64,000 bases of DNA from Botryllus schlosseri (Eukaryota): assembly GCA_051294905.1 (NCBI GenBank), contig CM119377.1, forward strand, positions 15,128,001 through 15,192,000. The letters are read 5' to 3'. Positions 1 to 64,000 of the stretch are shown in pieces. The number at the start of each line of letters is the position of its first letter. The first letter of the stretch is position 1. The notes beneath the pieces are model-generated. The model was not told where the DNA came from and searched no databases. It saw only the letters and a program-made list of their open reading frames with translations. The position numbers and the translations under genes are program-made.

Positions 1-23
1 CAAACCTATCACCTCTTCCCCAG

Positions 24-160
24 GCTTCAACGTCGAGCTCGATAGAGTGAAACAAGTGCCTGGATATCCGCAACATGAGACCGTGGATTTCAAAGTGACC
101 TTTGACCCCAGGGGCTGTAACTTACCCCCAGGACCTAGCGGAGCAGTGGTGCCTATCAAT
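24..160 (+). CDS. HYDIN: HYDIN exon (window exon 1)
   Basis: ttccccag| FNVELDRVKQVPGYPQHETVDFKVTFDPRGCNLPPGPSGAVVPIN |gtacgt. Confidence 0.92.
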
Positions 161-3100
161 GTACGTACCCTGCGTGAGAATATCGTATAAACTTGAAATT
201 CACTGGTATAGACAAACAATGTTTCATGAATGTGGTTGTGGATGAATTGTAAGAAATTTTGAAAAGTGCAGGTGAAGTGTTTGTGTAATTGGGGTGCCAT
301 AATATATGATGGTCATTAATTGGCTGTAAACAATCAAGTAAAGTGCTTGAAAGGTTAGCTAGTGTGTTTGTTCACATAACTTGTAGTATAGAAATTAAAC
401 ATGGAACGGCAACAACCGATTTTGCAGCTTCGTTCCGCTTCGCCGAGGCTGGAGTGGAGAATTATTTTACGTAAGCGATTGCAGGACTTCTTGCAATCCA
501 GAAGCTATCTTCCCGAGGGCAGAAATTATTGAATCTGGTCTTGATCGAAAGCTACTGTTGCACCGATTCCGAAATATAAAATAAAATAATGATCAAGCAC
601 TGATCGACCTGAAATATTGCCATTGTTCGAACAATCGGAGAGTCGCAACGGGTCATTGTTATGGCCATTGTGTTGCGGTTACTCGATTGTTCTGAACAAT
701 GCAGATATTTCAGACTTGGAGGACGGATTCTAGGTCGATCAGTGCTTGATCATTATTTTAATTTATATTTTTGGAATCGGGGCAACAGTAGCTTTCGATC
801 AAAACCAGATTCATTAATTTCTGCGCTCGGGAAGATAGCTTTTGGATTGCCAGAAATCCTACAGTCGCTTACGCAAAACCATTCTCCACACCAGCCTCAG
901 CGAAGCGGAACGAAGCTGCAAAATCGGTCATTTCCGTTCCATGTTCAATTTCTGTACTTGCAGTGTGGAATTTATTCTTCATCTGCAACATTAATAACGA
1001 CGTGAAATCGTTTAGATTGTTGGCGGGCCTCAAATCTGCATGAAGCTGCAAGCGCACGTCACCATACCGGAATTGGAAATGAACACGGACTCTGTTGAAT
1101 TTGAGAAAGTGCAATGCGGTCAATGCAAAGTCATTACCGTGCAGCTGCATAATCACAAGGAGGTGAGATGTGACTGGACGTCGCTGAATCCTGCTCATAA
1201 AACCGAAAAAGTAAGTGACGGTACTGTAAATATTTCAGTTTCATCGATCTCGTTCTGTTTGAAGATTGAGCTTGAATTGAACAAATTTTGATCACTTTCA
1301 TAGACTCAGCAATATAAGCATGCTAAATACTTATATTTTAGGTTTATGCGCATGTTAGGGCAAAAGTTCTTGCATTTTAATTTCGAACGACATTTATCTC
1401 ATTACCTCACGAAACCTCATCGTCTAATTTACAGCAGAGTTACGTTGTTTTGATATCCGTGAAACTGAATAACTGGCCTTTTCTAGATTTTGTAACTGCA
1501 GTTGACCTGGATTTAACGGAAATATCATGAAAGTATTTGCTTTTTCGGCAGTTACGAGAAATAAATTTGTACTGACAATGCAGGGTTGTAACCAAGTCAC
1601 AAGGCTCCGAGTCACAAGTCAATCTCACTTTTATAGTTTTGACTCGAGTCAAGTCGAGTCATTTCAATTCACCACCGAGTCAAGTCCGAGTCCAAGTCAG
1701 CGAGCAGAGGGTCGAGTCCGAGTCATGGAATTATGACTCGAGTCCGAGTCCAAGTCATTATGTGGACTGCTTAGTTTCCAGTTAAAGTCTTGGTAAACCC
1801 ACTTTTCATAACTCTTGTTTGATGATATCGAATGTTTCGCATTTATAATATACCAATTTTCCTCACTTTTAGCAGTTTCTGATCGCATATTCAAGTACCA
1901 GTACCAACAGACAAAATCCCAATAGTGTGTTGGCTTCGGAATTCCAATGAAATGTCGGTCTTGGCCGTCTGAGTCTCGAGTCAATGACTTGGTTCGAGTG
2001 ATGCGCAATGACTCGAGTCCAAGTCGAGTCAATACACAGATCGAGTCATTTTCGTATTTTGAAAAAGTGACTCGAGTCAAGTCGAGTCATTACAACCCTG
2101 CGACAATGTTGCTATCACTATTCTAAAATTTAATACGCACTTTCCGCTATCTACCTACTACGCTTATAGTCGTTGCCTAGGAAGTATATTTTTGTTTTGA
2201 AATTTTTAGTACAACCACTTCAAGAATATTATAAGAGTATTTATTCACATTGAGATTGTGACTTGTTGATATCGAAATAGTCATATAAATATTGCTGATC
2301 CTATATTTTCCTTGCAATTAAATTAAATATCTTTCTCTGATTGATTGTGCTCATATTTCACATATGTTATATCATAGTTTTGATTCTTTTCCAGCTGGAC
2401 AAGCATGTTCCGATGCATCTTCGTAAGAAACTTCGAAAGGAGTTGAAACCAAAAGCCGCTCACTTTGAAATGATGCCAGCCAGAGGATCGCTGGCTCCCG
2501 GACAAAGAATGAACGTGCAAGTCAAATTCATGCCTACAGAAGAGGTGGGTTCCAACTCTGCGGTTTAATCTGTTATAGTGAGTTTGCAACTTACACTGCG
2601 TTCAAATGACGAGAAACATTGTTACCGGCTAACACATTTTCTTGCAAGCTTCATCTTTGAAAATGACAGATAGGGGAATGCCAAGTGCAAAGTTGTGGTT
2701 GTGAAATCCCTACAAATAATATGTATTGTCTTGAAACAATCCAACAGAATGAAATGATACGACATGCTGAAAAGAAATCTTGTATTATCCATAACTTTGT
2801 ATCAAACTTTTTCGATAACAGCCTTGAATTCTTTTTGAGGGTAGTAGCAAATATCTATTTCATTAATCATACTCCGTCCGTTCAGAAAATCTATTCGCAA
2901 AGGCTTGTGATCAGAATCGCCCAATCTACAACTCGCCTGTCATTGCTGGTCAACGGAATTGGACAAGAGCCCAGACTGGACTTCTCCCACACTCTGGTCA
3001 CTTACGGACCAATATTGCCTCACGGCACCGGCCATGAAGTGGACGTCGTGATATCGAATCCAAGCGATTTCCCCGTGGAGATTTACTCTCTCGACTTTGA

Positions 3101-6100
3101 CAAACAATACCTGATGGAGGAAAAGGTAAAGTTTCGCCGCTGTTTATGATTCCGAACTTGTCATGAATGGTACTGCAATGAAATTCCATCTGGTTCTCTA
3201 ACCGATATAACGCATTCACTTTGATATCAATTCTATTTTTGGAAATAGAATATACGATTGAATAGTATCTTCATATTGAAATGAACCTGAATATTCTCGG
3301 CTGACACCCGTCAGGGGTAATCGTCAGGAACTAGTAGAGAATTGAAAAGAAAATTGTGATAAATCATATTATATTAGATGTGTATATTATACGCCAACGT
3401 CACAAATAGATGCAAATTCACAGATTCTGCGCATGATGAGAGGCTACGATGAAAATCAAAATATCCTCCTTCCTCCCCGTCTGCCTGGCGACGATCTACC
3501 TCAAGAGCTGTTGGAGTTCTACGAATCGCACAAAGCGCCTTCTGCAGAGGAAGAGATCAAGCACGCATACCGAGAAGCAGACGGTAGGCATTTTGTTACA
3601 GCTGAACGTGATTGAAATGTACTGTATGAAATCTCTCTTGTTGACATTACTGAAATTATGCATGATTTATTTTCATAAATATATTCTCTATTTAGTTTTT
3701 CTACATCATTTCCTTAACAAAATAGGCATGCTGCGTTGTTTTCTTAGCATATATATTCTGAATGGTTGGCTTATATGTCTGTGTGCCAGATTAATATATA
3801 TTTTGTTATGTAACTCTTTCCTTGTGCCTAATTGCGATGAATAAATACCCCTATCTATCTGTCTGTCTGTCTGTCTGTCTGTCTAATAGGGATAAAGCCA
3901 GTTCATTTTATGTGACATCCTACTCTCTGGCATGGATCTTTACTTTGCCGACCACTTGTATGAGTTTGAAATTGTGTGGCTAAGGTTCCCAATACGCCGC
4001 AAACGATGGTGCTGACGAGGAAGACCTTGTACCAGCATCAGGTGCCGCCAGCGTCGCCAGGCAAATGACTATGCCGGGATCGAGAGAAGTTTTGCAAACC
4101 GAGGAGTCTGGCGTTTCTGTAAATGAATTCTCCACCGACGAATACAACCCTGAAAACGAGCAGGTGTGAAGTCTTTCGAGATTTTTGTTTCAATTGGCTA
4201 TTTACGAAACTGATTTACTATCATACTACCACTATCAAACTGTGTCGACTATGAGGTTCAGTACAAATAGGGCGACGTTTAACTGGAAAATACCTACCCA
4301 AGTGTTGGGGTTTCTCCTCGCGTAAACGCATAAATGGTGCCTTAAAAAAGCTTAGAACTCGGCCTTGCTACAAGGCGGCAGCTATCCAATCATAATAAAG
4401 AATATTGGCCTGATGTAAGTGACCGTTTCAGTCGAAAAACCACCATGACTACCACAAAATAACAACAACTGAAAAATATTTAATATATCTGCCTAAATTT
4501 TGAATGTTTTCTGTTTGTGCCTTTCGATTTCATTATGTTGTTTTTGCATGCATTCAATGCTATATAGTCCAAGAAGTAATTAAACAGTCTAATGTCGATT
4601 GTTTAGGACGAGGAAACCTCCCCCCACCCGAGTGAAAAGAAAACTTCGACATCAGTGGCTAGAAAGGAAAGCGACGTGAAGGTTGAAAATGACCAGGGTA
4701 AGTCAAAAATGAGTCCTATCTTCCGTCATTTTCTACTGCCGACATCAATAAGCATCTCCTGCATTTGAGAACCACTGCTATAAAACGAATTGCACTTATG
4801 TGCAATACTACTCTCTCAAGCAATATACTGGAGAACTACTCAGACACTCAAGTTCCACTTGAAATGGTGTTAACCTCCCATACTTGCACTTTAGCCTACT
4901 TGATAAGCATCCACAAGTAATTGCCTGCTGATATTGAAATGTTTGTTATTGCCGGTTTTGGTCATTTACATAGACTGTAACTATGTGTAGCGTTTTAAGA
5001 CATTTTGAGTTAGGCCTACTTACTGTCATTCATCTTGCAATTTCGAACTTCGCCGTTTACAATTACCTGTAAAAAGTATGGGAAACCTTGCTTCATGGTT
5101 TATTTGATATGTATTGGAGTATTTTTGTTTAAATAGTGTATTCGTTTTGTAGCGAGCAGCGTTGGGGTCGGAGAATTGGAAACACTGAACAGCCCTGTTT
5201 CGTTAGCAATCGCGAGACATCTTGGAATTGATTTGACTGCCGAAGGAAAAGCTGCCCGCAATCGTCGCGGTATTGCTATCATCGTACACGGACCACCCAT
5301 GTCTGGTAATGTTTTTCTCTTGTGTGCAATGTGTGCAATGGTCATTTAGGTATTCTGGAAAAATGGAAGCAATACTGTGTACAGTCTAGTGCAGGGGTGG
5401 CCAACCTTTTTGGCCAAAGGGCCACATTCCATTGCCGAACCATCGGGCGGGCCACTAGCCACGCTAAGCGTGAAAATTTTTCAACGTTTATAGGTCAATA
5501 GTATTGTTATATTGAGTATATTAAGGGTCTGCTGTATATTGCTGGGCTCAGTTTGCATGAACTGTGACTATTCGGCGTCTGGACATATCGATATCAAAAG
5601 CTTCGGCCAACATGCGTCAATCATTTTATGCCTATGTGTCATTGTCGACGGTCTTTCTGCGAGCTCAAACGCAATGTCACATGACAAACGACAATTTCTC
5701 TCGTAATTGCTCTTATAATTAGACTTAATCTGGTGCATTGGGCGTTCTTTCATTTTCAGGAGGGGGTAACAATATTAAAAGCAAGATATCGAGTGACAAC
5801 ATATTGCGGGAAGTGGGAAGAAAATTTTTGCTTTAGATAAATCTACCGCAGAATATTCTGCTTTATTGTAATGTACGGAAGGTCTACCAAAATTTGACTG
5901 GCTTATATTGATCTTCCAATGCATTGAAACTGATATTTTAGTCATCACATCCCCAGTGTTGCGGCCAGACTAATCAAATTTTTGGTTGGCCATGCAAGTT
6001 CACACTCTGGGCAATCCATTTTTGGTAATATTACTAATTTATAAAATTACCTCGCAGGCCACTCAAAACCCACAAGTGGCCCGCGGGCCACGGATTGACC

Positions 6101-9100
6101 GGCCCTGGTCTAATGTCAATAGGACCACCCTAAACAGCACAAACAGTAGTAGAGCTTACTGAATATACACTGGGAAAGGTAGAAGGAACTCCAAATAATC
6201 TGGGACCATGGTTGTGTGACGCACTTTCTCTATGCCATCCGTACATGAAGATTGAATATTTTTGAACAGACGTTTGACTGAACTTTGCACTCGTTAATCT
6301 TGTAATGCCAGATGCAATGCAATGCTTTGTTGGGTCACTTGGGTGCTTGTTTATAATATTTGAGAGCATCGTTATTCATAAATCAACTCATTTACAGAAA
6401 CAACAACCACATCGGTCCATCTTGCCAAAGCATACGGAGCAGCACGCATGACAATTGACGATATCGTTTTGGAAGCGATTTCCAACGGCAACACAGAGGT
6501 ATTTTTGCAATGTTAATATCACTTCCATGCATTAAAAAGTTATACCGACAAAGCAATCTGTATTGCATTTTATGGTTGTGAGCCAGAAAAGGAGATGAAC
6601 CGTACAGAATGTATGTGAGCTTTATCTAATTTATCATAAAATCGGTGTAACCTGTAAATACATACCCCGGAACCAGTAACCTTTCAGATGCTAGATTATA
6701 TAAAAATTATTTAGTGCATTCAGCAGATATTGAATTTATTCTATTTTTACCACAAAGCGGTCATTTTAGTAGTGGTCAGTACCTAAGCAGGTATACATGT
6801 TAAATGTAGTCTTGGAGTGCACTCAAGTAATAATTGACATATTGCTGCTAAAGTAATCTGATGCAGACCTTTGCATCTTTATATAGTACTAGCTCACAAT
6901 ATTTTTGAAAGTACCAGTACTGACTTCGTTTAGTTGAGAAAGGTTTAGTCAACTTCAGTCTTTTTAGTTGCCTTCTAAAACAAAAATCGTGCATGCCGCA
7001 TTGTGACTTATATGCAATAGTAATGGACACTGGTAAAAGATGCATTGTTTTGATGATCAGGACAGTGTCAATTTATCCGTTGATGAATTTCACCAAAGAA
7101 AAAGCTTTTTATAGGTAGAGAAACCCGACTTCAATACTAAGTTACAGCAGAAGTACATCATTGCAGTTCTCCCCCAGTAGTGTCAGTGATACTGAGTGCT
7201 AGACGATTTCAGGCAGGGCAGAAAGCGTTGGGATACATCAAAAGGATCCACGGAGAGAATTCAATATCGTCCAGGTCCCTCATTCATGCAGAATCAGCGA
7301 CTCGGACAGCGGGAAAACTATCTAAAGTTTGAAATTCTTTCCGAAAACCAATCTTCCGTCGATAACGTTTGCGACTGATTTATTCAGGCTGGATTGAAAG
7401 CTCGCGAGATGTGTGCGATGATGGCCAGAGGGCAGAAGGAAGACGATGGTATGGAAAGTGGCACTGTCGCGGGCGGTTTGAGTGTAGAAGCCGTCACTGC
7501 TCACACTGGTCAAGGTGAGGGAAGCCATTTTTGTTGCGATTCACACTCTTTTGAAATTTGCGAAGTTATATAGCACTGTCATTGGTAATATCCTGTAAAA
7601 TGCAAAGATGCACCCTGCAATTTCAAAAGTTTATACTCCCGATTAACTGCTGAAAGTTAGCGACCCATAGACCAAATCAAGTTTTGAACTACTTATTTCA
7701 ATATTTTTGTCCTTGATGTTTTGCGGCATACAAACCGACTCATGATTTATATACACACGATCTCCGCCTATGCATACCATGAGTACATGGTGCACATATG
7801 CCGCTGGAGAAGGAAGGCCGGGATATAGCCTTGTACGACTTTCTAAGTCTTGAACCACCCCTCCATGCTATCCCAGTAATGCTGAGCGCCAAGCTGGGGA
7901 GCCACGGATACCAGTTTCACGAATCAGGTCTCTTGCCTGACGCAATTGGGGATCAAACCCACGACCTACCGATTATTATATGTGCCAAGAAATATACCTA
8001 ACTGCCACAAACCTAGCTATTTGGGTAGTGGAATCAACTATCTTTAAATATTCGACAGTTCTAATGTGGCTGTCGCTGTGCTGTAGCCAAGTAGGCGTTT
8101 GGTTATGGTAATTTCCTAAGATTTATGATTCAATTTTAATCAGAATGTAAGCACTTGACATAATCAAAAACTGTCGAGCAACGAAGCATGAAATATTGAA
8201 TGAAGTTTTGGATGAAAGTAGTTGTTATGAATGAGTGACAACTTGTGGAAAGTTGAATTATTGCCATAGCTATTACTCTTACTGTGGCTCTAATTTCATT
8301 ATGGTAAGCAAACTTAATGATTTTCTCTTTAAATAGGCAAAATGGGCTCAGAGCTACAGGCTGTTATCATTTCATGTCACATTTCATTTAAAGCCAGATT
8401 GCGATAAACTGCACTGACTGTCAGGGCTCAAACTTGCGTCTATGAATTGTTATATCTCGTTGCATTCCAGCAAATAACGGCAGTACAATTTGTGATTCCT
8501 TACTTCCAGAACCAAAAGCTGGAGCTGCCTCCGTAATTTCCACCAAAAAGGCTAGTGTCGTCAGTAAGCAACCGCAAAGTACTCTTGCCGGGAAATCTGT
8601 GAACCCTAGCAACGCACCACCTGCATCGGAACACACTGGATCGCATGTAAGGCATTTCATAGCAGTATATAATGTGCTTGTTTGGATACATTGCTTCACG
8701 ACTGAGTGTACTATATTGCCCGTTAATATGTCTTGTATTGTAGATTTGGAAAAATCATAGAATCTTTTCAATCGATGTACTTATTCCCCTAAATTAATAC
8801 TGTGTCATGGTGTCTTATGATATCACTGTTATGATGTATAATTAAGGTTCTGCTAACAATATGAAAAGTTATATTCGAAATGGAAAGTGTAATCGGATGT
8901 ATATTTGAAAATTGCGGAAACACCATTGAAATGGTCTGTTACAGCCCTTTTGCCGACTCAAAATGTGGTTTTATTTTTTCTATAAAATGCCATGGCTATT
9001 TTTATAGGTTGCTAGCAGTCCCCCGCCTTTTGCGGCACCGATTGCTCGCAAATTGAGCGTTTCTGCGTCTGTGGCTGGCGAGGACGGGCTTATGAGCTGT

Positions 9101-12100
9101 GTACTGCCAGAAGATCTGCTGGTAGATATATTACAGGAAAGGCTTCAGGTTGGTATTGAATGCATCGAATCATAAATTGAAAATATTGCGTTTAATACTT
9201 ACTGAGTGAAATTGATAATAATTCATCACAGCTAAACGATTGTCACCACGGAGTGATTTTCGACAGTCTGGATACTCTCTTCAGTCCCACGCATCAAGCG
9301 ACTTGCTTAGCGCTGTTAAAAGCGATCAACAATCGGAAATACATTTATTTTGTGACACAAAAGCTGGACTATGCCACTGTGAAGGCAAATCGAAAAGCGA
9401 AGGAAGAAGATGATGGTACGGTTAAGGTTTTGTTGATGTTCATATTGATATAAACCCACATATTTCTCTCTGACATTTGTCAGGGATAGTTGACAGCAAC
9501 TAGTTCTACTTAATTCTTTTGAATCCTCAACTAGTTGTTGATTACCCTGTCTAATCTCAAAAGGGAATATTATTCAATTGTAATTTAAGTTCTGTACGTC
9601 TCTTCAAATAACCCAGCCAGCGATTTACATACATTCCACATATAACTTTCCTCCATTCAGTGAAATCCGCTCTCCTGAAAGAAGAGCAGGAAAAACAGGC
9701 TCTGGAAGACATGGACGAAGACCAGTACGATTCTCTCCCCGACTATAAGAAAGAAGAGATCGACCGTTACCGGCTGGAGGCGAAACGAGAGAAGCGACAA
9801 AGGAGAGAAGAGGAGGAACGCGCCGAGAGAGAAAGGCAGGAGCTGGAACGGCAGCAGATGCTGGAAGAGAAGATGAATAATGACAGTGACGACAAGAAAA
9901 AGAAGAAAGGCAAAAATAAGAGAGAGGAAACCGGGAAACGTAGCATTTCAGGTGAGAGCCAGTTTGTTTAGTAACTTATTTGTTTTAATGTATCAAATAT
10001 GACAAATTATGTCATATGTGTCATAATTACGGTTGTGTCTTACAGGCAAGAATGCGGAAATCCCTGTAGGTCAAGCAGGTCATGCTGGATCCGACAAAAA
10101 GGGAGGGAAGATGATGTCCTCACATGACCTAGGGGAGAAAAGACCAGACTCACGTGGAACCGATCATGCCGATTCATTGGCTGATGAGAAGAAGTGAGTT
10201 TCGTTTGAATTCATTTTGCTGCACAGGTCTTGATTCAGAACTTTGGATTTAACAAAATTCCCATATCCGCGTATAGATTTCTACTTAACGTTTATTTTAA
10301 TTTTAATTTGACAATGTTAATCGAATTACGTTCCTTAGACTTCATGGTACGCAATGGTTGTCGCGTCCCAATACAAAATGAATATTGAATGATAATGCTA
10401 TATTATTGCCTGTCCTGTATTACTGAAAGAAGAGTGAATTGTATCATGGAAATAAAGATTCTGGGTTCGAATGATATCATCGTACATTAAGCATTTTTAT
10501 ATTTAATATTTGTTAAAGAAATAGGATAAAAAATTACGTGGGAACATGTTTCAATAGTGCCTAACTCTTGAATTGATTGATCAGAAGATTCATATACATC
10601 AATGTTTTATTGAATATTTGCAATGATTATTTTAAATTGCTATATTATATCTAGGAGGAAGAGCCTTCATTCCAATCATGATAATTTTTCGTCCGCTGCA
10701 AAACTATTGTCTCAGCTTCATAGGTAACTCATGCAACTACAGGACTCCTGTTGCCTGCAAAATATAATCTTCAAAATCATGCGTCATGTAGAAATTTTCC
10801 AATAACATAATTTATGGTTTTTTGCACTATTGCATGAAATATACATCCATAAGCACTTGCATGTGCATCGTCATGGCATCCAGTTCATTTATCTTTGGTG
10901 AGAAACATTGGCATATTGCACTGTTGCATGTGTATTGTAAGTATGTCTGTAGTTGGTCGATACAACTATATTACCCGTTAATTTGGTACGATTAATGATC
11001 GCATAAAAATTCAGCTTGATGTGTTAAGTGGCGTAAAATGGTCATAAATTTTTATATGGTTGTCCAAGTGGTTAACTACTGTCCACATGAATTCTTGTAC
11101 GGTATCAGTTTGTGAGAGATATAATAGACAAGATTGATTTCTTTCAAATATCAGTACTTGAACAGCTTCTTTGAGGTACAGAACTTCAATATGCAATTGA
11201 GTAGTTTATTCATATTGAAATGAACCCGAATATTTTCGGCTGACACTCATCAGGGGTATTTGTCAGCAACTAGTAGAGAATAGAAAAGAACATCGAGAAT
11301 ATGCGGGTTCATTTCAATACAAGTATCAGTACATAAAATAGACCAAATAAATGTGACCATGCAATTTACTGGTAGCCCACGTTTTTGATTACAGTTAGGT
11401 TACCAATTAGCTGTAATTTGTTTCACATTTCACTTTACACCAGACTTGTCGTTCTGATAGCTGATATCGAAGACACATTGCATGTTAGTAGCTCATATAA
11501 TAGAGCACCAGTATCAAAATTGCCTCTGACGCAGTCTCCTTCACATAACGTCTATCTGCAAGAGCTCAGTGCCCTAATGTAGGCAGGTCTTTGCAGTCAT
11601 GTTGGGATTCAACTGTGAAAATGAAATTCACCCAATGCTGTTGAGTTTCACACCCATGTCTTATAATGATAAGATTTTGTATAACTCGACCAGCGTTCCT
11701 GCTACCAGTAATACCTTCTCAGAACAAAAGCTTCAATTGAGTCATTGTTACTTGGTAATAGTTTTCTTTTGTCTTCATTTTCTCATGCTTTATACACTCA
11801 GCATGATGTGAATTCTTGTGACTCTTATTCAGACACTGTTTGTGACAATATAACATCCAATGTAGTTTCAAAATTGCGTAAAATATATTTGTAATTTCGT
11901 AAAATTCATCGAATTGCATTTGTCATGATCATTTAACAAACAATTCTGAAAATTTACTTTCGGATATTGCTAAATAAAACTTTGGGATGACTACATCGTA
12001 AAGCTACCTACCCGAATACTTTTGAAACTACCAACACTTTCTATGGTTGCACCGGAATTGCATCATGATGACTATAGCCCTGACTGACCACTACACACAT

Positions 12101-15100
12101 TATTCATTCTAGAAATTGAGCATGTCGCATGCTAGAATTCTTCCAACAATGTCACACGCCTATAATTCCTTCTTTATCCAGAAGCAAAAAGAAGAAAGAC
12201 AGGCCGTTATCAGACGACGAAATGAGAGATAAAGTACCGGACGAGATTTCAACCGAGAAAACGGAAGCGGAGAAGCTCTTGCAGCAAAAGTGAGAAATTT
12301 TTTGGGTGGAATTCGATTCACGAGTTTTGTTTGCGCAAGAATTCGTAAACAGATATTTTTCATGAAATCAATATGTTTTGTGCATGTCACGGCAAAGTTT
12401 ATCTATAATATAGATCTATAGCGACTTCTACTGCATTTTAATTTTTCCCATTGCTAGTGGCGAAAAGTGTCTCTGTACTACGAAACCATTGAGATATATG
12501 TGTATTGCACCATTACTGTTATATATGTGTAGGCCATCATTATCAGTTAGTCAAATGGAATTTTTTTCCAAAATTCCATTCCACGACATCCTGTGTTTGG
12601 GAAGCTAACAGTCAGTTCGAAAAATAAGGCGGACAATATAATAGGTAGAAAAATTACACTGATTACCGTATGTTACTAGCAACCAATAGCAGAAATAGTA
12701 GTGCCGATAGTGTCCAGAATTAATCTCATTTCTGCTCCCATACTATTACACATGCGCTTAGTAAGAGCTCCCAAGGTAAATTTGATGCAATTTTACCGCA
12801 ATCAGACCATTTAAAATTGCCGTTGTACAGATTCAAAGCATTTGATGCGTCTCAAAGAGACCTCGCAAGCATATTGGAATTCTGGGACAGAACATCTCTC
12901 ACAGTAAATCGCCCAGCGACGCCGGATGGTAAGATACTCATTCTTTCTTCGACCTCTCCATCATCTTATCATTGTCACATGATCTCACAGTGATTTCTTT
13001 TGATATGTTGACAACAATATTGGGGCCTAAAACCTGCATTTGACGGAGCTATTATAGTCTTGTTACGACTATGTATAATGTTTATTATAACAGCATATAT
13101 CTTAGTAATTAATTTGGTATTAACGAATAGAATGAAGTAAGTAGAATAACTTGATACAGGGAATGACCATCCGATAGAACATGTGATATAATATATGTAT
13201 GGTGTGAAATATCGAGAGGAAATAATACGTATTTATATAACGTCACAGTGGTGTCAAAGTATCTTATGTCCATTTTACACATTTTGAGAAAATTAACTTT
13301 ACGTGAAGCTTTCGTCTTTTTGCAGTCGTATATTGACCTCGTTTAACTTTGAAACACTGAGACAGACATAGCCATGACTAAGCTATGACCGAAATTATTT
13401 TTAAAATAATGGAACTTCAAAATTTCAAAATTGGACATAAGCTACTTTGATACCACCGCGACGATATATGTATTAAATACAACATATTATTCATTCATCC
13501 AATCATCTGCATTCGACATTACATTTTGAAACGATTCAATAAATTTATATTTAAAAAATTTATATATTGTATACTGAAGTTCTGTACTACCAAGAATCTC
13601 TTCAAAGCTTGATAATTTTTTTGAAATGGAGGCTAGACAAATGTTGAGATATCCTGGCAGAAACGAATCTTTGCGTTTTAGCCACCAATTCATTGGCGCT
13701 GAATGGCGAAGACGACAGCAATGCAGGCGCGTTGAACAGCAAGGCGCCAGCTTCCGGAAGGAAATTAACCCGGAAAGAAAAAGAGAAACTGGAGAGAGAG
13801 AGATTGGAGCGGGAGAGACTGGAAAAGGAGAGACTCGAAAATGAGAGATTGGAAAGAGAGAAGCAGGATAGAGAACGAATGGCTGACGTAAATAGATACT
13901 ACATACTTTTTACTCTTTAATTAGGCTTTTAGAAGAACAGAACTTCAACATTGCAACAAACAATATGTTCATATTGCCAAATTTATTCCACTCAAAGCTT
14001 TTTGACTTACTCTCATCAGGAGCAAACATCTGTAAATGCGGTAATCAAATTCGAAATATATAGAGAATCCTGTTCACAGTAGACGGAATTGCAAATGGCG
14101 GATAACAACGTGCAGTTACAGTATAACAGATACAAATTCGGCTATAAAATATAAGATAATCGAATAGCGACGCAACGAAACGCGCAACACATTACAACAC
14201 GCATCACAACACAACACGCAACACAACATGCAACACAACACAACACAATACTAACGTTTTGAGAGGTTCTGTCTGGCGGCAGAGATTCTGCTTTTGCAAC
14301 TTTTTAATGGTAGATTTGAGAACTTTTTAGTGAAAAAGAGAACGGCCACGAGTTGGTGGTGTTATGTTGTTGTTGTATGTTGCAGTTGCCTGTGGTCGTA
14401 CTCTTTTTCATGATAAGATCCTCGAATCTGCTATTACCATTGCGGCCACTTTTAGGCCAATATGATGAGTTGTAAATTCTCCGTTGTAGGAAGACGGCGA
14501 ATCTCCTGAAGATCAAGAGGAAATCAAGACGTGCGTCCCACACATTGTCGTAGAAACGACCTCTGTTGACATCTCTGCCATCGCGCAATATCTCTTTGCC
14601 GAAGAAAAAATTCCATCTATAGAGGAGGTGAGTCAGTTTTCGTAGTCTGGAATGAAAGGAGACCTACCTCTAGTCTTCATCCGGACATATCTAGTTTTAG
14701 ATAATGTTCTCTCGTAGTATTGGGTATGGGAGTCTAGCTATTCTTCCTAAATGTTGGAATGCATAGGAGATGACACATAACTTCATACAGATTCTCCAGT
14801 ACCAGTGTTAGGGTTACAGAGATAAATATATTTATTCTTTCATATCCAAATCCTGTTCTGAATTTGAGATTCATATCCTAACCCAAATACAAATCCTGAA
14901 TCACATCCAAATCGAAGTCCATATCCGAAAATTACTGAAATTTTATTTGAGCTGGAACTAATCAGGGTTTATCGTTAGCTATTATGCCAACATTCAAAGA
15001 CTTTGTTTAATAATCGCATTATAGCTGACTGTACCCCTCGTGAGTATCAGCATGAATAGCTTTGGTAATTTATATCATTCAAATGTATCATGAGGTTTTG

Positions 15101-18100
15101 TACTCATAAGCGTCACTAAGGATGGAGACCATAACGTTAGCTTTTACGGAAGAATGCTGATCCTCTGATTAAAACTGTTAATCATACTTCGCCGAAGTTA
15201 ATGTTTCACGAGATGACTCGGGATAGTCCTTGTGCGAAAACTTATTCAACTTTCTGCGCCACGATTAACAATTTTAATCAGACGATTAGCATTCTCCCAG
15301 ATAAGTTACCTTAATGATCTACGCGCTAAATAATAAATCTTCATGAGTTTTATAAATCGACAATCTTCATTAAACACCGGTTGTATTTATCACCCAGGTT
15401 CTCGACGGTTTGGGCTTAGGTCCCCAAGGACCCCCTATCCCACCTCCTGCTTCATTCTCGGTGGTGCCTTACCCAGTGAAGAGAAAACCTCCATCCACAG
15501 ATGCTGGTCTGCATTACCAATTCGTGTCCTCATCCCCGGACGACCCCAACGTGGCCCCGGAAGACCGTCCCAAAGAACCTTCCGAATCTGCCCTCGGTGA
15601 GGAGACCACTCCTTTCGAAACTGCGAGTCGCGCCGACTCGAAAAACAACGATCACCCGCCCCAGTCTAGTAAAAAAGGAAGGAAAGACAGAATTGAGTCG
15701 TCCCGGGCCACGACCGCCCGACGGTCGTCTCCGAGACGTAGCAGACGAGGTTCGGGCACATCACCACCACCCCCCACGACCCCAGGGTCGGAGATGGAGC
15801 AAAGCAGCGCGCTCGGAGATTCGACCTCGCCGTTGGGTAATGCCGATTTTAAGAGCGTCAAGCTCAACCATTTCAGGTACTTGATATGCTTTTGGATACA
15901 TTTTGATCGCTATGGAGTAGGAGTAGAGCATGAGAGTAATGAAGGAGCAATGATTTCGCTTTTTGGTTCAGATGGATTGTAGCTGCAGGATCTGAAGTTA
16001 CTATTCGTATTCGTTTCACGTCAGAAGAATTAGGACAGTTTGATCAAACGTTGAATTTCGAGATCACCGGAACGAGGCGTCGATATCAGCTATTTTGTCG
16101 AGGCGTTTGCTCATTTCCGACGGTGAGCTGGAACATGAAATAAAAAAATATCATACTTTGATACAACTGATCGAATTAAGTGAATAATGTCTCTATAATG
16201 CCTGATCCATAAGATAGCGTAATGGTGGAGAGACCGACTTCTTGATCAGTAGGTTGTGGGTTCAATCCCCGGCCAGCTCAGACCAAAGACCTGACCAGTA
16301 AAAGTGATATCTGAGGGCCTGAGGCTACCCTGCTTGGCATTTAGCATTTCCGGGATAACATGGAAGGGTGGTACAAGACTTAGAAAGCGACATGTGCACA
16401 TTATGCATTCATGTTATGCCTCTGCACCGATCATGTGTGTGTGTATCATGAGTCTGTGTATATGCAGCAATATCATCAAAGCCAAAAATATAAAATGTCC
16501 TAATCCTATAATTTTTACAGGGAAACTTTAGTTGTTGAAATAGATGTATCTCCTATAATTATAGGCACAACAACTCTGCCGTATCAGAAAGTGTTCTATA
16601 TCACATTGTAGATTTATAAATCAAACTGAAATTTGGTGTTTATTACCCTTATTAATGGACAACCTTCAACCTCTTACATTTAGTAATTCATATATAGGTG
16701 GCGACCTACTCCGTTAGCGTGAGAGTCATTGTCATATTTTCCATCGTAATATTTGTTCATCATTCTGTCATTCATCTTCGCTACAGATTAGCCGAGAACC
16801 TCGCGTGGTATTTCCTCACCGCAGAAAGACCAGGGTTCGTCCTGACGTGCCTGCTGTGAAGAAGTATGTGATTTCTGACGAAGTTTTTGAATTCGGACCG
16901 CTGCTATGCGGAAAGACGCGTGAAAGGTGGGATATTTCGGGTTTCTGTAATTTTGAGAGTTACGCTGGTGTGTTGGTTGACGATATCATTGGATTGGATT
17001 TTGACTCACTCTTTGTACGACAATGTGTATTGGATTGGATTTTTCCATGATTGAAAATTCGGAAACGGATAATCCATGATTTAGATTTTTAGTAATCGAA
17101 GCATTTTTATCTTTTACAGATCTGGTTTGGCCATTATTGCTGATTACCGCAGTTGTTTAGTCATGGAGCAGCCTAACTGTAATCTGTTCATGGGTCTCGA
17201 ATAGGTTTCCCTACTTGTGATGCTCTAATACCGCTGTTATCTGTTACAATGTCTGTTACAATCGCATTTTTTGTGGTGTATTGAACTGATAAAATTGCTA
17301 ATAAACCAATGATGATGATGTCTTAGCTAAATTACTTATCAGCGTAGAAATTTTGTTAAGAGCAATCTAATTTTCGATGGATTTACATAGTTGATTTGGC
17401 ATTGTATCCCAACGGCCATATTTTTATCATTGAAAACAGTTTCCAAATTGCACACCTTTGTAGTAAGATATGGCGTCCAGTGTAAGTCATTGTCTCTTAT
17501 CATATTGAATGTTATGTTATCGTTGAAATTCAGTAAGATGGGACTACTGATATAGTTTTTACCCACCTGGTTCGATCGCCAGTTTCACCTTTACATCATT
17601 ATTGCTACTTTGTATTTAGTAGCATTAGTTGCGCCTGATTGTCCTAAATTCATTTTGGGACGACATATATCTTTGATGGTAACATTCTATTTCAAATTGG
17701 TATACAAGAATAACATCGATTTCATTTACTTCACCGCCTAATAAATTCAGGTACAAGGAAGGCCGTTATCCAGAAAACATGGAACGCATCACCATTCTCA
17801 ACACCTCACCAATCAACGCCGACGTTGGGTTTTGCTTCCAACGTGATAGTAACGGCGCTACATTTTTGCTAGATCCACCTGTCATGTTCTTGAAACCTGG
17901 CGAAGCCAAAGTAAGTCGTGGGCTTTGTTTTGTTTGAATTCTCCCATTTACCGGTCTTCTGTGGCAGATTTTGTCGCTGTGGGCTTACCCGAAATTGGCC
18001 GGACAATTCGTCGATACGCTGGTGTGCTGCGTTCGTGAAAATCCGGAACCGATCTGCTTCAATATCGCGTGCCACGGTGTGCGTCCTGAGCTTGAGCTGG

Positions 18101-21100
18101 ACCGGAAAACTTTGCACTTTGACAAGGTATCGTCGAACTAGGTTTTTTAGTTATTAACATCACTTTTGTATGTAAGCCCAATGTTTTATCTGCTAACTGA
18201 ACATTTCACCTTAATGATTGAAGCAGCCTGAAAATTAGTATCGTTGTGAGTTTAATCTCGTCATGTCATTTTCTATTTGTGATCGCATTTTAAATAAATT
18301 CCGGAATAAATATGCCATTAGACTACAACGGCTTTACAGCATTGTAGTAAAAATTGCAAACAGAACAACAAATTATCTCATTTTTTCTATAAAATCTCAT
18401 CCATTAAGTAGGCCATGACATTTTTTCGAATTATGCAAAGTCCATGCATCCAGCAACGAAATCCAACGCATGTGGTACAAGCCCCAATCGTTGCAATCTG
18501 TCATCTAAATGTTGTAATTTTGAAATAATTGGTACATGTTCTGTGATAATTTAGCAAACGAGCCTATTTCATTTTATGTAACAGCCCAATAACCATATGT
18601 AATCGGTAACAAATTATTCGGAGTGCTCAAGTAATTTTCCTTACATGTACTGCTGAATAAAGAATGTTTTCAGACTACTTGCACTTCTGCAATAGAAGTA
18701 GAAAGCACTTTTAGGACATGCTTACATCACTGTTATCAGTGAAATTGTCTTGACAACTGGGCGAATTGGCCCTTGCATCACGATAACGGAATATATTTTC
18801 GGAAATTGCACAAATTTGGGGTGTCATTAGGCACCCTACAATTTCAAAAGTGGCCACCCCCGATTAACTGCTCAAAGTATGCGAACCCTTGGTGATACTT
18901 GCACTTCTATATGAGTAGATATGTTCGGTGTTACTCCTACTCCAGTACCAACGCTGGTTACTTTGACCACCTCTGAATAACCAACCATTGCTTCCTCTTA
19001 CCAAGGTGCTACTCCATCGTAAAGAAACGCGGACGCTCTTCCTCCGAAACAGCACCATGCTACCGGTTCAATGGCGAGTCGTCGGTATGGAGAATATGGG
19101 AGATGACTTCTCGTTGAGTCAAGACTACGGGGCTATCGAACCTCGCTGCGAGTTTGGATTGCAAATGCATTTCCGCGCTTCAAAGGCCATGAACATGAAA
19201 AAGACGATACGTCTCGAAGTAAGCAATGTGCTGTTCATATTTTTCTGTAAGTTCTGTCATGCTGAGTGTTAAATCATTGTACAAACTCAAATCATGTGCT
19301 CAATCTACGTTGTTATTGTTTGAGACATATTTTGCTCGTGCCATCTTAAAGTTAACCACCTTGTCTTGTAGCAGGGGTGGCCAACCTTTTCAGCCAAAGG
19401 GCCACATTTGATGGACGAACTATTGCGCGGGCCACTAGCCGCGCGAAGCGCGAAAATTTTTCGAAGTTCATTGGTCAGTTATATTGTCACTTTACTTTAT
19501 CGCGGGGCTGCTGTATAGCGCTGGGCTCAGTTTGCAAGGAATTGACCATTCGGCGCCTGGATATATCGATATCGAAAGCTTCGACCAACATGCGTCAATC
19601 ATTTTGTGCCTAGGTTTCAAATAGTCGACGTTCTTTCTGCGAGCGCAAACGTAAGGCCGCATATGTTGAAAGACGGTTTGTCTCAAATCGCGAATATAGT
19701 TAGACTCAATCTGAAGCATTAGGCGTTCTTTCATTTTCAAAAAGGGGTAACAATATTAAAAGCGAGAAATCGAGTGACAACATGTTGCGCGAAGTGTCTA
19801 GAAAATTTTTACTTTAGATAAATCTATCGCAAATTATTCTGTTTTATTGTAGTGTACGAAGATCTACCAAAATCTGACTCGCTCATGGATCTGCCAATGC
19901 GTCGGAACTGATATTTTAGTCATCACATCTCAAGTATTGCGGCCAGACTAATCAAATTTTTGGTTGGCGTTGCAAGTTCACAATCTTTTCAATCCGTTTT
20001 TGATAATATTATCTAATTTCGGAAATTACCTCGCGGGCCACTTAAAACCTTCTCGCGGGCCACGGGTTGGCCGGCCCTGTCTTGTAGTGTCTCGTCCCTC
20101 ACCGCTAATATTTTTGATATCGATTTGTATATACATGCCGCCAAATAGGTTCTCAGATGCAATTAAATAATGATCAATTAGAATTATACTTATTCGAAAA
20201 ATCCTTTCATTCTAGTTGAAAACTTTCTGGTAAACTACCTGTTCCCGGGCCATCTACAAATGGTGCATTGAGCTCTGCTCGCCTGGTGTATTTGAAATTT
20301 CATGTCTGCGACGCAATAATTCTGTGATACGATTGTCGATGTATAAAGTTCTTTTAAATTCTCTACTAGCTGGTAACGATTACCCCTGACGAGTTTCAGT
20401 GTAAAATATTCGGGTCTATTTCAATACGAATATACTATACAATTGTACACTGAAGTTCTGTGTCTTTAAACTACTTGTGCAATCAATTAATACTCGGGTG
20501 GGATCGTAAGGTTCTTGAGTGTGTCGGGAAAACTGTGACTTGCTCACAATATGCTCTCGGTAATAGAATTTCATGGCTACTAAGAGTTCTTAACGATAAT
20601 CTATGAAATTCAGTGAGTCCGTATGCTTCCTGTTATTTATGGGATCGTGTTCCAGATATGGAGTCCACTTTCGGTCCAATCACAATAGCTGCATTAGATA
20701 GTCTGTTGTAACAGTGTACATAACGAGCACTTGCGGTGTACTGCTGGACACTGCATACGATATTGAATATTCAGGTCACAGACGTCGATAACATCATGGG
20801 CTTGGTGCAGACTGAAAATATCCAGGTCACCGCCGAAGCATATGACGTCGCGCTTGACATGAGCTTTCCAAAAGGCGCAGATGGCGGCCTTGATTTTGGC
20901 ACCGTACGGGTTCTTTCGGACGAGTCCAAGCAAAGTTGCTCTCTAAAAAACAAGGGACGCTATGACATCGGATTTAGGTGAGATGGTTTACTTCCATCAT
21001 TCTGTCTAAATCCGACTGACAATTATTATTAGGGCTACGCAAAATCGAGTATTTGAGTGACGCCATAAGAGTATGGATGATGTGAAAACTTCAAATATGC

Positions 21101-24100
21101 GACCACAAAAGAGTAAAGCCTCTTTCAACTGCATTAAAGATGATCTGTTATTTTTTAACCATACCTATTTGACCTCACTTGTGGCAATGATGTGGATTTG
21201 ATTATGACTTCACAGAAGTGAAATTTCTAGTAACATGGGTAGCATCGAGTTACGTCTTTTGGATGCTGCGATAAGATCTATTGTGTTTCAGGGATTCTTG
21301 TCATGCGAAAAAGGTTTCCAAACTATAACTCGTGTGAATAATAAGTGGTTCTCAAACTGGGGAGCGCGCCCGAACTGGGTGGAAGCACCCGAAGGGAGAC
21401 GTGAAACCACCTGAGAGAATTTATGTTTCTTGAACTTGGAATGAGTATAATTTCTGCTGAAACTTCGAAGTTTCAACAATGGCAGTGATCCCAATTATAG
21501 TTTGATTTAAAGTGTCATAATTGCGTCGTACCATCCACACACTGATGCTAGACCTTGATTGATACCGAACCTTGCACTAATGAGAAGATATGCCTGAATG
21601 AAGTGTAACTGGTGAATGCGTGTAGCTGTGCCATTGGTTTTTGATTTGGTTTATGTTCAGGTACGTTTGAGCTAAGCTCAAGTGGGGTAATAGAAGGGAT
21701 TAGGCACCAAAATTGCTAAAATATCTATGTGATACGTGCTACCATTGCACAATGCACATGATTATGATCATGTTTAACAAAATATTATACCGGAGAGTTA
21801 CCTCCAGCTCATAATTATTGCTCTGTGCGAATTCTGTGTTTGAAAAGTGTTTCAACAGCCATAACTCCTTCCATGCCACCAAACAATGCGTTGGGATTGC
21901 AATGTTTAATATTTTTTGACACGACGATAAGGGGAGCGCGAAATTTTTCACTCTCATCAAGGGGGGTGGTTCGAAAAAAGTTTGCTCTAAGTGAAAGGAG
22001 GTGTATAATTTCAGTACTCGAAAAATTAGGTACTCACTACTCGACTCGAATCATTGCAGTTTCTACTCAATTCGGATTCGATAACAGCCTTACTTATGAA
22101 TAGTGTGTTGCATGCATTACTGGCTTTGCAATATTGTGTGCTCTGCGTTTTTCTGATGTCGACCCGTGTAACAATGTTTATCGATTTCTCACAGTTTTAA
22201 TTTGGAAGCGTCTCCGGCCAATTGCCCTCCGATAGAGGAATTATTCAGCATCTTGCCGCAAAAGGGCACCTTGATTCCAAACGATCGTCCCACTCAGGTA
22301 ATATGCTGCAGGTAGCCTTTTATAAACTAGTGGTCATTTTCTTTCAATTTGCAGGCATATTTTACGCCTATTTTCTAGTTTGTATATACAACCATTTCAT
22401 TGGTACCACTGTTTGTAAAATTCTCAAAAGACCAGTCAATACTAGTAAATAGGCTATCGTTACTCCATCAACTTAATGATAATCAAGTTTCAGTTAAGTA
22501 GTGAACTTGTGTTTCAGTGATATATTGGATGAAAACTGACCAATATATTCACCCACTCATATTTAATACAAGCCACAGCTGGTCAGAGGTTGTCTGTAAC
22601 AAAGTAGTTGTACTTGCTTTCCTGACTCAAGTGGCTATGTTTATATGCTACTTCCACTCCTACTTAGAACATTTTTAGGCAAAATTACGTACTTAATACA
22701 ATTTGAACAGCTTCTTGGAGGTACAGAACTTCAATATACAATTGAATAGCTCATTCAGATTGAAATGAACCCGAATATTTTCGGCTGACACTCGACAGGG
22801 GTAATCGTCAGCAACTAGTAAAGAATTCAAAAGAACATCGTATATCAACAATCGTAGTACAAAATATGACATCACCTGCATGAAATGTCGAATACGAGAG
22901 AGTTCTTATTCGACATTTCATGCTGGTGATGTCATATTTTGTGCAATGATTGTTGATAAACGATGTTCTTTTGAATTCTCTACTAGTTGCTGACGATTAC
23001 CCCTGACGAGTGTCAGCCGAAAATATTCGGGTTCATTTCAATATGAATATACTATTCAATTATTACAATTTAGATTTTGAAAAGTTGAAAATAGTTTTGA
23101 TGTAAGTTTTCGACACTTTTATCAGTGAATTTATCATCAGATCCATGTGAAATGCCCCGATATCACAGTAACTGGATATATATTTTTGAAGATTTTTCTA
23201 TTTGTAGAGTCATTGTAGTGATACATCTTGCAATCTTGAAAGTAGCCACATCAGATTAACCTCTAAAAGTATCCAACCCCTCGACCAAATTTGCTTTTGA
23301 AATTAGTCGAGTACTTTTCAGCCCATTCATTTTCTACTTCTGCTTCCTGTAGTTTTGACATATCTTGAAAATCTCCACTTCTAGTTGTAATTGGGTAGAA
23401 ATTTACAGCATTACTTCCATTTGAGCAGCAATGCTGGCTGCTTTCACCAATTTTGCTGGTGGCATGAGATGAAATTTCAGTATGTAATACAATACGGTTC
23501 CTGTTAGTATGTTGTATCCGTTAATACCCCTCCCCTTGTCAGGTGCAAGTGATATTCCGTTCCAAGTTGGAAGTCAAGATTCAAGATCTGCCGTTGCTGA
23601 GATGCCAAGTGATTGAACCCAACATCTCAGACGGCGGGGAGATTATCGCGTCGATACCGATCAAATTGACAGCGCGCAGCGTGTTCAGCAAGTACAACAT
23701 CCTGCCGTCGAGAGACATTAATTTCGGACCGATGGTGCAAAACTCGAAGAAGGGGCGGCAATTTACGATCGAGAACAAGGGAGAATTTGAATTCAAGGTT
23801 TGGAATTTTGCTGTTTACTGTAGCACGCAGCAATTCCATACAGATATTAAATTGATTTCGCCAATGTTTTCAAGCCACTCTTGGCTGAAGCTATCGCTGA
23901 AATAAAATTCTACGTATCAATCGTGTAATATCCATGGAAACTGATAATGTGTAGTTAAAGCAATATTTAGAACCTGTGTCGAATTTGCGCATTTGATTGA
24001 CGATGGCAGCACAATGTTTAATTGTTAAACTGCTCAGAACATGCTAGTTGATCTTTTGCCACAAATGGTTTTTGGTTCAGCTATGATAGACTGACATTGC

Positions 24101-27100
24101 AACTAAAATTCCGGGAGTAAAAGTGCTTTCTGGTGATACTACAACCACTCAATTCGAGGTAGAAAACAAACATTATCGACAAAGTACATTTAAAATTAGG
24201 CTAGTTTAAATGTAATTTTACTTGAACCTTAAAATGAAGGATTGCTGCTATAAAATCATACCATCGGCTAGACTTGTAATGTAGCTACTGCGGATTCACT
24301 ATCGAAAAACTGTGTTGCCTATGAAAAAATGCCAATTCGGAATGGTGTGCATCCCGCGAAATGTGTTTCTCATTTGTTTTGTTGTAGCCTGGTACGTTTG
24401 AGTTAATCTCAAGTGGGCTAACAGAAAGAATGAAAACAATAAAATCTCTAAAATATTCATATGCTGACTTTGCACATGCATATTTCTGACAAAAGTTTTT
24501 CAATTATATGAATATTTTTTGTCGCACTTCAAGCAAATTACTGTCTGGTACCAAATAATGTTAATTGTTTTCTTTTGTTCTATATTGAATTTTATGGAAA
24601 GGTTACCATTACCTTTACCAATTCAAATGACGGGTCTTGTAGATACTAGTGAATAAATGCGTGGCTCGTGTTTTCAGTGTAATATTGTTATCAATCAGGT
24701 TGCATAGACCTGCTGTATGGGTATTGTTAAAATCGATCGCTTTTCCTGTAAGATTTGCAATGCTTTGTTCTTTTTCAGTACACGTTAACGAAAATGGTCC
24801 GCGAAGCCCCGATCCAACGTCCCAGACCGATGGTGCTTGGGGGCAGACGCGTCCGATCACGCGACGGATCAAGTTCAAGCCGGTCCGCTGGTATGTTTAG
24901 GCTTATTCACGCTTTCAATGATAAAATATTATGTAAAACACACAATAAACATTATACTACAATAATTAGTTCTTCCATATTCGGTCAATGTGATGTCTTT
25001 TTCTCTGACAGTGTCTTTAATTGCTGCATTGACATTAAAGGGAAGACAGTAAACTCGAGATCAAGATTTCTCTTGGATTGTTTTTTTGTTATGGCAAAGT
25101 AGACGAAGAGATGATAAATTTTTTTCCAATTTTTCATGCCTTTCTCTCTAAAAGCCTCTTGGACCCCAGTTTTGGAACCCCTGTTTTAAAATTACTCTTT
25201 TCTTGTTCTTATGGAGGAATGAATATAGGGTTCCATATTGTGCCAAATGGGTAACGGAGTAAAAAATGTTGGCAACCACTGAATTAGAAAAACCGAGTTA
25301 TCATTGTTGATTAATGAAATTTAGCTACGTCTGCGAAAAATCTCTTCTGACTACCACCGTTTTCCATTCAGCCCGAGGCGGTCGCACCGGGTCAGTTCGG
25401 CAAGACGTCGGAATGAACCAGTCGCGTCTCGCGGTGGGATGCTTCACTGTGTATCCGGGATTCGGCACCATCACGGCTGGATCAACGCAAAACATCACCG
25501 TGGATTGCATTGCCGAGAATCTCGCCAAGTCTGAGGAGGTAAGTCGAATGATAGTTAGCATTTTAGTATGACAAATAACTTCATCATTATGAACTTTGAA
25601 ATGTGATGATCAATCAGTTACTAATCAAGCATTGTCTGTCAGTGGTTTTCAACTAATTTTGATTGTAATCAATGTTTTCTAAAAACTGATGTCATATTTT
25701 TGTTACAGTTCCTGGCGATTGACGTTAGCGACCGCGACCCAGATGATCATCCGTCCGGTATACCATACCGCTTGCTATCGGAAGGTTGCCTTCCCAGCAT
25801 CAATACCAAGGATTTGACTTCGATTTTTGAGGAACACCGTATCTGCAGCACGTTGCATTCATACATCAATAACAGAGACGTGAGTTTTGTTACGTTAGAT
25901 AGCGGAATGCTCACAAAAAGTCAGCTCCAAATTTTGTATTCTACCATACTATTATGAAGCCAATAACAATCTACCTATTTAACCTATCCTCCTTTCTTAT
26001 GATTTTAACCGCGCTTTTACTATTGCCTTCTTCCTAAACTATTTTACACAATGCCCCTCTACTCTCAGAAGCTAATTTGGCGCTTATGTTGGAGTCACAA
26101 GTCTGTTCAAATTGTATAACACACACAATCAAGGGATAAAATCATGCGAGGCAATTTCCCTTCCAAAGTGCAGTAAAGACTTCAAATTTCATCATCCACG
26201 TTGTGCAGGCATTCAATACTATCCGTCAATAGACATCGCTGATTAATAGATTACCTGGTTACAAAACTCATTGTTGGATAGCAATTAACATAATTACACA
26301 GATAATTTTGGTGACGATATCTGATTGAATATGCCTATTGCGTCACGACAATGTGACCAACTATTGGCATATCTGTTCTTAGTGCACAAATTAAGCTACT
26401 AATTTAAGGATTTTTCAGACAAATGTCTAAGGTGCATATTCTGCATAGTGCCACCTTTTCCACTAAACACCCAGTCTGTAGAAAGCGCCCTTTTCCTGGT
26501 TGCTAACCACCCCAGGCGCCGCTCCGCACTGCACTGGATCTAAAAGTATAAATAGGTGTTCACTGAGGCTCATAGCTGTCAAATATATAATTTTTACGAC
26601 CGATACATCTCTCACTGGGTTCAACCCATAGCTTTCATTACTGTAATATTGCCGAAAGAAATGCCTTTAAATTTTTTATCTCTAAACTACCACATTCTTT
26701 AACAGCTGTTGGATGGATGCGGAGTTTTTGCTGAAGAAGAGAACAAATTCCTGTTCAGCAATGTCATCGTCGGTCGGAAAACGTATGCCAGATTCAAGAT
26801 TTCAAACACAAACAAGGTACGACGCAGGGCAGTTCATTCAATCACCGTTAGGCCATGACATATCAAAATTTTCACATGAAAAATTTTCTTATCATTCCAT
26901 TTTTCAGGTGCCCGTTGATGTTGTGCTTTCCGTGAAACCGATAACAAATAAAGTGGCTGCGAGAATCCACGATATCTACGATATTGAGCCGAGCAAGGCT
27001 CAAATTCAACCTCATCACTTCGTGTATGCCACCGTGTCTTTCTCACCACCCGCAATGAACTCTTACGGATGCATATTTGAGGTAATGACTCTGATTTTCT

Positions 27101-30100
27101 TCATACACCCACAACTATTATCTGATATTGGTTAGTAACGGTGTTTGGTTAATTCACCAGTACCTAACTACAGTTTTGGTAACAAGTTCATACGGCGATA
27201 ACCATTTCTTCGTTTACATATCCAGGTAGTTTATACCGAATTCTTTGATTAAAACCCAGATATTATCATGATTTCTGAGATTGTGAGCTTCATTCTTTCG
27301 TTTTAAGCCATATTTGTGTTGGGGAATATTTGATTGTTGCATTTTGTTTGATAATTTCGTGAATATTTTTTTTCAAATTTTGTTTTCAACCCCATGAATT
27401 TGCCTCGGTCATAGCAGTGTCTGGGCCATTGCAAGTCAAGGCAATATGCCCATTCATATCAACTGCTTCTCCCGGGATAGAATGCTGTTGCCAATCTTGC
27501 CATCACCGAAGTCATTTCACCTAGTGAGGAATAGCAATTTCGGGCACAAGAGAATAATATATTTGGGTTTATTTCGATATGAATATATAGTTCAATTGTA
27601 CAGTGAAGTTCTGTACCTCCTCCTATACAAATATTGTGAGTTCAGCTGGTAAATCCATCTTCTCATTCTGCCGTTTCAGGCTGCTGTGGACGGCCTTCCT
27701 TCGTCAATCGCGAGGGGTCGTAATCTCCTCTTCGAAATTACCGGCGAAGGCAATTTGCCGAGAGTAACAGTCACGAAACCGTCGATGCGAAACAAAAACG
27801 GCGATCCGGTGCTGATATATCAGAGATTGCTACTGGGACGGGAGCAAGTTCTACCACTGGCTCTCGCCAATGAAGGCACCTTACCCAGCAAAGTGAATAT
27901 CTCTCTGGAACAAAAAGTCAACACTGACGGTCAGTGCTGTAATCAGAAATGAATATCTAAATGTTGAAATTTCGTATGATGCTAAAAATCGGTCAGACAA
28001 AAACAAAATCAGAATGTGTGTACCGATATCGGCTAGAGATGGAATTTGTGTCCAATTTTCAATGTGACTGGCGGTATTTGCTAGAGAGGGTGGTAAATCA
28101 AATGTTACAAGTGTATTTAATTGAATTCAATCGGAAATAGATCAAAAATGGAACCAATCTAGGCAGGTACATAGATGAATCCTGTTTTTCAGATTTGCAC
28201 ATGACCTTGTGCTATTCATTGGGCCATATTAGTATTAATTATTCAGCTCGTCTGTCACCTTTTGGGATTTTGGTGTCTCTGGATAACTTTATTCAAGACA
28301 CAACATTTATCATATGACAGAAAATTTACATTACTTATTTGATTACTTGGCAAATTCTAGCAGCCAATATTTGCCAATGTCTTTGAGAATCCTCAAAGTG
28401 AGAGCTCCGATACAATATTCTCCCTGGGTAAGCCACAGTCTCTTATGATTTTTCAATGACAAAGCTCAAATGTAAACAATGTCACTTAGACGTCCTATAA
28501 CACCCGACTGTTTGTTTCAGGTGAACTCGATCTTCTCGACGAAGATGGTTCCGATCAGTACTCGGCATTCTTGCCAGATTTTGCCTTTTCTCTGGTGCCA
28601 CACCCCGGTACCAATTTGATCCGACCGATCGCGACGCCTGGAAAACCGAGTGAGAATTGCTATCGAATTTTTAATTTTCCTATGCTTTCATATAGGGTGA
28701 GGTGGTGAGGTGGTTCATGATGACGTATTATTAGGTATTTGAACTGATTTGAGTACTTGCTGTACTTTATCACGAGGTGTTGGTCTTGGTCAGACCTGGG
28801 CATTTTGCGGCCCGCGAAAAGTTACTTGGCATTTAGATTATAAAATCGCTGATCACTCTTCATGACCGAGTTACCAGATGTTTTTGATCTTAAGTAACTT
28901 GTGAATGAAATTTTGGTTACACGGAAAAGCACAGCATTTCCATAGTTAAGTCGTGATATCGCCAACGACAGTATTATGGCTTTGCATGCTTTCCACTCAG
29001 GAAAGTGATGCAAGCATATCCCAAACCTACTTAACGATATCTGAAGTGTAAATAGTATATAACCCTTCGACCAAGTACACTATTTGAAACTACTGATTGA
29101 GTACTTTACAAACCATTATTTTCTACTTTCACTTGAAGTGAGCATCACAGGCCTTGGAAATTGAACTCTGAACTCTTGTGACCAGTTATTTGAATCGTTT
29201 TTTAAAATTCTCCATCTACGAACCTGATCATGGTGTGGCCGTACATCTCTTTCCAGGTGACGCCCCTTACACGACGAGTGTGATCTTGCAGCCCGGAGAA
29301 GCGGGCAGCTTTGACGTTAGATTCCGTCCAGAAACGGTCAGGACCTACACCGGCAAAATTAAGATCACCGTGGTCGATAATCTTTTCGAGGAGAACAAAA
29401 TCCAGCTGTTCGGAGAAGGCTTTCAGGTTGCGTTTCTGATCAATTCGATAGTTCATAATGAATGAACGACAAATGCAATAATGCTTATCATATCGATGAA
29501 TACATTACTCGAAGCATACTACAGCTGGATCTGACTATTTCACATTAACTTAGGCGATGGTAATAGCAATAAAAGTGAATGCACCCCAATTGATGATGTG
29601 ATGAAGTTTTGGTCACAGTTTCGTGTTACAATGATATTTTATGTCACGCATCTGGGTTGTTTTTGCAGGATGAAATCGGGTTGTGGCAATTTTTGTAAAA
29701 TGTAAACTTAAGAAGAACATTTGCTTCTCTCAACCCTTGCCAGATTTTAGTCCAATTTCAACTACTTGTGTGTGAGAAAATATGTGACGAAACTTGCTGT
29801 TGTGCTGTAATTACTTGCATCCAAGATGCTACAGGTTTTATGTAAAGTTGGCTACGGAGAGTGGAGAGCCTGTTATACATAGCCTAACATAGGAGCAAGC
29901 GATTTCCAACTGATTTTCGAGTTCTCACAGTAACCTATGCTGTTATCATTTTCTCACTTCCGTGGAAAAATTTATGATAACCCGCGCGCTGATGGCCATA
30001 TGCCTGTCTCGACTGAAATGCCATATGCCTGTCTCTTAGAAAAACTTGGCATCAAATTCCCTTAGCATGGTATGTTTTGTTGATGTGTCATTGCAAATCA

Positions 30101-33100
30101 GTGCAACGTCTTACGAACAAGTAACTGTGGTGCTAACAATCTATTTTGTCGCGCAATAGGAGGATGTCACATTCGATAACCTGTACCGAGCTGGTGACGG
30201 CCAAGTCAATTTTGATGCTCCGACGGAATTAGATGCAAATCATCAACGTTCGGCGACATCTGTATCGAGCGGGGAACCCGTGTACGCAGGTGCCCGTGGC
30301 GATCGTCTCCTATTCGACGACTGCCACGTTTCAGAGGCAAAAGAAAGGTCGTTCACAATCACAAATCATTCTGAAGTCGACACTGTACGATTCCAGGTAA
30401 CAATTTAGTTTATTCAAGAGGAGGTTGCAATCTTGCAAACTTTTAAACATGATTTTAATTGCAGTGGGACGAACACGACCATGTCACATTTTCTCCAGTC
30501 GTTGGACATTTGCATGCAGGTAATATGACTTGACAGATTTTGGTCGCAATAGAACGTGATTGATGTCAGAAAATCTCAAACAGACCACTGATGATAATAA
30601 CTATAACTAAGTCCTGGCGAAATAGACTACAGAACTGATTCGCTTCCTAGTCAAGTATTAAGCTTAGAGTGAAGAGGAGTATTCGAGTAGGACTCATTAT
30701 GCCTTCATAACAGTACGAATGACTTCAAAATTTCAGAAACTTATCTTATCTTAGCTATAAGTTAAATAATCATAGTTACACCTTACGCATCATCAATATT
30801 AATTTTCTGCTTCATGATGATGATCATTTCATCGTACTTTGTGACCATGATCATGCTGAAGGCACACAGAAATGTAGGTTCCATGAATATTTTTATTAGC
30901 CTCGTGCTAGATCAGGGGTCTCCAACACGCGGCCCGCGGGCCGCATGCGGCCCGCGAGGTCCTATTTTGCGGCCCGCGACCTGATTTGAACAAATTTCAG
31001 AAAAACGCTTAGTAAATCATTTTTAAACGCTGAAAATTATTTCAATTGAAACATAATGTTGTTGTTGTTCGAAGTAAGCCATTACACTGTGCCCAATATC
31101 ACTATTCCTTACTAGTTGATACGGCTTCGACATGGTAATATCATTCCATGGATGAAGAATTTGCTGGTACGAATGGGCATAATATTGCCTTGACGTGCAA
31201 TGGCCCACCACTGCCAAGACCGAGACGCGTGAAAAACGACTTCGGGCTCTCCAAAAGACCATGCTTTACGAGGAGATAGTTGTTTAGCAAGTAGGCCTAC
31301 CGTGTCTAGCTAATCCAAATATTGATTCTTTAATCCAGGGGTGGCCAATCTGCGGTAGTAGAAGGGAAATTATGCGGCTGTCGACACTTTTGATAACAAC
31401 CCTACGTTTTCTAAGATACCCCCTGCATCAGCTCTATCGGTGAATCTGATCACATTGGCCGAGAAAGGATAAATATTTTATAGTAATATGTGAAACCATA
31501 CGAATATTGACGAAATTCACTAATAAACATGAAAAATTTTTCGCGCTTCGCGCGACTACAGACCGGGGTGTCCTGTGACTATTACAACATAACTACTAAC
31601 GATTTCGGTCCGCATAGTAAGCCGATGTGCATAAATTGATTAGTTCGGAGTGTACCGGCAATGGACATGGACATTGGACAGTTTAACGTGGGCATTTGGC
31701 CCCAGCTAGTTTATCACGACTATAACAACCGGTATGCGGCCGCAGGCTACATGAGTAATCGAAAAGCGGCCATGAAGAGCAAAAATGTGTGCCACCCCTG
31801 TTTTAGCGGCTACAGAGTGTCAGGTATCGTGTACAGCTCATAGTTCAAAATATAACGAAATTGGAAATTGATGATCATGATACTTTTGTTGTATTTGTGT
31901 TTGTTCAATAAAATATTATTTCTTTTGTGGTGACTATAACCGTCGCCCATGTTAGAGAGCACAGCATTGTAATAACGAAGAGTTATCAGATGTGGTTGCT
32001 GAACTGCTTTGCCTACTTTTATATCGATATTGATGTCCTGCGGCCCGCGGCATCTCGGCATTCGGAAAAGTGGCCCGCGACCCATTTTGAGTTGGCGACC
32101 CCTGTGCTAGATATAGTAGATGTTATGATTCGACCAATCAAAGGCTCCATAGCTTGGAAGAAAGTATGGAAATTATGGTTTCTAGTTACCAAATAACTAG
32201 TGATGCCAATAGTTTATAAATTCATTACCATTGACAGGAAAAACACTCAACTCGAATCATTGCAATTGATACTTAACTAGGAAAGGAGTAGGCCTACTTA
32301 AATCGTTGTGCCAGTCCTAATCAAACATAAAAAGCACATTCAGTTCTGCTAAGTATTCCGAAACTGTTTATAGAGTAGAAATAAACATACAAATTATAAA
32401 CCAATTAACCAAGTGAGTACCTTCAAAAAACAGTTTTCAAGCTTGTTTTTCAGTCTGCTCGCTTTTTAATGCTCTTCAAAGCCTGCGTTTTTTGTTTATT
32501 TTCAGCTTATAGTTGTATTAGTGACTACCCCGTTCCTTTTTTTATCGTAAGTCACACTGTTGTCTTTTCGTAGGCTGTTCCAAGGAGGTGACCGCCACCT
32601 TCAAATCCGAAAAGCCCACGTTCCTGAGGGATACCGTTATCCATTGCAATGTCGGCAAAATCAAATTTGAGAAATCCATTGAAAGTGTAAGTGTGTTATT
32701 CATGCAAAGAATGATTTTCGATTATTCACGGTTTACATAGAAAATTCAGAAAATTGTGTTTCAAATTTTTACATCAGCATCAACAGGTTGATAAAATAGG
32801 AATAAGACGTTTTTAATGACAAATTACTTGTGATACCATACTTTTTTATCATTCATTCTGTGTAGCACAATATAATTTTCCCAAATATGAGCAATATTTG
32901 TGAACATGTCTTTCCAGGTAACCCTAGTGTCAAGATATGGAATATGATCCAAAACATAGATGCCTGCTTGTAGGACTATTCGTCAAGTTGTTGTTGGGTG
33001 TTGATAGGTAAAATTTGGGATTCGTTGTCCATGAATCGTGATAAGTTACTGTAGTGACCCCACTGACACTTACTTACCTTTCAATTTAGATTTAATAAAA

Positions 33101-36100
33101 GTTGTTGTCATTGTCTAACGAAATAAATATCGCTACATGTATTTTATTGGAGTTCAACATTACAGCATTGCATGTACTTAATCACCCTTGGATACCTGTT
33201 CACTTATAATGTTTTGGTAGATATGAACATTTTTATGCATTAGTAGCACAATCAGATTCATGTTCAAAATAGCGGTCATGAAAATAAGCAGACTGTACAA
33301 CATTAGCAATACCTATCTATGGATATAAGTATACACTTCCACACAAAATTGACTTGCTTGTTTTAGGTATCGGATTGGGATGACAGACTGCGCGTCGTCA
33401 AATGGGTTGACGTCCCCAAGCAAGTAAATGACAAGCAACCTAGCAAACCTACCAAGAAAAAGGTAACTTTTCACTGGCCTTTCATACCTCTAATGAGATG
33501 AATTCATTACTGATTCTTGTGGGCATAGAGATACAAAATGATATGTCGTTTGACCTAACACTGAAACTTGATTTTCTTGTTATTTTTTAATGTTCAAAGT
33601 TTTACGACTTCTATCACACATTTCTGTACAATTTATGGATGCATGGTATCAGAGCATTACACTGTGAAAATACAATTCGTTATGGTATTATACTTCATGA
33701 TTGTATCGTGGTCTTTCATAATTGGAGTAATAACTGTGAAATAAAAGTAAGATTTGACCATTGAAAATATAACATTAAGAAATGGTTCGAATGAGCCCAT
33801 TAAAATCTTAGGATTCAATTGAAGTTCTGCATCTTTGATCGAATTTTCTAACATTGCTGGTTTCGAACCAAACCGAAGGGTAGCCTAACCCGTGTGTTGC
33901 GCCTTCGTTACCATCTGAAAGATATCACAATGATTGATTGTAGTTGTAGCATGCCTAGATTTGTTCCGAATGTCATGCTACTGATATTCAATTAGATCGA
34001 ATTCGGGGCTGCATGGTAAGAAACGTATTCAGCAGTATTCTCTAGCCTGGTATAATCAAGTTTTAAACTTTAATGTTGAGTTCACAATGCGCAATTGCGC
34101 ATAGCTAACCGCAAATTAGTAAAATTGTGTGGCGGGTGTGCTATCATTCTGATGAAGCTATCGTAAATGCCAGATTCTGGAACACGACGGCGTGATTTCC
34201 ATTGCACGCGTCCTGGCGAACTATGAATGATCTAATTAGGTGTTAATCTTCGCACGCCTTGCGCATTTTAGCACCTTCTGTATATGTTTCGAAAGCGATT
34301 TACTCACAGCATTTCCGAGAACCCTACAGTATCGCCAACTGTCTCCTTGCCATGCCAGGCGTATAGGGAGTATTCCGCGGTAAAAACGGTCTTGTTATCT
34401 ATTAGTAGCGGGTGCGTTTGGTTCCGTTTGTACCGGTTAAAACCAGTCTGTGCGATATCTCTCGTGTTCGAAGGCACGCTTCCAAGTTGAATGAGTTTTA
34501 TTACATTAATTACACAAACGGTTCGGATTGTTACATTTGTTAGCAGTTTTTATCAATTCAATACACCACAAAAATTGCCATGCAATGTAAAGATAGGAAG
34601 GTGTCGAAACGACTTGGAGTAGTCTTTGAAATCAGACACCCACCTTGGCCTAGGACCTAGGCGATATAAAGAAATATAGAAATGTATTGAAGGAGTGCTG
34701 CGTAATGTATCATGATTCCACGCCGGCACTAACGCAGACGGCGCACCAGTTACGCTTTCGGTTATATTTATCAACCTACAACACCAATTTTAATCACACG
34801 CATAGTGTATGTTTCATATGACTCAATCCTCAAATAGATGTAGATAATTTAAACCCTGGTACCCCATCCTTGAAGTCTTTGTATTACGTACTACTCTTAG
34901 AAGATATGCGCTATACTCAGTGTTATCATCTAGGAGTCCTTTCCTAGTTGAGCCTTGCGTAATATCGTGCCTAAGTCCTTGACAATGTAACCCACTCTGT
35001 CCAAGATTCACGCGTCAATTTACCACATTCAGTTGCCCTGAAACTTTGGCAGTCACAGACATTTTGGTAACAATTCTGTTTGGTGGGGTGACAACCGAAT
35101 AATACCGAGCACACCAGCTAGTATTCCAATTTAGATCTACTACTGCCCGAATCACATTAGATTGGATTGTACCATCACATATATTTGTATTTGGTGAGAA
35201 TGTTTAGCTATGGCTTGTCGCAATAAAACAAATTTATTTGGACAATATCGTGTTTTGATTGCGTATTAACCTGATGCAGCGTTACGATTTTCAAGCATTT
35301 TTCGCCGCTAGATCTTATTATAACGTATTTCCGCGCCCAAAATCAACACCAATCTGTCATAAAAATATCGTAGCCGTATATTGTACACGTCGCATACAGG
35401 CATGTGCGCGTCTGTCCGTGCATATCTATTTGCAGCCATTCACACCGTGCAGAGAAATATCACTCGCTGGCCTAATCTAAAAGCCAATCGGGCGCGCATT
35501 TATCAAAGCCATTTGCAGTGTGACCCAACTTGTTAGCAGCGTTCAACGGAACATATTCGGGTTAGGATTTACAATTTCAGTCTTCGCTCTGCGTCTCGTT
35601 TAAGATACGCGCTTTGAGATCGTCAGACGAGTTATCCCGCCTTACTATTCTCTCCTTCATCGCGTTTTTGGCTTCTTTGAGTCGCTTTCGGGCATCGTCT
35701 TTGTACTGCCTCGCCGATACGGAGCCTTTTGTGTTCACTTTGGAAGTTCCAGCACCGTTTGAACGCTTTACATTGCCTTTCGACGGCCCTTGAGCCGGTC
35801 TGCGATTGACCTTGTTCTTCTCCAAGTTTTCAAACTTGTCCAAAATGTCTTCGATCTGAAACGATATCATCTCCCAGAACCCTTCCAAGTCGCTTTTCAT
35901 GATAGGTTTGTCTCCCGGGCGTGGGTTTACAAAGCAGCGCACCAGGCCTTCGAATTGTTTGAACCTGTCGCTGACCAGTAGATTCGTCTGGCCGATCACA
36001 GACCTGATTTCGCCCGCCAAAGTATGATACGACGCGTCCTGTAGCACTGCGTTCCATCGGACTTTTTTTTCTTCAAGTTCTGCTGTTGCTTTTTGAAGCA

Positions 36101-39100
36101 GATTACTAAAATATGTCGCGTCTTCGTTGCTTTGTCTGTCGTTGAGTTCTGCTGTTTGCATATTCTCTTGGTCGCTGGAACAGTTGAAATGCTTAGTTTC
36201 GGTAGCAGTTTCTTCTAACGCGTGGAAGTTTTCGAAAGTGTCGTATTGAATTCTTATGTTCTGGTGTCTACGGAATGAAGATAATGTACCAAGGCTCACG
36301 GACGACGCCTTCTGCTTTATAAGATCCAAGAAAGACCTGAACGATCGTGATGATTTCGTGGTGTCTCGCTGGTGATTGCTGTATCCTTCCGAATCTGAGG
36401 GCACAGTGCTTATACCACTCTTCTTAATTGGGCTGGGCGTTGCGCGAATGTTTTTGATAATTCCGTCACTCGCATCGTGCAAATAATCATCTTGAATCCG
36501 AAACAGGGCGTCCGGACATGACTTGACTCTCTTACGAATTTTAGGAGCCGTGCTTTCTTTCAACGCTTCCAGCTTTGGCGTCCATAAATTGCCGCTCGCT
36601 TTTTCAATCGATCCGTAAGCGCTATGTGACGTCACAATCATACGTTTCGGCTGTCCTGGAAATGTGTCTTCCGATCCGCCGTTGAGTCTTGTTGCATATT
36701 CCTGACATAACAATCTACTATGGGTCGACACAACCTCTTTTTGCTTACCATGACGATTAGTGTCGAGACTTTGTGACCTTCTGAACGGTATCCTTGACGC
36801 AATCGCCATATTTGGAACCGATTTTTCATGCGAAACATTATTATTTCTTGCGTCCCTGGATAACATATCTGCACTGCTCACATACCACGCCTACTTCAGC
36901 ACTGAACTGAACACTCAATTACATATTCGCGGGTATTTATCGACTTGCAAACCGCGAAAGGTTTTCTCACTCCTGGAAGTAATCCAGCGGCCGACCCGCG
37001 CGTCATATCTGGGAGAGCGACTGTAGCGCGGCATTTTTATGGCTTCAGTTTGAATAGGCTTATCCCGATTAACACTTCGCCCCTACTTTCTTCCGACACA
37101 CATTTCTTGGCCTTTTTGAATAGATCGGCGACCTTGTTACTTGTGCGAGGCGATTTAGATGGCGAGCGATTGATCTAATTGCTGTAGCTGTTTCATGGAT
37201 ATATTTGCCAAAGTGATGACAGCCATTCTGGTTAAACATCAGTAGATAATTTTGCGGATGGCCATGCGTCGACACTCGACCAAGATTCCGTCATTTGTCT
37301 GCCATCTTTTATTTCCGCTCATGGGCGAGATCTGCTGTCTAGAAATCAGATTATGCTCGCTGTGCTTCTTTCAGTATTTGTAAAATGGTTTCATCACAAC
37401 ATGCATTGCAACGATAAGACTTTTCGTCTTGCTCTTATCAAGAGTTATCGGCACATAGTGTTTGTAGGAGTTGTTGGATATCGGCCGTATGAATTGTATT
37501 CAATCGCCCGCGAAGCGGTTGAAAGACGAAGCTAGTGTTTGTAAGATATTTTGACGAATCGTATGGTGGATTTGCACGTAGACGGCTACGCTTAAAGAGG
37601 CACTGCGCTCTAAAATTGATGTGGTCTCAAATTGAAGGTAAAAACGAACAAAAATTTTTCGCCGCAGCCATTTCCTTCAGAACGCCACCGTAATGGAGCT
37701 GCAATTTATTGAAATTTCTACAAGACCAGCTGCCAGAGCTGCTTAACCCGTTACATGGCGCGATGTCTTCATCGTCGCACTTGCTCGACGCGATAAGGCA
37801 GTCACGCAGAGAACGAAACTTAGACACATTTCCCTCATAACATCGGCTGACAACTATCTAAAATTCGTTCTCTGCGTGACTGCCTAATCGCGTGGAGCAA
37901 GTGCGACGGTGAAGATATCGCGCCATGTTGCGGGTTAAGCAGCCGCGGCAGCTGGTCTTGTAGAAATTTCAATAAATTGCAGCTCCATTACGGTGGAGTT
38001 CTGAAGAAAATGGCCGCGGCCAAAAATTTTTGTTCGTTTTTACCTTTAATTTGAGACCACATCATTTTTAGAGCGCATTGCCCCTTTAATTTAGTCACTT
38101 CAATGGTTCCCTCACCTTTGCCGGATTAAGCGAAGAAACTACTTCGCTAAATTAATCGGAAATTCAATTGTTCTTTTCATAGTCATGTGTAAAGGCATAG
38201 TGCACGTTGACAATTGACATACTGTATTCCTGCCTAACAAATGAATTGCCGCGCTACTATACTACGGCAATCGTCACTGAACGGGTCAAGCGCACGAGAT
38301 TTATGCCTCATTTCGCTGCCAATCTTACATAGTATATTTGATATCCTCAACAACGCAGCTAATTACCGATTTGATAAGGAAGCGACTTAATTTTTTTCGT
38401 TTTCTTTCGTGAGCAATTTCACATTTTCTATGCTAAACCTTTTTACAACATTCTGTTCTACAAGATGAACGCAATTGTTCCGATCGGCTCTTCGAAGTAA
38501 AGCGATTTTCAGGCTGAATGTGTGTTAAAGCGAACGACATCAACGACAGGAATTGCGAACTTGTATCCGGATTAACTGGAGTTTTTTCACATGCAATATT
38601 TACTTTTGTTCCGTTCCCGGGCATTTTGGTCGTATAAAGCGATTGTTCAGGCGACCCGGGATCCTAATTAAGCGAATTCAAGTGTATGGCAATACGCATT
38701 TAACGTCCGTATTAGATTACCGATGGCTGACTTCGGTATCAGCAAATTCCAATAAAACATCAACATTGCTTTTGGGTGGTTCATCGTACTTTCTGCGCGT
38801 TGTGTATCATTTCTTCCGTATAAATCCGTGATTTTAACTTGTTAATTATAGCCCTAAATACACATTAGCGAGGCTTACTCGCCTGCATTACGTCCCGCTT
38901 GAAACTCATCTCGCATCGCACACATAAATGAAGCTTCCATTTACTTGTTCAGGTGATCGAAACGGAGACGGAGCCGGCCAACAGCGTGATCGAGGGCAGT
39001 TCCAGGGCTTTGGAACTCGCTATTTGCGCCAACGTGAATTACGCGAAATTCAATTGCCAGACGGATCACATCAACTTCACAGACACGATGATGCTTCAGT

Positions 39101-42100
39101 CCCGAGTATACGAGTGGGTGACGGATTACAGTTATACGATGACCTTGTATAGTAACAACGTGATAGTGCTATAATTTCCTCTTAAGTCGCAATTCTATCC
39201 ATATATCTTCGGCCTTTGTGTTTTATCTGTGTGAAACACGCAATGTGATATGCAATACACGAGGTACAATGCGAATCGTAAAAGTATAAATTAGTGTGAT
39301 GAAACAGTGTTTCAACTTTCAAATTAGCCAACATAGCGGGATATTATGACGTCACTGATGTACAAAACAAAGTTAGACTATCAGGAATTGAAATGCAATG
39401 CAACGCCTAATAAAACATTTTAAATACGAGTGAATTAAGCGAATCGCAACTTGATTTATTTTCTTACTATGAGATTAGCGATGTCTATTAGGTTGATTTT
39501 CGAGACTTCTGTTTGAGTGCCAGCATAGTCGTGCTTTAGTTGGCCATGGTTGTGTGCAACAATGTGAGTATAAAAATCTGCATTGTACAATGGCGCAATA
39601 TGTATAAACTCAATGAGCCCGAAAAAGGACTTCGCGCATTTTTCCAATCTATCTCAAAAATTAGGTCTGTTGCGCATAACGGTCAATATTTCCATCATAG
39701 ATTTGTATGGCAACGCTAAGCTTAAAAATGAAATTCACTATTAAAAAAAACGCGAACTTTTTGCTAAACATGTATTTGGCCATATTATTCCTTACAGACA
39801 TCATCGATCTGGATGTGTAAAGCTTTGCGTTCTTTATTAATAGAGTTTTACTGCAAAACATCGGAGAGGTGCAGTTGGAATATTCCTGGAGCGTGCATAT
39901 GGAAACTCCGTCTTTGCCTCGATTGGAATCCGCCAATTCTGAATACCCAACGTCCGTCGTCACGGCGAGGTACGAATTATACTGCCCGACATACTTATGA
40001 CATTTAGTTAATTAAATCGAAAAGAAATCAACCTTTTTGTGCGTGATTTTAGGAGCGCTACCGTCGAGTCGACAGTTGCGTCGCCTTTGGCCGCGGACGG
40101 TTCGCCGTTGCCATTTTCGGTAACGCCGAAGGACGGCAGAATCATGCCCGGCAAAAAGCAATATCTGACAGTTCGCTTCAATCCGACTGAAGTGTCGGAA
40201 TTCCAAGCTAGGCTCGTGTGCAAGTGAGTCGTGTCTCTGTTGTGTCGAGTTATGCCGTTCGCCCTAGCCCGGTACATGCCCACTGTTTACGTCAGGCATT
40301 TAATTATATACCCTATTCCCACTATCTGCCAGACTTGTAAAACTCGATATTTTCAGCCTTTCCAAATTAGATTAGAATTAGAATTACTGAATTTGAAAAA
40401 CTTCAATTTTGAACTATATAAGGAAACAAAATCATATACAGCTCATAAGCATTCTCATAAGCAAGAGCATGGCAAATGTCTTTACAGGCTTGGCTCGTTT
40501 CGCGCAATAAAGTTATCCTGTAGCGTTTGCAGGAAAACCAGACATTAGACTAGTGTTAAAATGAGATTGTAGAAACATTTGACAAATTAAAGTAGAATTA
40601 GAATTAGATAACAGGGTAACAATTGATGACAAAACTTCTACTTCTCTTTATGTATCAACGCTGTCTACATGGTTATGTCTCGAATGCGAAACCTATGATT
40701 AAACTATCTCTGGATGCCATTTGATGTAAACCTGACTCTGATAGATTGCTGGGGTATCAATAACGTAACCAGATTGACCGAGGTGCTATATGCGAATCTT
40801 TCTCCATCCAGCATCCCGAACAAGGAAGAGGACAAATCCGACCCTGAAATCCGGTTGCGTGGCCGAAGTTTGATGCCGTACTGCCACTTTGAACTGGCGG
40901 AGAGCGATTACATATCCGGGAGCAGGCGAAATCCGGATCTTCCGGGTCCCAGGGGGGCTCCGCCCGGCACCACTCTCGATCCGAACATGCGCGTCATCGA
41001 ATTTCAGTCGGTCGGCGTTGGGATAAAGAACGTCAAGTATGTTTTTCTTTGCAATGGCTCTGTGTGCTAAGAACATACGTGACTGTCTTCCCATTACCTG
41101 TTATTTCCGTTAATTAATATCTGTACGGTCTGATCGGTGTGGATTGTAATAGGCTTTTGTCGTAATCTTTGTTACAAACTTAACAACATAAGTATTCAGT
41201 AACGCAGTATACTCCTGTTATTTCTACCTTATAATACCACGTGACTATTTTTGGCCCGTTTATGGCTGGATCAGGGGTGGGAAAGAGGCAAATATTAGGT
41301 TCAGCACTCCAGCACTGTGGTCTGTGGCGTCATTACGTGTGAATGAGTTGGAATAAATGTGTGTCTTGCGGCTTGATTTCGTTGTCATTACAATAGATTG
41401 CGCGGTGGATCGCCGTAATTCTTGCTTTTATGGAATCATAACCACCGGATATCTGCTTTAGAAGAGTTTCATCTCACAGATATATATATATTCAGTTAAC
41501 AGTCGAATGACAACTTTCGTGTTTAGTCATGCGTGTTTCGCTACCGTTTTTCATAGCTATGACGCCGTTTCGCGTTAATTTGCAACGGTTTTATGACAGA
41601 CGATAGAAACGACGATAAAACCACAACAAATCATCGTACGAATTTTTGAAATCCATTGCTGAAGGCTCAATCCTTAATCGCGAATGCGAACTTTGGCAGA
41701 AAATTCTGGATCATGAACCCCTCGGACGCCACGTTTTCGTTCGTCTGGGAATGCGAGGATCCGATCGACGCCAGGATATCGCCGTCGTTCGCCTGTCACG
41801 TATTGCAAGGCACTATCGAACCTAAAAAGAAAACTGAGGTAAGGGTGTCGCCGTTAATAACTCTCGATATTTTTCAGATTCTCTCTCTTTCCAGAACGAT
41901 TGTAAAACTATCGTTTAGTTTCCTGTGCACGATTACGTAGATATCCTTAACTGTAAGGTACAATATCGTTTCTGAATTAGATCTCCTTCGAATACACCCC
42001 GTCTCACCTGTATGTGGCGGAATCGTTCTGGAGATTCTGCATACTCGAACACAAGATCTCGCTTCCGTTCTTGTTGGTCGGGAACGCTGACGAACCTGAC

Positions 42101-45100
42101 GTGACCATGGATGTCTCGCACGTGAATTTCAAGTCTCTCTTGGTCGGTAAGTCGCTGATTAGATGTTTGGATCCGGAATTTGATACGATGTGCAGTGTGA
42201 ATAGTATTCCGAAGGAGTGCTTTTTATCATTGATGTCATGTAAAGCATGAGATGAATTTCCCCCGTGTCCCCACCGCGAAAGATTGTGAATAGTTTACGA
42301 ATTGCGCATCATCGCAGCGCCATCAGGCAATTTATGTTGGTCACGGAATTGAAGACTGTTACAAGTTATTCGCGAATAAAATCCTGCCTGCCAACTATTG
42401 AATCGCGTCTTAAGCTGCCTGCATGTGCCGTGTTACAGTAATTTAGACTTCTATTTGAATTAGCTTCAACCTGCTTGATGCTCTTATATCTGAACCGTAT
42501 CCATGACTACATTGATAACTGAATTTTTTTTATCAGGACGAAACGCAACACGCACCATCCATCTCATGAACGGCGAATCGATCGGCTTCCACTTTTCGTT
42601 CGACAGCGATTCTTGTCATTCAGAGGGATATTCCACCAATCTCATGATCGAGCCCATGTCGGGATTCGTACCCGCGAAATCACGGTAAGGATACTCGCAC
42701 CATTTTATTCCCAAACTCAGCATGGTTAATTACGCGAATACATCGCCTTTTCCCGATCCTTAAGTTGATTTTGTTGTGCGATACTTTGAGCATCACAAAT
42801 TTCGTACCTCAAACGGTATTTTATGCACAGAGACGTTTGAAGTGAACTAGCACTTCGAGGTTTCGAGCTGTTACATTGCTAATAGGACTAATACAACGAT
42901 ACGAATACTCAATTTCGTGTCGTGTATGAATTGTAGTGGGAGTCGATTGTTTTGAGTAGCGATATTATACCCCTTCACACCAAAAGTATAATATTTGAAC
43001 AGCTTAAATGCAATTCCAATACTTCCTTTCCACTGTCAAAGTCTGATTAGCTACGACATAGCCATGGTCCTGAAATACGAGATTATATTGCATTATTTTG
43101 TGGCCGCAATAAGACGCACACATCTGAATTTTCCTAATCATTATTGTCGCTACTACGTCATAATGCTCGAACACTTGACTCTATTAGAAATCAGAAAGCT
43201 TTAGGGAATAAATGAAGCACCATTTAAATGAAATTTCGCTGCCATCCTGATATTGCTCTAAAAGTGCGTTCGTAATTAACAAGTAATAACACGAATAGCT
43301 TTCCACGTGCCTCTTACTACGGGTTACCGACACGATAAAGGAAATAAAACCGAGTTGAATTCAAAACCAAATATTAATAAAATGATATTATAGTTTAATA
43401 TTAGCGTACTTTTGAAAGCTGCGTTCAAATGATGCGCCATCAGTCATTCATCTTGATATTGTTGCGATTTGCGCAGCATGCCGATCCAAGTTTCGTACCA
43501 CGCGTCGATCGCCGGAGAGGTGAATTTCAACGTGGCTTGCAAAGTGACGCGCAAGACGAAGAAACTGACTCTGAACGTGAAGGCCTGCGGCCACAACATG
43601 CAGGCGCAGCTCTTGTGCGAGAACTCGCAAGGAACCAAGATCGAGCTCTCTTCGGCGGGGCTGAACGCGATCAATTTCGGCGAGGTATGTGCTTTTTGCT
43701 TTGTCAATAATCTACTGGGTGCTGTGACGCAACAAAGTGGACGACCTATGTCAGATCTCTTACTTACTGATGAAATGGTGCCATCGCGAATCGCTACGTC
43801 ATAATGGCGTTCATCTCGAGCGCTTTAGCCTGACAAACGGAGATTGATTCTCCTTCTTTGATCTAGCGATGACCTATTTACGATGCTTTCATTTACCCGA
43901 AAGTGCAATGACTAGCCTGCATCGGTTTCACAGCCGTTTTCGTTAGTACATCAAATACGCAAGGCACCGCTGTACCGGCTATGGTGAAATTACTGCGGTC
44001 GGCTTCTAATTTACTGTAAAATGGACTGTCCGGCTAAGCGGCTTCATAACTTAACAATCCTGGCTAAATTCTGCCCGCGTACCGTAATTTAACGATTTTT
44101 TGCGCAATAACGCACGCAGTCGCGTCAGTTCTACGGTCTGGAGGCCAACAATCCCCGCATCATGATCTGCTCCCTATTCGCGAGAAACAATTTTCACATT
44201 GTTCCTTTATTTCTTCCTACTTATCCATGTAGGCCTGCCCTTTTAGTACACGCACCAACGCTATACAACGCCATCCCATATTCTATGGTCGGTACCAGCA
44301 ATGTTCTCTCAAGCTATTTCGTAATGATGATTCTATGCATTCGTACAGCACGTGTAAAGATTTAATGTATAGAAAATAAAAGACCAACTGAGACGGAGTT
44401 TATCAGTTTACACATATCTATGAAAGCCATATTACATTGCGTGATATTATTTCTGTTCAGCACGTACGTAAATATCCAAATTTAGCGTTGAAAATATTCA
44501 TAGTATATGTGTAGTATATACACTAGTGTTCTTACCAGTATGTTCTGTGTTGTATTGATACATACTAGGGATGGTGTGAACGTGAGGTTCACGTTCGCGT
44601 TCTGTGAGTGAAATGCGCAACATGTAGATATGGTCAGCGAATGATGTTTATTCAACCAATCAATGAAATTCATATAAAGAATACACCGTTGTCGAATGTA
44701 AAAAATCCAGCAAGCGTACGGTGACCATCTTGATTTGGTATGTTTATTGTATCATACAAAACAAATTCGTGTTATTGGGGTGTTGGCTACTCCTGTATAA
44801 CTTGTTAATGGGATAACATCGGTATCAAGTATAGAAACCCTTTTGACACTCTGCTCAATACTCAGACGCCGAATACATATTCCGGTCTGGCCTAGACCGT
44901 TAAGGCGTAAGCTTGTATTCCCTTGCAAGTCTTCGTCGAAATTGTTGGCAAAGAGACGGAAGATATTGATTTTACGGGATTATTATATCATTTGATTGCT
45001 CTAGTTGATATATTTGGCGACGTTTAAAAAGTCAGTATGTACTGCAGCATTGTGACATTATGTGACCCGAGTCGTCTGTAGGTAGTGTGTTTTACATTAA

Positions 45101-48100
45101 TACATCACTTCACTGAAACGCAGGGTTGGAATTAACAATATGACATCACGTGACGTCATGAGGTTTACATTCGCGTTCACACAGAACCTTTCAAAAAGGT
45201 TCGCGTTCACACGAACCTGAACCTTTCAGAGGTTCACACCATCCCTAACATGCTCTCCTCGGAACCGAAATTCGTCACGTGACCCCCAGTTCTGAAGCCC
45301 TGGTATACCTGTATTGTGTTATATTGCAAACTGGATCATAGAAACATCAGAACTGAGCTTGAATTCCGTAAATCGCAAAGTTAGATTGATATAGACCAGT
45401 GGTTCCCAACCTTTTTCGACCCATCGCCCCCTTTTCAAGGTCAACACCGATCATCGCCCCCCAAATTTTGTGTACCGAAAATTGGGCATACAAACTGTAA
45501 TCACCGGCGGATTGACTAAAAAAAAAGGTCAAATTTTGGGCTCGATGTCTAATTTGACACACTTTTGTAACTAAATATCCGTGGGTTGACTAAAAAAAAT
45601 AAAGGTCAGCCGTTTTGTAGCGTCATCACCCCCTTCGCTATTTTCGCCCCATGTCGCCCCCTTCGTCACTTTCGATATCGCCCACGTTGGGAACCACTGA
45701 TATAGACCGACTTGAACTCTCGACAGGTCGAACTGCACGAGAAAGCCGTACGCCAGCTCTACCTCGTCAACTGCGGCAAACACAACTTCACGTATTCGTG
45801 GATATTGAATCGCGACATCGCAGTCAACGAAGCTTCGAGCTCGCGCGAACCGAACTCCACGAGGAGATCGATGGATTCGAAGTAGGGAAAATTTTACGCA
45901 ACGAATTTCAACTCGTAATGGATTAAGAATATGTTTTTTTATGTTTTCGTCAGAGGGGGTCAACTATCGCGCAGGTCCAAGTCGAAATCCGGATATGCGA
46001 AGGCTCCGGCTATCACCATATCTCCGGAGGAAGGCACAATCTCGGCGGGCACGCGGAAAAGGTGTCTGCTGACTTTTGAACCGTGCGATCTCGGAGAAGG
46101 GCTGCCTTCCGAACTCATTTTGAAGGTCGGTTAAACGACCAATAGTGGTTTCCAGTCTTTCTCAATGGAAAATAGTATCGTATCTTTAATTCTCATTGAT
46201 AAATTATTATCTCTTAGTGGTTAGGAGTGTATAATATCAGTACACTGATACAATCTAAATATGGCCACAATCATGAAACCCCGGCTATTTCAAGGATAAA
46301 TCGATATCCAAGGCACACCGCATCAATGATTTATACATCGAATTCCTCATCACTGAGATCATTCGAAATACAACCTCAGATTTGTTCCAAATAATCTTGC
46401 TTGATACATTTATAATTACCACGCAGACGAAGTGTGCGATGCTTATTGTCGGCACTTGGTATTTACCATTATAACATTTGTACGGCGTTGTCGCTACCAA
46501 TTATCATAATTGCTGATTAGCGCGCCGCGTTATTAATCAACTGTCACCGCGTTGATTGTAATTGGTACGGAATTCTGGCGCTTCGCCAATTAAACGCATA
46601 ACGATGCGTACCGGCGGTCTTTGCTAAGCGGGTTTCTTTTGTCTGGGAATTTATTACGTTCTCGTAATTCGATTTCATCCGCGGAATGTGGATATTTGTA
46701 GAATCATAAGGATACTTGTATTTTTAAGGCAAATCGCGAACAGGACCGTACCCTGTCTAAAGCAGAAATTACGTGTTCGTGCGTATTGTTTATTTATTTG
46801 GTCCGCGGACGTTTCAACACGGGGCAAAATGGATTGTGGGACTCCAGCATGCAACAGTCGAGTTAGGATGAGGGCTGGGTTAAAGTTACGGTCGGGGCTA
46901 TCATTTGTATAAGTGTTAATCTCGGGGTTAGTGATGAATGGTGGGGTGTAGTTACAGGTAGCGTTATAGGGCTGACTTTGATGGTTATAATGTCGCGCGC
47001 TCAAATGACCGGCAATCATTTTATTTTGCATCGATAGCTTAATTTTGTCGGGCATCCAAAGGCCCGTTGATACAGTTTGGATAAAGACATCGATTATTAA
47101 TGAAAATTTATTGTGAGGCTGATTTGCCGGTAATTAGACAACCCCATCGAAATATAGCCTCGTTAAAACGTTGATTATAAAATTCGCTAATATAATACTT
47201 CCCACACTGGAAGCGGTTATCACATACTGTAGAGTAAATCAGCTTTTAAGGCGGTAACATACAGAAAATTACACTTCCCTGGGGATATTTGGGAAGTATC
47301 TAATGTTCCGGCTATCGGAATTTCATGAAATCAGAATAAATCTCGTGGCTGTTTTCTTCGCAATGCATTTTGGTAATTGTTAATCACGACTCCTACATTC
47401 CCCTAGCAAGTGAATTACGATTCATGAGGTGTTCGACTTTCAGTGAAGACTTATCATCCTCCAATCATTTATAAGTAGTAACCTATGCTGTATTATGCAC
47501 CTTAGTGAAACACACTGTTGATATTTTTCAGGTGAGCGACGGCCCGACCTACCTTTGCCACATCAGCGGGACTGGAGTCGTTCCGGGCGTCGTGTTTTCT
47601 TTCTGCAAACATTCGGTCGTCAGCAGACATTCGTTCGGCTCCCGCTTCATCTACCACGCCGGCATGCCGCACAACACAAAAACTTTGACCATCACCAACA
47701 AAGATTCAAAGGAGAACAGGTATGGAATATACATCGGCGTCCAGTGTAACAACGCTAGCAACGTTGACCATTTCCGTTTATGGAATATATAACTAACACA
47801 GGGGTCGCCAACTCAAAACTGGTCGCGGGCCACTTTTCAAATTTCGTAGCGGCCGCGGGCCGCATGAATTCAATATCGATATAAAGTAGGCAACCACGTT
47901 TTAAAACTCTATGTCAGTACAACGCTGTGCTACCTAACATAGGCGATGGGCATAGTGATCACAAAAGAAGTAACATTTTATTAAGGGAATAAAAATAGAA
48001 CAGAATATCACCCTCATCAATTTCATTTTATTTTGAACTCTGAGCTGTGCACGATACCTTGAAACGCTTTTTGGGGCTAGCGAGATACGTTACTAGATGA

Positions 48101-51100
48101 AAGACCATCTCCACGTAAAGCTTGATCTTGTGAAGAAGCCCTAAGCCAGTGGTTCTCAAACCTTTTTAGACATGTCCCGCTTTATGATACTAAAAATTGT
48201 CGCCCCCCCCCCCCCCTTATTGTCACATCACAAAATGCATCCATAAACCTAGCAATCCGAACGGATCGTTTAATGGCATGAATGGTTATGAATGTTGATT
48301 AGAGAATTCTATAATATGAATTCGGGACTGTACAGTGCAATAACTATAAGTATGAACTCGAGGTAAATCGCGCGCAGCGCGAAAATTTTTTCAGTTGACT
48401 GCAGCTCCGCGCCCATTTCAGATGCTTTCATGCCCCCACAGGGGGACGCGCCCCACAGTTTCAGAACCACTGCCCTTAGCCGTTTTCTAAGCGTCTCGGT
48501 CTTAGCAGTATTTCGGCCATTGCAGGTCAATTTCAGCATTTGCAAAATGTTTTCTTAGCTTTCTTCCGAAATCTCAAATCAAGTCGCGGGCCGCAGAATA
48601 TGACCTCGTGGGCCGCATGCGGCCCGCGGGCCGCGTGTTGGTGACCCCTGAACTAACACATTGAGGCTTTGCGTTATTTAAACGTTTATTTCTGTTCCAG
48701 CATCGAGTGTCTCTACGAGAACACACCGCATCTGGAAGTGGGATTCCAAGCGGCCGTCTTGGCGCCGGGAGCGTCTACGGACGCGGTCATCACCTTTTTC
48801 CCGCGCTCTGTGACGAAATACAAGGAAGTGATACCGTTTCAAATCAACGGCCTGTCGACGTACGCCGTGGACGTTGACGGCGAGGGAACTGAACTTCGAG
48901 TGAGTTATAATACAGTGATAAATAGTCATTCGCGCTTTTTTCAAAATCTTAACTATCATTGTCTAACTTGATTGCATCGTGACCCACTATGTGCAATGTG
49001 CAACCTTCCAAAATACATTCAGTTACAGGGACTATTGCACTATATAAGTGATGCATATTTATCCCAAAAGTATAGGAAGTAAATATTTTTGCCTAAACAT
49101 CGTCACGTAGAAGTAAAATGACTCAAAAAATAACCACTTTAGTAAGTAACGTGATGCCAGAAACATGTTTTACTAAGGAATATGGTGTAGGAAATATCAG
49201 AAACTCGGCTCAACTATTTTTTGTTACATGGCGCTATCTCCAAAGAGTCATTCCATGGAAAGCCTTACAAGGCTATTTCTGCGTCATATGCATATCATTC
49301 ATTGCGAGACTGTGTGAGTCGGTGAATATGCCGCAAAAACAGCAAGGACAAAAATACAATCGTCCCACTCCGATTTACATGTTTACCAGAAGGTTTCGGA
49401 TTGTAAAATATAGCACTTCGTAATCTGTAAATACAAGGAACCGTCAGTAATGAAACCAACGATTCAAATTGCAGGTGGAGGTAGCCAACCCGAAGCAGAG
49501 AATGTTAAAACTCGGCAATCTTCGCGTGGGTGAGGCCGCCACGCACATCGTTCCCGTCATCAACAGGAGCCCCATTGAAGTCAAAGTCAACGTGTCTGTA
49601 ACCCCAGTATTAACGCCCCTGCACGACCCGCGCGTCATGTGCGTCAAACCTTCCGAGCCATTCGTTTTGCCCGGAAAGGGCGGCACCAAAGACCTGAGAG
49701 TTTACTTCGCGCCGCAGACTCGCATACCTCACTTTACGGAAGAGGTGATGCTGGAATGCGAGGGGATGTCCGAGCCTCTGTTCGTGGTCAGCGGTAGTTG
49801 TCAGGGCATTGAGATTTCGTTGGATCAAGATTCGGTGCCTTTTGGCGCCGTGGTGCAGCGCAGTTCGAGCACGAGGAGGATATTGATGCAAAACTCCGGG
49901 GATATCGGAGCTGGGTAAGCGTGCTTTTGATATAGAGCCGGATGTGATCAAAGTCATCAGACATGGTATTCAACAGAGGTGATCCGTAACGAACTACTTT
50001 TTTAGCATAGTAATCAAGTGAGTTTTGGTTTTCTTAGACAAAACCAGGCCTTGAATACTTACTAGTCACTATAATGTAACACTGAACTTTGCAACGGAAG
50101 GCTAATCAAAGTAAATTATTGATTGCTTGATTACGGATCAACACATTACTTAGTACCAATGATTAGTAGTGAATACGGTGGTCATTTCTGATTACAAGTG
50201 AAAACATACGATATCACGGGACGATCAGAGTGCGCCAATAGAAATATATCGCGTGTAACACTTTGCGTTACCTGGCAATCCGCATGATCGCGAATAAATG
50301 CATTATTACCCCGAGATGTGACCGCAAAACAATCTAATTTTACGGCAAACGAATCGGCCATATTACTGCACAACTGTAATGTACTGTACAGTGTGCAATA
50401 CACACTACATATGGAGAATGGTCAGGTCACGCCATGTATGCGTGCTACTCTCATTGCCTTCGATATTATAGAAATTAACTGAAGAGGCTGCTGGTGCTGG
50501 TGGTACAGAACTTAAGTATACAGTTGAATGATATATTCGAAGTGAAATAAACTCCTAATTTCCGGGTTTACTTCAATATGAATATGTTGTTCAACAGAAT
50601 TAATTGGTACTGCCACTTAAAATCGCTGGCAGTCGTGGCAAGTTTTCTTAAAGTGTGCAAAACGCAACGCTAGCAAAATGACGCGTGAAACGGCCTTCAA
50701 GTAAAGGCTTGGATTATGCGTTCAAGGCCGCAACGAGGTTCCGAATCTAAGATTCTAAAATAGTGAATTCACAGAAATCTGCTAGCTGCATATATGCCGA
50801 TAGGGTCCACACTTGCCATCGCGAAACGAAACACTTGAAATAACTAGTAGTAACACGAAGTGGCGTCTGCATTCTCTCAAATTTGAGGTTATGCGTCGAA
50901 ACAGCGCGTCGACAAGTTCTGAATTCGATACGCGTTAGTCGTAGCGCGTCGGTGGTGTAAAGGTTAGCATTGTTGCCTTCCAAGCAATAGATCCGGGTTC
51001 GATTCCCGGCCGACGCACGATTTTTGTTTGTTATGTTTCTTTTGCGTTAATTTCGTCGTTTCATTCCTTAGTACTAGTGTGACTGAGGGATTTGATCTTA

Positions 51101-54100
51101 TTGTTAACTTCGTTTAGCAAAACAAATGCAAAATTTCCACTGGTAAAGCGACAAGAGAAATTGCTTTTGGCTGCCGTTTTGTGCATCTGCACGAAATTTC
51201 ATTTTCTCATATTCGTTCATTTGCTGGCAATTTTCGTTTCAAAACATCACAAAGGGCGAGACAAAATGAATATATGTCACTTCATCAACCACTTCCTTGA
51301 ACTGATAAACATGGTACAATAATCTAAAAAGCATCGAATTTCAGTCCCGAATGAACGAGAATAGACACAAATGATCGCTTGAACTGGACGTAATTTATAT
51401 ACTGGCTGACTTGGAAATCGTACGTCTGTAGGCATTTTCGCTTCGAAGCGTTGACTATAAACGCGACCCAAACTTATTTTCACAAAATTCATAGCCAACG
51501 AGTAAGTTGTTGTATGTTGTACTCGTGGCGCTTTTCAACTATTACTTTGATACCGTGTCTGCCGACTTGTAGCACAGCTAAATTCTAGGCTTTTTCAAGA
51601 CACCGCTTACGCAAATCACATGGCAAGTGTACCGAGTAGGTAGTTTTGGTGCAAACCAATACGAATTCTGCTGTATGAGTCGGCTGTGTGTCTTGACGCC
51701 CGCCTAAACCATTGTATAGTACACTAACGGGTCGCTAATTCATCGCGTCTTTCTCAGATTCCGATGGGACGCGGACAAATTCGCGCCCGACTTTTCGATA
51801 GAACCGGAGAGCGGCTACATTAGTCCCGGCATGGAGGTTCCGTTCACTCTCACCTTCCATCCAGAACGGCTCGACAACGACATTCGTTACGACCGGCTCA
51901 TGTGCCACATCGAAGGCGGGGCGCCTCTAACGCTCACGCTGACCGGCATGTGCGTTGGATCGCCGCCGACTAAAGAGGTGAAGCTGGCGTTAGGTTGAGT
52001 TTGTTCAGTCGCTTTTGTAGTGGAGGTGTAATCTTGTGAATCTAGACGTCTTTATCCGCATCACAATTTAATTTCGGTAATTTATTATCAACCGGACTGA
52101 ATACGTTGAATTTTCATTGATGTGTAGCATTCAGATGGCAGATAATGTTTTTGTAGCATTGCTAACGATTGTAGACATGGTTCGACCCATGAACGGTTAG
52201 TTTTGAACCGTGATGTGACCGGTAGATGGCGCCAAGTAACCATCTTCTGAAATCGATGTCGTCACGTTTCCAAGGCATATGAATGATTTATCCAAATTGA
52301 CTCGCAGATGACATTAGATTGCCTTGTTTTAGTTCTGTAAAGAGTCTGAAATCGCACGTCGAGTTAATAATTCAGCGCGTTCTATGTTTTCTCACTGCTA
52401 TCAAAAGGAAAATTTTCTATTCACGATCTTATCGCCCTTTTTACCTGCAAAAGCGGGCTTGCAAACTTTGTGATATTGTGTTGCGATTTTAATGAGTTTC
52501 TCAGCCTGCTGTAGTCGTCAACACTGTTGACTCATGCTCAAAAGTCTTTCTCCCTAATATGCAAGAAGGTTATGACACACTTTAGATGATATCACACGGA
52601 AATGATAGACTTGAGATCCTCAAACTCGGTAGCCAATGTATTTTTCCATATTGCCAACATACCTCATGAATAACCTTTGTTTAATGTTTATGCGTCTTCC
52701 AATTTGGCTTCAACAATCATCGAAGCTACGATATCTATTTTCAGCGTTTTCAATTTTGTCAGATAGGCATTAGTTTTGGCTTGATTTGCGACTATTTTTT
52801 ATCAGTAAAATCGCCATACCCAATAGTGTAGTGATGTAACTCCATTATCACGATCACGAAGATATTTTACCACTTAGTTCTATTTGTAGAGCCGTTTAAC
52901 TGTCCCGCGTGTGAGATAGAATGTGAGTTACAATATTCAGGATGTCGCGGGATATTGATGTATAGATATCTGGTGATGACCCCGTACTAATTTTACTCGC
53001 AGTTTTCGATATTTTTCTGCTTGCGATGGCGTTATAAGTCCTTTCGTCGGGTTCAGGACTTCAACTGGCGCTTTGAGTAGTATTTCACGGCATTTTACGT
53101 TATGCTCACTCGATTATAGTATCTGTGAGTATTTTGACCACTTGAGATTGATGGTAATCGCTTACTTGTCCCACCATAAAATTTGCTTCGGGCGGCATCA
53201 CAAGTACATACGGGTGAATATAATTATGACGTATGGGCGATGCTATATGGGTATAGAAACGCCAAATATGTTAATGCCGGTGGAATAGGCTGGAATGCAA
53301 CGATGCGAAATGCGTAACTATGGTCGCTTTTGCCATTTCTTTCTATAATGAACACGAACAATTGAACAATGAACATACTCACTCACTCATTGTGACGTCA
53401 TGGCAGTATGAGAGACGGGTGGAAGTTCAAAAATGTACCCTTCATGCGACCACATAGAATATAATGCCAATTCTATATCACGCTTAAAAATTATTTGGTT
53501 CTTTTCGACCATACCTATTTCCCTTCACTTTGTGACAATGTTGTGGGTATGGGTCATTTCCACTAGGGTACAAAGCTGTGTACTACACGTTCCGTGTGCT
53601 GCGATAACGGCCAATCGAGATTTACGGCCTTGCCCTATTGAAAATATCGTAACTATAATTCTCGTTCATATAATCACTGTTTTATGTTGATTAGTTTTTA
53701 AGTCAGATTAGAGAACGCAATAATGTTCCTAATCGCTTACATAATTACCTCATTCATTGTATTATCGCACTGAAAAGGCAACTCCGTGTATATTGGCCGG
53801 GTCAGGCGATGTGCAGATATCCCGTGATGGATTGCGAGTCTCGTCGGTACGATTTCGGTGTTATTTCTGCGCCGTAATACGTGTTACGCGCCGTCATACA
53901 TGTTTCCAACACAGCGTGTAACGCGTAGTTTATGGTACATAGAGATGGTATCTTTATTTTGACTGCGCTCGCGTAATTGTGTTATGAATGATTGAGGAGA
54001 TACGGTGATGTGTATTGCTTGTTCGAGGCTGTTTTTCTGTGTAGTGACTCGGGTAATTGTCACTGTCGCCGCACAGCTGGGACTGGCGGGCTGATTTTCA

Positions 54101-57100
54101 TCAACTGCATAGCCTGCACTCGCTAACGCGTAGGGTATTTTTCGTATGCTGCGACCAATCGAGGTTAATAGCCAGCCGTCCACAGTGGGGAAAAGTATCC
54201 AAGCTATAATTCTCGTTGATAAATTAACTCTTATTGGAAGTTACCGTATTATTTCAGCGCTGGAATTGATTGTCGAATCAAATGCGAATACTCAAATGAT
54301 TGTGTCCAACCCATAACCGTTGGGCCATTTTCAAGCCACCCGGTACTATTCAACGCCCCCGGCAATGTGTAAAAGTCAGCCGCCCGTCATCAGAAGCGCA
54401 ATCATCACTGCGTAGACCCTTTACGGTTTCCTATCGCTACCAACGCGCTAAAGCTAATATAAATGTAACATGTTACGCGTGTTATATTATAAATTGGATT
54501 ACCTCAAATATTATGGAAACGTCATCAGTTTGATGATGACAACAAGGTCATGATCAAAGCTTGATTGCCGACACTGTTCGCCGCGCTCGTGGCGTATCCG
54601 GTTTTGTTTATGCGTAATAAAAGGTATTTGTGTTTACGAAGGATACAGCGGCCAGCTGCGTTTGTTTATTATTTGCCTCATCGTGTTATAATACAATGCT
54701 TCCCACCGGCTACTGTGACATATCCGTGTTATAAAACAACGCGATCATAGTCATTTTGGTCGTAAGCCGTATATCCGTTGATGGCTCTCTGTCAGATCTG
54801 ACCGTCAAATTTCACGTTTTGTTCTGGTGTCATCAGTTCTCACTTTATTGAAATGTTGCCTTTTTCTTGTCGACAAATGAGCATCGTGGGTGGTAGTATT
54901 AGACACTAATTTATTATTTAACAGTGTGAAATAGTGGCTTTGCCTGATTTTCGATCTCGGTATTTGTAATCTTCATTCATTGCTTTTCATAATCAGAAAC
55001 TAAACTATAGAGGCAGCTATATTCACCCGTTCGACAATAAGCTTCATGCTCTTTGATTTTAAAGACGTTACATATAATACAAACGTGCTAGTAGTATCTG
55101 CATTACTCAATTACCATGTGTGGGGTACAGCCATCATACGAAATACCAGCGTCCGAATTCTTCCTTTGCAAGAGCGCTTTTGCCTTAATTTTTCCAACGT
55201 CTACTCTAGCGCGCTTATGACCGCAATATCAATACCATTTAATCAATTAACGCCAACCGCCGATCGCTTTTAGCTTGCGCAAATAATTATGAAATATCGC
55301 GCGGTGATTTTGACCCTCGAAATATTCATTAAGACGTCGTTATCTTTGATAGCGACTCTCGTAGCTGTGACAACACCGCGTAGATGTGTTACGAGAGGTA
55401 ATATTCGTCTCGCAAATCGTGTAATAATTGTGGATGCGTTATCGATGATCTGTACCGCTAATTACCGTTACGATGTATTTTCATGCATTATGGATGCGTT
55501 GTTTACAAAGGAGTCGCTAATATACGCGGATCGCACATTATAAGCTTGTTTCTGTTATGGATGTGTCTGTCGTACAAATTGCCACCGGTACTGTGAGTAA
55601 ACCAGTTCGAACAGGTTCTGTCAGCTCCTCTCCTACCTCCAAGCACATTATGTTGTGCTCGATAATACACGCTCTCAGTCAGGAGTACAGCAAAGCTGGT
55701 CAAAGTAAACAGCGCTGCTACTCAATTAGAAGTAGATTAACTCCGTAAATTTCTACTCAATTACATGTATAGGTTAGGGTTACAATATGTCCTCCTTTTA
55801 CAGGAAATCGAAAATGTCCTCCGAGGACGCCTAAATGTCCTTCTTTTTGAAAATTCGTCCTCCTCCTTGACAGCCAGGCTAATTTACAGACACAACTATA
55901 TGACGCCATAAATGACGTGAATTGTGGCGAGATAGCGTAGTGGTATAATTATAGATAACTAACCTCCGTAGGTTAGTTATCTATAGTATAATACGCAGAT
56001 GCGACAGCAATGGGTTGCGGGTTCGAGTCCGACCGAGGCCGACTCCAAAATTCCTACCGAAGTGTTGGAGGCTCCTTCTAGGCTCCTTCTCGCCATGTCA
56101 TCCGTGTAAGCCAGGGGTTCTCAAAGGGTGGGCCACAGAGCATTTTGAGGTGGGCCACAGAGTTATTTAGAAAATTTCAGAATTCATGTAAGTTTAGTTA
56201 TATTTCTTACGTTATTCGCTAAAAATATATTCGTATTATCTAATTATACGTAGGCTACATAAAGCTTTTTAGCCGACTCTGATTAGACGTAGTGGCACGT
56301 ATGAAGTCAGCATGTACAAATCGAAAACGTTAGGGAGAAACGGTGGCATTTTCTACTGGCTATGACAACCTACGGCTAACAGCAACTAAAATAATTTCAG
56401 ACGTATAAAAACGGGAAGATAATGCTGAAGTGACCAAGTATTCCGGCACGGTGATATGTCGTATGCCGTTGAAAGGGGTATGCAATGAACTCGCAATGAA
56501 GTGCAATTGATGTACATATTTACTGTACAGGCCAGCCGTATTATTGCAGGCTAAAAATAGCCATAATTTCAAATTATTAGCAACTTCTGGCGGAGGTATA
56601 CTGCACCACCGCAACGAATCATAATGGATCGAGGATTTATCGGAGCGCATTAATCTTTGAAGTCGGTTTAAAATGTCCGGCCTGGAAATTATTGTAGGCT
56701 ACATAATGAAAGAGTCACAGGAATTGATTGTATCATTGGATTGAATATTCTGACATCGCAACTTCAGTTGTTTTGGTACAAGACATACAAAGTACATCAT
56801 TCATATTGAAAAATATTTGTCCACTTCTCTGTAGTAGGCTACCCCAGTCACCAATGAATTGTTCGATGCATATCGGCGCTGTCCATGACCACGCATTAAA
56901 CAGGATTATGACTCTAAGATATCAGGTGGGCACTAGCACATTTTTAAACCGGTAAATGGGCCACGGCCAAGAAAGGGCTGAGAACCCCTGGTGTAAGCGG
57001 TGTCTTATAAACGCCTAGAAGTGGGTCGTGCTACAAGTCGGCAGCTACGGAATAAAAATGAAGATAATTGGCCTGGTGTGAACGACCATAGTAGTCGACA

Positions 57101-60100
57101 AACACTCTGAATACCACAACCAATGACGTGAAATCTGCATTGCGGAATGCTCGGGCGGGTCATTAGGGAGTATAGGATGGGGAAATTACGTTTTTCAAGC
57201 AACGCCACATCACTACAGTATAAAGTCGGTAATTCGGGAGTCGAGCCGGGAAGATGAACTTTTTTAGTCAACACAAGATTTCCCGAAAGAAATCACCAAT
57301 TTACTAGTCTTGTAAACTAAATTTTGTGGTTTTAGAAAAGCGTGCTTCTTTCCAGATCCGAAAATATGCTAACCCTAAGGCAGATCTACGTAGCGATCTC
57401 AAAGTCATGTTAAAACAATATTTAGTACCACTAGAAAGTTAAGATCTGACAAGTTCTCAACTAAGGCGTTTCAAAAAGTAAATTTGGCCAATTCGTCGCA
57501 TAGTTTTAGCAGTTAATGAAAGGTCGATATTGACAATGTCCCTTATCGGGCGTAGGCCATGATATTGACATATGAAGCTACGGCACACAGGGAATGCTGT
57601 CATTCTCGTAAAGGTCAATGTGGTTTGTTCTCAAGTTTTCGCAAAAGCCAACTTCACGCCTGTGATTCACAGCTGAGACAGATACACAGCGAGGACATCG
57701 CTGTTAAGCATACGCGTCCTCCCTGTGGCAGTGCAATTACAGACGCTCCGTCGTCGGCCCGTGTTGACCATCAACACAACGCAGGTTTGATGTGCGAGAA
57801 GCGATCGGGTTCCTTATTACGCTCTCGCCGAGATCCGTGTACGATAACTATCGGCCGTGTTTCGTTAGTAAGGGCAATGACTTGTGAATGAGAATCAAAG
57901 AGTCGGTGGATGTATTGTTTATTATGACGCTGGCAACACTGTTCGTCGTTAACCCGGATTGTTTTAGACTTTGAAACGAGACTAGTGTTCTTTCGATGCC
58001 CTTTTCTGCGATGTAACAAAACGAGCGGATGGATCTTTGCCGTTAAACGGCGGACGGCGTATGAAGGTAAACCTCCTTGAACCTAAATGTTTAATGTAAA
58101 AGGTCAATGTTGTTACAAATGAGCGCATACGATACCGTACGACTTTGGTAAGATACGCGTGAATATTTCGGCACTGTGTAACCAAAGTAGCTGATGTCTA
58201 TTTTACAAATCTTGAGATGGATTTACCAATTTTTGGTGAATTATTTCTCTTTTTTTTGCGATATCTTCACTGTGGTTATGTTTGTCGCATTTTTTTCTAA
58301 AAGTTTTTCGCATAAATCAGCCATCCAATCCTGTGATTCCCAATCGGTGCGCCGTCACAGATTGTCTTAGCTGTGCCGCGATTTTTTTTTTCTAAATAAA
58401 GCTTGAGTTACGAAACGACCCGTTTTTTAAAATGATTAATTTCGGCCCCACTTCGTTCAAATGCTATTCCATCATAGGCGCAAAGCAATCAAAGTTATAT
58501 GATCATTCGCATCTTCGCGGCTTACGGACTGCAGTTTGAAATCTATAAACGAGAGCGACTATGCACGATATCATGCGGGTGTTTGTCAACAATGCAACCG
58601 TTTTTCAGTGCGTTCGTTTAATCAACCGCATCGCATTAACATTCCAAAATATGGTTGAAGAAACTTTTCCTTCCGTTTAAATGTGCCGCTAGCGCTTCAT
58701 AATTTTTCTAATGGGCCACGAGCTGAAAAAAGTTTGGAAGCTGCGGTCCCAGCCCACGATATAATGAAGTTTCTAAACCAGTTCCTTCCAAATGCAGTGG
58801 GTGAATCGTTTCAGGCGTGATCGAATCAGTTTCTTTTTTCTACCGGTACATCTATTAGCAATGCCACATATTCTAATCGCCCTGTCGCTAACTCTATAAT
58901 ATTTACAGATATTAACAACGATTAAGTCAAATACGGTGCATAAAACACGAGCTGACGCACAGTGCACGAATTGATATCACACCAAGAGAATATCAGGAGT
59001 GTCAATTTCTTTTTGGTGTGGGTATGGTGATTTCAATCGGTACATTTACGCGATTTATATCTCATATATATGATTTTGTCTTGCCATTTTTTCAAGCACC
59101 GTGGACACAAAATACAGGTTACTGTAGACACGGTTATCGGTGTTTAACTACTAAAGATTTTCCAATCCCCAGCCGCGACCCTGTTTGTTTTCTTTCGAAT
59201 TACGCGCAATTTTCGGGCGCGTCCGTGACGCTGCAGTCGGCGGAAGTTTGAACATCGCTTGTATCCCGTGTATCTCGCGATCGCAAATTGTCAGACATTG
59301 CTATCGGTGCTGGCAACATCACAAAGCTCGCATGTCGAACAAATAAACGAATTCCACCGTGCCTTGTTATCCTACCAACAAGTCGCCACTACAAAGTGCG
59401 CCGTTGGGTAGCTTGCATGTCGGTTATCACGGTGCGCGGCGTAAGAAAATAAACTTGGTGTTGTAAACTTGTTATTGGAAACGCGCTTTTATTATCTGAT
59501 ATCTGATAAGGGCCGAACTATTCAGATCTGTTCTGACTAATGTAGTTTGTTTCACGTCATCGCGGAATATCTGACATAATATACGGAAATGCTGTCGATA
59601 GTGTCTTGCTTTGTAAGCGTCTGCGAGCGCAGGCACCTTATAAAACTTGCGGCCTTTTTAAAAACATGCAACTCGATAAGCCGCAACGGAGTGTTTGCAA
59701 ATCAGATACTGATCAGATACACGGGTTATACCGCTCGGCATTTAGTGGCAATTTCACGCCTAAAATGCTGACAATTCACTGAGAACATATGCGCACTAGC
59801 CTGCTGGAGGAAATTCTGTGTCACGATTCACGCCAAAAAACGTCGCGTGTTATCTAGCTCTAGCTGGCGGCCAACTGAATGTGGGTGCAACTAGAACTAA
59901 CATTAGAACATCTCACTTTTCAAAACTAGCAACTAGATCTAGAACTAATAAATAACCTATAGAAATCCGCACCACAGCTAAATAAAAGTACAGCTCACTA
60001 GATTAAATTCAGAAGCAATTTGAGATATGAGGTGTTTCTACCCCAAAATTCGCCTCTGGCTATTTGTATTGATTACTCCGAGCTATAGCAATGGCTCCAA

Positions 60101-63100
60101 GAACATCACCCAACACAACATTGAAACGTGGCGAGATAACGTAGTGGTAGTATCCACAACTGCCAGACCAGTGGGTTGCGGGTTCGAGTCTGACCGAAGT
60201 CGACTCCGTAATTCCTATCCAAGTGTTGGGGGTTTATCTAGGCTCCTCCTCGCCGTCTCATCCGCGGAAGCGGTGTCTTAAAATTAGCCTGGGAGTGAGC
60301 CGTGCTACAAGTCGGCAGTTCCGGAATCGTAATAAAGAAAATCGGCCTGGTGTAAATGACCATTGTAGTCGACAAACACCATGAACACCACAAGCAACAA
60401 TAACAAAACTGATATCACGAATCACGCCAAACGACGATACGTGTTTTATAGTTGTTTGGTAACTGAATTCATCCAATGCGCAACTAGAACTAGAACTACT
60501 CAATTTTCAAAATCCGCAATTAGAACTAGAACCAGAACTACTATAAAAGCATTAGGTCAGATTCTCAAGATTAGACCTCCATTTAAAAGCTACTAGAACT
60601 GGGACTATACTTAAATCCCAGCAGTTATAGTTAACCTTCAACTAACTAGACTTAAATGGATACTTCATACAAGTCTGCCAGCTACGCCTATTAACGTAAC
60701 GATAAGTCGCCCCTCCTCGTTTTCAGATTGTCGGCTTCAGCTGTCACGTGAGAAGCAAAGAGACCCGTTCGGTGATGATCGCGAACCGCACCAATCTGCA
60801 ATGGCGCCTACACCCCGTCATAGACGGCGAATACTGGACGGGCGCGGACACTTTTGTGGTGGACGCGCAACAGACGAAGGCGTACGAGCTCACGTACAGA
60901 CCGCTCGCGCTCACCCCCGACGGAAAGAAACACACGGTATTTGGATTACTCCATATACTTCATGCGTAACAACGAGAGCCTGAACGATAAAATCGAGTCG
61001 ATATCACGCTTTGAATGAAATATTGGGGAAATATCGGGTTCTAGTAACAGCATTTCATGTGACATTACACTCTAGGGCAGGGATCACCAACCTTTTTCAA
61101 ACCAAGAGCTACTTCTTGGGTACTGATTAATGCGGCGGGCTACCAGTTACTCCCACCGTTTATCCGTGCTCAGTTGGAATTCTTCACTCAGACTTTTAGA
61201 GCACATGGGCAGGGTTTCCGCCCCTTATCAAGAACAAATAACTATCACTCATGGGACTCATACCAGCGTCTCAGGACTCAGTTGCGTTGCAGCACTGCGC
61301 GCAGAAGAGACGCGGGAATATTAACCAGATTCCCGTTAAGCACCAATGCACAATGTGGTATCTAACTAAACATCTAGAGTTAGACACCACGTTATGCATT
61401 GGCAAACACAATAGTGGCGAACACATGACATATGTTGAAATTTGGTGTCGAACTGCACGCCTTGAAGATTTTATGACAGTTTCACTCTTAAAATTGATGC
61501 AAACACCTCCCAACCTATACTTTCTACTTCATAAATCCAGAGTTAAAAAATTGGTTATTTTTTCTGAAGAAATGTTAAGTGGATTGGGAAATGGTAAAAA
61601 AAAACTACTTGAATAAGTACTGCATGTAGGCAAACGTACTCGTGTGCTCCTAAAAAGTAGAGCTATACTTCGTTACTGGCCACCTCTTGTTGTATATAGT
61701 TCTTTCAAGTCTTGACAGGGAATATTTTCATAGTACTTCTGTTATTGTCGACTAGTCTGTCGACTGACTTACGTCCGTATGTGCCGCGGTATACTTTCCC
61801 ATCTTGGTATTTCCGGAAGTTATTCACGCTGTAATCTTCTTCGCGCACTTGAAAACGACCGAGTGCGTCGCCGTCTGAGTTGCGTCGCGACTGAGATGAA
61901 TTGCAAACAAACAGAAGTTTTCTGATTGTAAATTCGTGGCGGTGTGAGCGCGAATTGCAGATAACGGAAACCCGCGTTGCGTTTTTACGCGCTTCGGTGT
62001 CAAAGTCGAAATTTGCGGAGTGCAGGATTTTCATACGCTGTAAGCAGGGTTGTAACCAAGTCGCAGGGTTCCGAGTCACAAGTCAATCTCACTTTGATAG
62101 TTTTGACTCGAGTCAATTCGAGTTTAGAATTGGAATTATTGAATTCGCGAAAACTTAGAAATTGAACCAAGTTCATCTCATACCATATATTATATGTGTT
62201 CATTCTCATAAGCACGAGAATTGCAAATGTATGTACAGCAAGCTTGGCTCGTTTCGAACTATAGTGTTCTCCTGTATCATTTACAATATAACCAGAAATT
62301 CGATTAGAATTAAAATCAGAGTATATAAACCTTTCACAGATTAGAATTAGAGCAAAAAAAAACATTTAACAAATTTGATATGAATTAAATTACCAGCATT
62401 TCGCTTTAATTGGTGTAATAACCAATAAGACACCCAGAATTATCTAGCTATCCAAGTCTGCCATAAAGTGTATTTTACCTGCGGTAAGGTGGATATTTGA
62501 TATATGCAGTTTTTTCCACGCGTCTGTTTACAGTACATACACCATTATATACAATTGAATAGTATATTCATATTGAAATGAACCCGAATATTTTTGGCTG
62601 ACACTCGTCAGGGGTAATAGTCAGCAACTAGTAGAGAATTCAAAAGAACATCGTATATCAACAATCGTAACACAAAATATGACGTCACCAGCACGAAATG
62701 TCGAATACGAGAGCGTTCAATGTACTATTTTTAGATGATACACGAACTCTTTTTGTTGGCACAGCCTTGATAAAAGTCGATTCCAAGGCACACAAATGAA
62801 AGCTTGAGCGACCCTTTCCGAGTATGCGAAATCTGTCGTCTCGATAATTAAGTGTTTGCCAATTGCAGAATTTATGGCCTTTGATTGATATACGATGTTC
62901 CTTTGAATTCTCTACTAGTTGCTGACAATTACCCCTGACTAATGTCAGCCGAAAATATTCAGGTTCATTTCAATATGAAAATACTATTCAATTGTATATT
63001 GAAGTTCTGTACCTCCAAGAAGCTGTTCACACCAATATATATATATATAGTAGCATATCAGAAATAGTTGAAATCGGCGAAATACACGATTTCCGTTTAC

Positions 63101-63460
63101 AGCGCGACAAAAAATTCACGAATGTAGTCGCGTCGTAATTTTGACCAAAAGAAAAGAATCATATAGTCACAATTCTTTGTGAAGTGGAGTGAAAATTCAA
63201 AATAATCTCCCAACCCCCATTTTCAAATCCGAAATCTTACCGAACAGAGATAGCAATCCAGCTCCCTCAGATAAATATATTCCATTCGCGCTTCAGGGAT
63301 CCGTTTTCTTCCCCATACCGGACGGCGGCGGAATCCTGTACAACCTACAAGGCCAAGCCGACCCGCCGAAACCCGTGGCCAGCATCTCCCGGGACATCCC
63401 ATGCAAAACAGCCTACACCGAACTACTGCAAGTGGCGAACTGGCTTCGGAAGCCACAGAG
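24..63460 (+). CDS. HYDIN: HYDIN axonemal central pair apparatus protein, internal partial gene (57 exons, ~3,260 aa; start and stop outside window)
   Basis: Spliced translation gives HYDIN-type motifs recalled from vertebrate HYDIN: FNVELDRVK, VQCGQC, IARHLGIDL..GKAARNRRGIAIIVHG, SCVLPEDLL, LGLGPQGPPIPPPA, FEFGPLLCGK, WDDR..VKW, YCHFEL..SDY, NWLRKPQR, plus repeated ASH/Ig-like segments. All junctions are GT-AG and the phase is continuous across 57 exons. Confidence 0.97.
386..956. mobile_element. Fold-back (long inverted repeat) non-autonomous element
   Basis: ~225-bp outer arms (catggaacgg...ttttgcagcttcgttccgcttcgc vs gcgaagcggaacgaagctgcaaaa...ccgttccatg) plus an inner inverted repeat; superfamily unclear. 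Confidence 0.8.
1016..1210 (+). CDS. HYDIN: HYDIN exon 2
   Basis: tttag| IVGGPQICMKLQAHVTIPELE...VQCGQCKV...HKTEK |gtaagt. Confidence 0.93.
1581..2100. mobile_element. hAT-type MITE with GACTCGAGTC subterminal repeats
   Basis: TIR CAGGGTTGTAA/TTACAACCCTG; TSD tgacaatg/cgacaatg (7/8). Related left-end pieces at 62045 and ~63840. Confidence 0.85.
2395..2544 (+). CDS. HYDIN: HYDIN exon 3
   Basis: ttttccag| LDKHVPMHLRKK...GQRMNVQVKFMPTEE |gtgggt. Confidence 0.93.
2886..3125 (+). CDS. HYDIN: HYDIN exon 4
   Basis: ttcag| KIYSQRLVIRIAQS...FPVEIYSLDFDKQYLMEEK |gtaaag. Confidence 0.93.
3257..3351 (-). mobile_element. Penelope terminal repeat fragment
   Basis: gaatagtatcttcatattgaaatgaacctgaatattctcggctgacacccgtcaggggtaatcgtcag...; hammerhead core mutated. 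Confidence 0.75.
3424..3583 (+). CDS. HYDIN: HYDIN exon 5
   Basis: cacag| ILRMMRGYDENQNILLPPRLPGDDLPQELLEFY...EAD |gtaggc. Confidence 0.92.
3851..3884. repeat. (TCTA)/(TCTG)n microsatellite
   Basis: ctatctatctgtctgtctgtctgtctgtctgtct. Confidence 0.9.
3985..4163 (+). CDS. HYDIN: HYDIN exon 6 (low-complexity linker)
   Basis: ctaag| SQYAANDGADEEDLVPASGAAS...YNPENEQ |gtgtga; open frame, phases 1/0 fit neighbours; acceptor weak. Confidence 0.7.
4245..4471 (+). mobile_element. SINE family B, diverged 5'-truncated copy
   Basis: cctacccaagtgttgggg...gctacaaggcggcagc...ggcctgatgtaagtgacc...caccatgactaccacaa aligns to the 60128 copy. Confidence 0.65.
4607..4697 (+). CDS. HYDIN: HYDIN exon 7
   Basis: gtttag| DEETSPHPSEKKTSTSVARKESDVKVENDQ |gtaagt. 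Confidence 0.8.
5153..5305 (+). CDS. HYDIN: HYDIN exon 8 (start of P-loop/adenylate-kinase-like region)
   Basis: ttttgtag| SSVGVGELETLNSPVSLAIARHLGIDLTAEGKAARNRRGIAIIVHGPPMS |gtaatg. Confidence 0.93.
5392..6107. mobile_element. hAT (Charlie/Buster-like) MITE, family 1
   Basis: CAGGGGTGGCCAACC...GACCGGCCCTG; TSD gtctagtg/gtctaatg; full-length paralogue at 19372. Confidence 0.88.
6398..6498 (+). CDS. HYDIN: HYDIN exon 9
   Basis: tttacag| (E)TTTTSVHLAKAYGAARMTIDDIVLEAISNGNTE |gtattt. Confidence 0.9.
7388..7514 (+). CDS. HYDIN: HYDIN exon 10
   Basis: tattcag| AGLKAREMCAMMARGQKEDDG...TAHTGQ |gtgagg. Confidence 0.88.
7690..8010 (-). mobile_element. SINE family A (tRNA head, Meta-domain-like body)
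   Basis: Reverse complement aligns with 16213-16500 (aaactggtatccgtggctccccagcttggcgctcagcatt...aagacttagaaag). Confidence 0.7.
8510..8646 (+). CDS. HYDIN: HYDIN exon 11 (alternative in-frame acceptor possible at 8471)
   Basis: tacttccag| PKAGAASVISTKKASVVSKQPQ...HTGSH |gtaagg. Confidence 0.8.
9008..9148 (+). CDS. HYDIN: HYDIN exon 12
   Basis: tttatag| VASSPPPFAAPIARKLSVSASVAGEDGLMSCVLPEDLLVDILQERLQ |gttggt. Confidence 0.93.
9232..9415 (+). CDS. HYDIN: HYDIN exon 13
   Basis: catcacag| LNDCHHGVIFDSLDTLF...INNRKYIYFV...KEEDD |gtacgg. Confidence 0.93.
9661..9951 (+). CDS. HYDIN: HYDIN exon 14 (charged coiled coil)
   Basis: cattcag| KSALLKEEQEKQALEDMDEDQYDSLP...GKRSIS |gtgaga. Confidence 0.92.
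10046..10193 (+). CDS. HYDIN: HYDIN exon 15
   Basis: cttacag| KNAEIPVGQAGHAGSDKKGGK...SLADEK |gtgagt. Confidence 0.85.
10655..10723 (+). CDS. HYDIN: HYDIN exon 16 (small phase 2-2 exon, possibly a cassette)
   Basis: tatatctag| RKSLHSNHDNFSSAAKLLSQLH |gtaact; 69 nt, symmetric. Confidence 0.5.
11158..11320 (-). mobile_element. Penelope terminal repeat plus short inverted fragment
   Basis: Same repeat as 22701-22894; short opposite-orientation piece at ~11297-11320. Confidence 0.75.
11224..11257 (-). ncRNA. Minimal hammerhead motif, second intact copy
   Basis: Minus strand ACCC-CTGATGA-G[TGTCAGC]C-GAAA-ATAT-TC-GGGT. Confidence 0.6.
12182..12289 (+). CDS. HYDIN: HYDIN exon 17
   Basis: tttatccag| SKKKKDRPLSDDEMRDKVPDEISTEKTEAEKLLQQ |gtgaga. 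Confidence 0.87.
12831..12928 (+). CDS. HYDIN: HYDIN exon 18
   Basis: tgtacag| FKAFDASQRDLASILEFWDRTSLTVNRPATPD |gtaaga. Confidence 0.92.
13682..13887 (+). CDS. HYDIN: HYDIN exon 19 (ERLE/EKE repeat)
   Basis: gttttag| TNSLALNGEDD...KEKEKLERERLERERLEKERLENERLEREKQDRERMAD |gtaaat. Confidence 0.88.
14185..14232. repeat. Degenerate (ACAAC)n simple repeat
   Basis: caacacattacaacacgcatcacaacacaacacgcaacacaacatgcaacacaacacaacac. Confidence 0.75.
14490..14627 (+). CDS. HYDIN: HYDIN exon 20
   Basis: cgttgtag| EDGESPEDQEEIKTCVPHIVV...KIPSIEE |gtgagt. Confidence 0.9.
15398..15876 (+). CDS. HYDIN: HYDIN exon 21
   Basis: cacccag| VLDGLGLGPQGPPIPPPASFSVVPYPVKRK...KLNHF |gtactt. Confidence 0.94.
15972..16122 (+). 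CDS. HYDIN: HYDIN exon 22
   Basis: gttcag| WIVAAGSEVTIRIRF...GQFDQTLNFEITGTRRRYQLFCRGVCSFPT |gtgagc. Confidence 0.94.
16213..16500 (+). mobile_element. SINE family A
   Basis: A-box-like TAGCGTAATGG and B-box-like GGTTCAATCCC; body shared with 7690-8010 and a 3' fragment near 49255-49365. Confidence 0.7.
16787..16926 (+). CDS. HYDIN: HYDIN exon 23
   Basis: ctacag| ISREPRVVFPHRRK...FEFGPLLCGKTRE |gtggga. Confidence 0.94.
17751..17910 (+). CDS. HYDIN: HYDIN exon 24
   Basis: aattcag| YKEGRYPENMERITILNTSP...FLLDPPVMFLKPGEAK |gtaagt. Confidence 0.94.
17968..18126 (+). CDS. HYDIN: HYDIN exon 25 (after 57-nt intron)
   Basis: gtggcag| ILSLWAYPK...LVCCVRENPEPICF...LHFDK |gtatcg. Confidence 0.94.
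19006..19218 (+). CDS. HYDIN: HYDIN exon 26
   Basis: ttaccaag| VLLHRKETRTLFLRNSTMLPVQWR...KKTIRLE |gtaagc. Confidence 0.93.
19372..20079. mobile_element. hAT MITE, family 1
   Basis: CAGGGGTGGCCAACC...GGTTGGCCGGCCCTG; perfect 8-bp TSD tcttgtag. Confidence 0.92.
20343..20478 (+). mobile_element. Penelope terminal repeat (diverged)
   Basis: ctctactagctggtaacgattacccctgacgagtttcag...tgaagttctg. Confidence 0.72.
20775..20977 (+). CDS. HYDIN: HYDIN exon 27
   Basis: tattcag| VTDVDNIMGLVQTENIQVTAEAYDVALDMSFPKGADGGLDFG...YDIGF |gtgaga. Confidence 0.94.
21343..21990. mobile_element. Degraded hAT-like MITE
   Basis: Left end agtggttctcaaactgggg; right-end-like ggggggtggttcgaaaaaagttt; no clean TSD. 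Confidence 0.35.
22195..22297 (+). CDS. HYDIN: HYDIN exon 28
   Basis: tctcacag| FNLEASPANCPPIEELFSILPQKGTLIPNDRPTQ |gtaata. Confidence 0.92.
22701..23062. mobile_element. Penelope terminal repeats in inverted (fold-back) pair
   Basis: ~155-bp near-perfect arms (~22738-22894 and 22907-23062), same sequence family as 62548-63029. Confidence 0.85.
22999..23032 (+). ncRNA. Minimal type I hammerhead ribozyme motif (short palindromic stem III)
   Basis: ACCC-CTGACGA-G[TGTCAGC]C-GAA-A[ATAT]T-C-GGGT. All core nucleotides are present, with a 4-bp stem I, 1-bp stem II and palindromic AATATT stem III. Confidence 0.65.
23543..23797 (+). CDS. HYDIN: HYDIN exon 29
   Basis: ttgtcag| VQVIFRSKLEVKIQDLPLLRCQVIEPN...IENKGEFEFK |gtttgg. 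Confidence 0.93.
24779..24890 (+). CDS. HYDIN: HYDIN exon 30
   Basis: tttttcag| YTLTKMVREAPIQRPRP...SSSSRSA |gtatgt. Confidence 0.9.
25372..25538 (+). CDS. HYDIN: HYDIN exon 31
   Basis: cattcag| RGGRTGSVRQDVGMNQSRLAVGCFTVYPGFG...AKSEE |gtaagt. Confidence 0.93.
25709..25879 (+). CDS. HYDIN: HYDIN exon 32
   Basis: gttacag| FLAIDVSDRDPDDHPSGIPY...SIFEEHRIC...NNRD |gtgagt. Confidence 0.94.
26706..26816 (+). CDS. HYDIN: HYDIN exon 33
   Basis: ttaacag| LLDGCGVFAEEENKFLFSNVIVGRKTYARFKISNTNK |gtacga. Confidence 0.93.
26908..27081 (+). CDS. HYDIN: HYDIN exon 34
   Basis: ttttcag| VPVDVVLSVKPITNK...FSPPAMNSYGCIFE |gtaatg. Confidence 0.94.
27572..27622 (+). mobile_element. Penelope terminal repeat, distal fragment
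   Basis: atatgaatatatagttcaattgtacagtgaagttctgtacctcc matches the repeat end. Confidence 0.55.
27680..27929 (+). CDS. HYDIN: HYDIN exon 35 (3' boundary less certain)
   Basis: gtttcag| AAVDGLPSSIARGRNLLFEITGEGNLPRV...GTLPSKVNISLEQKVNTD |gtcagt; this donor keeps frame with next exon. Confidence 0.8.
28521..28649 (+). CDS. HYDIN: HYDIN exon 36
   Basis: gtttcag| ELDLLDEDGSDQYSAFLPDFAFSLVPHPGTNLIRPIATPGKP |gtgaga. Confidence 0.83.
29257..29426 (+). CDS. HYDIN: HYDIN exon 37
   Basis: tttccag| DAPYTTSVILQPGEAGSFDVRF...IQLFGEGFQ |gttgcg. Confidence 0.93.
30160..30396 (+). CDS. HYDIN: HYDIN exon 38
   Basis: gcaatag| EDVTFDNL...LFDDCHVSEAKERSFTITNHSEVDTVRFQ |gtaaca. Confidence 0.92.
30465..30519 (+). 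CDS. HYDIN: HYDIN exon 39
   Basis: attgcag| WDEHDHVTFSPVVGHLHA |gtaata. Confidence 0.92.
30913..32104. mobile_element. hAT MITE, family 2, carrying a nested MITE
   Basis: CAGGGGTCTCCAAC...GTTGGCGACCCCTG; perfect TSD tgctagat; paralogue in opposite orientation at 47799. Confidence 0.92.
31336..31800. mobile_element. Nested hAT-like MITE
   Basis: CAGGGGTGGCCAA...GTGCCACCCCTG; absent from the 47799 paralogue; TSD poorly conserved. Confidence 0.7.
32574..32686 (+). CDS. HYDIN: HYDIN exon 40
   Basis: tttcgtag| CSKEVTATFKSEKP...IKFEKSIES |gtaagt. Confidence 0.92.
33367..33462 (+). CDS. HYDIN: HYDIN exon 41
   Basis: ttttag| VSDWDDRLRVVKWVDVPKQVNDKQPSKPTKKK |gtaact. Confidence 0.94.
35233..35238 (-). 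terminator. Putative polyadenylation signal of nested gene
   Basis: AATAAA on the minus strand ~340 nt after the stop codon. Confidence 0.3.
35577..36866 (-). CDS. Nested intronless GKAP/DLGAP-family (GH1 domain) protein, ~429 aa; DLGAP5/HURP/Mars-like or divergent paralogue
   Basis: Uninterrupted 1.3-kb ORF. The track's start at 36881 is GTG; the first ATG is at 36866. The C-terminal third reads ATYFSNLLQK..EIRSVIGQTNLLVSDRFKQFEGLV..SDLEGFWEMISFQIEDILDKF and DARKRLKEAK, matching the GKAP homology domain as I recall it (IRSAVG.AQLL..QKF.QF.GL; DLAGFWDM...IEDV..KF; ARKRL.AAK). Confidence 0.85.
   Translation of the reverse strand: MLSRDARNNNVSHEKSVPNMAIASRIPFRRSQSLDTNRHGKQKEVVSTHSRLLCQEYATRLNGGSEDTFPGQPKRMIVTSHSAYGSIEKASGNLWTPKLEALKESTAPKIRKRVKSCPDALFRIQDDYLHDASDGIIKNIRATPSPIKKSGISTVPSDSEGYSNHQRDTTKSSRSFRSFLDLIKQKASSVSLGTLSSFRRHQNIRIQYDTFENFHALEETATETKHFNCSSDQENMQTAELNDRQSNEDATYFSNLLQKATAELEEKKVRWNAVLQDASYHTLAGEIRSVIGQTNLLVSDRFKQFEGLVRCFVNPRPGDKPIMKSDLEGFWEMISFQIEDILDKFENLEKNKVNRRPAQGPSKGNVKRSNGAGTSKVNTKGSVSARQYKDDARKRLKEAKNAMKERIVRRDNSSDDLKARILNETQSED
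36903..36941 (-). promoter_or_regulatory. Putative core promoter of nested gene (TATA-like + Inr)
   Basis: Minus strand has ATAAATA starting at 36940 and TCAGTT with its A at 36908, a 32-nt spacing; the ATG is 42 nt downstream. Confidence 0.45.
37596..38085. mobile_element. Kolobok-like palindromic MITE
   Basis: TTAA|AG...CT|TTAA termini; ~229-bp inverted arms around a ~32-bp spacer (37825-37856). Confidence 0.8.
38953..39113 (+). CDS. HYDIN: HYDIN exon 42 (after 5.5-kb intron containing nested gene)
   Basis: gttcag| VIETETEPANSVIE...FTDTMMLQSRVY |gtgggt. Confidence 0.94.
39844..39969 (+). CDS. HYDIN: HYDIN exon 43
   Basis: ttaatag| VLLQNIGEVQLEYSW...SVVTA |gtacga. Confidence 0.9.
40053..40223 (+). 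CDS. HYDIN: HYDIN exon 44
   Basis: ttttag| SATVESTVAS...PFSVTPKDGRIMPGK...FQARLVC |gtgagt. Confidence 0.92.
40330..40615. mobile_element. Repeat family with (TTAGAA)n subterminal arrays
   Basis: Starts CAGACTTGTAA; body (cattctcataagca...gcttggctcgtttcg) shared with 62120-62350. Confidence 0.6.
40812..41036 (+). CDS. HYDIN: HYDIN exon 45
   Basis: catccag| IPNKEE...GRSLMPYCHFELAESDYISGSRRNPDLPGP...VGIKNV |gtatgt. Confidence 0.95.
41700..41838 (+). CDS. HYDIN: HYDIN exon 46
   Basis: ttggcag| KFWIMNPSDATFSFVWECED...IEPKKKTE |gtaagg. Confidence 0.93.
41981..42146 (+). CDS. HYDIN: HYDIN exon 47
   Basis: aattag| ISFEYTP...ESFWRF...PFLLVGNADEP...SLLV |gtaagt. Confidence 0.93.
42537..42684 (+). 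CDS. HYDIN: HYDIN exon 48
   Basis: tttatcag| RNATRTIHLMNGE...EPMSGFVPAKS |gtaagg. Confidence 0.93.
43477..43684 (+). CDS. HYDIN: HYDIN exon 49
   Basis: gcgcag| MPIQVSY...GEVNFNVACKV...LTLNVKA...INFGE |gtatgt. Confidence 0.93.
44566..45247. mobile_element. MITE with TAGGGATGGTGTGAAC TIRs (hAT-like)
   Basis: 16-bp perfect TIR TAGGGATGGTGTGAAC/GTTCACACCATCCCTA; flanks acatac/acatgc; GGTTCAC/GAACC subterminal repeats. Confidence 0.8.
45397..45699. mobile_element. hAT MITE abutting the exon-50 acceptor
   Basis: TIR CAGTGGTTCCCAAC/GTTGGGAACCACTG; perfect TSD atatagac. Confidence 0.93.
45727..45881 (+). CDS. HYDIN: HYDIN exon 50
   Basis: ctcgacag| VELHEKAVRQLYLVNCGKHNFTYSW...RRSMDS |gtaggg. Confidence 0.88.
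45954..46125 (+). CDS. HYDIN: HYDIN exon 51
   Basis: ttcgtcag| GGQLSRRSKSK...ITISPEEGTISAG...ELILK |gtcggt. Confidence 0.88.
47532..47719 (+). CDS. HYDIN: HYDIN exon 52
   Basis: tttttcag| VSDGPTYLCHISG...FIYHAGMP...TNKDSKEN |gtatgg. Confidence 0.93.
47799..48650. mobile_element. hAT MITE, family 2, carrying a nested MITE
   Basis: CAGGGGTCGCCAAC...GTTGGTGACCCCTG; perfect TSD aactaaca. Confidence 0.93.
48147..48472. mobile_element. Nested hAT MITE
   Basis: CAGTGGTTCTCAAAC...GTTTCAGAACCACTG; TSD ccctaagc/cccttagc. Confidence 0.88.
48701..48899 (+). CDS. HYDIN: HYDIN exon 53
   Basis: gttccag| IECLYENTPHLEV...YKEVIPFQINGL...GEGTELR |gtgagt. Confidence 0.94.
49475..49914 (+). CDS. HYDIN: HYDIN exon 54
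   Basis: attgcag| VEVANPKQRMLKLG...RIPHFTEEV...FGAVVQRSSSTRRILMQNSGDIGA |gtaagc. Confidence 0.95.
50502..50594. mobile_element. Penelope terminal repeat fragments, inverted pair, diverged
   Basis: ggtacagaacttaagtatacagttgaat... followed by cgggtttacttcaatatgaatat. Confidence 0.5.
50946..51017 (+). tRNA. tRNA-Gly (anticodon TCC), intronic
   Basis: GCGTCGG/CCGACGC acceptor stem, GTTGC-CTTCCAA-GCAAT anticodon arm, CCGGG-TTCGATT-CCCGG T arm, discriminator A, and a TTTTT Pol III terminator a few nt downstream. Confidence 0.95.
51758..51977 (+). CDS. HYDIN: HYDIN exon 55
   Basis: ttctcag| FRWDADKFAPDFSIEPESGYISPGMEV...LTLTGMCVGSPPTKE |gtgaag. Confidence 0.95.
52219..52232 (+). promoter_or_regulatory. 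CTCF-like motif
   Basis: CCGGTAGATGGCGC fits the degenerate CCRSYAGRKGGCRS core; motif match only. Confidence 0.3.
55775..55880 (+). mobile_element. Left-end fragment of a TAGGG-type hAT-like MITE
   Basis: tagggttacaatatgtcctcctttt with repeated GTCCTC; no right TIR found. Confidence 0.35.
55924..57120 (+). mobile_element. SINE family B copy interrupted by a hairpin and a hAT MITE
   Basis: A box TAGCGTAGTGG, B box GGTTCGAGTCC; collinear with 60128-60410 once 55950-55992 and 56112-56998 are removed. Confidence 0.85.
56112..56990. mobile_element. hAT MITE inserted in SINE
   Basis: TIR CAGGGGTTCTCA/TGAGAACCCCTG; perfect TSD gtgtaagc. Confidence 0.92.
59890..60677. mobile_element. (CTAGAA)n-array element hosting the SINE B copy
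   Basis: CTAGAA arrays at ~59890-59950 and ~60480-60600 on either side of the SINE; ends ATACAAGTCTG, the reverse complement of the CAGACTTGTA start seen at 40330; left end not located. Confidence 0.45.
60128..60410 (+). mobile_element. SINE family B, uninterrupted copy
   Basis: tRNA-like head (TAACGTAGTGG...GGTTCGAGTCT), shared body, CAA-rich tail. Confidence 0.82.
60727..60936 (+). CDS. HYDIN: HYDIN exon 56 (after 8.7-kb intron)
   Basis: ttttcag| IVGFSCHVRSKETRSVMIANRTNLQWRLHPVIDGEYWTG...DGKKHT |gtattt. Confidence 0.95.
61078..61330 (+). mobile_element. Left portion of a hAT MITE
   Basis: cagggatcaccaacctttttcaaaccaagagctacttc; right TIR not seen. Confidence 0.5.
62045..62460. mobile_element. 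Composite GACTCGAGTC-MITE left end plus TTAGAA-family element
   Basis: First ~70 bp match 1581; remainder matches 40370-40610; ends TCCAAGTCTG; no shared TSD. Confidence 0.6.
62548..63029 (-). mobile_element. Penelope-like retroelement remnant (GIY-YIG C-terminus plus terminal repeat) with inverted terminal-repeat copy
   Basis: Minus strand ~62878-62717 translates across frameshifts as SAIGKHL / NYRDDRFRILGKGRSSFHLCALESTFIK / LCQQKEFVYHLKIVH*, the typical Penelope endonuclease C-terminus. It is followed by the terminal repeat, with an inverted copy at ~62881-63029. Confidence 0.85.
63297..63460 (+). CDS. HYDIN: HYDIN exon 57
   Basis: cttcag| GSVFFPIPDGGGILY...ELLQVANWLRKPQ(R) |gtaatt. Confidence 0.95.
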
Positions 63461-63579
63461 GTAATTTAACTCACTGTTCTATTCCGTGATGTGAGTTATA
63501 TTTAAGCCTTGGCGTAATCATTCGAGTATCAATTGCAATAATTCTAGTCGATTATTTCACGACCTTGCTTATTTCAAGA

Positions 63580-63950
63580 CAGTGCTTCCAAACCAGTGGG
63601 CCGCGAAGCTGTTACAAGTGGGTCGCAAAACTTGCATTTCTCAATGTCACAGCGTTCTATTCATTGTGTCATACAAGGCGGATTTTGGCTGCTATGGTAT
63701 AGCAAGGATAGCGATTTTATAGGCATAAAAAAAAACTTTGCAACGATGACAATTATACATGGGGCGGTTGGTCGAAAATAGATGTACCTCGATTTTTAGG
63801 TATTTCTGAATTCTGGTTATTCTCCGAGCAGAAAAAATCCAGGGTTGCGCTAGGTTCCGAGTCACAAGTCAATCTCACTTTTATAGTTTTGACTCGAGTC
63901 AAGTCCGAGTCCAAGTCAGTGATGAGAGGGTGTAGTCCAAGTCATCGTGT
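63580..63950. mobile_element. hAT-like MITE left end followed by GACTCGAGTC-family fragment
   Basis: cagtgcttccaaaccagtgggccgcg at 63580; cagggttgcg...gagtcacaagtcaatctcac at ~63840. Confidence 0.5.
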
Positions 63951-64000
63951 TCTTTACTATATTCTTCGAAGATGGAATGACATGTCTGTTTTAGCCGTCC

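Follow-up and report, generated by a model that had tools for sequence, protein, structure and literature searches.

The longest open reading frame in the window (the whole 64,000-nucleotide stretch of Botryllus schlosseri DNA that was analyzed) encodes a GKAP-domain protein and lies antisense and wholly within a single intron of the HYDIN gene. This HURP-like gene is best explained, with a probability of about 0.72, as an old ascidian single-exon paralogue of HURP/DLGAP5 which was duplicated within the tunicate GKAP family before the divergence of Botryllus schlosseri and Styela clava, was probably retroposed, and whose product is predicted to bind tubulin.

Gene structure and transcription

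The coding sequence (35577..36866, minus strand) runs uninterrupted for 429 codons and a stop. Its in-frame upstream extension, which brings the frame to 434 aa, reaches just a GTG at 36881, and the runner-up in the window is 190 aa long. Both the long open frame and the GH1/GKAP domain reported in the initial annotation are borne out: the HMMER check proposed there matches Pfam GKAP (PF03359) to aa 168-405 with 68.4 bits (E 1e-18; cut-off 27), a genome scan gives the locus 69 bits, and the orthologues P0001, P0002 and P0007 are colinear with the protein over its full length.

The host gene is on the plus strand and its exon translations match the solved HYDIN chains 9ijj_4G and 7sqc_F0 in colinear order. 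The exon 5' of the host intron (33367..33460, plus strand) matches aa 3779-3798 of 9ijj_4G and the exon 3' of it (38951..39113, plus strand) matches aa 3807-3862, as found by phmmer against PDB sequences, and both are present in a spliced 7,073-nt contig assembled from RNA run X1. In this contig position 33460 is joined to 38951, skipping the 5,490 bases of a GT..AG intron (33461..38950, plus strand), and the HURP-like frame is therefore located wholly inside one intron. The antisense nesting in HYDIN that had been proposed from the letters is thus confirmed by spliced RNA as well as by the exon matches.

The HURP-like gene has its own unspliced mRNA of approximately 1.5 kb, separate from that of HYDIN. 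A 1,512-nt contig of run X1 is colinear with 35379-36890, with no extra letters and no upstream exons, at a depth of 195 versus 54 for HYDIN. A contig from a second study (X2) spans 35328-36577, and the raw RNA-seq reads of a third cover the coding sequence at a depth of 5-15. RNA depth is zero over most of the flanking host intron, two repeat blocks excepted, and one RNA run displays reads on the HURP-like gene and none on either of the two flanking HYDIN exons. Co-expression with HYDIN in testis or ciliated cells, put forward in the initial annotation, is at this stage a conjecture, the RNA runs bearing coded tissue labels. The transcript presumably originates from the minus strand, as deduced from the open reading frame (X24 is unstranded and the contigs carry no strand). 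The 5' leader seen in the X1 contig (36867..36890, minus strand) is a minimum, the true start being probably slightly further upstream. The 3' UTR was followed to the limit of the RNA contigs (35328..35576, minus strand; to 35379 in X1 and to 35328 in X2), and an AATAAA is found beyond their reach at 35233-35238. A TATA-like box, ATAAATA (36934..36940, minus strand), located 74 nt upstream of the ATG, is a candidate promoter inside the HYDIN intron; comparable boxes lie 68 nt upstream of the orthologue in locus L001 (2823-2829) and 71 nt upstream in the Styela locus L014 (9930-9935). The gene, which the initial annotation took to be still functional, is covered by RNA from three studies. Two other outcomes envisaged in the initial annotation were not encountered: there are no spliced upstream coding exons belonging to a sole DLGAP orthologue, the contig being colinear and the DLGAP5 orthologue being another gene (C11, see below), nor is the gene silent or evolving with a dN/dS near 1, as it is transcribed and under constraint.

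Conservation, paralogues and origin

Comparison between species places the HURP-like gene in its HYDIN intron since before the split from Styela clava. The orthologue of that species (XP_077975806.1) consists of one 1,458-bp exon, antisense, between orthologous exons of a HYDIN gene encoding 5,435 aa, and at locus L001 of a third species the gene and the two HYDIN exons that come next are arranged head-to-head, which answers favorably the synteny check suggested in the initial annotation. Conservation of a single-exon gene at this intron position in Styela clava implies an old gene and not a recent retrocopy. The orthologous proteins share 30-41% identity, versus 51-77% for the host HYDIN exons. 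Synonymous sites are saturated (pS 0.74-0.89), with a pN of 0.26-0.36 for the GH1 core and of 0.50-0.59 for the N-terminal part, so that the dN/dS check, also suggested, came out in favor of constraint on the core. Polymorphism at the gene yields a pN/pS of about 0.44 (21 sites).

Three GKAP-domain genes are present in the Botryllus schlosseri genome, the other two being designated C11 and C5. C11 displays at least three introns in GH1 and an FDAVFFKV motif, clusters in the trees with a Phallusia protein and the DLGAP5 of Ciona savignyi, and is on these sequence characters the true DLGAP5 orthologue of Botryllus schlosseri. C5 is a multi-exon gene with at least four exons across GH1 and clusters with the LOC100176117 proteins of Ciona and Phallusia. 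The HURP-like gene was itself considered as the DLGAP5 orthologue and rejected: it is C11 that groups with Ciona savignyi DLGAP5, the HURP-like clade stands apart, and the R[YF]KK motif of the vertebrate DLGAP5 importin-beta/microtubule region is absent from the protein. In the phylogeny the HURP-like clade is separate, and its grouping with Styela has a support of 97/90. The best tree joins this clade to C5 with a support of only 53/0; joining it to C11 costs 18 lnL and is not rejected (p-AU 0.08), nor is a grouping of all three ascidian clades (p-AU 0.19). The C5/LOC100176117 type is therefore weakly favored by the trees as the nearest paralogue clade.

An ancient retroposition is a plausible origin of the HURP-like gene, and probably the actual one, since in C11 and C5 the GH1 domain is distributed over 3-4 exons with introns at common positions (before G/D-E-I and after FQV), and the HURP-like copy has none of them, all introns being absent from its colinear RNA contig. 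The retroposed functional paralogue initially proposed stands in part: an intronless, intact and transcribed gene with multi-exon relatives was found, but a young retrocopy is excluded and no retroposition scars were detected, there being neither an A-tract past the 3' UTR as a poly(A) relic nor flanking direct repeats indicative of a target-site duplication. The disappearance of such scars is expected for an old event and carries light weight. The search for an intron-containing parent was likewise successful in part, as C11 and C5 qualify as multi-exon relatives but are not separable as parent by the support values and p-AU given above.

As the parent gene is ambiguous, a minor but appreciable share of the probability goes to gradual intron loss, in which an old paralogue would have been made intronless step by step and have reached HYDIN via local duplication or rearrangement. 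Tunicates lose introns readily, and both the missing scars and a parent that is not identifiable from the trees are compatible with such a course; against it, the GH1 introns common to C11 and C5 are absent all at once, and the gene is located on another contig than both paralogues and in an unrelated host gene, as is typical of retroposed copies. A recent origin from the DLGAP5 gene, as a retrocopy or processed pseudogene whose frame is open by chance, is very improbable: the lack of introns and the multi-exon paralogues of the same genome would suit this explanation, but the single-exon gene shares its HYDIN intron in Styela clava and adjoins the same exons in L001 at the low identities given above, is at most 53% identical to C11 or C5 in the best exon, is transcribed in three studies, combines a constrained GH1 core with saturated synonymous sites, and is devoid of poly(A) tail and target-site duplication.

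The GH1 domain and its predicted interaction with tubulin

The GH1 domain is predicted to fold as a three-helix bundle at aa 232-354 (35805..36173, minus strand), as delineated from AlphaFold2, Foldseek, phmmer and the translation. The bundle helices (aa 232-276, 278-313 and 324-354) were obtained with a pLDDT of 94-98. A further, fourth helix (aa 384-424; 35595..35717, minus strand; pLDDT 70-90) contains the conserved ARKRLKEAKNAMKER motif. The ARKRL-type motif noticed in the initial annotation is indeed present from aa 392, and A392, K394, R395, L396, A399, K400, A402 and M403 are invariant across four orthologues. Foldseek superposes GH1 on HURP (8x9p_C) with a TMt of 0.92, an rmsd of 1.3 A and 43% identity, and also matches DLGAP1 (4r0y). 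The phmmer scores are 84.4 bits to 8x9p_C versus 38.6 bits to 4r0y, in agreement with the HURP-like, and not DLGAP1-4-like, character initially attributed to the protein.

Mutation of residues R468, E480, Q484, M512 and Q516 of HURP abolishes its binding to tubulin (PMC11471760). The corresponding residues are R288, D300, Q304, M333 and Q337, four being identical and one changed from E to D; the other orthologues carry E at position 300. The five contact residues are widely retained elsewhere in the GKAP family, too. A complex predicted with beta-tubulin reaches an ipSAE of 0.86, the best of 3 controls scoring 0.00, and the 0.86 possibly reflects memory of 8X9P. The three runs share at least 95% of their contacts, with a partner pLDDT of 87. 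Of 78 solved complexes, 51 attain the mark employed for complex prediction, as do 2 of 108 mismatched pairs. The predicted interface brings residues 285-304 and 320-340 of the HURP-like protein against beta-tubulin 172-182, 208-219 and 383-397, and reproduces the published HURP interface around F212, the 172-182 loop and helix 383-397. Most likely, judging from the model and from the analogy with HURP, the GH1 bundle would bind beta-tubulin on its exposed longitudinal (vinca-site) face. Homology and the predicted complex describe a likeness to HURP, not binding by the HURP-like copy itself.

The N-terminal half had been described as some 240 S/R/K-rich and unrecognizable residues. This description holds: the first 240 aa have a pI of 9.5 with 50 S+T and 36 K+R, are predicted as disordered by AlphaFold2, and a phmmer search with the N-terminal 235 aa among 160 GKAP-family proteins matches three orthologues and nothing else. 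Two motifs of this half, NxWxxKLxxLxE and SxxxxxKQxxS, are conserved in the orthologues. It is unlikely, though to be taken seriously, that GH1 no longer binds tubulin and has another partner, with a function set by these lineage-specific motifs. Their conservation and the replacement of contact residue E480 by D speak for such a change; against it, only one of the five tested contact residues differs, by a conservative change and with E kept in the orthologues, the fold superposes almost fully on that of HURP bound to tubulin, and the predicted interface reproduces the published one.

An SxIP-like sequence, SRIP, is found at aa 24-27 (36786..36797, minus strand) and is a candidate EB-binding, plus-end-tracking signal. 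Four orthologues agree in S24, R25 and P27, three of them carrying SRIP and one SRVP, and the [ST]x[IL]P pattern occurs within AIASRIPFRRSQS (aa 21-33), in a basic, Ser-rich and disordered setting devoid of nearby acidic residues. Four-letter SxIP patterns are frequent by chance, and a role of SRIP in EB binding is put forward here as a conjecture from the translation.

The favored explanation, an old paralogue predicted to bind tubulin, can be formulated as follows. A disordered basic N-terminal half of approximately 230 aa, without the microtubule-binding/importin-beta region of HURP, would carry short conserved motifs including SRIP, and the HURP-type C-terminal GH1 bundle would contact the longitudinal face of beta-tubulin. 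In this way the protein would act on tubulin or on the dynamics of microtubules; should SRIP recruit EB proteins, growing plus ends would be a possible site of action. A more specific version, rather doubtful at present, is that of a minimal EB-recruited tubulin-handling factor in which SxIP brings the HURP-type bundle, capping the plus-end face of beta-tubulin, to growing microtubules. To our knowledge, a two-part design of SxIP and a tubulin-binding bundle has not been described for any GKAP-family protein.

Relation to known systems and significance

Human HURP/DLGAP5 (PDB 8X9P; tubulin-binding domain 428-534) shares with the HURP-like protein a GH1 three-helix bundle followed by an ARxRL helix, the beta-tubulin contacts R, E/D, Q, M and Q, and an equal predicted interface. 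In contrast to HURP, the Botryllus protein, of 429 aa, is half as long and is encoded by a single-exon gene, has neither the N-terminal microtubule-binding domain nor the importin-beta NLS region (RYKK), and is missing the FDAGFFR-type motif after GH1 that C11 retains. The Styela clava orthologue (LOC144431917, labeled "uncharacterized protein" by NCBI) is colinear from SRIP to the C-terminal helix but only 30-33% identical, with 485 aa and extra acidic insertions in its N-terminal half. LOC100176117 of Ciona intestinalis and Phallusia mammillata is a further short (462-512 aa), uncharacterized GH1 protein of tunicates which, like the Botryllus one, has no HURP N-terminus; it is multi-exon, located outside HYDIN and without similarity beyond GH1.

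That the gene is the ascidian equivalent of DLGAP1-4/Vulcan, synaptic scaffolds which link the guanylate-kinase domain of MAGUK proteins to Shank, is highly improbable: the Pfam family and the helical GH1 fold are common to both (SAPAP, PDB 4R0Y) and there is a superficial resemblance between its VNPRPGDKP loop and the loop NPNAHPRP in DLGAP1, but the similarity is weaker than to HURP (29-30% identity, with less than half of the bits), pattern searches find no RxxSYxxA guanylate-kinase-binding repeats, TQT dynein-light-chain motif or C-terminal QTRL PDZ ligand in a protein ending in LNETQSED, in line with the initial annotation, and a TRL ending occurs in none of the best 150 GKAP-family matches.

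As a member of the class of nested intronic genes and functional retrogenes, the HURP-like gene has the usual single exon on the opposite strand of one intron, together with a separate transcript and a TATA-like box; it differs by the missing retroposition scars and by a nesting kept across species in spite of the low identity of the proteins. Its long-kept position might stem from shared chromatin, or from a regulatory connection with the assembly of central-pair microtubules in ciliated or germ cells.

No long-standing question hangs on this gene. Annotation nevertheless benefits, with three GKAP-domain genes now recognized in Botryllus schlosseri and the DLGAP5 orthologue identified among them. 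What appeared as a retrocopy has become a dated, conserved ascidian gene family already present in NCBI as an unnamed protein, and a clean case of an antisense nested gene held for long in one host intron while its protein diverged. For the family, a testable biochemical guess is provided: a HURP-type tubulin-binding domain that would operate detached from the microtubule- and importin-binding region.

A nested reading frame within a HYDIN intron

The single-exon gene at 35577-36866 on the minus strand displays 429 codons without interruption in the ORF list. Its frame is limited upstream by an in-frame GTG at 36881 and constitutes, with 434 aa, the longest ORF of the 64-kb window, the runner-up reaching 190 aa. 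The window sequence contains no N. A match to the GKAP family (Pfam PF03359, curated cut-off of 27 bits) covers aa 168-405 with 68.4 bits, an ARKRL motif starts at aa 392 and the protein ends with LNETQSED; a pattern search of the protein retrieved neither RxxSYxxA repeats, nor a TQT motif, nor a QTRL end. The Ser/Thr-rich aa 1-240 are basic (pI 9.5) and predicted by AlphaFold2 to be disordered. The features reported in the initial annotation, namely the ORF, the GKAP/GH1 domain, the ARKRL motif and the lack of repeats and of QTRL, are all present, and its GKAP assignment passed the Pfam check.

The translated plus-strand exons of the window match solved HYDIN chains in colinear order. In chain 9ijj_4G, the exon at ~26.9 kb corresponds to aa 3418-3486, those at 33367 and 38932 to aa 3779-3798 and 3807-3862, and those at 40.8 and 49.5 kb to aa 3959-4036 and 4447-4592, respectively. 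The SDWDDRLRVVKW exon and the VIETE.EP exon flank the host intron. In a 7,073-nt contig from sequencing run X1, position 33460 is connected directly to 38951, so that 5,490 bases bounded by GT..AG are left out. This joint identifies X1 as RNA and places the nested ORF wholly within a single HYDIN intron, on the opposite strand, in agreement with the antisense nesting proposed initially.

Additional elements were observed around the gene. An inverted repeat of 233 nt with 92% complementarity and a spacer of 32 nt occupies 37592-38089, at 0.7-1.2 kb upstream of the gene; it yields many short RNA contigs with a depth of 490-700 in X1 and looks like a transcribed MITE-like hairpin repeat. The Rfam search of the host intron returned nothing but a sub-threshold mir-999-like match on this hairpin (37797-37884, minus strand, 26 bits for a gathering score of 58). 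At 34584-34654, a ~70-nt repeat that matches no Rfam family reaches an RNA depth of ~3,200 in X1 and shows varied loose contig ends on both sides in all runs; depth and loose ends identify it as a short interspersed repeat shared by many transcripts. A tRNA-Gly(TCC) (50946-51018, plus strand; 66.6 bits with Rfam, also found by ARAGORN) resides in a downstream HYDIN intron on the HYDIN strand. The whole-window Rfam scan at gathering threshold reported this type of RNA only and no ribozyme family, including for a hammerhead-like candidate at 22738-23062 (155-bp hairpin).

Transcription of the nested gene

A separate X1 contig of 1,512 nt is colinear with 35379-36890, without gaps or additional terminal letters, and is deeper than the HYDIN contig (195 versus 54). 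In a second study, a contig spans 35328-36577, and raw RNA-seq reads from a third study cover the nested CDS with a depth of 5-15. The rest of the host intron mostly displays zero RNA depth, two repeat blocks excepted. The separate colinear contig and the mostly silent flanking intron show that the nested gene makes its own unspliced mRNA of ~1.5 kb, which therefore has no upstream coding exon. Judging from the ORF, this RNA would originate from the minus strand, which cannot be read directly because the library of run X24 is unstranded and the contigs are strandless. Both the nested gene and HYDIN are represented in X1. Reads of X24 fall on the nested gene and none on the HYDIN exons at either side of the intron; as these exons are short, this is weak evidence on the co-expression with HYDIN, which remains, as in the initial annotation, a conjecture.

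A TATA-like box is found 74 nt 5' of the nested ATG, with counterparts at 68 and 71 nt in two other species, which suggests an ordinary promoter inside the HYDIN intron. The RNA contig begins directly after an AG, as would be expected if the 5' end were made by trans-splicing; the conserved TATA-like box nevertheless makes an ordinary promoter the simpler reading. The 5' leader also includes a start-stop mini-uORF (ATGTGA, 36878-36883, minus strand) 12 nt before the main ATG, which is kept neither in the Styela gene nor in L001, a contig of a third species carrying an orthologue.

Conservation, paralogues and origin

A word-indexed protein search retrieved two proteins from Logan assemblies that are colinear with the nested protein and 41% (440 aa) and 37% (445 aa) identical to it. 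An exhaustive representative search added Styela clava XP_077975806.1 (485 aa), annotated as uncharacterized LOC144431917 and nothing more. On the Styela chromosome, LOC144431917 consists of one exon of 1,458 bp; it lies within a HYDIN gene of 5,435 aa, in the opposite orientation, and is flanked by exons homologous to those at 33367 and 38932 of the window; the orthologous HYDIN intron is therefore occupied. L001, the source of the 440-aa protein, bears the two following HYDIN exons in antisense orientation; they begin 1.85 kb upstream of its start codon, compared with 2.09 kb in the window. The synteny check suggested initially thus retrieved the same HYDIN intron in Styela and a position beside the same HYDIN exons in L001. 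The next-nearest relative, P0009 (267 aa), has no HYDIN exons on its 1.8-kb contig, which is consequently uninformative on nesting. Among the best 150 of 959 family matches, none from Ciona or Phallusia belongs to the window clade, which hints at a gene specific to Styela-like ascidians.

Between these species, identity amounts to 51-77% for the HYDIN exons versus 30-41% for the nested protein, a low value that fits the fast evolution of tunicate proteins. Synonymous differences among three species are saturated (pS 0.74-0.89), and no interspecies dN/dS ratio is given for this reason. Over the same species, pN is 0.26-0.36 in the GH1 core versus 0.50-0.59 in the N-terminal half; the polymorphism pN/pS, from 21 sites listed in the RNA runs, is ~0.44 and the changes are mostly conservative. 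Purifying selection acts on the gene, strongly in GH1 and less so in the N-terminus. The initial reading was right on the integrity of the gene. A recent retrocopy, in contrast, is contradicted by the Styela copy and the saturated pS: the gene is much older, and the initial interpretation is wrong if a recent event was meant.

Genome scans located two more GKAP loci in the same genome, both multi-exon, which confirms the expected intron-containing relatives. The first, C11 (G000:C11:5341443-5347518, stretches L004/L008), has its GH1 distributed among four or more exons; next comes an FDAVFFKV motif resembling that of vertebrate DLGAP5, and further downstream a large Ser/Pro-rich exon. As it clusters in trees with a Phallusia protein and with the 'Disks large-associated protein 5' of Ciona savignyi, C11 is the DLGAP5/HURP orthologue of the genome. 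The second, C5 (G000:C5:12061293-12065424, minus strand, L010/L011), clusters with LOC100176117, an uncharacterised protein of Phallusia and Ciona intestinalis to which it is orthologous; these proteins make up another tunicate family with a short chain and a GH1 domain. No DLGAP1-4-type gene was found among the best candidates scored in quick genome scans. Outside tunicates, the proteins P0006, P0008 and P0154 of the prawn Macrobrachium nipponense, annotated 'centriolin-like' or 'caldesmon-like', display an unusual architecture of three to four tandem GH1 domains per chain.

The window gene, the two Logan proteins and Styela form a clade (support 97/90) apart from those of C11 and C5. The best tree unites it with the C5 clade with a support of only 53/0; union with C11 is 18 log-likelihood units worse and is not rejected (p-AU 0.08). 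C11 and C5 have common GH1 intron positions, before G/D-E-I and after FQV, none of which exists in the window gene. Retroposition from a tunicate GKAP paralogue, as put forward initially, is the simplest account, since all introns are gone at once and the gene landed in an unrelated gene on another contig. Neither a target-site duplication nor a poly(A) relic was found at the nested gene, and stepwise intron loss is a possible alternative route to the intronless state. Within the GKAP family, the gene belongs to the HURP branch and is specific to its lineage.

The GH1 bundle and a possible tubulin contact

The initial HURP-like assignment was upheld: the nested protein scores 84.4 bits against human HURP (8x9p_C) and 38.6 bits against the DLGAP1 GH1 (4r0y), and is in sequence far nearer to the former. 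The AlphaFold2 model features three long helices (232-276, 278-313 and 324-354, pLDDT 94-98) and a fourth one at 384-424. In Foldseek, the solved bundle of HURP 428-534 ranks first (TMt 0.92, rmsd 1.3 A, 43% identity) and the crystal structure of GKAP GH1 next. A review calls the role of GH1 in DLGAP1-4 unknown (PMC5583998); a later result identified the HURP bundle as a tubulin-binding domain (Saju et al. 2024, PMC11471760), whose site is the longitudinal, vinca-site face of beta-tubulin and in which mutating R468/E480/Q484 or M512/Q516 abolishes binding. The nested protein has R288, D300, Q304, M333 and Q337 at these positions, with E in place of D300 in the three orthologues.

Residues 240-360 of the nested protein were modelled together with an animal beta-tubulin of 95% identity, in three runs and with three controls. 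An ipSAE of 0.86 was obtained, versus 0.00 for the best control, with at least 95% contact agreement across runs and a partner pLDDT of 87; 51 of 78 solved pairs attain the same mark, as do 2 of 108 mismatched ones. On beta-tubulin, the predicted interface involves 172-182, 208-219 and 383-397, and on the nested protein residues 285-304 and 320-340; these surfaces coincide with those of the HURP paper (PMC11471760). As 8X9P is already solved, the score may derive from that structure, and the prediction supports likeness to HURP rather than binding by the window copy.

The N-terminal half lacks the RYKK motif of HURP and shows no similarity to its microtubule-binding/importin-beta region, to C5-type proteins or to other family matches. 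The orthologue alignment nevertheless delineates four short conserved islands within the disordered basic chain: SR[IV]P (aa 24-27), NxWxxKLxxLxE (aa 93-104), SxxxxxKQxxS in a short predicted helix (aa 175-191) and RxxxxxxxxYxxxE (aa 199-212). The SxIP pattern is reportedly a route for many proteins to EB1 and growing microtubule ends, and SR[IV]P fits it as a candidate EB-binding motif. HURP 200-620, a fragment with the tubulin-binding domain but not the lattice-binding part, was shown to sequester tubulin and to increase catastrophe frequency (PMC11471760). The nested protein could act likewise; alternatively, if recruited to microtubules by EB proteins or by its basic N-terminus, it could operate at plus ends.

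Our literature search retrieved no paper treating HURP or DLGAP5 together with ascidians, and no description of the nested gene or its conserved nesting was found in the literature searched; the family is already in public annotation, although unnamed. The nested gene holds no surprise of principle, but constitutes a tidy evolutionary case and provides a clear biochemical hypothesis.
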